Virus record (IMG/VR): IMGVR_UViG_3300044723_005436
Coordinates: 1-62,378 of that record
Strand: one strand, 5' to 3'
From: a virus
Taxonomy: Duplodnaviria > Caudoviricetes
DNA: 62,378 nucleotides
Position numbers and translations under genes: made by a program
In this document: positions 1-62,378 of the stretch, one piece after another
Layout: every line of letters starts with the position of its first letter
Position numbering within the stretch: position 1 is the stretch's first letter
Notes under the pieces: model-generated
Databases searched by the model: none
What the model was told of the DNA's origin: nothing
Seen by the model: only the letters and a program-made list of their open reading frames with translations

Positions 1-11
1 TTATATGCGTA

Positions 12-19
12 TATAAATA
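12..19 (+). promoter_or_regulatory. T4-type late promoter (TATAAATA)
   Basis: Exact TATAAATA about 44 nt upstream of the structural ORF at 63; GGAG RBS at 53-56; a gp55-like sigma factor is encoded in the window. Confidence 0.7.
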
Positions 20-62
20 TATAATACAACCATATTTATTATGTATTTACCTGGAGAAAAAC

Positions 63-971
63 ATGGCAGATGTGCCTGAGAACTTTTCAATGACGCCTGA
101 GCAAATTGCACAGATGCAAAATCAACAACAAGCAGCAAATCCATTGTTAAAATACATGAGACAAGCAAGTATTCATGTTAAACTGCCTAGCAATGGCGTG
201 TTCTGGGCACAAGGATGCTTGGAAATGCCAGTAACTGGTGAACTTCCGGTATTGCCTATGAGTACGCAAGACGAAATCACCCTAAACACGCCTGATGCAC
301 TAATGAATGGTGCTGGTGTTGTAAGCATGGTATCCAGTTGTATTCCGAACATTAAAAATCCATGGATGATCCCAATTACTGATCTAGACACTATTCTCAT
401 CGGTATTAGAATTGCCAGTTATGGCGAAACTATGGATTACAGTAGTAAATGCCCAAGTTGTGAAAACACCGATGATTATGAAATTGATCTAAGACAGTTT
501 TTGGACATGCCTGTAAACATGACTATATATGATGCTCCGTTTGAATACAAAGGCATGACTGTGTATATACAACCTCTAAATTTTGAAAACATCAATCAAC
601 AAAACTTAGAAACGTTTGAGCAACAACGTCTAGTAATGATGGTTAATAATTCAGAACTAAGCACTGAGGACAAGCAGGCAAGATTCCATGAAATATTTTC
701 TAAGATGACAGAATACACCATCAAGGGTGTAAGTGGGAGTATCAGAAAAATTATCACACCAGAGGGCGTTGAAGTTACTGATCCTAGTCACCATTATGAA
801 TTTGTAAAAGGTGCAGAACGTCAGTTTTATGATAAACTACGCAAACATGTAGAAACCGTACAGAAAGCAATACCTGAAAAAACAGTTAGCACTAATTGCA
901 GCGAATGCAATCACAGTTACGATACTCCATTTACATTTGACCAAGCAAATTTTTTCGCATTCGCCTCTTAG
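63..971 (+). CDS. Baseplate hub assembly chaperone, T4 gp26-like
   Basis: 'VKLPSNG', 'PMSTQDEITL', 'DLDTILIGIRIASYGE' motifs and two CxxC pairs (CPSC, CSEC), ending 'NFF', as recalled for gp26-like proteins of T4-like phages. Confidence 0.7.
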   Translation: MADVPENFSMTPEQIAQMQNQQQAANPLLKYMRQASIHVKLPSNGVFWAQGCLEMPVTGELPVLPMSTQDEITLNTPDALMNGAGVVSMVSSCIPNIKNPWMIPITDLDTILIGIRIASYGETMDYSSKCPSCENTDDYEIDLRQFLDMPVNMTIYDAPFEYKGMTVYIQPLNFENINQQNLETFEQQRLVMMVNNSELSTEDKQARFHEIFSKMTEYTIKGVSGSIRKIITPEGVEVTDPSHHYEFVKGAERQFYDKLRKHVETVQKAIPEKTVSTNCSECNHSYDTPFTFDQANFFAFAS

Positions 972-1186
972 CATTAAGCAATTCCGAGATTGAGGGGCTA
1001 CTAAAGGATTATGATAACAACGTTCGTACAATAAAACAGAACGTTGCTCGCATTGCTTGGTATATGAGAGGTGGAGCAACCATGAGTGAATTATACGCCA
1101 TGGCACAAAGTGACTTTGTTTACTTTAACGAAGTTATTGAAGACAATTTCGAACTCAGTAAGAAAGCTAAACAGATAATACTTTAG
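950..1186 (+). CDS. gp51-like hub assembly extension in the -1 frame, without its own upstream start; probable frameshift product
   Basis: Open frame 950-1186 (FFRIRLLALSNSEIEGLLKDYDNNVRTIKQNVARIAWYMRGGATMSELYAM...KQIIL*) begins at slippery heptamer T TTT TTC (950-956); not in the ORF track. Confidence 0.6.
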   Translation, partial: FFRIRLLALSNSEIEGLLKDYDNNVRTIKQNVARIAWYMRGGATMSELYAMAQSDFVYFNEVIEDNFELSKKAKQIIL

Positions 1187-1206
1187 GAATGAGCTAAAGC
1201 TCATTC
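1187..1206. terminator. Perfect hairpin GAATGAGC-TAAA-GCTCATTC between convergent transcription units
   Basis: 8-bp stem immediately after the stop at 1186; T-rich tract follows at about 1232-1245. Confidence 0.45.
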
Positions 1207-1595
1207 GTTCATTTCACTTCGTTTCATTCACTTTTTTTCTTTATTAGAACATATAATTTAATGAGCGAAGCGAAGTGCTATCATCTCGAAGTTGAACTCA
1301 TACTTCACCCGTTGCCGGGTGAAGCCATGAAAAAATACGCCATCATCTGCGTGTCTCGCTCATCTGTTATAAGAAGATTGCATTGCTGCACGGAGGCGGA
1401 AACCCGTTTACCCCCTACTTCAGCCTTCACTGATAGTTTCGGAACCTTCGATGTACCATAACAGCAATACATGTCCAGTCGCGGTTGCTTTTTCTCAGAG
1501 CCGCTATCTTTTGTGCCTAAAGTTGGTTTTACTTGTGTCAACGACGGTTTAATGCGCAGACCGTAAACGCTAAATTATTTCTATTGTGACACTAT
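1187..1595 (-). ncRNA. Candidate large structured ncRNA, family unassigned
   Basis: At least 7 stems; two GCAA (GNRA) tetraloop hairpins on the minus strand (1303-1324, 1379-1390); G-U pairs that only form on the minus strand (1451-1472); 7-bp loop/distal complementarity 1458-1464 with 1364-1370. Confidence 0.6.
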
Positions 1596-2021
1596 CTAGC
1601 CATTTAATTGTTTGTTGTTGAGAATACCTTTTTGATGTACTCTCACTCTAATGTGCCCGTTGTACCATTCGTCAGATTCTAATACTTTGTGTGTGAATTG
1701 TTCTCTCGCTTCAACGTAACTTAGTTCACTTTTGCTTGCGCAATAGAACAGTATTTCACGTTTGAAACTTTGTGGGCCTAGTTCAGCAACGTCTGCTGAT
1801 AGTTCGTCGGATGAGCCATAATATTCGCGCCAGTCTGATTCTACTTTGGTGCGCCGTTTGTTTTTTCTGCCTTTGAGGGGTGGTTTAGTTTTTTTGAATT
1901 GTGCCAGTTTTTTGCCAATGTATTTTCGATTGTTAGTCAAGTTTGTAATCAAATACACAAAGCCCACGGTACCTTCTGGTAGTTCTTCAACAATTTCGTC
2001 ATTATAATACCAAGGTTCCAT
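1596..2021 (-). CDS. GIY-YIG family endonuclease, single domain
   Basis: 'GFVYLITNLTNNRKYIGKK' GIY-YIG hairpin, 'YYGSS', conserved Glu (YVEARE) and 'WYN'; long Lys/Arg-rich insertion. Confidence 0.75.
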   Translation of the reverse strand: MEPWYYNDEIVEELPEGTVGFVYLITNLTNNRKYIGKKLAQFKKTKPPLKGRKNKRRTKVESDWREYYGSSDELSADVAELGPQSFKREILFYCASKSELSYVEAREQFTHKVLESDEWYNGHIRVRVHQKGILNNKQLNG

Positions 2022-2042
2022 GTGCTTTGTATATATGCAGAA

Positions 2043-2216
2043 TTACATGCTGTTCTTCTTTTCCTGAATCTCAGCGCGGCGTGCTTTAGTAAGTTTGCCT
2101 AGTTCGCCCAGTGCTTTACGAGCGCGAGTTGCTGCGGCTTTTACGCCTTTAGTTTCGAATGCTTCGTGTTCTTTTAGGTATGCTTCGTATTGTTCTACAA
2201 TTTGTTCGTGTGACAT
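2043..2216 (-). CDS. Small basic histone H1-like (Hc1-type) protein, 57 aa, not in ORF track
   Basis: MSHEQIVEQYEAYLKEHEAFETKGVKAAATRARKALGELGKLTKARRAEIQEKKNSM*; TAAGGAG RBS; 'KGVKAAATRARKAL' matches the Hc1-like signature as I recall it. Confidence 0.75.
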   Translation of the reverse strand: MSHEQIVEQYEAYLKEHEAFETKGVKAAATRARKALGELGKLTKARRAEIQEKKNSM

Positions 2217-2238
2217 TTTATGTCTCCTTATTTTATAT

Positions 2239-2267
2239 ATTATATTTTATATTTTTTTAAGTGTCAA
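2239..2267 (-). promoter_or_regulatory. Consensus sigma70 promoter TTGACA-17-TATAAT
   Basis: Minus strand TTGACA (2267-2262), 17-nt spacer, TATAAT (2244-2239), upstream of the Hc1-like RBS. Confidence 0.85.
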
Positions 2268-2268
2268 C

Positions 2269-2895
2269 TTATAAACTTAACCAGCCTACCACTGCTTTTT
2301 TCTCAGTAGTAAAGTGAGCACTACAATGAAATAGTGTTCTGTCAAACGCTAATAAGTCTCCTGCCTTCCAATGGTATGCCTGCAGCAATGTAAGATAGTG
2401 CTGATCCTCTGCATGACAATGGCTGCAATATTTTTGCCAATCGTTATCGCTAATGTATGTTTCTAGTTTGGCATTATTTTTTTTATATTCGCTAAAATTA
2501 TTGTATTTGCCTGTTTGTTCAAATATTACAGTAGAAAAATTGCCTTCAGTTAACGGCATTAGTACTGTGTATGTAGGCAAGTGTTTATCAGTATCGTTAA
2601 CAATTACTTGATTTTTTGTTGTGTACCAATCACTGTGTACATCATATGCACGCCGAGCATGCATTACTTGAATTGTATCCCACTGATTGTTTTTAAATGC
2701 TGTGTGTTTATGCAAATTATTAAGTATATCAGTTGCAAAGTCGCCGTCATTATCAAGCCATTGTTGTCCTGTTGTAACAACATTGCTGCCGTATACACCA
2801 TGATTATCAGATAAGTCTTCGATGGGCTCTCTAAAATTGAGTGCGTATTCTATCTGATCCTTATCTAAGAAATTTTTGATTACTAATGTTTTCAT
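2269..2895 (-). CDS. 2OG-Fe(II) dioxygenase-like protein
   Basis: HxD (VHSDW) and distal His in 'WKAGDLLAFDRTLFHCS', typical of the DSBH facial triad. Confidence 0.6.
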   Translation of the reverse strand: MKTLVIKNFLDKDQIEYALNFREPIEDLSDNHGVYGSNVVTTGQQWLDNDGDFATDILNNLHKHTAFKNNQWDTIQVMHARRAYDVHSDWYTTKNQVIVNDTDKHLPTYTVLMPLTEGNFSTVIFEQTGKYNNFSEYKKNNAKLETYISDNDWQKYCSHCHAEDQHYLTLLQAYHWKAGDLLAFDRTLFHCSAHFTTEKKAVVGWLSL

Positions 2896-4355
2896 GCTGA
2901 TTCTGCCATTCTGTTTAGTATCATCAAGTCTTCAAGTGCTCTTGCTTGTGGTATTCGATATTTTGTTGTATGCTTGTGCAATTCTAATCTGCGTCTTATA
3001 CGTTCTTTTAGTGTCAAATCTGGATTTATGCCTGATTTCCAAGTGTAACTACTTCCTGGCTTTATTTCACTGTTGCTGCCTGGTTCATAAATTTGATACT
3101 TATCCAACATCGATTGGTTTGTAAGAGGAGTTCCGTCAATATAATGCAGTGTGGCACCCCAACGAATCATTTCTAAAACACCAGTTTTTGCATAAGGAGC
3201 ATATCGCTGAATACCTCGTATATTATCTTCGTGGTCCAAAATTGATTCTGTAGGATATCCCACAATCATCAACCAAATATTACTAATACCCCACAGCGCA
3301 CATTGTTTAATATGGTAATCTATATCTTTGTTACTAAATTTCTTTTTCATTTCAGTGCGTACACGTTCACTAAAACTTTCTATACCAATGGTTATTTGTT
3401 TGCAACCTGCATAATACATTGCTTCGTAATGACTTGGTAGCATTTGATGCTTTGGCCTTGCAATAAATTGCCCAACGTATGATATATTTTTTAGATCAGA
3501 ATTTTTTGCTTTTTCTTCTGCCAGTAACTGATTGAATTTATAAAAATTACTCACACTTCCATTGATCAAACTATCTGTAAATTCAAAACGTTCGACACCC
3601 AGATCATAATAGTGTTTTTTAATTTCTTCGACAATTAATTCTGCTTTGCGATACCTAAAAACAGGCCATATGGTTTCGATGTCACAAAAACTACATTTGC
3701 GCACACAGCCTCTACTTCCGGTAATAAAAACAGCGTCGGCTTTATAATCTGAAAAGTTAATTCCATAATAATTTGGGATAGGATAGCTATCTAAATCATC
3801 TTCTTGCGCACTTGGTCTTAGTAACGTTTGTGTTGTTCCTTGCAATATTTCTGCAAACGTAATTTCGCCGTCACCATATACAACGTGGTCAACATGATTG
3901 TTTTCTAATAACCATTCCCCAAGGCTTGTTTTGCCTTGTGCATAGCCGTCAATGTTATTCTGACAGCCGCCGCCGCCGATTATGATTTTATAATTGCGAT
4001 TATTGTCAACTAGATCTTTATCGGACAACAAATGCATTGCAATTCTTAATCCCCAATAACTGAGAACACTGATACAAATAAAATCATACTTGTGTGCGCA
4101 ATCTACCACATGTGCTTTCCAACTTTCATTTATAACAGACAACACTGAACTATCACAACTATCGGTTACTCCAGTTAGCCAGTTATCCATAGTGAGCCAT
4201 TGCGTATCATTAAATGTTCTATTCAGCACTACATTAAAATCTAAAAAATTGTAGTCAACATTATTTTCAGCACAAACTCCAGCAAGCACGCCGAGTGCAG
4301 CAGGAGGTACCATTAAATCTGTCTTTGGTAAATTGATTAATAATGCACGTTTCAT
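2892..4355 (-). CDS. Cobalamin (B12)-binding radical SAM protein, class B methyltransferase-like
   Basis: 'GSRGCVRKCSFC' motif; N-terminal B12-domain features (PPAALG..LAG, IIIGGG, GDGE), 'IGIES', 'IVGYPTE'; start moved to MKRALL at 4355 (ATGA overlap with upstream ORF). Confidence 0.8.
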   Translation of the reverse strand: MKRALLINLPKTDLMVPPAALGVLAGVCAENNVDYNFLDFNVVLNRTFNDTQWLTMDNWLTGVTDSCDSSVLSVINESWKAHVVDCAHKYDFICISVLSYWGLRIAMHLLSDKDLVDNNRNYKIIIGGGGCQNNIDGYAQGKTSLGEWLLENNHVDHVVYGDGEITFAEILQGTTQTLLRPSAQEDDLDSYPIPNYYGINFSDYKADAVFITGSRGCVRKCSFCDIETIWPVFRYRKAELIVEEIKKHYYDLGVERFEFTDSLINGSVSNFYKFNQLLAEEKAKNSDLKNISYVGQFIARPKHQMLPSHYEAMYYAGCKQITIGIESFSERVRTEMKKKFSNKDIDYHIKQCALWGISNIWLMIVGYPTESILDHEDNIRGIQRYAPYAKTGVLEMIRWGATLHYIDGTPLTNQSMLDKYQIYEPGSNSEIKPGSSYTWKSGINPDLTLKERIRRRLELHKHTTKYRIPQARALEDLMILNRMAESA

Positions 4356-4756
4356 ATTTTCTTTTCTAATGTATTTACAATATCCCAATGGAAACTATCT
4401 ACGCCTAAATACGCATCGTTATTAAGATCCAAATTTCCACTGTCACCAATGTGAATTTTTTTATAGTGAATAATTTTTTCAAAGTAATCATCGGCCCAGT
4501 ACTGGTTGAACACAAAATCTAACTTATGATCCCATTGGTTAATTTTAGCAAGCCCATAATTTACTAAGTATTGATTAAAGCGTATAATAGGCTCAATGCG
4601 CCATGGCTCGAAAAATATTTCAACTTTGTCCGAGTGTCTAACACGAAAGTATGTTCCGCTACGTCTAACTTTTGGTCGTACTATTTTATTATTTACTTCA
4701 ATTCGAATCATTGACAAATTAGGATGATACACACTGATTATATTATATTTGTTCAT
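4352..4756 (-). CDS. Hypothetical protein
   Basis: 134-aa ORF with overlapping junctions to both neighbours; AT-rich. Confidence 0.55.
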   Translation of the reverse strand: MNKYNIISVYHPNLSMIRIEVNNKIVRPKVRRSGTYFRVRHSDKVEIFFEPWRIEPIIRFNQYLVNYGLAKINQWDHKLDFVFNQYWADDYFEKIIHYKKIHIGDSGNLDLNNDAYLGVDSFHWDIVNTLEKKI

Positions 4757-6516
4757 ACTAGTTCTACATCAGTATCATAGCTAGTAAAGCCATTTTCTTT
4801 GATAACTTTAAGCACATTGTTTACACGCCCTATAAGTTCATCTTTGTGGCTTACTAGCCAGATACTTTTGTTTCTTTCTCTGCTCATGCGCTTTAGTACG
4901 CCCATGGCATTTTCTACACCTGCTGAATCCATTCCACTGTCTACTAGTTCGTCGATAAACAGTAAGTTGATTGGCTGATATAGACTTTCCCAAACATCAC
5001 GGAACGCCCAACTTAGTGAAAGTATAAGTCTGTTGCGCTCTCCTCTGCTCAAGTTGTCAAAGTCTAAATCTCTACCCAGTTCTTGTATTTCTACAGTTAG
5101 GTCATTTTGGAATACCACTGTGTGTGGTAATCCAACTGCACCCAAGTATCCTTCTAGTCTTGTGTTCAAGTATGCAAGATTTTGATCAATGATTCGTTTG
5201 CGGATAAAACTGTCTTTGTTTGTTAACAGTTTAAGCAAGAACTCTTGATGATTCTGTACACGGGTAAGTTCGTTAATCGTATCCCAGGTAACTTCCTGTA
5301 CTGCAGTAGTTTCCATGTCTGCTATTTGATCGGTGTAAGGGTCACTTTCATCTTGCTTACTTTGTAGTTGTGACTCCAATGTGGATAGGCTTGAACGATG
5401 GTTGTGTGCATCAGTGGCGCTATCATAGAAAGTTCGCGGTTTACTTGGTACTGTTTCTTCTTGAGTTCTGAGCTCTGCAATTGCTGCTTGTAGTTCTCCA
5501 AGGAAACTATTTGCTTCGTCATATTCTTTCTCCGCTTTTTCAATCTCTTTTTTATGGCTGTCCAAGTGTTCGATGCTTTGATTGCAACTGTGACACACTC
5601 CGTCTTGCCAGCCTTCTAATGCTCTCTTTGCTTTAGCAACATCGCGCTCTGCTCTGCCTTCTTGGGCTTGTAGTGCAGCAACATCTTTTTGTAGTTGAAC
5701 TTGTGTATTGTTCAGTGTGTTCCAGTCCGCAAGTTCGGTGTGCGCTCTAAGTTCTTCATCAATATCAACATGACTAAGATCGTTGATTGCTGTTTTAAAG
5801 TTAGCAATGTCCTGATCTTTTTTATCTTGCCACATGCGCTGTCTGCGTTTGAGTGCATCAACTTGTTCTACAATCTTACCGTTAGCATCTTCAACTGCTT
5901 TGATACGGAATTCTTCTTCTTGAATCTTGTTTTTAGTTACACGCACCATCTCTTTGAGATTCTCTGCTTTTTCAGACAAAATTGTAATACCCAATAACTG
6001 TTCAATAATAGCACGTTGATCATTGGTGCGCATACTCAAAAATGGTTCACTGTATGTGTTCAGTGCAACAACATGTTTGAACATGTCGTGCGACATACCC
6101 AACAGTTCTTCAATAGCCTTTTGTGTTTCCCTGCTATCGCCTTGTGCGTTGTCGTCTGTTTCTTGTTCATTGTTGTTGATGTAGAACTTTAGCACATTAG
6201 GCTTGCGGCCGCGCTCGATGCGATAACTTAGTCCATCTTTTTCAAACTCAACTGTGACCAACATGTTTTTGCCATTGGTCTTGTTGATTAAGTTATCCTT
6301 GCGAATGTTAGTAAGCGCATTGCCATACAGCGCATAACTTAGTGCATTGATGATAGTGGTCTTGCCAGTGCCATTTCTACTGCCAGCATCACCTCCACCT
6401 GTGTCCAAGTTTTCACCTAGCACTAGTGTAAGGTCATTGCGGTTAAAGTCAATGGCTTGTGTGGTATTGCCCACACTCATAAAGTTTTTTACTGTAAGTG
6501 TATCTAATTTGAACAT
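4753..6516 (-). CDS. gp46: Recombination endonuclease ATPase subunit, gp46/Rad50/SbcC-like
   Basis: Walker A (NGTGKTT), coiled coils with CHSC zinc hook, signature LSRGE, Walker B LLFIDE, H-loop VSH. Confidence 0.92.
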   Translation of the reverse strand: MFKLDTLTVKNFMSVGNTTQAIDFNRNDLTLVLGENLDTGGGDAGSRNGTGKTTIINALSYALYGNALTNIRKDNLINKTNGKNMLVTVEFEKDGLSYRIERGRKPNVLKFYINNNEQETDDNAQGDSRETQKAIEELLGMSHDMFKHVVALNTYSEPFLSMRTNDQRAIIEQLLGITILSEKAENLKEMVRVTKNKIQEEEFRIKAVEDANGKIVEQVDALKRRQRMWQDKKDQDIANFKTAINDLSHVDIDEELRAHTELADWNTLNNTQVQLQKDVAALQAQEGRAERDVAKAKRALEGWQDGVCHSCNQSIEHLDSHKKEIEKAEKEYDEANSFLGELQAAIAELRTQEETVPSKPRTFYDSATDAHNHRSSLSTLESQLQSKQDESDPYTDQIADMETTAVQEVTWDTINELTRVQNHQEFLLKLLTNKDSFIRKRIIDQNLAYLNTRLEGYLGAVGLPHTVVFQNDLTVEIQELGRDLDFDNLSRGERNRLILSLSWAFRDVWESLYQPINLLFIDELVDSGMDSAGVENAMGVLKRMSRERNKSIWLVSHKDELIGRVNNVLKVIKENGFTSYDTDVELV

Positions 6517-6533
6517 GTGTTTATTATACAGCC

Positions 6534-7988
6534 TTATGCATAGTTTCGTAAATCTTTAAATTCTGGAAAATAATCTTCAAACTTTTGATTCCTGTTACGA
6601 TCTTTATCGTCGGTAAGTCTAAAAAACTCACCAAGCAAATGTGTATCACTTCGGCTTGTCATAAAAGTTCTTACTTCAATCCATTTGTTAATCAAGCCGA
6701 TGCTATTTGGTACAGTTTTAAGATATTCTATATGACTATGTATTTTTACTAGGGCTATATTTTTATAATGATCCGGCAACACAGTAATTGCTTGATCACC
6801 AGGATTAACTAATAAGTTAAAACTTATATCTTTGCAATCTACTCCTAAATCTATCCATCGCTTTTGTAGTTCGGGAAGGTTATAAAGATTCATCAAGTGT
6901 AGCACACTGGTAATTCTAAATGTTACATTCTTTAAATTTTTGATTTTGTTGTAATTGCTTTCCAGTGTTTTGTAGTCAACCCCGTGCCTTACATAATTGC
7001 TTTGATTTCCTATTAGATCAATGCTTGCGCCAATAGTGATATTGTCAAATTTACTCCAATAATCTATAATGTTGTGCTTCTTAAATTTTAACAAACTAAA
7101 ATTGGTATTATAAGATATCTTTATATCGGTTTTTTTGTTGTCTATTAATAATTGTAATATACGATAATGTTCTTCATTTATCAAAGGCTCGCCGCCTGCA
7201 AAATAAACATGTTCTATGTCATTTATATTTTTATTAATATATTCGAATTGTTTTTCAACTAGTTCCGGCGAAAGCACTTCGTCTTTATATTTTGTAGTAC
7301 CATAAAGTTTTTCTTCTTCTTGTGCAATTCGATTGCTAAATTTACCACTACACATTCTGCACATTAAATTACATTTATTGCTTAATCTAATATCTAAAAA
7401 TCTTAGTTTAAATTGTTTTTGATTATTATAACCAGCCCAGTTGATATTTGCTTTATGGCGGTCACTGATAATACCAATATCTTCATACTGCCAACAGCGG
7501 TTACATGCATCAGGCCTTTCGCCTCTTATCATTTGATCTCTGACAGGCTTAGTGCTAATTTCATCTAAGTTTTGATGATTAATGTTTCCCAATGGATAAT
7601 TTTCATTGCCAACACAACAAGGCATAACAAGACCTTGTGGATTTACATATTTGTGAACCCACGGTAATACACACATAGTATCGCCTTTATACACAGCCTT
7701 ATTAAATTCACCTTTTATAATTTTATATTTTATAATTTGGTCTTCGTTGCTGTATAGTTTACGCAGTGTTTCTAGTTCGCGTTCAATATCCGTGTTGGTT
7801 GTAACAAGTTCAACAAAAAAATATGGAAAGTCTAATCTTTGTAACTCTTTGTGTAACTGTGTGAGTTTGTCACCGCATGCAGTGCTATTCGGATATGTAT
7901 CGCCGTCAACGTATTCTATAGTAATTGCTACTTGCATAGGATCGGTATAAAACGGTAAAATATCATCGCCTATGTTTAATACATTCAT
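6534..7988 (-). CDS. Radical SAM protein with N-terminal SPASM/twitch-like auxiliary-cluster motif
   Basis: CNLMCRMC, AGGEP, YNTN; upstream CVLPW..PCC..CNRCW; extra N-terminal domain of about 105 aa. Confidence 0.85.
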   Translation of the reverse strand: MNVLNIGDDILPFYTDPMQVAITIEYVDGDTYPNSTACGDKLTQLHKELQRLDFPYFFVELVTTNTDIERELETLRKLYSNEDQIIKYKIIKGEFNKAVYKGDTMCVLPWVHKYVNPQGLVMPCCVGNENYPLGNINHQNLDEISTKPVRDQMIRGERPDACNRCWQYEDIGIISDRHKANINWAGYNNQKQFKLRFLDIRLSNKCNLMCRMCSGKFSNRIAQEEEKLYGTTKYKDEVLSPELVEKQFEYINKNINDIEHVYFAGGEPLINEEHYRILQLLIDNKKTDIKISYNTNFSLLKFKKHNIIDYWSKFDNITIGASIDLIGNQSNYVRHGVDYKTLESNYNKIKNLKNVTFRITSVLHLMNLYNLPELQKRWIDLGVDCKDISFNLLVNPGDQAITVLPDHYKNIALVKIHSHIEYLKTVPNSIGLINKWIEVRTFMTSRSDTHLLGEFFRLTDDKDRNRNQKFEDYFPEFKDLRNYA

Positions 7989-8998
7989 TAGAGATTCCTA
8001 TAAATGTCTAACATTAAGTTAGTGTCATATTGTTGACTATCAATCTGTTGCAGTTGGCTGGTAACAATAGTGTCTACGCTTTCGAAGTTAATCTCACCTG
8101 AGATTTGCATGTCCATGTCTTCAACTTTTACAGGGATCAAACTCATTTCGCGCAGTTGATACTCATCCATAAAAGTTTCTTTGATAAAGTTTGCTTCTTC
8201 ATAACTGATGTCTACATCCAAGTTAACACGAGCATAGGTTTTAGGACCTAGATACTTTTCAGGACCTTCCAGTAGTTGGCTGATCTTTAGCATGCGATAC
8301 TTAGGCTGTTCGGGCCAAGCAATAAACTCTCTTGTGCCGTCCCAGTCTAGTATCATCATACCTCTGTCATCATCCCACGCATCACTGTAGTTGTGTGCAA
8401 ACGCATTGCCTGTGTAAACAACATTGCCTTTTTCTTGCCGCTTGTGAAAATGTCCTGTAAACACAGTGCCACAACGACCAAAGTCATCTGCATTAAGTTC
8501 ACCGTGATCTGGCATCTGTACCATAGCGTTCATATAAAAGTGAGGAAGTTCAAAGTGACCAATCACATAGTCAGCGTTTACTTTACGCATCTGCTTGTGT
8601 TCATCACCTACTAACCATGGAATAAATGCTACACCGTCTACTGTAGTAATGTCATTGTAAAGTTGAATGTTCTCAAACTTTTTAATGAAAGCAATACTGT
8701 TGTAGTCACGCTTGTCTCTGTAGTATTCGTCATGGTTGCCTGGGATAAAGTGTATTGTATCAAACGAATCGTTGAGCAAATCCAATGCGGCAATACTGTA
8801 GTTCAGTGTAGCAACATTGATGCTTGCTCGTTGATGATGCCAATCGCCCATAAAGATGCAGGTATCTGCACCTTGCGCTTTAGCCTCTTTACAAAACCAA
8901 GTTACAAAGTCCAAACAATCCTTGTTGAAAGTCTGGCTATTGCTTTTGTTACCAAAGTGAATATCCGTGAATACGGCGGCCCGTTTGAACAAACTCAT
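7988..8998 (-). CDS. gp47: Recombination endonuclease nuclease subunit, gp47/Mre11/SbcD-like
   Basis: Metallophosphoesterase motifs DIHFG, GDWHH, GNHD, GHFH; near gp46 and gp55. Confidence 0.92.
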   Translation of the reverse strand: MSLFKRAAVFTDIHFGNKSNSQTFNKDCLDFVTWFCKEAKAQGADTCIFMGDWHHQRASINVATLNYSIAALDLLNDSFDTIHFIPGNHDEYYRDKRDYNSIAFIKKFENIQLYNDITTVDGVAFIPWLVGDEHKQMRKVNADYVIGHFELPHFYMNAMVQMPDHGELNADDFGRCGTVFTGHFHKRQEKGNVVYTGNAFAHNYSDAWDDDRGMMILDWDGTREFIAWPEQPKYRMLKISQLLEGPEKYLGPKTYARVNLDVDISYEEANFIKETFMDEYQLREMSLIPVKVEDMDMQISGEINFESVDTIVTSQLQQIDSQQYDTNLMLDIYRNL

Positions 8999-9004
8999 GT
9001 GTGT

Positions 9005-9032
9005 ATTATAGCACCTTATGTGTTATTGTCAA
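9005..9032 (-). promoter_or_regulatory. sigma70 promoter for gp47, likely leaderless transcript
   Basis: TTGACA (9032-9027), 16-nt spacer, TATAAT (9010-9005), ATG 6 nt downstream, no SD. Confidence 0.65.
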
Positions 9033-9844
9033 GTAATAGGATCTGAACTCTTTGCTAGTTCGTTCTCAGTTTGTCTAGTATAACTAGGATTTAGACCAGC
9101 ACTTTCGAGAATATCATCTCTGATGCTCTGATTTTTCTTTTCCAAGTTTAGCACTCTTGTGAAACTGTTTGTAATTGCTGCAGTGTAATAAGCAAATGGA
9201 TTTTCACTCTTACTTTCATCAAACTGTAGTCCAATTTGTGTAAGTTGCAACAGTGCTTGGCTACGCATTTCATCATTGTAGGTATAGCCGCGCCAGTTTG
9301 AACGTGTGCCGTATCGTTCGCATAGTTTCATATACATGCGGGCAAGTTTGTTAGTGGTGCGACCGTGTGACTTACTGAAGTTCCCATTCTCTAGTCCACC
9401 TTCCCAATGACTTTTACCAACACAAACTGCAACATCGTCATCATCTAGTTTAAAGTGTTGAAAAGGAGGAAAGTTGCACTGCACATGATGGTCAGCAACA
9501 GTTTTAGGATTCTTCTTACGACCAGGATGCAGTGGGATGTGATCATGTGTCATAACACGGAACACAACATCTTGCTTGCTAATTTTCTTCCAGTCTACAG
9601 CAAAATCTGCTTGCTTGACCTTTTGTCCTTCGGCACGAGCAGCCTCATATGCTTGTTTTTGCAAACGATCTGCTTGGTTGCGCTTTGCCTGTGCAATGGT
9701 CCGAATGTTAATTTTTTCTACATTTGGCAAGATAATGTCATAAACATCATCGCCTTCTGCAACAAAACTACTGTAAGTGTTCTTAGATAAATGAATTTCT
9801 TTCAACAAATCGCGATTGTTGAGATAATTTTTCCTTTTGATCAT
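9029..9844 (-). CDS. gp55: Late-transcription sigma factor, T4 gp55-like
   Basis: 'NYLNNRDLL', 'NWRGYTYNDEM', 'FDESKSENPFAYYT' motifs; conserved gp55-gp47-gp46 order. Confidence 0.85.
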   Translation of the reverse strand: MIKRKNYLNNRDLLKEIHLSKNTYSSFVAEGDDVYDIILPNVEKINIRTIAQAKRNQADRLQKQAYEAARAEGQKVKQADFAVDWKKISKQDVVFRVMTHDHIPLHPGRKKNPKTVADHHVQCNFPPFQHFKLDDDDVAVCVGKSHWEGGLENGNFSKSHGRTTNKLARMYMKLCERYGTRSNWRGYTYNDEMRSQALLQLTQIGLQFDESKSENPFAYYTAAITNSFTRVLNLEKKNQSIRDDILESAGLNPSYTRQTENELAKSSDPIT

Positions 9845-9871
9845 GTAATGTGATTCCTTTTATATGCGTAT

Positions 9872-9900
9872 ATTATACAGCCTATAAATATACTTATCAA
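9872..9900 (-). promoter_or_regulatory. sigma70 promoter for gp55 (TTGATA-17-TATAAT)
   Basis: Minus strand TTGATA 9900-9895, TATAAT 9877-9872, then AAGGA RBS. Confidence 0.65.
9883..9890 (+). promoter_or_regulatory. T4-type late promoter (TATAAATA) for the structural operon
   Basis: Exact TATAAATA about 34 nt upstream of the ATG at 9924. Confidence 0.7.
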
Positions 9901-9923
9901 GTAAAAAAACAAGGATTTGATAA

Positions 9924-10742
9924 ATGGCATCACTATTTGATATGGGTTCACAATTTGCTAAGAATCCGCAGAACTTTGCACAAAATGCAGGTTCTCAGAT
10001 ACAAAGCATTGCGGCTAAAGCAATTCCAGCTGGACTAGACGCAAGTGCTAGTAGGTTGTTACAAAGTGGATTGAACTTTGGTGGGGCAAATATTCCCAGC
10101 TTTGGTGGTGGATTCACAGCACAGTTTGCACAAACAGACAAGCGAGTTAGACTTGCACTAAGTCCAGGCAGTGGGCCTATGCTTTATAAAGATCCTAACA
10201 ATAGTGTGCTTTCTCCACTTGCAACAACAGGCGGCGTGCTATTTCCTTATACACCAACCATTAGTATAAGTCATAGTGCGCAATACTCAGGCACACACCC
10301 TACACACAGCAACTATGTGCAGCATAGTTATAATGCAAGCAGTGTAGATAGTATCACAGTTGATGGTTACTTTACAGCCAACGATCCAGATGAAGCACAG
10401 TATGTGATGGCAGTAATACACTTTTTGCGCAGCGCATATAAAATGTTTTTTGGAAATGACAGACTGGCAGGCACACCACCGCCGGTGCTAAGACTTAGTG
10501 GACACGGATCGCTTAACTATAACAGTGTTCCTGTTGTACTACAAAACTTTGCAGAAATTATGCCAGCAGACAGAGATTATATTGAAGTTCCTGGATCAGG
10601 TACACTAATACCTACATATCTACCAGTGACACTTAACCTGATGCCAATATACAGCAAGAATCAAATTGGCAACTTTAACCTGGATAGTTTTGCAAGAGGC
10701 GATATGATTGGATCACCAAATGGATCGGGAGGAATGTTATAA
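9924..10742 (+). CDS. Baseplate / tail-tube initiator-like protein (gp48/gp54-like)
   Basis: 'GGVLFPYTPTI', 'PPPVLRLSGHG', 'VPVVLQNF' tube-fold-like motifs; first gene of the baseplate operon. Confidence 0.55.
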   Translation: MASLFDMGSQFAKNPQNFAQNAGSQIQSIAAKAIPAGLDASASRLLQSGLNFGGANIPSFGGGFTAQFAQTDKRVRLALSPGSGPMLYKDPNNSVLSPLATTGGVLFPYTPTISISHSAQYSGTHPTHSNYVQHSYNASSVDSITVDGYFTANDPDEAQYVMAVIHFLRSAYKMFFGNDRLAGTPPPVLRLSGHGSLNYNSVPVVLQNFAEIMPADRDYIEVPGSGTLIPTYLPVTLNLMPIYSKNQIGNFNLDSFARGDMIGSPNGSGGML

Positions 10743-11044
10743 TGGCAGTTACATACACAGCAGATAGTCCGTATGCTAATACACAACAACATAGTTATTA
10801 TCTAGATATTCTGACACCACGCTTTATTCGTCCTTCAAAAGACGATGTGTTGCACACACTTACACAGGTGCATCAGTACAGACCTGATCTACTAGCATTT
10901 GACTTGTATAAAAATTCAAATTTGTGGTGGGTATTCCAAGCCCGTAATCCAAATGCATTTGAAGATCCTATTTGGGATTTTCGTGCTGGTGTAAGATTTT
11001 ACATTCCTAAAAAGGATAGAATAGAACAGACATTGGGAATCTAA
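10742..11044 (+). CDS. Baseplate wedge protein, gp53/LysM-like
   Basis: 'YRPDLLAFDLY..LWWVF...N' motif; operon position. Confidence 0.75.
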   Translation: MAVTYTADSPYANTQQHSYYLDILTPRFIRPSKDDVLHTLTQVHQYRPDLLAFDLYKNSNLWWVFQARNPNAFEDPIWDFRAGVRFYIPKKDRIEQTLGI

Positions 11045-11045
11045 T

Positions 11046-14036
11046 ATGGCTGTTAACAGACAAAATCCATTTCAAAAACAATATGTAGACGGTTTTCAAG
11101 GTAAGAACATTGACGGAGACGAACTACAGTCGCTGGATACTAACAGTTACTTTGATATTGTTAGTCAGTATAATATTGCAGAAGATGGCACACTTACTAG
11201 CAAAGTAGGCAGCGGCGTTTATGTTCCAAACAATCCTGCACCAGAAGATCGTAGTTTAGTTGAACAGCCACCTGCAAATCCTATTACTATTCCTGAAGCA
11301 ACACCAGTTACTGATGCTGCAAAAATAGATTGGAGCGATGTTGCTGTTGATGATGGTTTAAATGACTATGCTGAAAACTATGCAGACGTAGAGCCGGCGG
11401 GACAAACAAGTTATCCTTATAAAAAAACTAGCCCAGATGCACCAGAAGAAATTCCTGGCATGGAAGGTGATGACGACTTTGGCAGCACAACATCAGCAGG
11501 ATTTACAAGCGATGATGATAGTGAAACAGGTGCACCTGAAGGATTAAACAAAGATCCTAAAAGTGTTACTCAAGTTAACAATGCTAAAGATGCAGCAGGT
11601 ATTGACGGTGCTAAACCTACATTTGATGCAGACTTATCTAAAATAGAAATAAATCCTAGACCTAATGAACTTAACAAGTTTAGCAGTGTGACATATAATA
11701 TTGCACTGTATATGATTAATAGCAAGAGTTATGTGAATCTAATGTCTGCACCAAGTACACCAGAAGCAGTTATACAGGACAGTGTTTTATTAATGCGCAG
11801 TGGCGGAGTAGGCAGAGACAATCAAGATAATGAACTTGCTGCTAGTCTAGGAATTGATAATAGTTTTTTCATTGATGATCTGGAAGTAACAACCATCAGC
11901 GCAGGCCCTAGTAAATACAAGCAAAACACAAACGCAACAGATGTTCGCTTTACAATTACAGAACCGCGCGGCGTAACACTTTTAGAAAAATTACAAACTG
12001 CGGCTAAAATAACATTGGCTAGTACTAAAGAGCAATACATTCATGCTCCTTATCTATTAGAAATTAAGTTCAAAGGCTACGATGAACTAGGACAACCAAT
12101 GGTGGCTCCTAGTAAGCCCAAGTATATACCTATCAAAATTAATGATATAAGTTTTGAAGTTACTGCAATGGGCACTGTGTATTCAGTAACTGCAATGCCA
12201 TTTGCACATAAACTTTTTGGACAAATTAACAGTACAATACCTATGAACATAGAACTTACAGCAGGCACAATTGGTAATATATTCAGTGATGCTATTCAAA
12301 ACTTTACAACAGAAACCGTAGAAACTCGTGTACAGGCAGGGCCGCCAAATACTCCTCCAGAAACAATTAAAACTGAAAAATTAAAGTACGGAGACAGTTA
12401 TAAAACACTTGCTGATGCGCTAACAGATTATCAAAAGAAACGTACAAAAGAAACTGTTAAAGTCAGTAAGAAAAAAGAAGGTCCTCCGGGACGGGGCGGT
12501 GGATTTACTGAAGAAAAGATACCTGCTGCAGCAAAAGGCTATGATAGTTATAGTTTTACACTGGCAACTGAGATTGCAAATGCAAAACTAAATGTAGATG
12601 CTATCTTTGATGCGCTGGATAGCCCAACACCAACTGGTCAGAAAAAAGATGATGGCAAAGCCAACATAAGTCAGTTTCAAGCATATGCACAAGGCTTTAC
12701 AGGCAGTGTTAGTGTAGACAAAGACAAAAAAACATTTAAAATTAATGCTGGTACTGATATTACCAAATTGTTGAATCTTGTTATTATGCACAGCGACTAC
12801 ATGGATAAAAACGTAATTGAAAATCCAGAGCAAGCCGCTGCCAGCGGCGAGCCTATTAAATGGTTCAGAGTAAAGCCTATTATAAAAAGTGCTGAAGGTG
12901 ATGGAAAAGGATATGACGACAAAGATGGAAGATACAAATATCATATTGAATATGTTGTAGAACCAAGTGTGATTTATTACCATGATTTTCCCTGGGCTAA
13001 AAAAAGCAAACCTACAGGCAATGGTGTGCATAAAGTTTATGATTATATTTTTAGTGGAAAAAATACTGAAGTCCTAACCTTTGATCTAAAGTTTAGAAGT
13101 GCATTTATGCAAACCATGACTGCTGGCACTGGCAGTCCTTTTGCTAACAAAAATGCAGACAATCCTTTTATACCACAAGTTAAAGAACAACCACAGAGTA
13201 CTGAAGGTAACACTACCAATGGTGCCGATAGTTTAACTCGTGCTAGAGGCAAAGATTTGTTTAGCACAATTATGAGTGATGGTGTTGACATGGTAGAACT
13301 AAGTTTGGGTATTATAGGTGATCCAGCATACTTTACTACCAGTGATTTTTATTGGCAGGATCGTGTAAGACAAGGCAGGCAGTATACAGAAGCGTTTATG
13401 CCAGATGGGACAATAAACTATGAACTTAGTCAACCATATGTGCAAGTAAATTTAAAAACACCGGTAGACTATGATGATATAAGTGGACTTGCAAATCCTA
13501 ATACAGCGACCAATAGTAGTTTTAGCGGGGTATACAAAGTTACAGAAGTTGTTCATAATTTTAGTGGGGGACTATATCAACAGTCACTTAAAGGCATAAG
13601 AGCACCTTTGCAACCAGACGAAGTAGGTGTTGCTCGTAGTAAAGAAGATAATAAAAGCAAAGAACGTGCAGCTCTGGAAAAAGATGAAGAAAAAGCAAAC
13701 TCGCCTACTGGAACGTCTAGCAATCCGGACACAGAGTCTACAGGGATAACTAATCAGAAAGCAACAGTGGTCAACAGTGCAGCAAGTGAAGATGCATATG
13801 GCGAAACACCGCCGTATACTAGTGCAACAGTAAACAATGCACGAACTGCAGAGATTGCAAGAGGTCCTGATCAGTCTGTACAAACTATACCAGATGTAAA
13901 TGCAGATTTAAGCAGTAGTTGGACTCCTCCTACTGATGCATTACAAAATGCACCACCAGCATTTACACCAACACCAACACCAGTTAGAGTTACAACAGCA
14001 GACTCACTAGTTAATCAAGATGTAGAGACAATATAA
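11046..14036 (+). CDS. Baseplate hub protein (gp27-like) with long low-complexity termini
   Basis: 'IIGDP' and 'SGVYKVTEVVHNFSGGLYQQSL' hub-type C-terminal motifs; lies between gp53-like and gp5-like genes. Confidence 0.6.
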   Translation: MAVNRQNPFQKQYVDGFQGKNIDGDELQSLDTNSYFDIVSQYNIAEDGTLTSKVGSGVYVPNNPAPEDRSLVEQPPANPITIPEATPVTDAAKIDWSDVAVDDGLNDYAENYADVEPAGQTSYPYKKTSPDAPEEIPGMEGDDDFGSTTSAGFTSDDDSETGAPEGLNKDPKSVTQVNNAKDAAGIDGAKPTFDADLSKIEINPRPNELNKFSSVTYNIALYMINSKSYVNLMSAPSTPEAVIQDSVLLMRSGGVGRDNQDNELAASLGIDNSFFIDDLEVTTISAGPSKYKQNTNATDVRFTITEPRGVTLLEKLQTAAKITLASTKEQYIHAPYLLEIKFKGYDELGQPMVAPSKPKYIPIKINDISFEVTAMGTVYSVTAMPFAHKLFGQINSTIPMNIELTAGTIGNIFSDAIQNFTTETVETRVQAGPPNTPPETIKTEKLKYGDSYKTLADALTDYQKKRTKETVKVSKKKEGPPGRGGGFTEEKIPAAAKGYDSYSFTLATEIANAKLNVDAIFDALDSPTPTGQKKDDGKANISQFQAYAQGFTGSVSVDKDKKTFKINAGTDITKLLNLVIMHSDYMDKNVIENPEQAAASGEPIKWFRVKPIIKSAEGDGKGYDDKDGRYKYHIEYVVEPSVIYYHDFPWAKKSKPTGNGVHKVYDYIFSGKNTEVLTFDLKFRSAFMQTMTAGTGSPFANKNADNPFIPQVKEQPQSTEGNTTNGADSLTRARGKDLFSTIMSDGVDMVELSLGIIGDPAYFTTSDFYWQDRVRQGRQYTEAFMPDGTINYELSQPYVQVNLKTPVDYDDISGLANPNTATNSSFSGVYKVTEVVHNFSGGLYQQSLKGIRAPLQPDEVGVARSKEDNKSKERAALEKDEEKANSPTGTSSNPDTESTGITNQKATVVNSAASEDAYGETPPYTSATVNNARTAEIARGPDQSVQTIPDVNADLSSSWTPPTDALQNAPPAFTPTPTPVRVTTADSLVNQDVETI

Positions 14037-14037
14037 C

Positions 14038-16980
14038 ATGGCAGTAGATATTACAAGACAAGGCACCAAAGGTGGCGACAGTGGGTATGATACCAGTCAA
14101 CTACGAGGTGTTAGAGAAGAAAAAGGCATTATCACCGGTGTTGTAAAAGCAAATGTACATCCAACAAGCATGGGTGTAATTAAAATTTGGAACGCAACAT
14201 TTAGCACTGATGAGAATGACAAAACACAGTGGCGCACAGTGCGTTACTGCACTCCTTTTTACAGTCGTGTTGACAACGCTGGTGTAGATGATACCTATTT
14301 TGGTACTAAAGTAACTGCTGGTATTGTTACTCCTCCGCCAGACATTGGCACAAAAGTACTGGCATTTTTTCCCGAAGGTCGAAATAGCGAAGGGTATTAC
14401 TTTGCATGTGTGCCTGATACATATATGATGCAAACCTTGCCTGAAGCAACTATCAGTAATGGTGTAGCAAGTGGCGAGTTCAATGACAGTCCAGCCGGAT
14501 CACATCACAGCGGAAAGATAACAAACTGGCGTACACAGACACGCCCTGAAGACTTCTTTACACAGGACACTCTTGTCAAACAAGGACTCAGTGATGATCG
14601 CATCCGCGGTCTTAACAACAGTGGTTACATGCGAGAAAGTCCTGCAGAAATTATTGGTATTGCAACTAAAGGTCGCAGAATTACAACCCAAGGACAAGAC
14701 TTTACACAAACATATGCTACACAAATTAGAAATCCTGATACTGCTGATAAAAAGATTTTAGAAGGATTGCTAGGCCCTACTGCAAGACGCAAAGGGCACA
14801 GTATTGCGCTCGATGATGGCGACATTGATGGTAACAGTAACCAAATTCGTTTGCGCACTAGTACAGGACATCAACTGCTATTAAATGACACTGAAGGTGT
14901 TATCTATGTTGGCAACAGTGACGGTAGTTGCTGGATTGAACTTAGTAATGAAGGCACAATGGATGTGTATGCACAGGACAGTATTAACTTCCGCAGTGCA
15001 AACATTAACTTTCATGCAGATGAAAATATTAAAATGCATGCTAAAGGCTTTGCACAGATTGTTGCAGATCAACAATTGCATTTACAAGGTACACAGGAAA
15101 CCACAATTGTTACTGACGGTGAAGCAGGTATAAAAGCAAAGAAAAACTTGCATTTGTATAGTGAAAGCGAACTGTTCTCTACGAGTACTGGTGCCAGTTA
15201 TTACAATGCAGGTGGCAACATCAGTGTTGCTGGTAGCATGGTATTGCTACAAGGTCCAAAGACACAAGCAAAGCAAGCAAAGAAGGTCAGCGAAACACAA
15301 AAAGAAGATACTACTTACTTCCCAGATTTGGATCAGTTTATTCTCGATGAAGAGGAAATGGTAACAACAACTGTGGACAGAATTGTAACACACGAACCTT
15401 TCCCATATCACAGTGTAATGAATACTGCTACACCTTATACTGGTGGCCTTGGCGGCGCAAATGGACAAACAACAAGCAACTATGGAATTGTTCCTGCAAC
15501 TGTTACTCAGCCTACTGCAATAGCACCAGGTGGAGCAAGTTCGCCATTAAGTGCTGCAGCAGGATCTACAAGTGCTATTGGAGGTAGTAGTCCACTGTCA
15601 CAAATTTCATCAAGTGTGCCCGGCATAAGCACTGCACAACTTCAGTCACAACTAGGTGCTGCAACAGCACAACTACAAGGTGCAGACTTTGATAAACTCA
15701 TAAAAGATAGCAGTGGAAAAATTACAGGTCTTGCAGATCAACTCAGTGCAAGTGTGCCGCAACTCACAGCTGGCTTGCAAAGTGCAATACCCAATTTACA
15801 GGATAATCTCGGCAGCGTATTACAGACGCCGAACTTAAACAAGTTTCCTGTTACTGATCTAGTAGCACAAGCAAACACAGGATTTAGTGTTGGTGCACTG
15901 GATAGTTTCGATGTACAAGGCTTAAATGCTGCAGTTGTAAAACAAGTGGGCAGTGGTAACAATCCTGCGTTTGTTGACAGTGTAACAAAAAGTGTTGGTA
16001 AGTTTGGCTTTAACGTGGATCAACTTAAAGCACAAGGGTTTGTTCGTCCCGAAGCAGTGTTTAACGATCAACTAAGTGATAGCAGTGTATGGACAGGCAA
16101 AGCAGGCGCAAGCAGTCTTAATAAGATGTTAAGTAATGCACCTCTGCAAGAAAGTATTCAACAAGGTGTAGTTGCAGCAGACTATCAGAAATTGGTTAAC
16201 CTCGGTGGCATTAAAGCAACTGATGGTAAAAAAGAAGTTATGAGTATGCTTACTGCAAGTAACATTTCAACACCGGAAATTACTGCACAAGTAAGACAAG
16301 GCACCCAAAGCATTGAAAATGTATTGCCTAACACTACAAATATTCCTAGTGGCGAAGATGTTGCAAGCAAGGTTAAACAAAGTATGCAAACTGGTGCTGC
16401 AGCAAGTGATCGTGTAGAAAAAATTAAAGCGCCGGCGCCAAGTGTTCCTGAAACTATTGCGACAACAAAAGATGATAAAGGCCGTATTACAGAACGCACA
16501 GTAAAGACTACTGGCGTAGATGAAGATGGATTCGAGTATACTGAAACAAAGAGAGTTAAGGTAGATCCGGAAACAGGCGGTGATACTACAACTGCTCGTG
16601 TCTATTCACCAAGTGATGATTTGTTAGAAGAAGAAGCAAACTCAACAACGAAAACAGATTTTAGTGATGAATTTAACGCAGAGCCACTTCCAGGCGCTAC
16701 TGATAGTGATCCATATGGACTTGACGCTCAAGAAAAGCAAGCACAAGAACGAGAAGAATCTGAAGCAAGTAAACGATCACGTGAAGCAATAGCAGAGTTT
16801 GAACGCAAGAAAAAACTAGGCGGATACGCAGCATACAAAGCTCTGCGTGATCAGAGTAGAGAATTGCGCAAACAGTGGTGGGCAGGTAGACGCACACTGA
16901 GTAAAGCAGAAAAAGCAGCACTGGAAGCACAGATCAAATCATTGCTGGCACAAGCAGATGCAGCACTAAAAGGAAAGTAA
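14038..16980 (+). CDS. Central spike protein, gp5/VgrG-like, with large C-terminal extension
   Basis: OB-fold 'PPDIGTKVL', 'GHSIALDD', 'RLRTSTGHQLLLND', beta-helix-like repeats, 'HEPFPYH'; followed by gp25. Confidence 0.7.
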   Translation: MAVDITRQGTKGGDSGYDTSQLRGVREEKGIITGVVKANVHPTSMGVIKIWNATFSTDENDKTQWRTVRYCTPFYSRVDNAGVDDTYFGTKVTAGIVTPPPDIGTKVLAFFPEGRNSEGYYFACVPDTYMMQTLPEATISNGVASGEFNDSPAGSHHSGKITNWRTQTRPEDFFTQDTLVKQGLSDDRIRGLNNSGYMRESPAEIIGIATKGRRITTQGQDFTQTYATQIRNPDTADKKILEGLLGPTARRKGHSIALDDGDIDGNSNQIRLRTSTGHQLLLNDTEGVIYVGNSDGSCWIELSNEGTMDVYAQDSINFRSANINFHADENIKMHAKGFAQIVADQQLHLQGTQETTIVTDGEAGIKAKKNLHLYSESELFSTSTGASYYNAGGNISVAGSMVLLQGPKTQAKQAKKVSETQKEDTTYFPDLDQFILDEEEMVTTTVDRIVTHEPFPYHSVMNTATPYTGGLGGANGQTTSNYGIVPATVTQPTAIAPGGASSPLSAAAGSTSAIGGSSPLSQISSSVPGISTAQLQSQLGAATAQLQGADFDKLIKDSSGKITGLADQLSASVPQLTAGLQSAIPNLQDNLGSVLQTPNLNKFPVTDLVAQANTGFSVGALDSFDVQGLNAAVVKQVGSGNNPAFVDSVTKSVGKFGFNVDQLKAQGFVRPEAVFNDQLSDSSVWTGKAGASSLNKMLSNAPLQESIQQGVVAADYQKLVNLGGIKATDGKKEVMSMLTASNISTPEITAQVRQGTQSIENVLPNTTNIPSGEDVASKVKQSMQTGAAASDRVEKIKAPAPSVPETIATTKDDKGRITERTVKTTGVDEDGFEYTETKRVKVDPETGGDTTTARVYSPSDDLLEEEANSTTKTDFSDEFNAEPLPGATDSDPYGLDAQEKQAQEREESEASKRSREAIAEFERKKKLGGYAAYKALRDQSRELRKQWWAGRRTLSKAEKAALEAQIKSLLAQADAALKGK

Positions 16981-16981
16981 A

Positions 16982-17359
16982 ATGGCAATAGCAACATACA
17001 AAGGATTTAGTACAATAAGCAACAACTTTGGTAGCTCAAAGTTAACTGACACTGATCTAATTAAACGAGATTTACTCAATCATTTTGCTATTCGCAAAGG
17101 TGAAAAACTAATGCGCGGCAACTTTGGTACTAGTTTGCGTGATTTAATCATGGATCCACTAACAGAAGAAACCAAACAACTTATCATTGAAGAAGTAAAT
17201 GCTGTTATTAACAATGATCCAAGAGTACGTCCAGAAGAAGTTACACTGGATGAATATGAAAATGGACTACAAGTGCAGATAGTATTGCGCTATGTAATCG
17301 ACAATCAAGTAGAAAATCTACTAGTACGCTTTGATAGACCAGATAACGCAGCAATATAA
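16982..17359 (+). CDS. gp25: Baseplate wedge protein gp25-like
   Basis: 'DLLNHFAIRKGEKLM..NFGT' and 'DPRV' motifs; 125 aa. Confidence 0.88.
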   Translation: MAIATYKGFSTISNNFGSSKLTDTDLIKRDLLNHFAIRKGEKLMRGNFGTSLRDLIMDPLTEETKQLIIEEVNAVINNDPRVRPEEVTLDEYENGLQVQIVLRYVIDNQVENLLVRFDRPDNAAI

Positions 17360-17379
17360 TATACATACTTTATTCTGCA

Positions 17380-17387
17380 AATAAATA
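17380..17387 (+). promoter_or_regulatory. Late-promoter-like AATAAATA
   Basis: In the intergenic gap before gp6; same ATAAATA core as the other late sites. Confidence 0.5.
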
Positions 17388-17413
17388 CTGCAATAGAATA
17401 GGAATGTTATAAC

Positions 17414-20400
17414 ATGGCTGCTAGTACAAGACAATCAAACTTATTTGCTGCTGAAGATTGGAAGAAAGTCTACGAGACCTTCCGTGAAGCAGACTTTCAG
17501 AGTTACGATTATGAAACCATTCGTAAGAGTATGGTTGATTATTTGCGTAATTATTACCCAGAAGATTTCAACGATTTTATTGAATCAAGTGAATATATTG
17601 CACTGATTGATTTGATTGCATTCCTGGGGCAAAGCCTTAGTTTCCGTGCAGACTTAAATGCTCGTGAAAACTTCCTTGAAACAGCAGAACGCAGAGACAG
17701 CATCCTACGCTTGGCTCGCATGCTTAACTATTATCCAAAGCGTCAGCAGATTGCTAGAGGCTTGCTCAAAGTTGCTAGTGTAGAAACAACAGAAGCAATC
17801 ACTGACAGCAATGGCAACAGTTTGCGTGATACAGAAATTGTCTGGGCTGATCCCACAAACAGTGACTTCCTTGAGCAGTTTACCACAGTGCTTAATGCAA
17901 GTATGGTAAACACACAACAGTTTGGTAATCCAAGTTTAAAAACAACAGTTGGTGGCATTAACATTGAAGAATATCAACTTAAACTAAATCCAGGCACTGT
18001 TCCAATTTATGATTTTAAAACAACAGTTGGCACACAAAACCTAGACTTTGAATTAGTTAAAGGCACATACAGCGGCACAGACTATTTGTATGAGGTAGCA
18101 CCACAGCCTAGTAGCACAACAAACATTCTTTATCGCAATGATAATAGAGGCTTTAACAGTGCTAACAACGGATTTTTCTTTTACTTTAAACAGGGTAACT
18201 TGCAGAGTGCAGACTTTAGTATTGGTGAAAAACTACCTAACCGCACAGTGGAATTGGATGTTAACAATGTTGACAACAATGATGTTTGGTTGTATCAGTT
18301 AGATGACGCCGGCAGAGAAACAACTCGCTGGGATAAGGTACCTGCTATTTCAGGCAACAATGTTATCTATAACAGTTTAAGTGCAAATAACAAAAACTTG
18401 TTTACAGTGCGCAGTCGCGCAAACGATCAGATCAGTTTAGTATTTGGCGATGATGTTTTCAGTAATGTTCCAACTGGTAATTTCCGTGTTTATTTCCGTA
18501 CGGGCGCAGGCACTACATATAAGATTAGCCCAGATGAAATGCAAAATTTACAGTTGATTATTCCATATGTAAGTCACTCTAACCAAATTGAAAACCTAAC
18601 TATAGGATTGAGTTTGCAGAGCACAATAGCAAATGCTAGTGCTAGAGAAAACTTGCGTGATGTTAAACTAAAAGCACAGCAACAGTATTATACACAGGAT
18701 CGTATGATCACAGGTGAAGATTATCAAATCCTTCCTTATACAAAGTTTAGTAATGTTATCAAGTCAAAAGCAATTAACAGAACTGCTAGTGGCATCAGTC
18801 GTTACTTGGATGTGCGTGACACAACAGGCAAGTATAGCAGCACAAACATTGTTGCAGAAGATGGAATTTTCTATCGTACAGAAGATTTACAACAGTTCCA
18901 ATTTACATTTGTAACAGACAGTGATATCAGCAATACTATTAGTCAACAAGTAGAAAAGAATATTCTTAAAAATGAAAGTCTACACTTTTATTTGAAAAAC
19001 TACGGCGGCATCAGTGTTACAAGTTTAAATGTTAGTTGGAATTTAGCAACAACAACCAGTGGTACAGTTACAGGTTACTTTAAAAACGATGTAGACAGTC
19101 CTCTAAAAATTGGTAGTTTTGCAAGCAGTAATCTAAAGTATGCAAAAGTTGGCGCATTACTAAAGTTTACAGCACCAAGCGGCAAAGTGTTTGATATTAA
19201 CAATAACCTAATTACAGGTGTTAGCGGCACAATTAACACTCGTGATTATATCTGGACAAGTATTAGTGCAGTAGTTACTGATGGAACTAACCAAGGCGTT
19301 GGTAATTTGGAAACAGGTGTTGGTCCAGTAACACTTAGTGAAGTTATTCCACAGGATGCAGTATTAGATCAAATTATTGCTCCTTGGAATACTGCAATTG
19401 TAAGCAGTGTAAGAAATAATATTATCCAAGCAATTGGTGATTTTAAGACTTTTGGTTTGCGTTACGACAGAGACACGCAAGCCTGGACTATTATTGATGC
19501 ACTGGATTTAAATCAGGCAACAACATTTAGTTTAGACTATGCAGGAAATACCAGTAATACAAACTTAGATAACAGTTGGTTCTTTAAGTTTACTAATGAT
19601 GGATCAACATACACCGTTAACTTCCGCAACACGAGTTATGTGTTTGAGAGTAAACTAGAGACACGCTTTTACTTTGACAATGATTTAAAAATCTTTGATC
19701 CTCGCACAGGTAAAACTATTAAAGACAAAGTTAATATTCTCAAAGTTAATGCACTACCTGACAGTGTAAACAGTCTAGCAGTTGACTATGCAATGCAGAT
19801 TGATGATGTTATTACAGAAACAGATGGATATACACTAACGAACAGAATCAAAGTTACATTTCCTGATATTGACAGTGACGGTGTTGTTGATAATCCAGAA
19901 GTTTTTGATATTGTGGTTGCACCAAACACAAATGCAGCAACCAAAGTTGTGTTTTATCAGACTAGCACAAGCACAGGCGGCTACTTAACTTATACTCCTG
20001 TTGCAACTACAACAATTGAACAACGCTATGCAACGCAAGCAGCGATCAATGAAGTTATTGCACAGTTTACAAGTGGCCAGGTATTTTATGCAAGCACAGA
20101 CAATAAGTTTTTTATTCTAAGTGTAAGTGGCGCTAACGTAAAAAGTATAGCAGAAACTACCGATTATATCAAGCGCACAGGACGTAGTGACTTATTGTTC
20201 CAGTATACACACAACAGTCCAAACAACAGACGTATTGATCCAAGTCCAAGTAACATTGTAGACTTGTTCTTGCTCACAAGCCAGTATAACACTGACTATA
20301 GAAACTATGTAACAGATATTACCGGCAGTGTAGCAAAGCCAACTAAGCCAACTACAAACGAATTGCGTGATCAATTTGGTAGTTTAGAACAGTACAAGAG

Positions 20401-20938
20401 TGTAAGCGATACTATTATTTTTAACAGCATCAGTTACAGACCTCTATTTGGCAACAAGGCAGAAGAAGAATTGCAAGCAACATTTAAAGTAGTTAAAAAT
20501 ACAAGCACACTAGTAAGTGACAGTGAAATTAAAGAGCGTGTAGTAGCAGCGATTAACAGTTACTTTGCTATTGAAAACTGGGACTTTGGTGACAGTTTCT
20601 TCTTTAGTGAACTAGCAGCGTATCTCTACAACGAACTAGCACCAGATGTTCTCAGTGTTGTTATTGTTCCTAAACTTGCAACCAGCAACTTTGGTAGTTT
20701 GTTCCAAATTCAAAGTCAGCGAGATGAGATACTGATCAGTGCAGCAACAGTTAATGACATTGAAGTTATTGATGTTATTACTGCAAACAGTTTACAAGCA
20801 AGTGGCAATGTTGTCAACACCACTAGTACAAATCTTGCTGCAGAAAGCGCCAGTGCAAACGGTTCTAGCACCGTAGTAAATACAGCAACAAATACAGTCA
20901 CAACTACAACGACAACTACCGGGGGGTATAGTTACTAA
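17414..20938 (+). CDS. gp6: Baseplate wedge subunit gp6-like
   Basis: 'DFQSYDYETIR', 'ENFLETAERRDSILRLA', 'QDRMITGEDY' motifs; follows gp25. Confidence 0.85.
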   Translation: MAASTRQSNLFAAEDWKKVYETFREADFQSYDYETIRKSMVDYLRNYYPEDFNDFIESSEYIALIDLIAFLGQSLSFRADLNARENFLETAERRDSILRLARMLNYYPKRQQIARGLLKVASVETTEAITDSNGNSLRDTEIVWADPTNSDFLEQFTTVLNASMVNTQQFGNPSLKTTVGGINIEEYQLKLNPGTVPIYDFKTTVGTQNLDFELVKGTYSGTDYLYEVAPQPSSTTNILYRNDNRGFNSANNGFFFYFKQGNLQSADFSIGEKLPNRTVELDVNNVDNNDVWLYQLDDAGRETTRWDKVPAISGNNVIYNSLSANNKNLFTVRSRANDQISLVFGDDVFSNVPTGNFRVYFRTGAGTTYKISPDEMQNLQLIIPYVSHSNQIENLTIGLSLQSTIANASARENLRDVKLKAQQQYYTQDRMITGEDYQILPYTKFSNVIKSKAINRTASGISRYLDVRDTTGKYSSTNIVAEDGIFYRTEDLQQFQFTFVTDSDISNTISQQVEKNILKNESLHFYLKNYGGISVTSLNVSWNLATTTSGTVTGYFKNDVDSPLKIGSFASSNLKYAKVGALLKFTAPSGKVFDINNNLITGVSGTINTRDYIWTSISAVVTDGTNQGVGNLETGVGPVTLSEVIPQDAVLDQIIAPWNTAIVSSVRNNIIQAIGDFKTFGLRYDRDTQAWTIIDALDLNQATTFSLDYAGNTSNTNLDNSWFFKFTNDGSTYTVNFRNTSYVFESKLETRFYFDNDLKIFDPRTGKTIKDKVNILKVNALPDSVNSLAVDYAMQIDDVITETDGYTLTNRIKVTFPDIDSDGVVDNPEVFDIVVAPNTNAATKVVFYQTSTSTGGYLTYTPVATTTIEQRYATQAAINEVIAQFTSGQVFYASTDNKFFILSVSGANVKSIAETTDYIKRTGRSDLLFQYTHNSPNNRRIDPSPSNIVDLFLLTSQYNTDYRNYVTDITGSVAKPTKPTTNELRDQFGSLEQYKSVSDTIIFNSISYRPLFGNKAEEELQATFKVVKNTSTLVSDSEIKERVVAAINSYFAIENWDFGDSFFFSELAAYLYNELAPDVLSVVIVPKLATSNFGSLFQIQSQRDEILISAATVNDIEVIDVITANSLQASGNVVNTTSTNLAAESASANGSSTVVNTATNTVTTTTTTTGGYSY

Positions 20939-23900
20939 TGGCACTTCGTAAAAGTCAGGTATTATTACCTGATGTATTCCAGACAGTAAAAAACAACAAG
21001 TTCCTAAATGCCACTGTTGACCAACTAATTAGCGAACCTAACCAGCAGCGTGTTAACAGTTTTATTGGACGTAAGTTTGCTCCTAACTTTACAGTAGGCG
21101 ATAGTTATGTGCAAGAAATTGGCGCGGATAGACAAAACTATCAGCTTGAGCCAGCAGTTGTATATCGTGCTCCTAATAAACAGATTGAAAGTTTAACTGG
21201 TTATATTGATTTTGTAAATCAGTTACGCTATAACAATGTTAATGTAAACACACACAGTGATTTGTTCGATCAAGAATACTACAACTACAGTGGTTTTGCT
21301 GATTTAGATAAACTGGTTAACTATGGTGAATACTTCTGGTTACCTAGTGGTCCAGACAGTGTGCAAGTGTTTAACAGCACAGTTGATACAGAACGAGATT
21401 ATACTATATACAGAGACGGAACTTCATACAGAAGTGTAACTTTTGACGAGGTTAATTGGGACACTGACGGCTTTGACAAACTAACTAGTGATATTATAGC
21501 AGGCGATCCTGTTTATAGATTTGATAGCACAACTGCCGATCCTAATGCAACTATTACTCTTGCAAGAGGCGGTGTGTATACATTTAGAGTTAGACAACCG
21601 GGCATTCCCTTCTGGATTCAGACCGAACCGGGCCTAAGTGGAATTAGTAGTTATAGCAGTAGCACAAGCACTAGAGAAGTGCTTGGTGTAACTAATAATG
21701 GCGAAGATGATGGAACTATAACATTTACTGTTCCTAAAACAAATGCACAAAATGAAAAGATCAATGCCACACAAGCAGCAAATCCAGATTTTGCTACCAT
21801 ATTAACTTACAAGCAAATACATAATGTTCCACTTCAAACACTTCTAGATACCTACGGCGGCATTGATAAGCAAACAGAAATTGATGGCAAGAGTTTAGTA
21901 TTTGTTAATTTAACCACAGACGAAACTGCATGGGATCAAGGTGCGCCATTTGATGGATATGGGTTTGACGATCCCGATAACCCATGGGATGAGACAACTA
22001 CCCTTCCGATCGAAACACGCTATGATATATATGACATTGCAGTTAACAATGTCGGCGGTGTTAACACAGTACAACTTACTCGTAGTACAGACTGGCCCGC
22101 AAAACAAAAAGTTAAAATTAAACAAGGCGATCAATACGGTAATAGAGAATTTTATAAAGATGCAAGTGGTTATCCAGAACTAATCGAGCCATATACTGCA
22201 GGCGTAGATACACTATACTATCAGGACGGGGCAGATGCACTACGTTTTGGTAAAATTAAGTTAGTTGATATTGATACTGTTGCTGTAATAGATGTTGAAG
22301 ATGATATACTGGGCAAACAAACTTTTACTAGTGCCAATGGCGTTAAATTTACCAACGGACTTAAAGTAGAATTTAACAGCGACATTACACCAAGCACTTA
22401 TGCAGACAGAGAATATTTTGTCGAGGGTGTAGGACAACCTCAGGGTATTACACTTACTCCTGTAGATGAAATGCTTACACCTGAAACTTATACTAACAGT
22501 ACCAGTGATGGATTTGACACTGTAGCATATGATGCAGGTGGTTGGGATGGCACACTTAATGCTCCGATAGATCAAGATTACATTGTTATCAATCGCAGTA
22601 GTCCAGACAGAAATGCTTGGAGTCGCGGTAACCGTTGGTTCCACAGAGAAGTTATTGAAGCAACAGCAACCTATAACAACTACACTGCAGACATTGATGA
22701 TGCAGCAAGAGCAAAGCGTCCTATCGTTGAATTCCACAGCGGACTAGAACTGTTTAACATGGGCACAAGCAGTGTTACGCCAGTAACAGTGGTTGATGTA
22801 ACTCAAACGGATGCACTGAGCAACGTAAATGGTACACTTGGTTACTTTGCTGATGGTATTGATTTGCAGCAGGATAACACAGTTATCTTTAGCGCAGACA
22901 CAGATGCAGATGTTAGAAATAAAATTTATCGTGTAGACTTTATTGACCAAGACAGTGATGCAGTGACTGGTGAGATTATTAACCTAGTTGCTATAGGTAC
23001 AGTTGTTGATGGCAACTGTGTACTAAGCACACTGGGTGCAAATAACCAAGGCAAACAATATTGGTTAAATGGAACTACCTGGACTGCAGCACAGCAAAAG
23101 ACTGCGCTTAATCAAGATCCACTGTTTGCAGTATACGACCCAGATCATGTAAGTTTTGCAGACACAACAAAATATCCAAGTAGTAACTTTGTTGGTAGTA
23201 AACTGTTTAGTTACAAGCGTAACAACAACGCAAGTCCAGACACTGTATTAAACTTTGGGCTAACATATAAAAACTTTAATACACTGGGCGACATTGTTTT
23301 TGATAATAACTTTGACAGTGACAAGTTCCAGTATACAAAGAGCAGCGGCAACACCAATATAATTGTGCGCAGTGGTCACACACATCAGTTTGATCGCAGC
23401 GGAAACAGAAGTCTGTTAAATGGCTGGACTAAAACAGTTGAATCTAGTACACAATATCAAATTGTAAGTTATGATGTAAACAGCGAACTTTATAGTTTTG
23501 AAATTGGTGCAAGCGTTGATACCACTAAGATTAGACAACCACTGCAAGTATTTGTCAATGGCAAGTTTAAGTATCCAACAGAGTATACACACCTTATTCA
23601 AGGTGACAGAGAGTACGTTGTGTTTACAACTGCACTGGCTGTAAATGACACAGTGACTATTAAGTTTTTTAGTAATACCAAAGCAGCAAACAGTTTTTAC
23701 GAAGTTCCGGATAACTTAGAACGCAACGCAGGTAACGCAACATTTGCTACACTGACACTGGGACAAATGCGTAATCACACTGTTGAAATTAGTCAGCAAA
23801 TTAAAACATTTGCAGGTGTTGCTCCAGGTAAAAGCAATATCCGTGATGTAAACTACAGAGCATATCCTGGCAACATACTACAGCACAGCGCAGGCATGAT

Positions 23901-26900
23901 ATTGCCTATGTATGCGCTAACTAATAAAACAGCAAATACAATTGATAGTATCAAGTATGTTAAAAATGAATATACAAAGTTTAAAAACAAGTTTATTGAT
24001 AACATTGATAAACTGGATTTAGATTTAACTAATCCTAGCAAGTGTGTTGATGATATTCTAACACACATGGCAGGAAAGAAGACCAGCAGTTTTCCGTTCT
24101 ACTACAGTGATATGTTGCCATGGGGCACACAGAAATCACAGCTAGTTTATACCATTGACGACGCTGCTGAAACAGAATTTGAGTTTAACACACAGTTTGA
24201 CCTAACAGCAATCAGCAACCGAGGCGTGCTAGTTTATCATACACCTGTTAGTACTGGTGTTGCTAACTTGCTGGTTGAAGGCAAAGACTATGCATTTGAC
24301 ACAGTTGAAGCAAAAGTAACACTTACAGCAACTAATCTTGGCGTTGCAAGAATTGGATTGGCTGTCAATGATAAAATTACAATTGTTGAATATACAGAAA
24401 CAAACGGTAGTTTTGTTCCGCCTACACCGACTAAGTTGGGCTTGTGGTATAAGTTTATTCCTGCTATCTTTACAGATAATACCTATGCAACACCTAAGAC
24501 TGTTGTTGAAGGACATGACGGTAGTATTTGGGTTGGCTGGGACGATATCAGAGACAACGTTTTATTAGAACTTGAAAAGCGTATCTATAATAATATTAAG
24601 ACACAGTACAACAAAGACTTGTTTGACTATGCAGAAGTTGTTCCAGGCTACTTCCGTAGTACACTTAACGATTTAAGTGAAGCAAATAATATTACTCGCA
24701 GTTACTATGGCGAGTGGGCACTGCGCAACAAAGTTAAAACAGCACCTAACACAACAGTAGATCCTAACAATGGCTTTACTTGGAACTATCGTAACAGTGT
24801 TGAAAAAATAAATGGCACAAGAATACCGGGTTATTGGCGCAGTATATATCGTTGGTTCTATGACACAGATACTCCTCACACAACACCATGGGAAATGCTA
24901 GGACTTAGCAGTAAACCAAATTGGTGGGATGAGCGTTATGGTGTAGCACCTTATACACAAGGCAACACAGTGCTTTGGGAAAATCTGCGTGACGGTATGT
25001 TGTATAGCGATGCAACAGGCACCTCATATACAACTGACACAAAACGTCAGCGTCCAAATCTAATGAGCATTATTCCAGTTGATGCACAAGGTAACTTAAA
25101 AGCGCCGGCTGATTTCCTAGTACAAGATGCAACTCAAACAAATGTTAGCGACGACTGGGTATACAGTGATGGAAGTCCTGCAGAGACAGCATGGAGACGT
25201 AGCAGCGAATATCCGTTTGTACTACAGATTCTCGCTGCAACAATTAAACCTGCAAAGTATGGCACACTGATGTTTGATACAAACATGTATGAAAACAATG
25301 CACAGTACGATCAAATATTGCAAAAGAACAAGAGTTACAGACCAGGCATTGCTGACTATCAAATGCATGGACAAAGTGATGAAAACAATGGTATAGTTAG
25401 AGTTGAAGGTTATAATCAGTTCATAAGTGAGTTTATTAGATTCAGTGGCTACGGTATTGACGATGCTATTACAAAGATCAATAACCTAGAACTTAACTTA
25501 TGCTATGGCATGGCTGGTTTTACTGACAAAAAGTTTTTAAAGGTAGTTGCAGAGAGTGTAACACCGAGTAGTCAAAGCGAAAACATCTTTATCCCTGATG
25601 AGGATTTAAGTGTTTATACTAAAAAGAGTTTGCCACTGGAGCGTGTAGTATACAGTGGTGTGCAGATTATTCAGCGAAGCGGCGGTTATGAAATACAGGG
25701 TTACGACATTGAGAATCCATTCTTTAAGATTGTTCCTAGTATTAGTGCAAACCAGCCTAAAGAGATTCGTGTAGGCGAAACAGTACTGTTTGAATATACA
25801 GACTTTGAAAATAAGATTATTAATATACCATATGGCACAGTCATTCAAAGCAAGCAGCAGGTATTTGACTTCTTGGTTGCGTATCAAAGGTATCTACTGA
25901 GTCGCGGCTTTGTGTTTGATGGCACAACTGGTGTTGGCGAAAAGAATGATTTTGTAACTGCCGGCGCAGAGTTTGCTTTCTGGACAGAACAAAAGTGGAG
26001 TGAAGGAAGCGTTATTGTATTAAGTCCATATTATGACACACTAGTTGTTAACAGAGCATTTGCAACTGTTGATGATTTGACTAGTGGTGGATTAAAAGAT
26101 GCAAACAACGCTGTGATTAATCCTCGTTACTATGACGTAAGCAGAACAGACAATGCTGTTGAAATTCGCATTGACACAGACAACACAAACTTATATGCAG
26201 CACAATTGGATCCTATCCAGCATGAACATGTGCTTGTGTTTAACAACACAACAATCTTTAACGATATTATATACCAGCCAGAGCTTGGTAACAGACATAG
26301 TAGACTTAAACTAATTGGCACAAAGAGTGGTGACTGGAATGGCACACTGCATGCTCCCGGCTTCTTTATTAATGAAGACGTTATTAATGTTTGGCAACAG
26401 TACGAAGATTACAAAAAAGGCGATCTGGTAAGTTTTAATGGTAAAACTTACGTTGCAAAATACAGCATTGATGGAAGCAGTGTTTTCAATTATAATGACT
26501 GGATATTAGCAGATAATATTCAAACTGGACTTGTTAAAAACCTAGCAAACAAAGCAGGACAGTTTAAAAACTTCTTTGAATTAGACAATCTAAATCTCGA
26601 AGATGGTGTTGATAAACTGGGCAAAGGCATTATTGGATTTAACAATAAAGACTACTTGCAAGGACTAGGACTAGACGATGTTAGTCAGGTAAAGTTTTAT
26701 CAAGGCATGCTAAAGCAAAAAGGCACTGGTGCTGCAATCAACAAACTTATTGATGCAGAGCTTACTAACCTAGATCAGAGCATTGACTACTTTGAGGAGT
26801 GGGCATTCCGTGTTGGCGAGTATGGTAGTATTGACAGTAACCAAGTTATTGAAACAATTATTCCAGAACAAGAAGCAGCTAACAATCCATTTGTATTGCA

Positions 26901-29900
26901 TTTCCACGCAGCAGGTGAACTACCTGGCGGCACTGACATTGGGCATTATCATGTACAAGAAAAAGATTTATACAAAACTCCTAACAACTATACAGGCAAT
27001 GTATTTGCAGCAAGAGATGCAAACAGCCTAACATTAAATGATTTAGACAGTGCAGGGTATGCACGTTTAGATGATGTAGACTTTACAGTGTTTAGCGGTG
27101 ATGAACTAGAAGCACTAAGTTCACGCATTAGCGAACTTGGCAAAGGCAAAAAGATCTGGGTCGCTACAGATAACACAAACACCTGGGGTATGCGCCGCAT
27201 CGACGAAACACTGAGTACAGTTATCAGTGTTGAGAGTGCAACTAACGGCTTCTTAATATACACTACAGACAGAAATCATGGACTTGTTGAAGATGATTAT
27301 GTAATTGTTCGTGCAGCACAGCCAATTGGCAAAGTTGCAAAAGTTGCAGGCACGCCAAGTCCGAACAAGTTTGTTATTGCAGATGCAACTACTGAAGCAG
27401 ACATACAAGATGTGCGTATTCCTATGTATAAACTTAGCAGTGTGCGTTTTGCACAGCCAAGTGATCTAAGCACATACACTCCAGTAAGCGGCTGGGACAA
27501 TAAAGAGCTTGTATGGATTGATGCAAACAATGACGGCAACTGGCAAGTGCTGCAAAATGCTCGTCCATGGACAACAACTGGCACTAAAACAGCAAGCCCG
27601 ATTAATGCAGATGACCTATATGGTAGCAGCATTGCTATTAACAGTAACAGCACAATAGCACTTGTAGGTGCTCCTGCAAACGGTAGTGGCACAGTTGTTC
27701 CTTATGTTCGCAGCGAAGGCGGCATACTTATTGAAGGTAACAACATTAGTAGTGCAACCATTGGCGACAGTTTAGATAGTTTCGGTGCAAGTCTAGCAAT
27801 TGCTACAGACTATGCTATTATTGGCGCACCGGATACACAAAGTGGTGTTGGTGCAGCGTTTGTTTACTTCATCGACAGTACAGGAACATTTAATCGCAGA
27901 CCTGCTATCCGTCCAAGCACAATTAGTAGTAGTCACTTGTTTGGTACTAGTATGGCAATGAGTGGCGATGGCAGATACTTGTTCATTGGTGCTCCGGGCG
28001 GCAATACAGTTTATGTATATACACTAATTGATCTAGCAGCAGCAGATGAAAGAACATTTACAATTACAACAACAGGCAGTGCAACTTATACACTGGACTT
28101 TACTCCAGTTAATCTTAATGCACTTAACATTGTAGATGAAAACGGTAAAGTATATTTGCCAACAAAAGACTTTACACTAAGTGGCGCAGATATTACATTT
28201 ACAAGTACACCTGCTAGTAGTCTACAAATTGTTGTAAGACAGCAGGATTACTTTAGAGAACTTGGAAATTACACATCAGGTAGTGGTGACTTTGGACACA
28301 GCATCGACTGTGATCACACAGGTAAGAGAGTTATTATCGGTGCGCCTGCTGCAACTATTGACGGCAAAGCAAACAGCGGTGAAGCATATCTTTATGCACA
28401 GTATGCTGAAAAGTTCGTTGCGGATGGTGCAACAAAAGCGTATACAACAACTAACACACTACAAACAAAGATTTACGTTGAAGTAAATGGTGTGCTACAA
28501 ATTGAAACAGATAACCCAGATGTTCCAACAGACAATGATGGTTCAACTGACGGATATTACACACGTTCAAGTAACACTATTACATTCAAGTATACTCCTA
28601 CTGCAGGTGACATAATCCAAGTATACACAGGCACATTTACACAGATGCAGCAGATTGATCAGTTGGATCTAGATGATGAAACAAACGGCGAAGAGCAGTT
28701 TGGTATCAGTGTTGCCATTGATACTAAAGGCAGCGTTATTGCTATTGGCAGCCCTGGCGAAGATGAAACAAATCCTAATACAGGCAGTGTATTCATTCTG
28801 CAGGATGCAGGTAAAAACTATGCTAGTGTGACAAGTAAAGAAGGCAGTGGCTACAGTGTTACTGCAGGACACACATTGTTCGTTGATGACCGCGAAGTAA
28901 CTATTAGTTCAACAAGCAGTGACGCAGCAGATTTAGCACAAGATATCATTGATGCAGCAATCCCTGGCGTAACTGCAAGCAAGAACAGTGGTGACCAACT
29001 TGTTATTACAACCACTAACACAGAACTTTACAACAAACTAAGTGTAATGCCTGGAACAGGAACTAGTTTCCAAAGTGGCGCAATTGTTGATCCGTTTAAA
29101 CTAACACAAAAAGTTAGTCATCCACAAGCATATGAAAATGAAAACTTTGGTCAAACTGTAGCATTTGACAAGCATGTGCATGTTGGAACAAGTCAATATA
29201 GCGACACACGCAATCTTGTAGTTGCAAGTGACAGAGCAAGTACACTACTGGCAACTGGATTTGATATCGAAACAAACACAAACAGTGAACAGTACCTAGA
29301 AGCAACAACAACATTTGATGAGAGTGGCACAACATTTACTGACAGACGCACACAAAGCGGCGCAGTATATGTGTATGAACTATTAAACTCAAACACACCA
29401 ACACTTGCTAACCCGAGTAAGATGGTATTTGGGCAGCAACTCAAGAGCACAAACATTCTTGAACTAGATCAGTTTGGTAGTGCAGTTGCATATAGTGACA
29501 ACAGAATAATGGTTGGTGCTCCTAACGACACAACAAACTATGCTAACAGTGGCAGCGTATATGAATTTAACAACAATGCGAGAGCAGGTAGTTGGAACGT
29601 ATTGCGCAGTGAAGGCACAAGAGTTGATGTAAGTCAAATAAATCGTGTTGCACTTTACAATAAAAAGCAAGGCGAAGTTAAGGTATTCCTTGATTATATT
29701 GATCCAGCAAAAGGTAAGATTGCTGGTGTAGCACAAGCAGAACTTAGTTATGTGAGTCATAATGATCCGGCATTATACAACAACCTTTGGAATTACAAGT
29801 ATAAAAATAGACTTTGGTGGGATACAAGCACTGTGCATTACTTAAACCCAGAGCAAGGCGATATTGATTTCCGCACAGCTTATTGGGGTGTAGCATTTCC

Positions 29901-32900
29901 TGGAAGCAGCATTGATGTTTACGAATGGATTGAAAGTACAACACCTCCTAGTCAGTACACAGGTGAAGGCACAGTAAAAGACACAACACAGTTTAACACT
30001 GCAAACGTGTATGACAGTAGATCAGACAGCACACAAACACGCTACTACTTCTGGGTTAAGGACATTACAAGTGTTCCTGTAGAAGCAGAATTTAGAACTA
30101 TTAGTGCAGACAGTGTGCGTAGCCTGATTGAAGATCCTAAAGCAGCAGGATTGCCGCACATTGCATTCTTAGACACAGATGCAGTAGCACTGTATAACTG
30201 TAAGCAGTATTTTGCAGACAGAGACACAGTATTGAGCATTAATTATGATGTAGTTAAAAACGAAGGCATACTGCACAGCGAGTTTGAACTGTATGGCAGA
30301 GGCAACGTTGACCAAGCAATCCCAACAAGAATGTATACAAAACTTGTTGACAGTTTGGCAGGCAGCGACAGCGTTGGCAACTTAGTTCCAGATCCGTTCT
30401 TGAGTGAAGTTGAAAAGTACGGTGTACTTACACAACCACGCCAAGGTATGTTTGTTAACCGTGCTGCAGCACTTAAAGTATTAACACAGTATACTAACAG
30501 TGTTCTTGTAAAAGCACCGTTTGCTAGAAACAGTAGTCTAACAAAACTATTAAGCAGTGAGAATATTCCAACAGTTAACAGCGGCGAGTACAACACCAGT
30601 GTTGACTCAGTACAAGAAAGAGACTTCTTAAACACTGCTATCCTAAGCACAGGCTATAAAGTGCTTGTGCTTGAAGATGAAAATCGCAGTAACTACTGGA
30701 CTATCTACACACTACAAGCAGACAAAAGTTGGCAGCTAACAAATATTCAGGCTTATAATACTTCAGATTATTGGGACTATGCAACTTACTATGCAACAGA
30801 ATATGATGTAACAACTGTTCCAAAATATCAGGTAACACTAGAAGCAGACTTACTGACACTCACTGATTCAGTAACAGGCGACATTGCTAAAGTAACCAGC
30901 AACGATGAAGGCAACTTCAGTATGTTTGCTAAGACTGACGCAGGCTGGGATGAAGTTATTATTGAACGCGGTACACTACAGTTTAATGCAAGTTTGTATA
31001 GTTTTGCCACTGCTAACAGTAACTTTGAAGCAACAGGCTTTGACAATGACGGCTTTGACTTTGCTGCATTTGACAAAGTACCTGCACAAGAGATTAGACA
31101 AATTGTGGATGCTCTTAAAACAGATGTATTTGTCGGTGATTATGAAATAAACATGAATGAATTGTTCTTCCGTTTAATGGAGTATGCACTTAACGAAAAT
31201 AACTTCAGCCAAGACTGGTTGTTTAAGACATCATTTATTACAGTTGCGCACAAGATTCGCAGTTTGGATCAGTACAATACATTTAAGTTTGACAACACAA
31301 ACTTTATTGAAGACTTTATTAATGAAGTAAAGCCTTACAAAACTAAGATCCGTGAGTATGTCAGCAAGTATGATAAAGTGGACACTTATGGCAGTGACAC
31401 TACAGACTTTGATGTGCATGCATACTATGATGAAGGACTACAATATTTCCGTAAGCCAAGTGGCGAGCGTAGCGGTGATGAGATACTACAAACACAAGGT
31501 CTTAACAAGCCCTGGAGTGAGAACTATGGTTATAGACTAGACAGTATCCAGATTGTAAATGCTGGTACTGGTTACATCACAGACCCAACAATAACTATTA
31601 GCGCACCGCAACTAGCAGGCGGAGTACAAGCAGTTGCAGTTGCTAAGACAAATGGCGATGCTATTATTAGCATTACAATGACAAACAAAGGCAGCGGTTA
31701 TACTCAAGAGCCAACTATTACAGTTACTGGCAGCGGAACAGGTATACTGGTAAGTCCGAGAATTGTAAACAATACTGTAAGAAGTTTTGATACTACTTTA
31801 AAGTTTGACCGTATTACATATACAAGTAGCGTTAAGGATTGGGCAGCAACTACAGCGTACACAGCAGGCGATATCATTGCTTATCAAAACACTGTAGCTG
31901 GAACGCAGGAAGTATATGATTGTGTATTATCATTTACAAGTGGTGCAACATTCAGTGTTGAAAATGTAGGCGGCAATACTGTTTTAACAGTTAAACCTGA
32001 TGCAGAGTTTACCAATACTGCAGACAGAATTGCTGCTTACTACTACCCAACCAGTGGAATGATTGGCGATGACTTAGAGTTATTGCAAAAAGGCACAGGG
32101 TATATGGGCACTAAAGTTGATGGCCCTAACTTTGATCAAGATCCTGGCTTTGATAGTGCAAACTTTGATGTTATTGGCTTTGACAACTTTGAGATTGACA
32201 GCGACGGACTCGCAGTTCTTGCAGGACTTGATACTATCTTTAGAGGTGTCGACTTTGGTCAGCCGGGCTATGAAGGTGATGAATTTGTTGCACCGGGATA
32301 TGCAGCATTAGGATATATACAAGATTTAGATTTAGGCATTGATCCTGTTAGTATACAAGTTGACGGCGCAGGATTTGTTGACACTTACAATAGTCATGCT
32401 CCTGAAGAACTGATCCCGGGCAGAGTGTATGATACACTTGATATGGAAGTGTATACACATGCAAGCAACGATTTTGAAGCAGATGGCAACGCAATGGAAA
32501 TTCGCTACACCAGCTTCACTGACACTACAGGATTAGTAACAGACTTCCAGTATGGCGACCCAGCAAAGAGCAAAGACGATTTTGAATACTTGATCGTATA
32601 CAAGAATGCACAGCGTCAATATAGTTTCACTACAAACTATAATACTAAAACTATTACATTGCCAAGCGCACTTGCTGCAACAGACATACTTCATGTATAT
32701 GCATATGGTGTTACTGGTGAAAAGATGGTAGGTGAGTATACCTACGAAGGCGACGGCACAACTGTATCGTTTGTATTGAGTAATATTCCAAGTCTTACAC
32801 AGCAAAGTTTGGTGTTTGTAGATGGCGTAGAATCAAATCCAACAGTTGGTGAGCAGGATGACAGAACAGTTATTACCTTTGCTACACCACCAGTAGATGG

Positions 32901-34287
32901 AGCACACATCCATGTGTTTACGTTTAATCAAGCAACAACTAGAGATGCACCAAGTAAGATTAAACTGCAAACACCAACACTAACCGCAGGCACATACACA
33001 TATAGTTTAGATAATACTGTAAACTATGCACAGCCTTATAGTGCAAACACAGTTGTTGAAATCGACGATGTAAGACTTCGTCCAGCAAACAGCAAATATC
33101 ATGCTGCAGATGGTTCGACTGTGCAGTTTAACATTGCAACAACAGCAGGTGAAACCGTAATTGTCAACCCAGGTGACATTGGTGTTGCAGTTATACAACG
33201 TGCAACAAACACAACATTAAATGCTGTTCGTAACGTAGACTATACCGCAGTAGCAGGTGATGCATTTATTACTATGCTCACAGCACCAGCAGATGGCGAT
33301 ACAGTTATTGTATACAATCGTGCAAGTGCAGAATATACAATTAGTGGCGATGGCACAGAGATTACTATTGATGGCGGCGTAAGTTTCACAAGTTCAAGTG
33401 TAATGCGTGTTAACACATTTGCTAATCACGATCCACTGCGCATGCAAACAATTGTGCATGTTGGACAGGGCACAGGATCAACCACAGTTATTGACGAGTT
33501 TGACGAAGTTGGATTTGACAGTGCTGCATTTGACCGTAGTAGTGTTGTTGGTACAGTTGGTACATATGACCTAGATAGAACAGTTACTAACGTAAACAAC
33601 TTCTGGGTAACAGTGGATGGCGCAAGACTACACCCAGGTGATTATATTACTAACGGGACAAGTATACAAATGAGCCTTGCAACACAAGCAACTATTACTG
33701 GTACCAGTGTTGTTGTAGTAACGCATATAAGTGAAAATCAGATACAACCAAGTGTTGGATTTAGAATCTTCCAGGATATGAACGGCAATGTTGAATATCT
33801 GAGAATGTGTAAAGATGCAACAACAAGTGTTACTCAACAAGCAGTTGTTTCAGATACAAAAATTTATGTTAAAGATGCAAGTGTTCTTCCACTAATAGAC
33901 GGAAATAGTGAATACCCTGGTGTTGTGTTTATTGGCGGCGAGCGTATTACCTATTGGGAAATTAATACAACAGACAACTATATTACTAAACTACGCAGAG
34001 GAACACTGGGAACTGCAGTTGTGCAGCGCATTACACCAGGCTACTTGGTAGTAGATGGTGGTAAAGATCAAACTTTACCAGCAACAAACACACATACTAA
34101 TACATGGTACGATGCAGGCGTTGGCACTGCAGCAGATGGCTTGGGAATACAGCAAAGTTCAACTGTAAATGCTAACTTCTTAAAAGCATGTGAAGCAGAA
34201 GTACCAAACTATAGACTAGAGCTAAACGACAGATACTTTGTACAACCTGGATATGTAGAAGAAGACTACATTGAGGTACTACCATAA
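20938..34287 (+). CDS. Giant (4449 aa) baseplate wedge/virion protein in the gp7 position, with FG-GAP-like propeller repeats
   Basis: Uninterrupted 13.3-kb ORF coupled to gp6 (TAATG); repeats such as 'FGxSxA...IGAP'; 'EVKPYKTKIRE'; beta-rich modules. Confidence 0.75.
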   Translation: MALRKSQVLLPDVFQTVKNNKFLNATVDQLISEPNQQRVNSFIGRKFAPNFTVGDSYVQEIGADRQNYQLEPAVVYRAPNKQIESLTGYIDFVNQLRYNNVNVNTHSDLFDQEYYNYSGFADLDKLVNYGEYFWLPSGPDSVQVFNSTVDTERDYTIYRDGTSYRSVTFDEVNWDTDGFDKLTSDIIAGDPVYRFDSTTADPNATITLARGGVYTFRVRQPGIPFWIQTEPGLSGISSYSSSTSTREVLGVTNNGEDDGTITFTVPKTNAQNEKINATQAANPDFATILTYKQIHNVPLQTLLDTYGGIDKQTEIDGKSLVFVNLTTDETAWDQGAPFDGYGFDDPDNPWDETTTLPIETRYDIYDIAVNNVGGVNTVQLTRSTDWPAKQKVKIKQGDQYGNREFYKDASGYPELIEPYTAGVDTLYYQDGADALRFGKIKLVDIDTVAVIDVEDDILGKQTFTSANGVKFTNGLKVEFNSDITPSTYADREYFVEGVGQPQGITLTPVDEMLTPETYTNSTSDGFDTVAYDAGGWDGTLNAPIDQDYIVINRSSPDRNAWSRGNRWFHREVIEATATYNNYTADIDDAARAKRPIVEFHSGLELFNMGTSSVTPVTVVDVTQTDALSNVNGTLGYFADGIDLQQDNTVIFSADTDADVRNKIYRVDFIDQDSDAVTGEIINLVAIGTVVDGNCVLSTLGANNQGKQYWLNGTTWTAAQQKTALNQDPLFAVYDPDHVSFADTTKYPSSNFVGSKLFSYKRNNNASPDTVLNFGLTYKNFNTLGDIVFDNNFDSDKFQYTKSSGNTNIIVRSGHTHQFDRSGNRSLLNGWTKTVESSTQYQIVSYDVNSELYSFEIGASVDTTKIRQPLQVFVNGKFKYPTEYTHLIQGDREYVVFTTALAVNDTVTIKFFSNTKAANSFYEVPDNLERNAGNATFATLTLGQMRNHTVEISQQIKTFAGVAPGKSNIRDVNYRAYPGNILQHSAGMILPMYALTNKTANTIDSIKYVKNEYTKFKNKFIDNIDKLDLDLTNPSKCVDDILTHMAGKKTSSFPFYYSDMLPWGTQKSQLVYTIDDAAETEFEFNTQFDLTAISNRGVLVYHTPVSTGVANLLVEGKDYAFDTVEAKVTLTATNLGVARIGLAVNDKITIVEYTETNGSFVPPTPTKLGLWYKFIPAIFTDNTYATPKTVVEGHDGSIWVGWDDIRDNVLLELEKRIYNNIKTQYNKDLFDYAEVVPGYFRSTLNDLSEANNITRSYYGEWALRNKVKTAPNTTVDPNNGFTWNYRNSVEKINGTRIPGYWRSIYRWFYDTDTPHTTPWEMLGLSSKPNWWDERYGVAPYTQGNTVLWENLRDGMLYSDATGTSYTTDTKRQRPNLMSIIPVDAQGNLKAPADFLVQDATQTNVSDDWVYSDGSPAETAWRRSSEYPFVLQILAATIKPAKYGTLMFDTNMYENNAQYDQILQKNKSYRPGIADYQMHGQSDENNGIVRVEGYNQFISEFIRFSGYGIDDAITKINNLELNLCYGMAGFTDKKFLKVVAESVTPSSQSENIFIPDEDLSVYTKKSLPLERVVYSGVQIIQRSGGYEIQGYDIENPFFKIVPSISANQPKEIRVGETVLFEYTDFENKIINIPYGTVIQSKQQVFDFLVAYQRYLLSRGFVFDGTTGVGEKNDFVTAGAEFAFWTEQKWSEGSVIVLSPYYDTLVVNRAFATVDDLTSGGLKDANNAVINPRYYDVSRTDNAVEIRIDTDNTNLYAAQLDPIQHEHVLVFNNTTIFNDIIYQPELGNRHSRLKLIGTKSGDWNGTLHAPGFFINEDVINVWQQYEDYKKGDLVSFNGKTYVAKYSIDGSSVFNYNDWILADNIQTGLVKNLANKAGQFKNFFELDNLNLEDGVDKLGKGIIGFNNKDYLQGLGLDDVSQVKFYQGMLKQKGTGAAINKLIDAELTNLDQSIDYFEEWAFRVGEYGSIDSNQVIETIIPEQEAANNPFVLHFHAAGELPGGTDIGHYHVQEKDLYKTPNNYTGNVFAARDANSLTLNDLDSAGYARLDDVDFTVFSGDELEALSSRISELGKGKKIWVATDNTNTWGMRRIDETLSTVISVESATNGFLIYTTDRNHGLVEDDYVIVRAAQPIGKVAKVAGTPSPNKFVIADATTEADIQDVRIPMYKLSSVRFAQPSDLSTYTPVSGWDNKELVWIDANNDGNWQVLQNARPWTTTGTKTASPINADDLYGSSIAINSNSTIALVGAPANGSGTVVPYVRSEGGILIEGNNISSATIGDSLDSFGASLAIATDYAIIGAPDTQSGVGAAFVYFIDSTGTFNRRPAIRPSTISSSHLFGTSMAMSGDGRYLFIGAPGGNTVYVYTLIDLAAADERTFTITTTGSATYTLDFTPVNLNALNIVDENGKVYLPTKDFTLSGADITFTSTPASSLQIVVRQQDYFRELGNYTSGSGDFGHSIDCDHTGKRVIIGAPAATIDGKANSGEAYLYAQYAEKFVADGATKAYTTTNTLQTKIYVEVNGVLQIETDNPDVPTDNDGSTDGYYTRSSNTITFKYTPTAGDIIQVYTGTFTQMQQIDQLDLDDETNGEEQFGISVAIDTKGSVIAIGSPGEDETNPNTGSVFILQDAGKNYASVTSKEGSGYSVTAGHTLFVDDREVTISSTSSDAADLAQDIIDAAIPGVTASKNSGDQLVITTTNTELYNKLSVMPGTGTSFQSGAIVDPFKLTQKVSHPQAYENENFGQTVAFDKHVHVGTSQYSDTRNLVVASDRASTLLATGFDIETNTNSEQYLEATTTFDESGTTFTDRRTQSGAVYVYELLNSNTPTLANPSKMVFGQQLKSTNILELDQFGSAVAYSDNRIMVGAPNDTTNYANSGSVYEFNNNARAGSWNVLRSEGTRVDVSQINRVALYNKKQGEVKVFLDYIDPAKGKIAGVAQAELSYVSHNDPALYNNLWNYKYKNRLWWDTSTVHYLNPEQGDIDFRTAYWGVAFPGSSIDVYEWIESTTPPSQYTGEGTVKDTTQFNTANVYDSRSDSTQTRYYFWVKDITSVPVEAEFRTISADSVRSLIEDPKAAGLPHIAFLDTDAVALYNCKQYFADRDTVLSINYDVVKNEGILHSEFELYGRGNVDQAIPTRMYTKLVDSLAGSDSVGNLVPDPFLSEVEKYGVLTQPRQGMFVNRAAALKVLTQYTNSVLVKAPFARNSSLTKLLSSENIPTVNSGEYNTSVDSVQERDFLNTAILSTGYKVLVLEDENRSNYWTIYTLQADKSWQLTNIQAYNTSDYWDYATYYATEYDVTTVPKYQVTLEADLLTLTDSVTGDIAKVTSNDEGNFSMFAKTDAGWDEVIIERGTLQFNASLYSFATANSNFEATGFDNDGFDFAAFDKVPAQEIRQIVDALKTDVFVGDYEINMNELFFRLMEYALNENNFSQDWLFKTSFITVAHKIRSLDQYNTFKFDNTNFIEDFINEVKPYKTKIREYVSKYDKVDTYGSDTTDFDVHAYYDEGLQYFRKPSGERSGDEILQTQGLNKPWSENYGYRLDSIQIVNAGTGYITDPTITISAPQLAGGVQAVAVAKTNGDAIISITMTNKGSGYTQEPTITVTGSGTGILVSPRIVNNTVRSFDTTLKFDRITYTSSVKDWAATTAYTAGDIIAYQNTVAGTQEVYDCVLSFTSGATFSVENVGGNTVLTVKPDAEFTNTADRIAAYYYPTSGMIGDDLELLQKGTGYMGTKVDGPNFDQDPGFDSANFDVIGFDNFEIDSDGLAVLAGLDTIFRGVDFGQPGYEGDEFVAPGYAALGYIQDLDLGIDPVSIQVDGAGFVDTYNSHAPEELIPGRVYDTLDMEVYTHASNDFEADGNAMEIRYTSFTDTTGLVTDFQYGDPAKSKDDFEYLIVYKNAQRQYSFTTNYNTKTITLPSALAATDILHVYAYGVTGEKMVGEYTYEGDGTTVSFVLSNIPSLTQQSLVFVDGVESNPTVGEQDDRTVITFATPPVDGAHIHVFTFNQATTRDAPSKIKLQTPTLTAGTYTYSLDNTVNYAQPYSANTVVEIDDVRLRPANSKYHAADGSTVQFNIATTAGETVIVNPGDIGVAVIQRATNTTLNAVRNVDYTAVAGDAFITMLTAPADGDTVIVYNRASAEYTISGDGTEITIDGGVSFTSSSVMRVNTFANHDPLRMQTIVHVGQGTGSTTVIDEFDEVGFDSAAFDRSSVVGTVGTYDLDRTVTNVNNFWVTVDGARLHPGDYITNGTSIQMSLATQATITGTSVVVVTHISENQIQPSVGFRIFQDMNGNVEYLRMCKDATTSVTQQAVVSDTKIYVKDASVLPLIDGNSEYPGVVFIGGERITYWEINTTDNYITKLRRGTLGTAVVQRITPGYLVVDGGKDQTLPATNTHTNTWYDAGVGTAADGLGIQQSSTVNANFLKACEAEVPNYRLELNDRYFVQPGYVEEDYIEVLP

Positions 34288-34292
34288 TGGTT

Positions 34293-34300
34293 GATAAATA
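34293..34300 (+). promoter_or_regulatory. Late-promoter-like GATAAATA
   Basis: Intergenic, upstream of the GAGG RBS of the tail fibre gene. Confidence 0.5.
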
Positions 34301-34342
34301 TCGTATAATGTTTACATTAAATGCACTTGAGGATGAGAAAAA

Positions 34343-37255
34343 ATGACAATTACACTTAGAGCCAATAAAAGCCAGGCACTTACATTTACTGAATTGGATG
34401 GTAACTTTACTGACTTAGACGGTAGAGTAGATACTCTAGAAACCAACTACATTAAAAGTGTAAACAGTGTTACACCAAACGCTAGTAATGAACTTACTAT
34501 TACAACTACTAACATTGCAGAAGGCACCAACTTATATTATACAGATGCTAGAGCAAGAGCAAGTATTAGTGTAACAGACAGCGGCGGCGATGGTAGTTTA
34601 GCATATAATAGCAGTACAGGTGTTATTACATATGTAGGACCAAGTGCAGCAGAAGTTAGAGCACATTTTAGTGCAGGTGATGGTATTACTCTAGCTAGTG
34701 GTGTAATCAGTGTTGGTGCTGGACAAATTAAAGAAAGTATGATCGATTTTGGTGGCGGCGCTGGTGAAGTTGATACAGACAATGTTCCAGAAGGTGCTAC
34801 TAACCTTTACTATACAGATGCAAGAGTGCTAACAAAAATTAACGCAACTAGTATTACTCAACTTAGTGATGTTGACACAACAAGTGTAACACCAAATGCA
34901 AACGATGTTTTGACTTGGAACGCAGTTGATGGCGAATGGGAGCCAGCAGTTGCTCCTGGAGCATCGGGCGGTGAAGCAAACACTGGTAGTAGCCTAGGAT
35001 CAGGCAGTGGAATTTTCAAATCAAAAGTTGGCACAGATCTACAGTTTAGAAGTGTTATTGGTTCAAGTCCGATTGTTGCTACAGAAAACTCAAACGATGT
35101 AACGCTTACATTTGCACCTAGTGCAGACTTAGATGTAAACACACAAAAGATTATTAATGTTGTAGATCCAACAAGCGCACAGGATGCTGCTACAAAAGCA
35201 TATGTTGACGGCAGAGTAAGCAGCGGTGTATCAATTCTAACATTTGATGGCGATACAGGCAGCGACACAATTGCAATTCAAGATACAGTTACTTTTAGTG
35301 GAACTGCTAATGAAATTGAAACTAATGTTGCAAGTAATGTAGTTACTATTGGTCTACCAAGCAATGTAACTGTTAGCAACAACTTAACCGTTGGCGGTGA
35401 CTTAACAGTTACAGGCAACACAATTACAACTGGTGCAACTAATTTGAGCATTGCTGATCAGTATGTATATTTGAATACAGGTGATGCGATCGGTGAAGCG
35501 GGAACTAACTTTACAGGCAGTGGTTTAGATGATGCTGTGTTCCATGGTTATTTTGAAGGCACTACTACAACAAATTATTATGTGCGTATTGACTCAACAG
35601 GTACTCCAGATACATTTGAATGGAGTAAAGACAACTTTAGTACAACAGAAGCAACAGGCGTAGCAATTACAGGTGCAGAGCAAGCACTGGATAACAACAT
35701 TACTATTGAGTTTCTTGCAACAACCGGGCATACATTGAATGATGTATGGGATGGATCTGCAAGTCCTATTGCACAGGATGCAGGTTTCTGGGCTAACGAA
35801 AACAACGGCGCCGGCGCATATGGATATACACATGTTGGTCTCTACTGGGATCAAAGTGATAGAACTTGGAAAGCGGTTAGTAGATACAATGCAGAACCTG
35901 CAGGTAATATTAATACAGGCGATGCTAGTTTTGAACTTAGTAGATTTGAAGCAGGTGAATTTATTAGTGGATCACTGGTTATTAGTGGCACAGAAATTAA
36001 AACAACTGTAAGTAACCAAAGTTTAGAACTTGCAGCAAACGGCACTGGTGTTATTGATTTGCAGAGCAGTACTGATGTTACAGGTGATGTTACTCTTAAA
36101 GCACAAAGCGATTTGCGTTTTGCAGATGCAGACAGTAGCAACTGGGTTGCGTTCCAGGCACCGGCAACAGTTGCAAGTAATGTAACTTGGACACTGCCAG
36201 CAGCAGATGCAGGCACAAGTGGCTTTGCACTGGTAAGTGATGCAGCAGGTACGCTAAGTTGGGCTGCAGCAGGTGCAACAACCACAAGTGATACAACAAC
36301 AAACGCTGAAGAACAAATATACTTTGGTGATATCACTAGTGGTGCTGTTACAGCAATGCACCATGACGCAGACTTTACATACAATCCAAGCACAGGATCA
36401 TTGTCAGCAGATGTATTCATTGGCGCATTGACTGGTAATGCTGATACCGCAACAACAGCAAGCGGTGTTACAGCAAACAGTGTAGCACTTGGTACAGATA
36501 CAACTGGTAACTATGTTGCTATTGGACAAACCACTGGCGTTGGACTTAGTGGCAGCACAAGCAGCGAAACAGCAACCTTTACAGTAACAAGTAATGCTAC
36601 AGATGCAAACACAGGTAGCACTATTGTTGCTCGTGATGCCAGCGGCAACTTTAGTGCAGGTACTATTACTGCAGCACTAAGTGGTAATGCAACCACAGCA
36701 ACAAGTGCTACCGATGCAACAAACGCAGCCAATGTTGCTATTACAGATAATACAAGCACAAACGCAACTTATTATCTACACTTTGGTAGTGCAAGTACTG
36801 GCAATGATGGTGTAGAAGTTGATACTACAACGCTAACATACAATCCAAGCAGTGGTACACTAACAACTGGTATTTTCTCAGGTACAGCAACAAGCGCACA
36901 ATACGCTGACTTGGCTGAGATTTATGTTGCAGATCAAGAACTAGCACCAGGCACGGTAGTAGTAGTTGGCGGCGAAGCAGAAATTACAGCAGCAGGACCA
37001 GATGATGAATATATTGCAGGTGTTATTTCAACTGCGCCAGCATACTTAATGAACAGTGCAGTAGACGGCGAAGCAGTTGCACTAGTAGGTCGTGTTCCAG
37101 TGCGTGTTGTAGGCGGCGTAAATAAAGGCGAAGCAGTTTTCGCAACACACAATGGTAAAGCAAGTACTAACGGACAAGGAAAAATTGTTGGAATCGCATT
37201 AGAAACAAATAGCGATTTAGGCGAAAAGAATGTAGAATGTATGCTTAAGGTATAA
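34343..37255 (+). CDS. Tail fibre protein with C-terminal chaperone/autocleavage-like domain
   Basis: N-terminal 'LTFTELDGNF', two 'EG(A)TNLYYTDAR' repeats, 'DAATKAYVD', Thr/Ala/Gly-rich body, C-terminal 'AQYADLAE...GRVPVRVVG' module. Confidence 0.75.
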   Translation: MTITLRANKSQALTFTELDGNFTDLDGRVDTLETNYIKSVNSVTPNASNELTITTTNIAEGTNLYYTDARARASISVTDSGGDGSLAYNSSTGVITYVGPSAAEVRAHFSAGDGITLASGVISVGAGQIKESMIDFGGGAGEVDTDNVPEGATNLYYTDARVLTKINATSITQLSDVDTTSVTPNANDVLTWNAVDGEWEPAVAPGASGGEANTGSSLGSGSGIFKSKVGTDLQFRSVIGSSPIVATENSNDVTLTFAPSADLDVNTQKIINVVDPTSAQDAATKAYVDGRVSSGVSILTFDGDTGSDTIAIQDTVTFSGTANEIETNVASNVVTIGLPSNVTVSNNLTVGGDLTVTGNTITTGATNLSIADQYVYLNTGDAIGEAGTNFTGSGLDDAVFHGYFEGTTTTNYYVRIDSTGTPDTFEWSKDNFSTTEATGVAITGAEQALDNNITIEFLATTGHTLNDVWDGSASPIAQDAGFWANENNGAGAYGYTHVGLYWDQSDRTWKAVSRYNAEPAGNINTGDASFELSRFEAGEFISGSLVISGTEIKTTVSNQSLELAANGTGVIDLQSSTDVTGDVTLKAQSDLRFADADSSNWVAFQAPATVASNVTWTLPAADAGTSGFALVSDAAGTLSWAAAGATTTSDTTTNAEEQIYFGDITSGAVTAMHHDADFTYNPSTGSLSADVFIGALTGNADTATTASGVTANSVALGTDTTGNYVAIGQTTGVGLSGSTSSETATFTVTSNATDANTGSTIVARDASGNFSAGTITAALSGNATTATSATDATNAANVAITDNTSTNATYYLHFGSASTGNDGVEVDTTTLTYNPSSGTLTTGIFSGTATSAQYADLAEIYVADQELAPGTVVVVGGEAEITAAGPDDEYIAGVISTAPAYLMNSAVDGEAVALVGRVPVRVVGGVNKGEAVFATHNGKASTNGQGKIVGIALETNSDLGEKNVECMLKV

Positions 37256-37258
37256 ACT

Positions 37259-37924
37259 ATGGAAAAGAAAAACATGAACAAAGACGATATCGAACAACCA
37301 CAACAGCCCGAAAGTGCTATTAAAGATACTAGTGGCGTAATGATGGAAGGTCACATTCGTATCTTTGATCCAGAAACAGGTGAAGATTATGTGAACAAGC
37401 GTAATGCTATTCACTATGAGAACATGAGTGAAGCACTTGCGCTAAGTGTAGCAAACAAAACAAATGGATTTATTCATGAGATGGCGTTTGGCAATGGTGG
37501 TACTAGTGTTGATCCAACAGGTGTTATTACATACTTGCCTGCTAATAGTAGCGGTGCAAACGCTAACCTTTACAACCAAACATACTATAAAGTTGTAGAT
37601 GATAACAGTAGTTTGAACACAGATACAGCAAGAAATAAACTTCAAGTAAGCCATACAGCAGGACAAATTTACACAGATATCATTGTAAGTTGTTTGTTGG
37701 ACTACGGTGAGCCAAACAGTCAAGCAGCATTTGATAACACAAGTAACTTCAATGACACATACACATTTGACGAGCTTGGATTGCGTAGCTGGACAGGCAC
37801 AGTTAACACGGGCAAATTACTAACACACGTTGTATTCCACCCGGTACAAAAAAGTCTAAACAGACTTATACAGATTGATTATACAGTTAGAATTCAAACA
37901 CTGACTAATCTTAGTAGCATATAA
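37259..37924 (+). CDS. Virion structural protein (baseplate/tail-collar type)
   Basis: 'MAFGNGG', 'FDELGL', 'LLTHVVFHPVQKSLNRLIQIDYTVRI'; sits among fibre genes. Confidence 0.6.
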   Translation: MEKKNMNKDDIEQPQQPESAIKDTSGVMMEGHIRIFDPETGEDYVNKRNAIHYENMSEALALSVANKTNGFIHEMAFGNGGTSVDPTGVITYLPANSSGANANLYNQTYYKVVDDNSSLNTDTARNKLQVSHTAGQIYTDIIVSCLLDYGEPNSQAAFDNTSNFNDTYTFDELGLRSWTGTVNTGKLLTHVVFHPVQKSLNRLIQIDYTVRIQTLTNLSSI

Positions 37925-37944
37925 TATACTAAGTTTATAAAGTG

Positions 37945-37952
37945 GATAAATA
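37945..37952 (+). promoter_or_regulatory. Late-promoter-like GATAAATA
   Basis: Intergenic, upstream of the GGAG RBS of ORF 37986. Confidence 0.5.
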
Positions 37953-37985
37953 ATACTAACGAACACAATGCGGAGCAGATAAAAA

Positions 37986-39440
37986 ATGGCTTATACAGTT
38001 AATAAAACCGACGGTACTATCCTTGCAACAGTAGCAGATGGCACCATTGATACAACCACAGATCTTACACTTATTGGTAAGAACTATGCTGGTTATGGTG
38101 AATTCTTTAACGAGAACCTAGTAAAACTATTGGAAAACTTTAGTAACACTAGTGCACCAGCAAGTCCAGTTGCAGGTCAAATGTGGTGGGACAAAACAAA
38201 CAACCTACTTAAAGTTTACAATGGCACAACATTTAAAACTGTTAGTAGTAGTACAGCAAGTGCAAGTACTCCTAGCAGTGGTGTTACTGGTGACCTTTGG
38301 TGGGATACCACTAACGGACAGTTAAAAGTTTATAATGGTTCGACCTGGACAACAATTGGTCCATCATTTACAAGTGGTACAGGAACATCAGGTGCTATTG
38401 TTGAAACAGTTACAGACACCGGCGCTACAGACCACGTTGTTGTAAAACTTTACACAAACAACGTACTGGTTGCAACAGTATCCAAAGATACAACATTCAC
38501 TCCGCAGAGTGCTATCTCAGGTTTTGCAACAGTTAAGCCAGGTATCCAACTTAGTACTGCAGTTACAGGAAACAAATTCCAAGGTACAGCAACAGACAGT
38601 GATGCACTAGGCGGCGTTGCCTCAACAAGTTATTTGCGCAGTGATGCTAGTGATAGTACTAGTGGTGTACTAAGTATCCTTAACGACACAGGCATGGTTG
38701 TTGGTGTTGACAGTGATCTAACAGTTGGTGTTAGTGGTAGCGATGTAACAATTGCAAACGCAACATCAGACGGCGACATCCTAATTAAAGTTAATGATGG
38801 CGGCGTTGTTTCAACAGCAATGACCATCGACGGTGCAACAAACAGAGTACTACTAGCAGGTGCACCAAGTGATAACTTGGGCGCGGCAACTAAAGCATAT
38901 GTTGACAGTGCAGTTTCAGGCAGTGGCGCATTAGCAGTTAGCGGTGGTACAATGACAGGAGACATTCTTGTTAGTGGCACAGTAAACTTTGGTAGTAGCG
39001 GCAACAGAATTGCAACAGTGTTTGCAACAACATTTAACGGAACATCAACCGCTGCACAATACGCTGACTTGGCGGAAAACTTCCGTCCAGACACAAGTTA
39101 TGCACCAGGCACGATTGTTGCACTAGGCGGTGTAGAAGAAATTACAGCAGTAAATGAAGAACTATCTAGCAACGTATTTGGTGTTGTTAGTAGCAAGCCA
39201 GCTTACTTAATGAATAGTGCGCAAGAAGGCGGAGCACCAGTTGCTGTCGCAGGTCGTGTACCAGTTAGAGTAGTTGGAATGGTAAATAAAGGTGATAGAC
39301 TTGTTAGTGCAGGAAACGGCATGGCAAGAGCTGCACAAGAAGATGAATTAATCAATGCTTTCAATGTTATTGGCAGAGCAATCCAAACAAAAACAAATAC
39401 AGAAGAAGGCACTGTAGAAGCCTTTGTTACAATTAACTAA
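37986..39440 (+). CDS. Short tail fibre/baseplate protein with the same C-terminal module as ORF 34343
   Basis: 'LIGKNYAGYGE..NENLVKLLENF', tandem 'GxxWWD...LKVYNG' repeats, C-terminal 'AQYADLAE...GRVPVRVVG'. Confidence 0.72.
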   Translation: MAYTVNKTDGTILATVADGTIDTTTDLTLIGKNYAGYGEFFNENLVKLLENFSNTSAPASPVAGQMWWDKTNNLLKVYNGTTFKTVSSSTASASTPSSGVTGDLWWDTTNGQLKVYNGSTWTTIGPSFTSGTGTSGAIVETVTDTGATDHVVVKLYTNNVLVATVSKDTTFTPQSAISGFATVKPGIQLSTAVTGNKFQGTATDSDALGGVASTSYLRSDASDSTSGVLSILNDTGMVVGVDSDLTVGVSGSDVTIANATSDGDILIKVNDGGVVSTAMTIDGATNRVLLAGAPSDNLGAATKAYVDSAVSGSGALAVSGGTMTGDILVSGTVNFGSSGNRIATVFATTFNGTSTAAQYADLAENFRPDTSYAPGTIVALGGVEEITAVNEELSSNVFGVVSSKPAYLMNSAQEGGAPVAVAGRVPVRVVGMVNKGDRLVSAGNGMARAAQEDELINAFNVIGRAIQTKTNTEEGTVEAFVTIN

Positions 39441-39454
39441 TCGGAGAATAATAA

Positions 39455-40360
39455 ATGGCTTATACAACAGGCGATACTATCCTAGATGATCACTATAATG
39501 ATTTTGCTACCTCAGTAAACGCAATCTGGGGTACAGGAACAGGTGATGCAGGATACGGCGAAACAACAACAGTAAGTGCTGTTAGTGCTGGCGCAACAAT
39601 TACAGCGACACAGTGGACAACACTACTAGCAAGAATGAACAGTATGGCATCTCATCAAAGTTCAAGTATTACTGCAATTAGTAACCCAAGTGCAAGTGAT
39701 ACAATTAGTGCATACACTGCACTGTCAACAAACATTGGCACTATTACAACAAACAGATTGAATGTTGCAGCACGTCAAGCAGTGGCGAACACAAACAGAG
39801 ACAACACTGCTACATTCACAGGCACACTTACGTTTACTCACAAGTGGGCATGGGGCAGCGTAAACCAAGCACGTTACTTCTTTAACGCAGGTGGACGATT
39901 GAGCATTAGTGGTTCACAAAGTGGACACGGTAGTGACAGTAAAGGCAACGAATGGGCAAACTTGCTAACAGCGGCAGGCACATACTATGTGTATGCACAA
40001 ACAGCAGGCAAAAGTGGCGGTTCAGGCACACCAACTACTAACCTTACTACTACAGCAGGCTATCACGACCTTACATCAAGTTATCTTACAGTGTTCCAAC
40101 AGTATGAGGACACAGGTCCATACACAGCAAACTATGTACAGTGGCAACTACGCACACAAGACAGTGGTGCAAGTGTTGAAGCAAGTTGTACATGGGTTGA
40201 CGCGGCTGCTGATACGACATACAACAAATCAATCTATACTGTACAGGATCAGGTTGAAGGTACACATAGAATGACATACGGTTATGAAAAGCATGATACA
40301 ACTTATGTTGCAGACAACGGTGGTACAATCACACTAACAGGTAGTGCAACAGGTAGTTAA
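39455..40360 (+). CDS. Virion structural (tail-associated) protein
   Basis: 'MAYTTGDTI' start, 'ARYFFNAGG' motif, Thr/Ser/Gly-rich; GGAG RBS; last gene of the late operon. Confidence 0.6.
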   Translation: MAYTTGDTILDDHYNDFATSVNAIWGTGTGDAGYGETTTVSAVSAGATITATQWTTLLARMNSMASHQSSSITAISNPSASDTISAYTALSTNIGTITTNRLNVAARQAVANTNRDNTATFTGTLTFTHKWAWGSVNQARYFFNAGGRLSISGSQSGHGSDSKGNEWANLLTAAGTYYVYAQTAGKSGGSGTPTTNLTTTAGYHDLTSSYLTVFQQYEDTGPYTANYVQWQLRTQDSGASVEASCTWVDAAADTTYNKSIYTVQDQVEGTHRMTYGYEKHDTTYVADNGGTITLTGSATGS

Positions 40361-40385
40361 TAACTAACCTCACATAATAAAAACA

Positions 40386-40414
40386 TTGACAGGACCTTCG
40401 GGTCCTGTTATACT
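40386..40414 (+). promoter_or_regulatory. sigma70 promoter (TTGACA-17-TATACT, extended -10) overlapping a UUCG hairpin
   Basis: TTGACA 40386-40391, TG 40406-40407, TATACT 40409-40414; ACAGGACC-TTCG-GGTCCTGT hairpin at 40389-40408. Confidence 0.75.
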
Positions 40415-40421
40415 ATCAAGT

Positions 40422-40766
40422 ATGGAAAATCTAGAATCATATGCTCGAGAAAGATTCGAGCTCAACAGACAAAAACAAACTCTAAAAGAACAACAACAGC
40501 AAAGACTCACTGTTACATATAATGGTGGGCTATTCCGTGTGGATATGACACTGCTTAACTATTTGTATATGAAAAATGCAAATGCAGGCTTGTTTAATCA
40601 AAGCACTAAATGTATTATTCCAGACAGTTATGATACGCCCATTGAAATTGATTGTGTGGAACTTGTAGAACTATGTGACGCTCGTTGGAATGAAGTACAC
40701 AATGATTGGCATAACGAATACCAAGAACTAAAAACAAAACGTAAAGCAGGTGACGTTGAAGTCTAA
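40422..40766 (+). CDS. Hypothetical protein, start revised to MENLESY
   Basis: The TTG start in the ORF track (40386) is the -35 box; ATG at 40422 lies 7 nt after the -10. Confidence 0.65.
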   Translation: MENLESYARERFELNRQKQTLKEQQQQRLTVTYNGGLFRVDMTLLNYLYMKNANAGLFNQSTKCIIPDSYDTPIEIDCVELVELCDARWNEVHNDWHNEYQELKTKRKAGDVEV

Positions 40767-41514
40767 AGGCATACTAATACTGTATAGCGAAAGCGCACAG
40801 TTGGACTACAAAAGTCTAAGTGAACTGTGCGCACGACTAGCAGAAAAGCATTTAGGTGTACCTAGTACCGTAGTAAAACTAGATCCTATACAAAAGAACT
40901 TTCGCACATTTCGTTACCCTAACGGCGAACTAGAAGGTACAGAGTGGAACAACATAGGCAGATACAGTACATATGACCTGAGTCCATATGATGAAACCTT
41001 ACTAATTGACAGCGACTACATTGTACAGTCAGACACACTTGCAAACTACTTTGGCTGCGATCACGACTTTGTGTGTCATAATCGTAGTTGGGATGTTACA
41101 GGTAATGATGTGTTTAGACATGACCGTTTTATGACACAGAATTGGTTTGAAATGCGTTGGGCAACAGTTGTATATTTTAAAAAGAGTGAACCTGCAAAAC
41201 ATATATTTGATGCTTGGCGTATGGTATATGAAAACTATGCTTACTATGCGGAACTGTTTGGATTTAGTAAATCACCATTCCGTAATGACTTTGCAATGAG
41301 CATTGCACATCAAATATGCAATGGGTATAGCAACACAGGTACATTTGACTATGCACTTCCTGCACTTAGCAGTAGTGACAGTGTATTAGATTACAAAGAT
41401 GGACGATGGTTGCTAAAGTATGAATACAAAGAATCTCACAACGTTATGCGCTACACAGGTGATTTACATGTAATGAACAAGCGCAGTTTACTAGAGATAG
41501 CAGATAAACTATGA
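40750..41514 (+). CDS. GT-A fold glycosyltransferase (GT8-like)
   Basis: 'SPYDETLLIDSDY' DxD motif, 'WATVVYF', 'RNDFAMSIA', 'HVMNK'. Confidence 0.65.
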   Translation: MTLKSKGILILYSESAQLDYKSLSELCARLAEKHLGVPSTVVKLDPIQKNFRTFRYPNGELEGTEWNNIGRYSTYDLSPYDETLLIDSDYIVQSDTLANYFGCDHDFVCHNRSWDVTGNDVFRHDRFMTQNWFEMRWATVVYFKKSEPAKHIFDAWRMVYENYAYYAELFGFSKSPFRNDFAMSIAHQICNGYSNTGTFDYALPALSSSDSVLDYKDGRWLLKYEYKESHNVMRYTGDLHVMNKRSLLEIADKL

Positions 41515-42329
41515 GACCAAAAACTCGTGAACAAGGCTATTTAACTTTTGCACAAGGTGCGCAGTATTTGCAGTGTGCATATTTGCTTGCGCTCAGTGTC
41601 AAGACTTACTGTAAGATAAATGATTTTGCAGTTGTCGTAGATACTGCAACACCTGTGCCAGAACATATGCAAGCAGTGTTTGACGAAGTTATCACTATCC
41701 CTACAATGGCACCATTTGCAAATGAATGTTTAGCATGGGAACTTACGCCCTTTAAAGAAACATTCAAAGTTGAAAGTGACATGTTAGTCACTAGCAATAT
41801 TGATCATTGGTGGGCAGGTGCGAGACTTAAAAACGTTTGCTTTACTACACAAGTGCGCAACTACAGAGGCGAAGTTGTAGAGGATCATTACCACAGAAAG
41901 ATGTGGCATGAAAACAATCTATGCAATGCTTACAATGGCTTTATGTATTTTAGACATTGCACAGAAACAAAAAAGTTTTTTGATACCTGCAAGACTGTGT
42001 TAGATAACTTTGACCTATACAAATCAAGTGTGCTAAGTAACTGTAGACACGATACTGCAGACACAGATGTGTTTATGAGCGTCGCTGCTACAGAACTAGG
42101 CAGTGAAAACTACTATGTGCCTACACTAGATTATCCTACATTTACGCACATGAAGCAACACATCAACAACTTTAAAAATGATGATTGGCGAGATGCTTGT
42201 CATTGGACACTTACAGATGATATGATCTTTTGTATAAACGGATATGCACAAACTAGACCTTTTCATTATTTTCACAAAGATTTTTGTACACCGGAGTTAA
42301 TAGCGAGATATGAGCAGCGCATTCTTTGA
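41511..42329 (+). CDS. GT-A fold glycosyltransferase (GT8-like), paralog of the preceding ORF
   Basis: 'YLQCAYLLALSVK', 'TPFKETFKVESDM' (ExD variant), 'FTHMK', 'FHY'. Confidence 0.6.
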   Translation: MRPKTREQGYLTFAQGAQYLQCAYLLALSVKTYCKINDFAVVVDTATPVPEHMQAVFDEVITIPTMAPFANECLAWELTPFKETFKVESDMLVTSNIDHWWAGARLKNVCFTTQVRNYRGEVVEDHYHRKMWHENNLCNAYNGFMYFRHCTETKKFFDTCKTVLDNFDLYKSSVLSNCRHDTADTDVFMSVAATELGSENYYVPTLDYPTFTHMKQHINNFKNDDWRDACHWTLTDDMIFCINGYAQTRPFHYFHKDFCTPELIARYEQRIL

Positions 42330-42591
42330 AGCAGCACAAGCACATCAATCAGCAGTAACTAAACTAGAACATAAGTTGTATTACAGTGAAGATGGTAGTA
42401 TAATAGATATATCATATGATGTATTAGAGCATGATTATATTGTTATCACACAAGATGAATTTGATGCGTGTAATAGTAAACGTGACGACTACACAGTAGT
42501 AGAAAATAAACTAACATTTAGTCCTCCTAAACAACGAACTTGGGGATTAACACAACAAGAACTATCGAGGAACCCTTATGTCAAAAGTTGA
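42310..42591 (+). CDS. Hypothetical protein
   Basis: 93-aa ORF overlapping both neighbours. Confidence 0.55.
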   Translation: MSSAFFEAAQAHQSAVTKLEHKLYYSEDGSIIDISYDVLEHDYIVITQDEFDACNSKRDDYTVVENKLTFSPPKQRTWGLTQQELSRNPYVKS

Positions 42592-43489
42592 TGTAGCAGA
42601 CTTAGACTGCATTTATCTAAGTTACGATGAACCCAAGAAAGAAGAATTCTGGGTAAAAATACAAAACATGGTGCCATGGGCAAAGCGTGTTGACAGTGTG
42701 CAAGGCAGTGATGCTGCACACAAAGCAGCGGCCGCAGCAAGTGACACAGAGCGTTTCATCCTTATTGATGGTGACAATATGCCTTATCCAGAGTTTTTTG
42801 ATATCACACTGGATATTAAACCTGAACATGAGGACTGTGTGTTTCGTTGGAAAGCAGTGAACGACATCAATGGACTCATGTACGGCAATGGTGGCATGAG
42901 TTGCTGGACACGAACATTTGTTAACAACATGCGCACACATGAAGCAAGCGACGGTAGTGACGAGAATGATGTAGAGTTTTGTTATGATCCTAAGTACCTA
43001 GCAATGAACAATGTGTATAGCACAACCTATCCCAATGGGAGTGCTAAACATGCTTGGCGTGCAGGATTCAGAGAAGGTGTGAAGATGTGCTTGCGCAAAG
43101 GCACACGCCCTACACTGCAGGAGTTTGAGGACATGGTGCATAAATCAAACTTTGATAGACTTAGCATTTGGCATAATGTAGGCAAGGATGCAGAGTATGG
43201 CGAGTATGCTATACAGGGCGCAAGACTTGGCACATATAAAACAATGCTTACAGATTGGGATCACACAGAAGTGCAGTGGTTCGACAACTTAGAACGCATT
43301 TACAATGAGTTTGATCCAATGCAAATGGCAGAGATTAATGGTGCGCTTATGAGTAGACTTGGATTGCCTATGTTAGATATGGATGCAAATCAAAGCAAGT
43401 TCTTTAAAAAATACTACAGTCAAACATATTGTGCAGCCCAGCCAATGTCGCTTGAAATTGATCAGATTAGAAAGCACGAAGGATGGTAA
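42578..43489 (+). CDS. Glycosyltransferase-like protein (GT-A/GT2-like)
   Basis: 'YLSYDEP', 'AHKAAA', 'LIDGDN' DxD, 'YGNGG', 'AWRAGFREGVKM'. Confidence 0.6.
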   Translation: MSKVDVADLDCIYLSYDEPKKEEFWVKIQNMVPWAKRVDSVQGSDAAHKAAAAASDTERFILIDGDNMPYPEFFDITLDIKPEHEDCVFRWKAVNDINGLMYGNGGMSCWTRTFVNNMRTHEASDGSDENDVEFCYDPKYLAMNNVYSTTYPNGSAKHAWRAGFREGVKMCLRKGTRPTLQEFEDMVHKSNFDRLSIWHNVGKDAEYGEYAIQGARLGTYKTMLTDWDHTEVQWFDNLERIYNEFDPMQMAEINGALMSRLGLPMLDMDANQSKFFKKYYSQTYCAAQPMSLEIDQIRKHEGW

Positions 43490-44403
43490 CAATCGACATC
43501 ACAGATTATTGTGGTGCATCACACAGCCGTAATGTAGAGATACTTGCTTGTAAAATTGCACGGCATAAAGATGAAAAAATTGTATTAGATCTTAAACATG
43601 AAGGCTGGGATATTGTTGAAAATGGCATAGAACAAAAAGTAAAAAATATTTGTGATGTACTATCTATTCCTTATAATCAGATTGAGTTTACGAGTAGTGA
43701 CAAGTTATGCAAAAGCGAAACATTTAAACATACAATAAATCCGAAATACACAACATATTTTTCTGATCGATTTAAAGAAATAAAAACTGTATCTTCTGCT
43801 AAGTTCAACTACGGATTGTTTTGCGGTAGAGCAACCAATGAAAGACTTTATAGTTTTTGGAAACATAAAAACTGGAGATATCATGAACTTGGCAGAGCAA
43901 GTATGCATTTAGATGTAAACACAGTAACAGAATGGAACAGTGATTTTACAGATTTTATTTGTGAATATAACGAACACTGGAAAAGTTTAATTCCTTTGTT
44001 ACCATATAGTGATATAGATTCATATATTAAACCTCCTATTATTTTTGGAAATAATACTGATGTAGATTTATGGAAACGTGTATATAGCGAACTAATGATT
44101 GAAGTTGTAGTAGAAACTAATCAAACACCTGATACCTTTTTTATTACAGAAAAAACATTTCGTCCTATTGCATATGGTAAGTTATTTTTAGTAATAGGAA
44201 GTCCGGAGTTTGAACAGAACTTAAAGCGCATGGGCTTTGATATTTTCGATGACATTATTGATAAAAGTTATGACACAGAAAGCAGTTACATACGAATTGA
44301 TGCAGTGTTTAAAAGTTTAGGCGAGTTATTAAGCAATCCGGTGAACATGCAAGCATTGCTTCCACGATTATTGGCAAACAAGCGAGTATTAGAAAACCTA
44401 TGA
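43483..44403 (+). CDS. Putative glycosyltransferase with GT10-like 'E..ITEK' motif
   Basis: 'VVVET....FFITEKTFRPI...FLVIG...LKRMGFDIFDDIIDKSYD'. Confidence 0.45.
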   Translation: MVTIDITDYCGASHSRNVEILACKIARHKDEKIVLDLKHEGWDIVENGIEQKVKNICDVLSIPYNQIEFTSSDKLCKSETFKHTINPKYTTYFSDRFKEIKTVSSAKFNYGLFCGRATNERLYSFWKHKNWRYHELGRASMHLDVNTVTEWNSDFTDFICEYNEHWKSLIPLLPYSDIDSYIKPPIIFGNNTDVDLWKRVYSELMIEVVVETNQTPDTFFITEKTFRPIAYGKLFLVIGSPEFEQNLKRMGFDIFDDIIDKSYDTESSYIRIDAVFKSLGELLSNPVNMQALLPRLLANKRVLENL

Positions 44404-45761
44404 GTGATTATTACAATGATGCACTAACTGCAAAGACTAAACTAGCAACAGTTAGCGATAGTTTTTGTTTGGCAAAATGGAAACAAGTTAGTTTGCATCT
44501 AACAACTGGACATACTAACAGTTGTTACCATCCGCCATTGCATCGCATACCTGTAGAGCCACTTGCAGACAATCCAAGCGCACTACACAACACTGCACAT
44601 AAGAAACAAAGTCGTAAAGAAATGATGGAGGGAACTAAGTGTAGTGATTGCCGATACTGTTGGAATATAGAAGCACAAGGCAACATTAGTGATCGTCACT
44701 ATCGCAGTGGTGAGCCCTGGGCTATGGCGAGTTTTGATGAAATAGTTAACAATCCTCTTGCAGATGTTAACCCAAGTTATGTAGAGGTAAATTTTAACAA
44801 TGTTTGTAATCTTAGTTGCAGTTATTGCAGTCCTCAGTTTAGCAGCACCTGGACAGCAGAATCAAAGGAACACGGAGCATGGCCCACCACTGTACCACAC
44901 AATGACCCCCAACACTTCGTGGGCGAAAGACGGGCTATTCCCAACAGAGAAGACAACCTCTACCGCGAAGCCTTCTGGAGATGGTGGCCCGATCTATACC
45001 CCTCTCTAAAACACTTTCGTATGACAGGCGGCGAGCCCACAATGGATCCAAACACCTATCGTGTTTTTGATTATGTACTAGAGAATCCCAAACAGGATTT
45101 GCATCTTAATACAACAAGTAACTTCAGTGTTGACACTAAGGTATGGGACAAATACAAAGGCTATGTGCAACGACTATGTGAAGGTGATCAGATAGAACAC
45201 TTTATGCAGTTTGTTAGCATGGACACCTGGGGCAAGCAAGCAGAATATATACGCCATGGTCTGGACTTTGATCTTGCTATAAATAGATGTGAAGAATTTG
45301 TTCGTGACGTTCCCAGTCGTAGCAGCCTAACATTCATTATCACAATGAATAATTTAAGTATACTTTCACTAAAGAAACTGTTAGAATACATAGTATACTT
45401 GCGTAAAACATACACAACAACCTATCAGCGTGTATGGTTTGATACTCCACTATTGTACACGCCAGACTGGCAAAGCATGCAAATACTACCCATGGAATAT
45501 CAAATAGTAATGCAAGAGTGTATACTCTACATGGAAGAAAACATGCACGAAATGCATGGCTTTAAGGACTATGAAGTACTAAAGATGAAGCGTGACTTGG
45601 ATTGGATGCTACAAGGCACAACAGACGTAGAACGCAAACGTGGAGACTTTTACAAGTTCTTTAGTGAACATGATCGTAGACGCGGCACAAACTTTTTAGA
45701 AACATTCCCAGAAATGAGTAGTTTTTGGCAACAGTGTGAGTATTATGCAAAACAACATTAG
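44400..45761 (+). CDS. Radical SAM protein with N-terminal auxiliary-cluster motif
   Basis: CNLSCSYC, TGGEP; N-terminal CLAKW..SCYHP..CRYCW. Confidence 0.85.
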   Translation: MSDYYNDALTAKTKLATVSDSFCLAKWKQVSLHLTTGHTNSCYHPPLHRIPVEPLADNPSALHNTAHKKQSRKEMMEGTKCSDCRYCWNIEAQGNISDRHYRSGEPWAMASFDEIVNNPLADVNPSYVEVNFNNVCNLSCSYCSPQFSSTWTAESKEHGAWPTTVPHNDPQHFVGERRAIPNREDNLYREAFWRWWPDLYPSLKHFRMTGGEPTMDPNTYRVFDYVLENPKQDLHLNTTSNFSVDTKVWDKYKGYVQRLCEGDQIEHFMQFVSMDTWGKQAEYIRHGLDFDLAINRCEEFVRDVPSRSSLTFIITMNNLSILSLKKLLEYIVYLRKTYTTTYQRVWFDTPLLYTPDWQSMQILPMEYQIVMQECILYMEENMHEMHGFKDYEVLKMKRDLDWMLQGTTDVERKRGDFYKFFSEHDRRRGTNFLETFPEMSSFWQQCEYYAKQH

Positions 45762-46362
45762 AGTTCATTTTCCACGTGGTGTATCAGGTAGTTTTTTAAT
45801 CAACTGCATAATGTATTATACACATCCGGAATACTTTTTAAAGTTAAGTTTAGGACCCGAAGGCAACGCACATCCACAGCTAGACGATTTAACAGATTTG
45901 GGAAAGTTGAACGTAGTAGATTTAAAAAAACACATGTTTTTTTTAAACAATACTAGTCATAGTGCAACTAAATTAGATGACAAATTTACCACTGTGTTTA
46001 TAAAATGCCAATCTGATGATTATGGTGTTATAACAGATATGTTTTTAAACAAAGTGTTAGTGTGGAAAATTGATCTAGAAGAATATAATATTATAAAAGG
46101 TGCGAACTGGGCCTCATTTGAAAAGTGGACCACATGTGAATTTACTAGACAAGAAATAAAAGATATGTGGGTTGGTGATTTGGAACTGTGGAATAATCAA
46201 GCACAATTTTCTGAAGCAGATTATGTTATCAGTTTTAAAGATATACATTTTGATCCTGTATTAAATCAACGAATTGCGACATTGGCGGGCATGCAGGCAA
46301 ATGAAACAGTACAGCAATATATAGAAGACTATAGAAATGCGAATAGGATTTATTGGAAATGA
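45736..46362 (+). CDS. Hypothetical protein, weakly sulfotransferase/P-loop-like
   Basis: N-terminal 'HFPRGVSGSFL' resembles a PAPS-binding loop; probable start MQNN at 45745. Confidence 0.35.
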   Translation: MSIMQNNIRVHFPRGVSGSFLINCIMYYTHPEYFLKLSLGPEGNAHPQLDDLTDLGKLNVVDLKKHMFFLNNTSHSATKLDDKFTTVFIKCQSDDYGVITDMFLNKVLVWKIDLEEYNIIKGANWASFEKWTTCEFTRQEIKDMWVGDLELWNNQAQFSEADYVISFKDIHFDPVLNQRIATLAGMQANETVQQYIEDYRNANRIYWK

Positions 46363-47180
46363 AAATATTAGTAACAGGCGCAGACGGATTTCTTGGCAGC
46401 AATACAGTTAGGTATCTTCTTAAAAAAGGTTATAATGTTACTGCACATACACAAGATGTTAGACAAAGTTTGCCTTATGAAACATTTGATGTGCTTTATC
46501 ATTTTGCTGCTTTCGTTGGCGGGCGTAAAGGCATAGACAATAACTTATGGAGCATTGCTGAGAACATAGAAATTGATAGATGCGTATTTAAATGGGCTGA
46601 ACAGTTTTGCGGTAAGATAATTTACCCTAGCAGTTGCGCAGCATACCCAGCAGCTATGCAATCGCAACAAGGTGTTCCTATGAGTGAGGATACACCTGAT
46701 GGCGAACCTTTTGATATGTACGGTATGAGCAAACTTGCTGCAGAATGTATGCTAAAACAAATGACTATACCCAGTCACATCATGCGACCATTTACAATAT
46801 ATGGCCCTGGGCAAAGCATGGACTATCCTTTGCCTAGTATTATTGCTAGAGCAAGACAGGGAGAGTGTAGTGTTTGGGGAAGCGGTACACAAATAAGAGA
46901 TTATGTGTATATTGACGATGCGTGTCGAGTGTTTGAATATTTAATGCACAGAGAAGAACCTATTAAACTAAACATAGGATCAGGCATCCCTACAAACTTT
47001 ATTACTATTGCTGAGATAATTTATGAACAAATACATGGTGTGCGTATTCCAGTGCAGACAATGACCAATGAACCAGAAGGTGCTGGCTATAGATATAGCG
47101 ATACTACACTACAGGCTAGTTTAGGTCTAATGCCTGAGATAGGTTTACAAGAAGGTATTAGGAGAATGATTGATGCTTGA
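46353..47180 (+). CDS. NAD-dependent nucleotide-sugar epimerase/dehydratase (extended SDR)
   Basis: TGADGFLG, HFAA, SS, YGMSK (YxxxK), YGPG, RDYVYIDD. Confidence 0.88.
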   Translation: MEMKILVTGADGFLGSNTVRYLLKKGYNVTAHTQDVRQSLPYETFDVLYHFAAFVGGRKGIDNNLWSIAENIEIDRCVFKWAEQFCGKIIYPSSCAAYPAAMQSQQGVPMSEDTPDGEPFDMYGMSKLAAECMLKQMTIPSHIMRPFTIYGPGQSMDYPLPSIIARARQGECSVWGSGTQIRDYVYIDDACRVFEYLMHREEPIKLNIGSGIPTNFITIAEIIYEQIHGVRIPVQTMTNEPEGAGYRYSDTTLQASLGLMPEIGLQEGIRRMIDA

Positions 47181-48210
47181 AAAAGTTGGAATTCACTTTC
47201 CTAAAGATTGGCAATATGGACCTGAAGAAATACATATATTTGATAGCACTGCAAAACAAGTAGACAAACAGTTTCCCAATGATCGTAATCTAGTTATTAA
47301 TACAACCTGGTTTGGTAATCAATTTGACAATGGAGAATGGCAACGTGCGTTAAGTTTTGATGTTGACTTTGATAATTTATTTTTATTAAGTGTAATAGAT
47401 CCTTTGTATCTAACAGACGAAGATTTAGAAATTCTTGTAAACAAATACAACATTAAACAAGTTTATCGTATAGGAATGTTCGAAGGTAGCAAATATGAAT
47501 GGAACTTTCATGGATTGATTGGCAAAGACCTGATGCCCAGTTATACTGAAGAGCAGGTGCTAATGCAAGATCCCGAATATATCTATATGCTTTATCAACG
47601 CAAACCTAGATTACATAGAATAGAAATAACTGAAATACTCAGGCAACGTAATCTTTTAAAACATGGTATAGTAACACTAGGCGGCCCTGATGGTAAAAAT
47701 GATTGGCAAGGTGGCATACAACACTGGGAACCAATAACTATTGAAGACTATCCAGAAGATTATCATCACAATGGTAGCAAAGAAGATTTTGCCGGTGTAC
47801 CAAATGATCTAGTAACAGTAGGTAGACTGGATTTATGGCAAAAGCATTTCTTAAATATCATAAGTGATTGTGTATTCGATGAATGGCAACCTTTGTTTGT
47901 TACAGAAAAAATGTGGAAAGCAACAATAGGATTACGTCCTTATATTGTACACGGTAATCCAAAAACATATGATTGGATGCGAAATCACGGCTTTAAGACT
48001 TTTAACGATTATTGGAGTCATATACCAGTAGAAACTAGCACAGACGATCACGGAGCACATGACAGTGTTTGGAAAGTCATTGAGTTCTTACAAACACAAG
48101 ATTTAAAACAACTGTACCTTGACATGTTACCGGACTTGCGTTATAATAAACTACGCTTCAATGAATTTAGCCGAGAACAAGAACACAAGATGGAGAATAT
48201 CTTTGAGTAA
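47170..48210 (+). CDS. Putative glycosyltransferase, GT10-like 'TEK' family
   Basis: 'RKPRLHR', 'FVTEKMWKATIGLRPYIVHG...HGFKTFNDYW'. Confidence 0.45.
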   Translation: MMLEKVGIHFPKDWQYGPEEIHIFDSTAKQVDKQFPNDRNLVINTTWFGNQFDNGEWQRALSFDVDFDNLFLLSVIDPLYLTDEDLEILVNKYNIKQVYRIGMFEGSKYEWNFHGLIGKDLMPSYTEEQVLMQDPEYIYMLYQRKPRLHRIEITEILRQRNLLKHGIVTLGGPDGKNDWQGGIQHWEPITIEDYPEDYHHNGSKEDFAGVPNDLVTVGRLDLWQKHFLNIISDCVFDEWQPLFVTEKMWKATIGLRPYIVHGNPKTYDWMRNHGFKTFNDYWSHIPVETSTDDHGAHDSVWKVIEFLQTQDLKQLYLDMLPDLRYNKLRFNEFSREQEHKMENIFE

Positions 48211-48847
48211 GTTTTATTGGTTTGGCGATAGTTGGGTATATGGAGATGAGCTCGATGATCCGTCTAACGAGTGCTTTGCAAAATTAGCAAGCGATGCGAT
48301 TGGCGCGGAGTGCATAAATTTAGGAGAAAAGGCTACTAGTATCGATAGTATAGTATATAAATTTTTAGACGTAAAGGATCAAATAAAGTCTATAGATAAA
48401 GTTTATTTTTGTTTAACAGATAGCAATCGTGTACAAATAGATGAGAAAAATATTATACCAAGTAAGCATGTTGACAATATTCATCTTCATAGTGAACTTT
48501 GGTATAAGTACTTTGATACAGATAAACAACAACAACTTAATTTAGACAGAAACTTGTTTTTGCTACACAAAGCCTGCCCTCAAGCAAAATTTATTAATAT
48601 TTTTTCGTTAAATTCTAGTAAACATATTCCAGATAGTGCATGGCTATTACCTTCAGATCAATGCATTGCAGAGTTTATTTTACCCTATGTACACAAGGGT
48701 ATGTTATTAACGGACCATCCAGAGTTAATAGTAGAAGAATGGCAAGAACAAGAACCATATGTTGAAAAGTATTTTTATCCCAATCACGCTCATCCTAACA
48801 AACTAGGACATAAAAAGATAGCAGAAGAACTATGCAAACTGATTTAA
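48203..48847 (+). CDS. SGNH/GDSL hydrolase-like protein
   Basis: 'FGDSW', 'NLG', C-terminal 'HPNKLGHKKIA'; start revised to TTG at 48203, overlapping the upstream stop. Confidence 0.65.
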   Translation: MSKFYWFGDSWVYGDELDDPSNECFAKLASDAIGAECINLGEKATSIDSIVYKFLDVKDQIKSIDKVYFCLTDSNRVQIDEKNIIPSKHVDNIHLHSELWYKYFDTDKQQQLNLDRNLFLLHKACPQAKFINIFSLNSSKHIPDSAWLLPSDQCIAEFILPYVHKGMLLTDHPELIVEEWQEQEPYVEKYFYPNHAHPNKLGHKKIAEELCKLI

Positions 48848-50151
48848 TTTTCAAACACAATCATTTAGACACAAAGAGTGCAAGTTTTTGTGCAGCCAAA
48901 TGGTACAACGCTACCATATGGCTAGGCAGTGGAATGACAACCAGTTGTCATCACCCGTTGCCGCATAAAATAGATGCGGAAGCACTTAAACACAATCCTA
49001 AATTACTACACAATACACCTGAGAAGAAAGAACAACGTCGTCAAATGCAGTGTGGCGAACGTCCAGGCGGTTGTGAATACTGTTGGAAAATTGAGGACAT
49101 GGGTCCTAACTTTATAAGTGATAGAGTTTACAAATCAAAGATATATACAAGTGAGGAACTAAACAATGCATACGCTACACCACATGACGAAGATGTTGAT
49201 CTCATTACCCTTGAAATTGCCTTTGACAGAACATGTAATTTTGCTTGCAGTTATTGCAATCCCGCATTTAGCACAACGTGGGTAAAAGATGTTAAAAATA
49301 ACGGCGCTTATCAAGAACTTGTAAGTGACGGACGCAATCATTTTACACATCCGCACGATAGCAATCAACTTTACAAATTAAACGAAACTAATCCATATGT
49401 AGAAGCATTCTTTAAATGGTGGGATACTGACCTGCACCGTACACTGCGTGAACTGCGCATTACAGGCGGCGAACCTATTATGAGTGCAGAGTTATGGAGG
49501 CTGTTTGATTGGTTTAAAGACAATGCAGACAAAAGTCAAACCAGTCTTGCTATCAATAGTAACCTAGGGGGTAAACCAGAACTTATAGATCGACTTGCAG
49601 AATGTCGTAAACATTTGCCAAGTTTGGATATTTACACTAGTATGGAAGCAACAGAATATAGTGCAGAATATATCCGCGATGGTTTAGATTTTGATCAGTG
49701 GTGGAAAAACTTGGTTAAACTACACTTTGCTGACATTGACACGCACTGTATGATGACTATCAACGCACTGTGCTTGCCGACACTACCAGATATGATTGAA
49801 AAGATTTTAAATGCAAGAACATTATTTGGCGAAAACTTTGCAACTATGAGTTACAATATACTACGCTTTCCTAGTTTCCAAAGTTGTTTAGTATTACCAC
49901 AAGCGATTAAAGATGAGTGCGTTAACAGACTAAAACAATTAGACTTGACTAACATGCAGGATTGGGAACGCGGACAATTGGATAGACTTGTGGAATACTT
50001 GCAGGTAGTTGAAAAGCCGCACAACGAAGCATTTGAAATGCCGCGTTTGCACAATGACTTTAAAAAGTTTTACACACAGTATGATGTACGCCGCAATCAC
50101 ACGTTTGCAACTGCATTTCCAGAACTAGAGGAATGGTATGAGTCGCTCTAA
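48832..50151 (+). CDS. Radical SAM protein with N-terminal auxiliary-cluster motif
   Basis: CNFACSYC, TGGEP; CAAKW..SCHHP..CEYCW; close paralog of 44400. Confidence 0.85.
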   Translation: MQTDLIFKHNHLDTKSASFCAAKWYNATIWLGSGMTTSCHHPLPHKIDAEALKHNPKLLHNTPEKKEQRRQMQCGERPGGCEYCWKIEDMGPNFISDRVYKSKIYTSEELNNAYATPHDEDVDLITLEIAFDRTCNFACSYCNPAFSTTWVKDVKNNGAYQELVSDGRNHFTHPHDSNQLYKLNETNPYVEAFFKWWDTDLHRTLRELRITGGEPIMSAELWRLFDWFKDNADKSQTSLAINSNLGGKPELIDRLAECRKHLPSLDIYTSMEATEYSAEYIRDGLDFDQWWKNLVKLHFADIDTHCMMTINALCLPTLPDMIEKILNARTLFGENFATMSYNILRFPSFQSCLVLPQAIKDECVNRLKQLDLTNMQDWERGQLDRLVEYLQVVEKPHNEAFEMPRLHNDFKKFYTQYDVRRNHTFATAFPELEEWYESL

Positions 50152-51442
50152 AACAGACAAGTATTACGAAACATATGACTATAACAGCAGACGCCCTGTG
50201 TTTGTTGAACTAGAAAGTTTGCGCGAAGATCAACAACAACGTTTAATGACTAGCAAACACTTTTGTATGATTCCATGGACACACATACACGGCTTCCCAA
50301 CAGGTGAAGCATACCCTTGTTGTTTAGGTGAGATGGCACATCCAATTGGAAATATGCGTGAGAACACACTGGAAGAGATTTGGAACGGCGATGCTTATGT
50401 TGGTATGCGTGAACAGATGCTTGCTGACAAACCTTGCAAAGAATGTACACGCTGTTATGAACAAGAAGCACAAGGCTTTTTTAGTATGCGCAACAGTAGC
50501 AACAAACACTTTGGGCATCACATTGACAAAGTTGACCAAGGAGCAAATCCAGACTTTGAATTAGTGTATTGGGATATACGGTTTAGTAATCAGTGTAATC
50601 TCAAGTGTCGTAGTTGTGGTCCTATGTTTAGTAGTTTATGGTATGATGATCATGTAAAGATGCACAGACAAGCACCCAATCACAAACGCATTGAATGGGC
50701 AGGCAGAAATAAGAATGATATATGGGAACAAATGATCCCACACATTGACCAAATCGAACAAATATACTTTGCAGGCGGCGAGCCACTTATTATGCAGGAA
50801 CACTATAACATACTTAAAGAACTTGTGCGCCGTGAACGCTTTGATGTTAAACTAATTTACAATACAAACTTTAATGAAACACTGTACAAAGATTTAGATG
50901 TGCTGGATTATTGGGGCATGTTTGACAGTGTTAGCATTGGTGCAAGTTTAGATGCAAGTGGTGCCAGAGCAGAACTAATGCGCAAAGGCAGCGACTGGGC
51001 TAAGACAACTGCCAACAGAGAACGCATGCTAGAGAAATGTCCAGATGTAGACTTTTACATTAGTCCTACAGTAAGTTTAATGAATGTATTGCATGTGCCA
51101 GACTTTCACAGAGACTGGATAGAACGTGGACTGTTAAAGCCACAAGACTTAAATGTAAATGTATTACAAAGTCCAGATTGGTATCGTGTTGACTGTTTGC
51201 CGGAATACATGAAGCAGGATGTGACTGCAAAACTAGAAGAGCACATTGCTTGGTTAGCACCACAAGATCATTTACAACGTGCAACAAACGGCTTTCGTAG
51301 TACAATTAGTTTTATGAATAGTCAAGACAATACACAGCATCTTAAAAAGTTTAATCAAGTAACAGCACAATTAGATGCAGTAAGAACAGAAAACTTCTAC
51401 GAAGTATTTCCAGAACTAGCGAGTTTACAAACCTATGCCTAA
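50138..51442 (+). CDS. Radical SAM protein with N-terminal SPASM/twitch-like motif
   Basis: CNLKCRSC, AGGEP, YNTN; CMIPW..PCC..IGN...LEEIWN..CTRCY. Confidence 0.87.
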   Translation: MSRSKTDKYYETYDYNSRRPVFVELESLREDQQQRLMTSKHFCMIPWTHIHGFPTGEAYPCCLGEMAHPIGNMRENTLEEIWNGDAYVGMREQMLADKPCKECTRCYEQEAQGFFSMRNSSNKHFGHHIDKVDQGANPDFELVYWDIRFSNQCNLKCRSCGPMFSSLWYDDHVKMHRQAPNHKRIEWAGRNKNDIWEQMIPHIDQIEQIYFAGGEPLIMQEHYNILKELVRRERFDVKLIYNTNFNETLYKDLDVLDYWGMFDSVSIGASLDASGARAELMRKGSDWAKTTANRERMLEKCPDVDFYISPTVSLMNVLHVPDFHRDWIERGLLKPQDLNVNVLQSPDWYRVDCLPEYMKQDVTAKLEEHIAWLAPQDHLQRATNGFRSTISFMNSQDNTQHLKKFNQVTAQLDAVRTENFYEVFPELASLQTYA

Positions 51443-52613
51443 ATGTATACTACCATGGATCAGTATTGAAGCAACACCAATGGGTACTACTAGGCCTTGT
51501 TGTTTAGCAAAACATGAAATACCAGGAATTGATTTAAAAAAACATACACTTGAAGATGCTTTTCGCAGCGAATATATGGATGATATGCGCAAGGCATTTA
51601 GCGAAGACAAAAAACCAGGACAGTGTAGTAGTTGTTGGATGGAAGAAGATGCTGGTAAAAAGTCTAAGCGAGAGTACATGTTAGAAAAGTTTAGACATAT
51701 AGAAGTAGATTATAATAATACCAAAGGCGAAAGTTTACAATTTTTAGATTTAAAACTTGGAAATATTTGTAATCTTAAATGTCGCATATGCGGAACCTGG
51801 AGCAGTAGCAAATGGGGGCAGGAAGAATTAGATTATTATAATCCTGAATTAGAAGGGAATAGCCAAATTAAAGATTGGCTTAAAGCAGGACAATGGCCCA
51901 GAACTAGTCGCAAATTTTGGGATAACATGGATCTGTTATTGCCACAAATAAAGTATTTTGAATTTACAGGCGGTGAACCGTTTTTAATCAAGCAACACTT
52001 TGATCTGCTAGAACGTGCAGTAGAAAAAGGATATGCAAAAAATATAGATATTCATTATAATACTAACACAACAAAATTGCCTAAACAACATGAAATATGG
52101 AAGCATTTTAAACATGTACAAATTGCATTTAGTGTAGATAATACCAAAGAACGTTTTGAATATGAACGCTACGGTGCTAAATGGAGAACTAGCAATAAGA
52201 ACATTAATGCTATTCACACTCTCAGAGACAGTGGAGAATATAACATGGAGACACAATTATGCACCACTTGGAATATACAAAACATTTTTTATGTTGATGA
52301 AGTACTAACATGGGCAGAGACTATGAACTTTAATAGTATTCATTTTAATTTAATGCATGATCCATGGGAACTGGCAATTAGTAATACTCCAACTAGTGCA
52401 AAAGCAGAGTTGATGATATATCTACAAAAGTGCAGAGTAAAACATCAAAAATATGCAAAAGATATCGAAAGCCTGCAGCATATTGTAATGCGCAGCCAAC
52501 AAGAAGATGCACAGCCTTTACATAATAAATTTAGACGTACTGATCTATATCGTAATCAAAACTTTGCAGAAAGTCATAGTAAAATAGCAAAGGCAATTGG
52601 TTATGAACTCTAA
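51435..52613 (+). CDS. Radical SAM protein with N-terminal SPASM/twitch-like motif
   Basis: CNLKCRIC, TGGEP, YNTN; CILPW..PCC..CSSCW. Confidence 0.87.
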   Translation: MPKCILPWISIEATPMGTTRPCCLAKHEIPGIDLKKHTLEDAFRSEYMDDMRKAFSEDKKPGQCSSCWMEEDAGKKSKREYMLEKFRHIEVDYNNTKGESLQFLDLKLGNICNLKCRICGTWSSSKWGQEELDYYNPELEGNSQIKDWLKAGQWPRTSRKFWDNMDLLLPQIKYFEFTGGEPFLIKQHFDLLERAVEKGYAKNIDIHYNTNTTKLPKQHEIWKHFKHVQIAFSVDNTKERFEYERYGAKWRTSNKNINAIHTLRDSGEYNMETQLCTTWNIQNIFYVDEVLTWAETMNFNSIHFNLMHDPWELAISNTPTSAKAELMIYLQKCRVKHQKYAKDIESLQHIVMRSQQEDAQPLHNKFRRTDLYRNQNFAESHSKIAKAIGYEL

Positions 52614-53562
52614 GCCTACTATATTAGTAAGTGAAAATCGAACAGTTTTTCAAACATCGTTCCTTGAAAAAATATGGGAACAGTATTTTAATGTTGAAAT
52701 ACTTGATGTAAACAAGCACTATGATAAGCGTAACACTGTTGTTGTTAGTGATCGCGTGGACTTTCTTCAAGACCGGGATACTGATGAGCGTATACTAGCA
52801 AACAAAGGGTTAAGACATGTTATTGATCATTGTTGGGATAGTTGGGTCAATAATTTAGATAATAGTGCAGACTTTGTATTGCGGCCTAGAGATTTCATAA
52901 GGATTAACGAAAGTATATGGTATAAACATCTAGGCTACGATAAACTAGAACTTATAAAAAACCCTAGTAGGGACTTTTTACTTTTAATGAATGGAGTGTC
53001 TCCAGAGCGTACAAAATTATATAATAGATTAACTCCTGTATTGTCAGATAATATTTACAGTTATTTCGGACATGGTGTACCATTGCAAAATGCACAAGAT
53101 CAAGAATATAATAACCCAACCTGGCAAAGATATATAGACCCAATTTGGTATACAAGTACACGATTTAGCGTTGTAGTTGAAAGTGTTATTGGAGAAAAAT
53201 TCGTTCTTCTTGCCAATGATGATATAAATGTAAGTGAAAAAACTTTAAAGCCTTGTGCTTTTAAACATCCTTACATCGTTTGGGGACAAGCAGGCACACT
53301 AGCATGGCAAAAACGCCAAGGGTTCGAAACATTTGATCATTGCGTTGATGAAACTTATGACACTGTTGAAGATAAAAATTTAAGATTTGAAAAAGTAGTA
53401 GAACAAATTAATTTGTGCATTGAAGATAAAACAATCTTTACCGACGAACTAACAAAACAAAAACTGGAGCACAATTACAACCATTTTTATAATGAAGAAG
53501 TAGTTATGAAATTGTTTAAAGAACAAATGATAGATCCTTTGTTGGAGTTTATAGAATCGTGA
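52597..53562 (+). CDS. Putative glycosyltransferase, GT10-like 'SEK' family
   Basis: 'FSVVVES...VSEKTLKP..FKHPYIVWG...QGFETFDHCVDETYD'; probable start MNSKP at 52603. Confidence 0.45.
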   Translation: MVMNSKPTILVSENRTVFQTSFLEKIWEQYFNVEILDVNKHYDKRNTVVVSDRVDFLQDRDTDERILANKGLRHVIDHCWDSWVNNLDNSADFVLRPRDFIRINESIWYKHLGYDKLELIKNPSRDFLLLMNGVSPERTKLYNRLTPVLSDNIYSYFGHGVPLQNAQDQEYNNPTWQRYIDPIWYTSTRFSVVVESVIGEKFVLLANDDINVSEKTLKPCAFKHPYIVWGQAGTLAWQKRQGFETFDHCVDETYDTVEDKNLRFEKVVEQINLCIEDKTIFTDELTKQKLEHNYNHFYNEEVVMKLFKEQMIDPLLEFIES

Positions 53563-54221
53563 TTGCAGTAATCGGACGTGGTCTAGTAGCTCAACAAGTT
53601 ATTGATGTAGTGAATCCTGACACGGTGTTTACTAGCAGTAATATACTTGAATTAAGTAACACTGCATGGGATACTATATACTGTGCAGCACCTAGTGGCA
53701 ATAGAATATGGGCGCAGCAAAATCCTACATTAGATAAATCTAGTGTATGGCAAATCATTAATGAATGTGCAGTTACAAAGTTCCAGCGTTTTGTATTGTT
53801 TAGCACAGGCGATACGCAAGTTAATCCAGATAGTGCTTATGGACATAATAGGTTACAGTTAGAAAACTGGGTTAAAACATTGCCCGACAGTAGCATAATT
53901 CGTTTGCCCAGTTTAATACACACAACAATAACAAAAAATATGTTGTATGATATAAAACACAACTGCTGGTTAGATAAAATAAATCCCAATAATCAATTGC
54001 AGTGGTTTGATTTAAGTCTGTTAAAAGATTGGATTACAACCAATGAACGTGAAGTTAATGTGTGCAGTGAGCCTATACTAGCGCAGGATATTCTAGCAGA
54101 ATTTGCGCCTGCAATAACAGAACAATTAGATTACACACGCAAGGGTGATGTATACGATTTACAACCATATAGTTACACTCGTGAAGAAATATTTGCAAGT
54201 ATCAGAGATTATTTAAAATGA
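53559..54221 (+). CDS. NAD(P)-binding epimerase/reductase-like protein (atypical SDR)
   Basis: 'VIGRGLVA' Rossmann start, 'YCAAPS', 'FSTGD', 'YGHNRLQLE', 'IIRLPSL'. Confidence 0.65.
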   Translation: MIAVIGRGLVAQQVIDVVNPDTVFTSSNILELSNTAWDTIYCAAPSGNRIWAQQNPTLDKSSVWQIINECAVTKFQRFVLFSTGDTQVNPDSAYGHNRLQLENWVKTLPDSSIIRLPSLIHTTITKNMLYDIKHNCWLDKINPNNQLQWFDLSLLKDWITTNEREVNVCSEPILAQDILAEFAPAITEQLDYTRKGDVYDLQPYSYTREEIFASIRDYLK

Positions 54222-54781
54222 TTTATGTATGCGGAGATAGTTTTGCAGCAAGTGATCCGGAAAGCGTAATTACCCCTTGGCATGAACAGTTAGAATGTGT
54301 AAATTTATCACGAGTCTGTGCAACTAATCTACAAATTAGTCAACAAGTAGATTATGCAATAAAACATGCAAGTTTTATTATTGCGTTGTTTACTACTTGT
54401 GTGCGTTTTGAACATGGCGCAGACAGTTATACACTGCATAATTTAACTACAAGCAATCTAAATAAAATACAACAGCACCTAGTTACAGAGCATGCAAAAC
54501 ATTTCTTTGATTTAGACTTGGAAATATATAGAAATAAGTGTATAATAGAAAGTGTGTTGCAACGTTTAACAGACAGTAGTATACCTTTCTTGTTTGATCA
54601 AGGTGGATTTGAACACACAAAGTTTGGTGTGACCGCACAATACTTTGAAAAATACAACAAACATCGTAGCAAATATAACCTATGGGATCATGGAGATAGC
54701 AAGTTGCACAGACCTTATTTCCATATAACAGATCAACTTATACACAATAGAGTAGCAGAATATTATCGTGAACAAACCTGA
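54218..54781 (+). CDS. SGNH-like protein
   Basis: 'VCGDSF', 'NLSRVCATN', C-terminal His ('YFHITD..IH'). Confidence 0.55.
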   Translation: MIYVCGDSFAASDPESVITPWHEQLECVNLSRVCATNLQISQQVDYAIKHASFIIALFTTCVRFEHGADSYTLHNLTTSNLNKIQQHLVTEHAKHFFDLDLEIYRNKCIIESVLQRLTDSSIPFLFDQGGFEHTKFGVTAQYFEKYNKHRSKYNLWDHGDSKLHRPYFHITDQLIHNRVAEYYREQT

Positions 54782-56045
54782 AAACCTATGCATGGCGCCA
54801 TGGACGCACACTTACCTCAGCCCACAAACTGAAAGACGGTTGTGCTGTGCTAGTCGTGAGCCTGCGCAGAGCTTTACACAATACATTGACACTGCAGAAG
54901 GCACTAACGAATACACTCCGCAAACATTAGATGAGTATTGGAATGGCGAGAACATTCGTCGTATACGAACACAGATGTTAAACAATGAAGTACCGCCTGA
55001 ATGTGAAGTGTGCGATAAGAAGTTGCTTAACCAAGACGTATATAGAGATTATTTTACACATTTATTTAAACATAAATGGCAAGATGTCGTTCCTAGTACA
55101 GACGCAGATGGTTATACCACTATGAAACCTATTAGTTGGGATTATCGGTTTAGCAACTTGTGTAACTATAAATGTCGTATGTGCGGACCTATGCTTAGTA
55201 GCAGTTGGGAAACAGAAGCTCGCAAGCAAGGCAAAGTAGAACCCTGGATGGAAAAGCCTGTGAAAAAGGCTATTGAAACTTTCCAGAAAGATCAAGTAGA
55301 AGCAGAGTTTGCACAAGCAGTTGAAGAACACCGTGTAGAAGAAATATACTGGGTAGGCGGCGAACCACTTATGTACGAACAGCACTGGCGTTATATGCAA
55401 CGCATCATTGAACTAGGAGATGGACCTAAACTGTATGCACGTTATAATACAAACCTAAGTCGTATTGAATATAAGGGTATTCATTTATATGATGATATAC
55501 TAGCAAACATTCGTGACTGGCAAATATGTGCAAGTTTAGATGGTACTGGTGCAGTGGGTGAATATATACGCACAGGGTTAAACTATAGTGAATGGTTAAC
55601 TTATTTTGCTATGGGTGCAAAGTTCGCTGACGGTGATCGCAGAAAAATGCGCATCGACTTCACACTTACACTGCCCGGGCTATTTGAAATAGTAAACATA
55701 TGTCGTCTGGCTAGAGATTTAAAAGTAGATATACTTGCTAAAGTTACATTTGCGTTTACGCCAGACATTGCAATGAGTCCATTATTTCTTCCCAAGAATA
55801 TATTACACGATTATGTAAATGAATTGTTATTGACTGACTATGTGGATAATCGTACAATAAGAGAAATGCTAAAAAGTTTATTAACTCGTCCAACTTTTGA
55901 AGAAGAGTTTCCGGACGAGTATGCTAAAGGTAGAATCAAAGGCAAGTGGCGCATGCAAGCAATGGACAATTTGCGTGGCGGTATGAAGTTTAGAGATACA
56001 CTAGGCACAGTACAAGCAAGAGAGTTTTGGGATGAAATCTGTTAA
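54768..56045 (+). CDS. Radical SAM protein with N-terminal SPASM/twitch-like motif
   Basis: CNYKCRMC, VGGEP, YNTN; CMAPW..LCC..CEVCD. Confidence 0.87.
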   Translation: MNKPENLCMAPWTHTYLSPQTERRLCCASREPAQSFTQYIDTAEGTNEYTPQTLDEYWNGENIRRIRTQMLNNEVPPECEVCDKKLLNQDVYRDYFTHLFKHKWQDVVPSTDADGYTTMKPISWDYRFSNLCNYKCRMCGPMLSSSWETEARKQGKVEPWMEKPVKKAIETFQKDQVEAEFAQAVEEHRVEEIYWVGGEPLMYEQHWRYMQRIIELGDGPKLYARYNTNLSRIEYKGIHLYDDILANIRDWQICASLDGTGAVGEYIRTGLNYSEWLTYFAMGAKFADGDRRKMRIDFTLTLPGLFEIVNICRLARDLKVDILAKVTFAFTPDIAMSPLFLPKNILHDYVNELLLTDYVDNRTIREMLKSLLTRPTFEEEFPDEYAKGRIKGKWRMQAMDNLRGGMKFRDTLGTVQAREFWDEIC

Positions 56046-57108
56046 AGTAGTAATGCAAAATCCTTTGGATAAAAAGGATAAGATTGATTATACAATAATA
56101 CCTAACGATACACAGTTGGCAAAAGACTGGATAGTTGCACTAGAACAAGATGTGCTGCAAAAAAGTTTGCACTTAGAAAAGAACTATTGTTTTTTAGGGT
56201 TTCCAGATAATCCTCGCAATATAGAATATATATGTAATCAGATTAATCAGCATTGTAAAGTAATTAATCGTAGTAAGATCGGATACCGCATTGAAGAATA
56301 CTTTGTACCGGATGCTGTGATGTTTGATGAAAGTTTCGACGACATATACAACGATGAAGAAATCTTTAAGCATGATATTATGAATCGATTGCATAATCAT
56401 TTTGAAGTATTACAAGGCACAGTTGAAAATTTAAGTGAATATTATACTAAGGCAGATGTGCTTACAAAATACAGTATTAGGCAATTAAACAATTTATGTC
56501 ATGAAATGGAATGTCTGTGTTTAAGTATTAAAAATAAAAGGCATTCGCCAGACTGGATCAGGCCGGCACAAATAACTACATTTCTAAACGCTCCGCGACA
56601 TCACTTAACAGACGAGCATCGTAAAGGTTTTGCAGAAAATTATTTTGATAGAGAGCTCGGCGGTGTGTATATGCATTGGTGCCAAATTGGAAAAACACTA
56701 TGGGAAGTTTATAAAGATGAGGGCGCACCAAAATTAACAGATACAGTTTGTGAAGCAATTACACATTTACAATATTATAGCGGTGAATTTGATATTGACT
56801 GGGCTGACACCATTACACCTGAGAAATATTCCTGGCGCAAAGAGGAACTAGCCGGATATGAAAAATGGCTCATCGAAAACAACTATGATCCACTAGATCC
56901 ACAGTTGAGCAACGGCTATTTAAAACTAGGACAAGTTGACTTGATAAATAGTTTTGGTACTAGTACAAAAGAAGAAATTTGGAAAATACTTTCAGAACAT
57001 TTAGATATTTGCAGAATAGAAGTAGACGGAATATCGTGTGATTATAATTACACATGGACAGACATTGACTACGAAGTGCGTCAACTAAAACAACTAGGAT
57101 ACATTTAA
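56032..57108 (+). CDS. Hypothetical protein
   Basis: 358-aa coupled ORF; 'NRLHNHFE', 'LNNLCHEME', 'GKT' look like conserved motifs but I cannot assign a family. Confidence 0.55.
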   Translation: MKSVKVVMQNPLDKKDKIDYTIIPNDTQLAKDWIVALEQDVLQKSLHLEKNYCFLGFPDNPRNIEYICNQINQHCKVINRSKIGYRIEEYFVPDAVMFDESFDDIYNDEEIFKHDIMNRLHNHFEVLQGTVENLSEYYTKADVLTKYSIRQLNNLCHEMECLCLSIKNKRHSPDWIRPAQITTFLNAPRHHLTDEHRKGFAENYFDRELGGVYMHWCQIGKTLWEVYKDEGAPKLTDTVCEAITHLQYYSGEFDIDWADTITPEKYSWRKEELAGYEKWLIENNYDPLDPQLSNGYLKLGQVDLINSFGTSTKEEIWKILSEHLDICRIEVDGISCDYNYTWTDIDYEVRQLKQLGYI

Positions 57109-57590
57109 TGAAAATTTTAATATGCGGATTACCTGGCAGTGGAAAAAGCACACTGGCAGAACCTTTTGCCGAGCTAATTGGTGCGGTATGGATCAATGCT
57201 GATCAAGTTCGCGAAAGATACAATGACTGGGACTTCTCACCTGAAGGAAGAATTAGACAAGCACAGCGTATGAAACACCTTAGTGATGGTGTTGTTATGG
57301 CTGGTAAGATTGCTGTAGCAGACTTTGTGTGTCCAACTGAAGCAGCCCGTGCCGAGTTTGATGCAGATTACACAGTATGGATGGATACAATTAAAGAAGG
57401 CAGATTTGAAGATACAAATGCTATGTTTGAAAAGCCTGTAGATGTTAACTATCATGTTAATGGTTGGTTCGATGACACACACGCACAACTAGTAAAAGTT
57501 GTAACAAACTATATGAAGCGTCAAGACGATATTCGTAATGATCGTCCAGAAGGCTTTACTATGGATAACTTAGTAATAGGAAAAAAGTAA
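57108..57590 (+). CDS. Adenylylsulfate kinase (CysC)-like P-loop kinase
   Basis: GLPGSGKS, 'NADQVR', 'FSPEGRIRQA', 'FVCP', 'FEKP'. Confidence 0.7.
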   Translation: MKILICGLPGSGKSTLAEPFAELIGAVWINADQVRERYNDWDFSPEGRIRQAQRMKHLSDGVVMAGKIAVADFVCPTEAARAEFDADYTVWMDTIKEGRFEDTNAMFEKPVDVNYHVNGWFDDTHAQLVKVVTNYMKRQDDIRNDRPEGFTMDNLVIGKK

Positions 57591-58003
57591 TGGCATTTGA
57601 TTGGCAAAAACCCACAACACAAATGCTAGGCAGATGGCAACCTTGGCATGATGGACACACAGAATTGTTTAAAAGAGCCCTTGCTGAAACAGGACAAGTA
57701 TGTATTATGGTGCGTGATGTAGGCGGCATTGTGGGACAAGATGCTGGCGGCGGCAGAACTGCAGCGCAGCAGGATAATCCATTTGTATATGAAGATGTCT
57801 GGCACGGTATCCGCGATGGACTACAAGCAGCAGGCTATGAGTATAGTGATCAGTATATCGTAATGCGTGTACCAAACATTGTTGACATTAGTTATGGTAG
57901 AGGTGTAGGCTATACATTTACTGAACATGACTTGGGTAAAGAAGTTCACAACATTAGTGCTACAAAGATTAGAGCAGAGATGCGTGAAAAGGGAGAACTA
58001 TAA
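57590..58003 (+). CDS. HxGH nucleotidyltransferase (cytidylyltransferase-like)
   Basis: 'GRWQPWHDGH' and C-terminal 'ISATKIR'. Confidence 0.75.
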   Translation: MAFDWQKPTTQMLGRWQPWHDGHTELFKRALAETGQVCIMVRDVGGIVGQDAGGGRTAAQQDNPFVYEDVWHGIRDGLQAAGYEYSDQYIVMRVPNIVDISYGRGVGYTFTEHDLGKEVHNISATKIRAEMREKGEL

Positions 58004-58104
58004 TGGGTTGGATTAAACGTATTATTAATAAAATTAAGTTGGAAATTAGATACCGCAAGCGTTTAAAAGAACTGCGTAAACGAGATCCTTTTATCTACAA
58101 ATGA
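58003..58104 (+). CDS. 33-aa basic peptide ending 'RDPFIYK', not in ORF track
   Basis: MGWIKRIINKIKLEIRYRKRLKELRKRDPFIYK*; GGAG RBS, TAATG coupling upstream and ATGA coupling downstream. Confidence 0.65.
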   Translation: MGWIKRIINKIKLEIRYRKRLKELRKRDPFIYK

Positions 58105-58811
58105 TATTAACTGTTACAGAAGTAGAACACTATACGGATCGATTGTTTCGTATACGCACAGAAAGACCACGAAGTTTTCGCTTTACAGCAGGCGAGTTCA
58201 CAATGATTGGACTGCCTGGCACGAACATCACCAGGGCATATAGTTTCACCTCTGGCCCTGGTGATGACTACCTAGAGTTTTACAGCATTAAAGTTGAGGA
58301 CGGTCCTCTTACCAGCGAGTTACAGCATATTCAAGTAGGCGACAGTTTAGAAGTCAACGAACGCACAACTGGTACACTAACACTTGCTAACATTGAACTG
58401 GGTGGTGATTTATGGTTGCTTGCAACTGGCACTGGTATTGCACCTTTTATTAGTATACTCAGAGATCCCAGCACATATGATTGTTTTGAAAACATACATG
58501 TTGCATGGAGTGTGCGCACCAAAGAAGAACTTGTTAGTTACAGCGACTTTTTAACAGAGATGCCCGTTAACTTTACGCCTATTGTTACACAGGACAAGTC
58601 TTGGGCAGGACTTAATAAACGCATTACAGTTAAGATGGGTGCTGGCATGCTACTACCAGAACTTGATCCCTGCAAGCACAAAGTAATGATCTGCGGAAGT
58701 TTAGACTTTAATAACAGTGTAAAAGAAATGTTAGTTGCCTGGGGCTGGGAAGAAGGCAGTAAACGCACTGCAGGATCGTTTGTGCAAGAGAAAGCATTTG
58801 TTGAAAAATGA
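58101..58811 (+). CDS. fpr: Ferredoxin/flavodoxin-NADP+ reductase
   Basis: 'FTAGEF', 'RAYS', 'GPLTS', 'ATGTGIAPF', 'MICGS', C-terminal 'EKAF'. Confidence 0.88.
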   Translation: MILTVTEVEHYTDRLFRIRTERPRSFRFTAGEFTMIGLPGTNITRAYSFTSGPGDDYLEFYSIKVEDGPLTSELQHIQVGDSLEVNERTTGTLTLANIELGGDLWLLATGTGIAPFISILRDPSTYDCFENIHVAWSVRTKEELVSYSDFLTEMPVNFTPIVTQDKSWAGLNKRITVKMGAGMLLPELDPCKHKVMICGSLDFNNSVKEMLVAWGWEEGSKRTAGSFVQEKAFVEK

Positions 58812-59530
58812 GTACACTTTACACATATGGTTGTAGTTTTACAGACTATCATTGGGATACTTGGGCAGACCATATGGGAAAAAACTTTGACAAGTTTATA
58901 AACTATGGTCAAGTTGGCGCCGGAAATCAGTACATACTTCATAAACTAACTGAAAGTCATGCTAGAAATGAAATATCTAGCACAGACACAGTTGCGATTA
59001 TGTGGTCCACTAGTGACAGATACGATTACATTGAAAAAAACAAATGGATAACCACTGGCAGTATAGATAGAAAATATGATCTAGTAGGATTTGAAATAAG
59101 AGATTGTGCATTTATTCACACTGCTAAAACTATCTTGAATAGTATTGGATGTAGATATGTGTTTTTTAGCCTAGACGATATATATCCTCATGATCCATTT
59201 GAGGAAACAATAAACACAATATTGTCTAGCACAATGGAGGTATTGTATAAAGGCGATTACTATAATCGTGTAGAAGATTTAAGACCCGCTCCGGGCACTT
59301 ATGAAATACACGCAGGCGCAGATTGGCCCACTAAGGAACAATTTGCTACAGGAAATTTGCCTTATATACTTCCGGAAATAAAACAAGAAATTTGTGAAAG
59401 ATTTCGTGCAAAAAACTTTCAAGAAGTTGTTGATAAAAAAATGTGGATGTGTCCGGATTTTCATCCAACTCCTGAGATGCATCTAGAATACTTAGATGCT
59501 GTATTACCAGACTGGCGAACATGGCATTAG
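58808..59530 (+). CDS. SGNH-like protein
   Basis: 'YGCSFT', 'NYGQVGAGN', 'IMWS', C-terminal 'DFHPTPEMH'. Confidence 0.6.
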   Translation: MSTLYTYGCSFTDYHWDTWADHMGKNFDKFINYGQVGAGNQYILHKLTESHARNEISSTDTVAIMWSTSDRYDYIEKNKWITTGSIDRKYDLVGFEIRDCAFIHTAKTILNSIGCRYVFFSLDDIYPHDPFEETINTILSSTMEVLYKGDYYNRVEDLRPAPGTYEIHAGADWPTKEQFATGNLPYILPEIKQEICERFRAKNFQEVVDKKMWMCPDFHPTPEMHLEYLDAVLPDWRTWH

Positions 59531-59688
59531 AAAAAGAAACATTCACAGTTGATGAACCTTGCACACTAAGTTGTCCAGACAAATCGCATCCTCTGTTCAC
59601 AGTAAAAATAACAGTAGACAAACCTTGGGCAGTATGCTATTATTGTAGTAAGGTATGGGTATTAAACAATGGCAATTCTAGGACTTAG
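59521..59688 (+). CDS. Small zinc-finger protein (zf-CHCC-like), 55 aa, not in ORF track
   Basis: MALEKETFTVDEPCTLSCPDKSHPLFTVKITVDKPWAVCYYCSKVWVLNNGNSRT*; C..HP..CxYC spacing; fills the gap and overlaps both neighbours. Confidence 0.6.
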   Translation: MALEKETFTVDEPCTLSCPDKSHPLFTVKITVDKPWAVCYYCSKVWVLNNGNSRT

Positions 59689-61156
59689 CGCAGGGTTTCA
59701 CGACGCTGGCGCAACACTAATCAGTAATCAAGGCAAAGTACTATTTGCAGGTCATGCGGAGCGTTACAGTGGCATTAAGAATGATGCTAACTTAAATGAC
59801 GAGCTTATTGAAGATGCATGTAGATATGGTGAGCCTCATCATATAGCGTGGTATGAAAACCATTGGCTCAAACGCACACGACAGTTATACAGTGGCGAAT
59901 GGCGCAAAGCACTGGACTTTAGCACAACACCCCAACGCATTGCACGGCGTCATCGTCTTTGGGCACCTATCACAAGTTATGGACATCATCAGTGCCACGC
60001 TGCAGCAGGTTTTCAGACTAGTCCTTTCGACAAAGCAAAAGTTTTTGTAGTAGATGCTATTGGTGAATGGGATACCATAAGTGTATGGGAGGCTTGGTAT
60101 GAGCCACAGCGACTTGGCAAAGGCATTGCATGTTATAAAAAGATCTGGAGTCAGCAGTATCCTCACAGTATCGGACTCTACTACAGTGCAGTAACCAAGT
60201 ATGTTGGCTTAAAGCCCATGGAAGATGAATACATTTTAATGGGCATGGCAGCATATGGCAAAAGTTATGTAACTGCATACCAGGAAAATCTAAAACTAGT
60301 TGAAGATGATAGAAGGATAACATTTAAAGATAACTTGCACACAGGCATTGATGAGGATCATTTTGCAGGCACAGGCTTAAATGAATATGATGTTGCAGCA
60401 GGCGCACAAAAAGTTACAGAACAACTGCTACGCAACCTATTTCAAAAGCATTGTACATTTGCAGACAATGTAGTGTTCATGGGCGGCGTTGCACTTAACT
60501 GTGTAGCAAACAGTATGCTCAGTGGATACTGTCGCAACTTGTGGATAATGCCTAACCCAGGAGATTGTGGTTCAAGTTTAGGTGCTGCAGCATTGATGTA
60601 TGGTAAGAAACTACAATGGAACGGTCCTTACCTGGGACATGACATGGGCGGCGAGTATCCTGTTGACGCAGTTATTGGCGAACTAATGAGCAAAAAGATC
60701 GTGGGTGTAGCAACAGGTCGTGCAGAGTTTGGACCAAGAGCATTGGGCACTCGCAGTTTGCTTGCAGATCCCAGAGGTGAAGATATTAAAGATAGAGTAA
60801 ATGAAATAAAGCGCCGCCAAAAGTTCCGTCCTTTTGCGCCAATGGTATTAGAAGAACATGCTGAGGATATTTTTAACATGCATGGCGGCACTAATCCATA
60901 TATGCAGGGTGTTTACTATGTAAAGAATCCAGAACTATATCCTGCTATTTGTCATGCTGATGGAACTGCTCGTGTGCAAACAGTGGGCAAGAACGATCAT
61001 CCAGGTGTAAGAGCGTTGCTTGAGAAGTGGTACTTTATGACAGGCTGTCCTCTGCTACTGAACACAAGTCTAAATATCAAAGGCGAACCAATGGTAAACA
61101 ATCGTGCTGACGCAGATAGATTTGAAGAACGTTATGGTGTTAAGGTATGCAGTTAG
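59669..61156 (+). CDS. Carbamoyltransferase, NodU/CmcH/TobZ family
   Basis: 'HDAG', 'HHQCHAA', 'DAIGE', 'GGVALNC', 'EFGPRALG', 'FRPFAP', 'DGTARVQTV', 'LNTSLN..GEP'. Confidence 0.92.
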   Translation: MAILGLSAGFHDAGATLISNQGKVLFAGHAERYSGIKNDANLNDELIEDACRYGEPHHIAWYENHWLKRTRQLYSGEWRKALDFSTTPQRIARRHRLWAPITSYGHHQCHAAAGFQTSPFDKAKVFVVDAIGEWDTISVWEAWYEPQRLGKGIACYKKIWSQQYPHSIGLYYSAVTKYVGLKPMEDEYILMGMAAYGKSYVTAYQENLKLVEDDRRITFKDNLHTGIDEDHFAGTGLNEYDVAAGAQKVTEQLLRNLFQKHCTFADNVVFMGGVALNCVANSMLSGYCRNLWIMPNPGDCGSSLGAAALMYGKKLQWNGPYLGHDMGGEYPVDAVIGELMSKKIVGVATGRAEFGPRALGTRSLLADPRGEDIKDRVNEIKRRQKFRPFAPMVLEEHAEDIFNMHGGTNPYMQGVYYVKNPELYPAICHADGTARVQTVGKNDHPGVRALLEKWYFMTGCPLLLNTSLNIKGEPMVNNRADADRFEERYGVKVCS

Positions 61157-61446
61157 AAGAACAAGTAATTGCTGCATTACGCGAAGTATATGATCCTGAG
61201 ATAAGCATTAATGTTTATGATCTTGGATTAATATATAACCTTGACGTTAAAGGTGATCATGTACATGTACAGCACACACTAACAAGTATGATGTGTCCGT
61301 TTGCAGATCAAATCTGCCAGGACATTACTGATGCAGTAAAAGGTGTTGACGGTGTCGCAACTGTGGAACGAGAACTTGTTTGGGATCCACCATTTAGTAT
61401 GGATATGATTCCAGAAGAAACTAAGTTTGCGTTAGGCTGGGATTAA
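61147..61446 (+). CDS. DUF59/SufT (MIP18/PaaD-like) Fe-S cluster maturation protein
   Basis: 'LREVYDPEISINVYDLGLIY', 'TLTS..CP', 'LVWDPPFS'. Confidence 0.88.
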   Translation: MQLEEQVIAALREVYDPEISINVYDLGLIYNLDVKGDHVHVQHTLTSMMCPFADQICQDITDAVKGVDGVATVERELVWDPPFSMDMIPEETKFALGWD

Positions 61447-62096
61447 TGAAAGATCTACTGCTAGTATTTTCTCCTGGTGCCAGGGGAAATTTTTTAAATT
61501 CTTTTTTAACTGACTCTATTAGCGAATCTGCTTTTGAATTTCATAATGCAACATATATTCATGCATGGCAACTAGGTATAGAAAATAATGACATTGTCCG
61601 ATATATGCATAAAGATCTTAGTAAGCATTATATTCATGATAACTGTTTTATCCAAGAAAGATTTAACCAAACACAATATCTTAGTATTTTTATTGATTTA
61701 GATAGAAAAAAACTAGACAGGTGGTTGTATCTTTTTTATAAAAAAAACATAGTAGTACAAGATAGTTCATTTAGTAATTTATTGGAAGAGCATACATTTG
61801 ATAAGTTATATAGAGCAATACATTATGAACTAACTCTTTGTAAAAATATTGATCATAACATATTTGATTATGTTGTGCCGTTTAGTAAACTATATGATTG
61901 GGACTATCTTAATGATCTTAAATTTAAGATTAGTGGAACTCATTCGAATAAAAAAGAAATAGTAGATAAAACAAACTATTTAAATGATGTTGATGATATA
62001 CATTTTAAAACAATTGTTGATATGGCAACTAGTATAGATCCGGATGAAATTTTGCCTTATAAACTTTACGATAGATATTTAGAAATAGTAAAATAA
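61446..62096 (+). CDS. Hypothetical protein, weakly sulfotransferase/P-loop-like
   Basis: N-terminal 'FSPGARGNFL' resembles ORF 45736; very AT-rich. Confidence 0.35.
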   Translation: MKDLLLVFSPGARGNFLNSFLTDSISESAFEFHNATYIHAWQLGIENNDIVRYMHKDLSKHYIHDNCFIQERFNQTQYLSIFIDLDRKKLDRWLYLFYKKNIVVQDSSFSNLLEEHTFDKLYRAIHYELTLCKNIDHNIFDYVVPFSKLYDWDYLNDLKFKISGTHSNKKEIVDKTNYLNDVDDIHFKTIVDMATSIDPDEILPYKLYDRYLEIVK

Positions 62097-62378
62097 TGTT
62101 TGACATTTACTGTATGCAAATGGGCGGTGAAACTACACTGCCTGCACACACAAAATACACACGATATAATAACACGCACCTAGCAACTATTAAACGCATA
62201 GTTGAAAAGGCCCGTACAGAATATGTATGGGTTGTTAGTGACCTGTGCGATTATACGGATTTTGATTTTACTTGGCAACCTGTGCCTTGGGAAGCAACAC
62301 AAATCCATTGTTGGGCAAGCGGTGATTGTCAGTTCGGCGATACTTTCCTAGTACCTGTAGCAGCGTTTAAGCGTCAAG
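62096..62378 (+). CDS. Partial ORF truncated by the window end, possibly glycosyltransferase-related
   Basis: TAATG-coupled start, open to the end: MFDIYCMQ...TEYVWVVSDLCDYTDFDFTWQPVPWE... Confidence 0.55.
   Translation, partial: MFDIYCMQMGGETTLPAHTKYTRYNNTHLATIKRIVEKARTEYVWVVSDLCDYTDFDFTWQPVPWEATQIHCWASGDCQFGDTFLVPVAAFKRQ

What the first reader, a model, noticed from the sequence alone, without database searches (positions are those of the whole stretch)
1187..1595. ~400-nt ornate structured RNA candidate directly downstream of a GIY-YIG nuclease
Seen in sequence: this is the largest gap in an otherwise tightly packed genome, and it is filled with nested stems. They are GTGTCA/TGACAC (1535-1540/1587-1592) enclosing ACGGT/ACCGT; GCGG/CCGC (1481-1504); a hairpin at 1451-1472; a stem at 1392-1415; UGCA-GCAA-UGCA (1379-1390); an 8-bp closing stem ATGAGCGA/TCGCTCAT (1261-1268/1356-1363) enclosing a 9-bp GCAA-capped hairpin (1303-1324); and a terminal hairpin at 1187-1206. 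Both GNRA loops and the G-U pairs at 1451-1472 work only on the minus strand. The loop CUGUUAU (1464-1458) is complementary to AUAACAG (1370-1364), suggesting a pseudoknot. Inference: a folded functional RNA. I do not recognise it as tRNA, tmRNA, RNase P or a group I/II intron.
Basis: partly seen in the sequence, partly recalled or inferred. Interest (0 to 1): 0.82.

Follow-up and report, generated by a model that had tools for sequence, protein, structure and literature searches.

The report
New pseudoknotted RNA in marine phages
A folded, non-coding RNA of about 410 bases sits just after a small nuclease gene in this marine T4-like phage; it belongs to a large, almost undescribed family of phage RNAs whose job is still unknown.

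Summary
Window 1187-1595 is the longest ORF-free stretch in the window and encodes a structured RNA on the minus strand. A curated fold of 76 pairs is 97.7% paired in 15 homologues, with 15 pairs changed on both sides and 150 G-U against 9 A-C cells. A second pseudoknot exists. The embedded ORF is open in 3 of 15 homologues.

The RNA is type A of a family with four sequence types and at least 103 distinct sequences, all from uncultured T4-like phage contigs. The gene slot in front of it holds a GIY-YIG nuclease, the same nuclease inverted, or a PD-(D/E)XK nuclease. So the RNA is its own gene, not a UTR or an intron.

Rfam gives nothing for the window. In type C relatives only, an extra 5' domain is Rfam RF01718 (Polynucleobacter-1, function unknown).

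Function is not shown. My best guess is a trans-acting folded RNA made early in infection and carried with its nuclease neighbour as a recombining cassette. This is a new variant of a barely known kind; interest 0.72.

The parts
1187..1595 (-). Structured non-coding RNA gene, type A of the family (about 410 nt; the exact 5' and 3' ends are not mapped)
   Evidence: Conserved at 81-94% nt identity where the flanks are 61-65%. 76 curated pairs are 97.7% paired in 15 homologues. G-U 150 against A-C 9. It is the only hit of a type-C-only HMM in the window, at 1489-1206 minus, E=2.7e-12.
1535..1592 (-). H1: three-tier 5' hairpin (1592-1587/1540-1535; 1570-1568/1543-1541; 1564-1560/1548-1544)
   Evidence: helices 1-3: 4 of 6, 0 of 3 and 2 of 5 pairs change on both sides.
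1505..1534 (-). Conserved unpaired linker AAGUAAAACCAACUUUAGGCACAAAAGAUAG; the AGGC..AAAAGA part is also kept in types C and D
   Evidence: Nearly invariant columns 70-97 of A1.
1481..1504 (-). H2 hairpin GCGG/CCGC with an A-rich loop
   Evidence: helix 4: C-G changes to A-U in 5 of 15 sequences and G-C to A-U in 1 of 15.
1443..1480 (-). H3: outer stem 1480-1477/1446-1443, inner stem 1472-1466/1457-1451, 8-nt loop 1465-1458
   Evidence: helices 5-6 (3 of 7 inner pairs covary). In type C, 10 of 10 pairs covary.
1364..1464 (-). Pseudoknot A: H3 loop CUGUUAU (1464-1458) pairs with AUAACAG (1370-1364)
   Evidence: Invariant in 15 of 15 type A sequences (helix 7). In type C, 7 of 7 pairs change on both sides and 99.3% of cells are paired.
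1392..1440 (-). Pseudoknot B (H-type): S1 GAAACU (1440-1435) : GGUUUC (1404-1399), crossing S2 GGGGG (1415-1411) : CCUCC (1396-1392)
   Evidence: helices 8-9, 100% paired. In type C, S1 covaries at 3 of 4 pairs and S2 at 2 of 4.
1379..1390 (-). H5: 4-bp hairpin with a GNRA loop (UGCA-GCAA-UGCA)
   Evidence: helices 10-11: compensatory changes in 2 pairs. L020 has a 39-nt extension of this hairpin.
1349..1359 (-). H6: small hairpin GCG-AGACA-CGC
   Evidence: helix 12 (95% paired, changes on one side only). Other sequences show AGU/ACU and GAGA/UCUC.
1339..1350 (-). Direct repeat, copy 2 (GCAGAUGAUGGC), 5' of H7
   Evidence: It changes together with copy 3 in every family type. No partner strand was found.
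1297..1331 (-). H7: 14-bp hairpin capped by GCAA. It is the hairpin shared by all family types
   Evidence: helix 13 (98.6% paired). It aligns with the type B and type C hairpins.
1277..1288 (-). Direct repeat, copy 3 (CGAGAUGAUAGC), 3' of H7
   Evidence: Same as for copy 2.
1207..1276 (-). 3' tail: variable loop, A-rich run and a penultimate GA-rich hairpin. The structure is not resolved in type A
   Evidence: Alignment. The core pair of the penultimate hairpin covaries across the family (G-C 37, A-U 14 of 51).
1187..1206 (-). Terminal hairpin GAAUGAGC-UUUA-GCUCAUUC. It ends the RNA and abuts the stop codon of the convergent plus-strand frame
   Evidence: helix 14 (A-U changes to G-C in 7 of 15). 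A relative of this hairpin also stands alone elsewhere in related contigs. It is terminator-like only on the plus strand by the consensus scan.
1596..2021 (-). GIY-YIG nuclease, catalytic domain only (141 aa). It occupies the variable slot in front of the RNA
   Evidence: PF19835 at E=2.9e-37, residues 4-124. phrog_447 full length. TIGR01453 catalytic part only, below its cut-off.
2043..2216 (-). Hc1-like small basic protein (57 aa), first gene of the operon
   Evidence: PF07432 at E=4.1e-12. Homologues precede the nuclease slot in L168, L141 and L355.
2239..2267 (-). Consensus sigma-70-type promoter TTGACA-17-TATAAT
   Evidence: 12 of 12 matches. This is a consensus match only.

Best explanation
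Shown:
- Window 1187-1595, minus strand, is the gene of a non-coding RNA of about 410 nt with at least ten helices and two pseudoknots.
- It is sequence type A of one family (types A to D, at least 103 distinct sequences held here). So far the family is found only in uncultured T4-like phage contigs from marine, estuarine and fresh waters.
- The RNA is a product in its own right. It is not a UTR of the nuclease gene, not an intron and not coding.
- It keeps its place downstream of the Hc1-like gene, which in several relatives follows gp46. The slot in front of it varies: a GIY-YIG nuclease in the same orientation, the same nuclease inverted (alone, or with four more ORFs), or an unrelated PD-(D/E)XK nuclease.

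Inferred:
- In this phage the RNA is made as the last part of an early operon. The order is sigma-70 consensus promoter (2267-2239), Hc1-like gene, GIY-YIG gene, RNA, then hairpin 1206-1187.
- The Hc1-nuclease-RNA block is far less diverged than its flanks, so it is passed between phages by recombination. This is what a Seg-type nuclease gene beside an RNA gene would promote, as SegB does for tRNA genes.
- The RNA's own role is not shown. My best guess is a trans-acting RNA that works as a compact folded particle, bound by protein or self-associated, during early takeover of the host. The two covarying 12-nt repeats around hairpin H7 would be twin sites for one partner.
For: Structure and strand: 97.7% paired; 15 pairs changed on both sides; 0 of 500 shuffles; G-U 150 against A-C 9; type C: 22 of 25 pairs covary, both pseudoknots included.

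Not coding: the ORF at 1305-1541 is open in 3 of 15 homologues. Variable columns number 33, 33 and 29 at codon positions 1, 2 and 3.

Family:
- 16 stretches found with a type A motif.
- The family HMM hits 154 loci, with 103 distinct sequences of 250 nt or more.
- The C-only HMM finds the window at E=2.7e-12, 19 of 20 type B sequences, and type D at E=6e-10, 2e-8 and 9e-5.

Own gene:
- 79 of 120 hairpin-pattern loci have GIY-YIG with the terminal hairpin mostly 326-490 nt after its stop (a few at about 700-900 nt).
- L132, L141 and L168 have a PF24608 PD-(D/E)XK gene in that slot.
- In L354 and L355 the GIY-YIG gene is inverted, with the RNA starting beside its 5' end. In G001 four more ORFs lie between them.

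Operon: the promoter matches 12 of 12. Contigs from 3 of 4 RNA-library runs bridge the ORF-RNA junction.

Cassette exchange: third-codon identity to L003, L004 and L005 is 0.43-0.48 in the hub gene, 0.75-0.89 in GIY-YIG and 0.69-0.85 in Hc1. RNA nt identity is 0.81-0.94 and the gp51-like frame is 0.61-0.65.

Precedent: SegB genes co-localise with tRNA genes and amplify them (PMC13096335; abstract and section 10 read).
Against: - No experiment or raw-read data show the RNA's ends, its stability or its level. The RNA-library evidence is assembled contigs, which may hold DNA and cannot show strand.
- The single-sequence fold is unremarkable on the minus strand (z -1.82, 4 of 100 shuffles as good) and better on the plus strand (z -3.46).
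- On a quick tree of 122 GIY-YIG proteins, RNA linkage needs only 3 changes. Nuclease and RNA are therefore mostly inherited together rather than sporadically, unlike a typical selfish homing gene.
- No sigma-70-type promoter was found in front of the type D RNA in L355.
- Nothing tested here points to a particular partner or activity. 'Trans-acting particle' is a default, not a finding.
Confidence: 0.55

Rival explanations
1. Cis-acting 3' element of the nuclease operon. In this reading the fold stabilises, processes or tunes the Hc1/nuclease mRNA and has no life of its own.
For: In types A to C the RNA starts at or within a few bases of the nuclease stop codon. It is contiguous with the ORF in RNA-library contigs of 3 of 4 runs. 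Weinberg 2010 rated the related Polynucleobacter-1 motif as probably cis-regulatory (Table 1 of PMC2864571).
Against: In type D the nuclease gene is on the opposite strand or 2.7 kb away, yet the RNA is kept. The nuclease can be swapped for an unrelated fold. About 410 nt with two pseudoknots and long invariant single strands is far more than a 3' stabiliser needs.
Confidence: 0.15
2. A ribozyme. It could be self-cleaving, releasing itself from the mRNA at the ORF-RNA junction, or a degenerate relative of group I introns that house GIY-YIG genes.
For: The fold is pseudoknotted with invariant unpaired stretches. The RNA abuts a GIY-YIG ORF, and that ORF's best NCBIfam match is the catalytic part of 'group I intron endonuclease' (E=3e-4, below its cut-off).
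Against: No Rfam ribozyme or intron family matched at E<=10 on the window or E<=1 to 10 on relatives. There is no room for a 5' intron half: only 21 nt lie between Hc1 and GIY-YIG. There is no downstream exon, because the RNA ends against a convergent gene. No junction sequence is shared between family types.
Confidence: 0.1
3. RNA partner of the neighbouring nuclease. In this reading the catalytic-domain-only GIY-YIG or PD-(D/E)XK enzyme binds the RNA, which supplies targeting, inhibition or self/non-self control.
For: Both nucleases are bare catalytic domains of 141-184 aa. A nuclease gene sits beside the RNA in every locus with enough flank. That covers 22 of 25 distinct hairpin-plus-motif loci with GIY-YIG (two of the other three too short to tell, the third with PD-(D/E)XK), plus 2 more with PD-(D/E)XK and 2 with inverted GIY-YIG.
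Against: One RNA family would have to serve two unrelated folds. Melnitz has a 63%-identical GIY-YIG beside nrdB, and the type C core model found no RNA in the whole genome. There is no hypervariable guide-like segment at either end. In G001 four ORFs separate the two genes.
Confidence: 0.05
4. A DNA-level element only, such as a homing-endonuclease target, a recombination hot spot or an origin, with the apparent RNA structure incidental.
For: The block is much less diverged than its flanks. It sits at the edge of a hypervariable region.
Against: A DNA signal would not prefer G-U over A-C by 150 to 9 on one strand. It also would not keep two pseudoknots by compensatory change.
Confidence: 0.03
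5. Protein-coding: the 78-aa ORF at 1305-1541 (minus), or another small ORF, is the real gene.
For: The ORF is open in the window and in L022 and L024.
Against: The ORF is broken by stops or frameshifts in 12 of 15 homologues. There is no excess of third-position change (33, 33, 29). No Pfam or PHROG hit was found.
Confidence: 0.01

Closest known systems
Polynucleobacter-1 RNA motif (Rfam RF01718; Weinberg et al. 2010, PMC2864571; only Table 1 was seen)
   Same: Both come from fresh-water and estuary metagenomes. In type C relatives the full 141-position motif (65-112 bits; gathering score 37) forms the 5' domain of the same RNA. It starts right after the GIY-YIG stop and runs into the core that is homologous to the window's RNA. 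Function is unknown in both.
   Different: The window's RNA has no such domain, with no hit even at E<=10. The scanned type B, type D and PD-(D/E)XK-linked relatives lack it too. The Rfam model covers none of the shared core (H2 to H7 and both pseudoknots). The motif was listed for Burkholderiales and rated probably cis-regulatory, not as part of a phage RNA of more than 400 nt.
GOLLD and ROOL: large ornate RNAs often carried by phages and prophages (listing and abstract of bioRxiv 10.1101/2024.12.08.627333 seen)
   Same: All are large, elaborately folded, phage-borne, of unknown function and without a dedicated protein partner.
   Different: No Rfam match to either. This RNA is smaller, at about 410 nt. 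It occurs in marine T4-like phages and is tied to a nuclease slot rather than to tRNA genes. Self-assembly was not tested.
Seg-type free-standing GIY-YIG endonuclease genes beside RNA genes (SegB with phage tRNA clusters; PMC13096335, abstract and section 10 read)
   Same: A GIY-YIG gene sits directly beside a conserved RNA gene in a myovirus. The block is homogenised between phages. Other nuclease families and both orientations occur in the same slot.
   Different: The nuclease here lacks a C-terminal DNA-binding domain (141 aa). It is inherited with the RNA rather than scattered sporadically. The RNA is not a tRNA. Cleavage and amplification were not tested.
Group I introns that carry a GIY-YIG ORF (T4 td with I-TevI; recalled, not from a call)
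   Same: A GIY-YIG ORF is followed at once by a pseudoknotted RNA on the same strand in a T4-like phage.
   Different: There is no interrupted host gene, no 5' intron half and no 3' exon. No Rfam intron model matched.
Nuclease-adjacent scaffold RNAs of mobile elements (omega/reRNA of TnpB and IscB, HEARO; recalled)
   Same: A structured RNA is encoded at the end of a small nuclease gene.
   Different: There is no RuvC or HNH effector, no transposon ends and no variable guide segment. There is no HEARO or IS605-orfB Rfam hit.

Membership tests
Any Rfam 15 family (including GOLLD, ROOL, HEARO, RAGATH, ribozymes, riboswitches) | Covariance-model score at or above the family's gathering score | tested here: not met
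   There were 0 matches in the whole window. At E<=10 on 1000-1800 only AbsR25 (20.5 bits against 47), snoR99 and SNORD97 appeared, all far below their gathering scores.
Polynucleobacter-1 RNA (RF01718) | Match to the 141-position model at 37 bits or more | tested here: not met
   The window has no hit. The feature is met only in type C relatives: L117 at 112.1 bits, L128 at 97.6, L127 at 95 and L182 at 65.5, which is 4 of 12 loci scanned.
Polynucleobacter-1 RNA (RF01718) | Homology of the remainder of the transcript | tested here: met
   An HMM built only from type C RNAs hits window 1489-1206 (minus) at E=2.7e-12, the only hit in 62 kb. The covariance model R1 of the type C core found nothing in the window.
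Group I intron | Match to the intron models, and a P3-P9 core | tested here: not met
   No intron family appeared at E<=10 or in relatives. The core helices were not modelled independently.
Group I intron | Interrupts a host gene, with exons on both sides | tested here: not met
   Upstream lie complete Hc1-like and GIY-YIG ORFs with a 21-nt spacer. Downstream lies a convergent frame ending at 1186.
tmRNA or tRNA | tRNA-like domain, with a tag reading frame for tmRNA | tested here: not met
   ARAGORN found 0 genes in the window and 0 in 12 relatives' loci. No Rfam tmRNA hit.
Seg-type free-standing homing endonuclease with a neighbouring target or cargo gene | GIY-YIG catalytic domain | tested here: met
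   PF19835 at E=2.9e-37.
Seg-type free-standing homing endonuclease with a neighbouring target or cargo gene | C-terminal DNA-binding domain | tested here: not met
   The protein is 141 aa and the catalytic domain covers residues 4-124. phrog_447 (148 positions) is matched end to end.
Seg-type free-standing homing endonuclease with a neighbouring target or cargo gene | Sporadic presence among close relatives | tested here: not met
   Every RNA locus with enough flank has a nuclease gene. RNA linkage needs 3 changes on a tree of 122 GIY-YIG proteins.
Seg-type free-standing homing endonuclease with a neighbouring target or cargo gene | Co-conversion: the block is less diverged than its flanks | tested here: met
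   Third-position identity is 0.75-0.89 in GIY-YIG against 0.43-0.48 in the hub gene.
Seg-type free-standing homing endonuclease with a neighbouring target or cargo gene | Cleaves the nuclease-free allele | not testable with these tools
   This needs enzyme assays.
Type III toxin-antitoxin RNA | Tandem short repeats upstream of an endoribonuclease toxin gene | tested here: not met
   The RNA lies downstream of the nuclease gene in the window and types A-C. Its only repeats are two 12-nt copies 50 nt apart. No tandem array is visible in the sequence, though the tandem-repeat tool was not run.

The most novel reading that the evidence does not exclude
The RNA is the second subunit of a two-part nuclease. 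In this reading, bare catalytic-domain enzymes of two unrelated folds (GIY-YIG or PD-(D/E)XK) are recruited, restrained or aimed by a shared 400-nt pseudoknotted RNA encoded beside them. The covarying twin 12-nt sites would be the contact points with the protein or the target. That would be an RNA-dependent DNA nuclease system unrelated to CRISPR, TnpB or IscB. My data do not exclude it. A nuclease gene is next to the RNA in every locus that could be judged, but Melnitz has the nuclease without a detectable RNA, and one contig has four ORFs between the two genes.
Probability: 0.05. Interest if true: 0.95.

Novelty: new variant of a known kind. Interest (0 to 1): 0.72.

Why it matters
Large RNAs with several pseudoknots and long invariant single strands have, so far, usually turned out to be ribozymes, riboswitches or RNP cores.

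- This family has at least 103 distinct members, in T4-like phage contigs from sea, estuary and fresh-water samples.
- It sits in one fixed genomic place, next to a slot that always holds a small nuclease.
- It is absent from Rfam except for a 141-nt piece present in one subtype.

Two things follow from this work. It gives that orphan Rfam motif (Polynucleobacter-1) a context: a phage RNA three times longer. It also supplies covariation-backed structures that make the RNA ready for SHAPE, cryo-EM, cleavage and binding tests.

If the RNA proves to act with the nuclease, or in host takeover, it would be a new kind of phage tool. If not, it is still one of the larger orphan RNA classes of aquatic viruses.

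Tried and rejected
- Rfam: gathering scan of the window. Relaxed scans of the window region and of type B loci. Only chance-level hits.
- tRNA and tmRNA: ARAGORN on the window and 12 loci found none. The two-piece tmRNA of phage Melnitz (PMC9004378, passages read) is a different gene elsewhere in that genome.
- blastn of window 1000-2100 and of a type B RNA against 50,697 GenBank phage records: no match.
- phmmer of the GIY-YIG protein against PDB sequences: only chance hits.
- The B-only HMM and the type A HMM do not reach each other's sequences directly, so the link runs through type C.
- Covariance model R1 (type C core): no hit in the window, in Melnitz or in G002.
- Genome-contig scan with a 17-nt type C motif: 118 of 120 stretches were chance matches in unrelated genomes. 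The other 2 (L335, L347) are 1.5-1.7-kb contigs binned into Bacteroidota MAGs, which is too little to name a host.
- Read laying: parts of 800-2400 without cover in the RNA-library contigs (800-907 and 2258-2400) are regions that also differ between relatives, so nothing is concluded from them. One contig ends at 1186 in one run only.
- No sigma-70-type promoter was found in front of the type D RNA.
- An ATE_C-like gene follows the RNA in L168, L141, L353 and L355, but the window has no homologue, so it is not a general partner.
- Mutual-information scan across 51 representatives: dominated by the split between types. It was useful only for the direct-repeat columns.
- The idea that GGUUCCG motifs show a circular permutation between types A and B was dropped once the family alignment placed them in different helices.
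- The search of earlier findings was not open.
- Not used: complex prediction, structure prediction, and the metagenome-contig scan.
Full report
**Setting.** The window is a fragment of an uncultured T4-like phage.
- A baseplate-hub ORF lies at 63-971 on the plus strand (PF12322 and phrog_150).
- It is followed by a conserved frame without a start codon, running to 1186.
- On the minus strand are an Hc1-like ORF (2043-2216) and a 141-aa GIY-YIG ORF (1596-2021; PF19835, E=2.9e-37).
- A perfect TTGACA-17-TATAAT promoter lies at 2267-2239.
- Between 1186 and 1596 there is no credible gene. 1107-1595 is the longest stretch of the window free of ORFs of 80 aa or more.

**Is the structure real?** The single sequence is not decisive.
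- The minus-strand fold has z = -1.82 and the plus strand z = -3.46.
- Comparison is decisive. Relatives found through the hub protein (14 loci) align across the gap, and the gap is better conserved than the genes beside it.
- A motif search gave 16 stretches in viral contigs. Fifteen full-length copies form alignment A1.
- RNAalifold predicted 86 pairs, 14 of them with compensatory change.
- My curated model has 76 pairs in 14 helices. It is 97.7% paired, against 35-41% when the partners are slid. Fifteen pairs change on both sides, and 0 of 500 shuffles reach that.
- G-U cells outnumber A-C cells by 150 to 9, so the RNA is read from the minus strand.
- The 78-aa ORF inside it is open in only 3 of 15 homologues and shows no codon-position bias.

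- All the listed hairpins are confirmed.
- The 1392-1415 stem is half of an H-type pseudoknot: 1440-1435 with 1404-1399, crossing 1415-1411 with 1396-1392.
- The proposed loop pseudoknot (1464-1458 with 1370-1364) never varies in type A. In 21 type C relatives all 7 of its pairs covary, as do 3 of 4 and 2 of 4 pairs of the second pseudoknot.
- The 8-bp closing stem is only weakly supported.

**The family.**
- The GIY-YIG protein has at least 597 relatives in viral contigs.
- More distant hub relatives have a different-looking RNA after the nuclease, which I call type B.
- Types B and C end in the hairpin GAUGAACGU(N)AGUUCAUC; the window's type A ends in a close variant. A pattern search for that hairpin gave 120 stretches. 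In 79 of them a GIY-YIG gene ends upstream on the same strand, mostly 326-490 nt away and in a few about 700-900 nt.
- These include a third form, type C. An alignment of 51 representatives shows that A, B and C share hairpin H7 and its flanks.
- A C-only HMM finds the window (E=2.7e-12) and 19 of 20 type B sequences.
- The clade of GIY-YIG genes that seemed to lack the RNA has a fourth form, type D. It was found with covariance model R1 in 3 of 5 records and confirmed by the C-only HMM.
- In all, 103 distinct sequences of 250 nt or more are held.
- Runs holding the window's block are labelled estuary, marine, fresh-water and salt-marsh metagenomes (20 rows, 19 studies).

**Context.** The order gp46, Hc1-like, [slot], RNA recurs. 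The slot holds one of:
- GIY-YIG on the same strand (types A to C);
- a PF24608 PD-(D/E)XK nuclease in L132, L141 and L168;
- GIY-YIG inverted, so that the RNA starts beside its 5' end, in L354 and L355;
- inverted GIY-YIG with four more ORFs, in G001.

The RNA is therefore not an appendage of one mRNA. On a quick tree of 122 GIY-YIG proteins, direct same-strand linkage to the RNA needs only 3 changes. Melnitz, the nearest isolate (63% identity), has the nuclease beside nrdB, and the type C core model found no RNA there.

**Mobility.** Against L003, L004 and L005:
- Third-codon identity is 0.43-0.48 in the hub gene, 0.75-0.89 in GIY-YIG and 0.69-0.85 in Hc1.
- The RNA is 81-94% identical at the nucleotide level.
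- Similarity begins at the Hc1 ribosome-binding site and ends at the terminal hairpin.

The block has therefore been exchanged between otherwise diverged phages. SegB, a GIY-YIG homing enzyme, is known to sit beside tRNA genes and to amplify them (PMC13096335; abstract and section 10 read).

**Expression.** Six RNA-library runs hold 35-47% of the sampled words. Contigs of 3 of the 4 runs laid bridge the ORF-RNA junction. These are assembled contigs, so strand, ends and level are not shown.

**Identity.**
- No Rfam family matches the window.
- A late scan of 12 relatives showed that the 5' domain of type C is the complete Polynucleobacter-1 motif RF01718 in 4 loci.
- That motif was listed in 2010 as a candidate, probably cis-regulatory RNA from Burkholderiales and fresh water or estuary. 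Only Table 1 of PMC2864571 was seen, and a search for the name found no other paper.
- The window's type A lacks that domain, and the shared core is outside the Rfam model.

**Reading.** I take this to be a self-standing RNA gene, made early in infection and carried in a recombining cassette with a nuclease gene. Its activity is unknown. Two 12-nt direct repeats around H7 change together in every type and have no partner inside the RNA. They look like twin sites for one outside partner. The rival readings, in the order I rate them, are a cis element, a ribozyme, a nuclease cofactor, a DNA-only signal and a coding gene.

Noticed in passing
window 938-1186 (+), slippery site 950-956: The hub ORF (stop at 969-971) may be joined by a -1 frameshift at T_TTT_TTC to a conserved frame with no start codon (...RIRLLALSNSEIEGLL...AWYMRGG...). 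The stretch GCAAATTTTTTCGCATTCGCCTCTTAG is nearly invariant in 8 of 8 aligned loci, while both frames otherwise diverge. The first ATG of that frame is at 1064.
   Followed up: partly
window 1350-1339 and 1288-1277 (-); same places in all family types: Two 12-nt direct repeats flank hairpin H7 and change together from type to type. Examples are CUCAGAUAAUGU/UCUAGAUAAUAU, CUCGGAU/UCUGGAU, CUCACAUGAAG/UCUACAUGAAAC and ACUCACCACAGGG/AUCUACCACAGGG. No complementary strand exists inside the RNA.
   Followed up: partly
window 1187-2234: The Hc1-like, GIY-YIG and RNA block is far less diverged from L003-L005 than the hub gene next to it (third-position identity 0.69-0.89 against 0.43-0.48). Beyond 2234 even the closest relative, L001, is unrelated.
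   Followed up: yes
window 2239-2267 (-): A perfect sigma-70 consensus promoter lies in front of the Hc1-like gene. Relatives L001, L003 and L005 have the end of another ORF there instead.
   Followed up: partly
L124, L138, L172, L184, L190, L196, L198, L225: The family's last one or two hairpins (model positions about 440-498) also occur alone elsewhere in related contigs. They may be a generic terminator or stability element of this phage group.
   Followed up: no
L168 1990-2721, L141 1868-, L355 1828-2598, L353 1811-: A 243-256-aa ORF with a weak ATE_C match (arginine-tRNA-protein transferase; E=6.6e-4, below its cut-off) follows the RNA directly in the PD-(D/E)XK and type D loci. The window has no homologue.
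   Followed up: partly
L127 13067-13143 (+): An Rfam freshwater-2 RNA (RF02980; 62.7 bits, gathering score 49.9) lies elsewhere on a type C contig.
   Followed up: no
L335 and L347 (genome contigs): The only two true family members found in prokaryote assemblies are contigs of 1.5-1.7 kb binned into Flavobacteriales and Bacteroidetes MAGs. They are probably phage contigs, and at most a faint hint at hosts.
   Followed up: no
L232 (Methylophilales phage Melnitz, MZ577097.1 30449-30889): The closest cultured homologue of the GIY-YIG protein (63% identity) sits right after the nrdA and nrdB genes. T4 denA (endonuclease II) has that position, as I recall it. This suggests a role in host-DNA breakdown rather than homing.
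   Followed up: no
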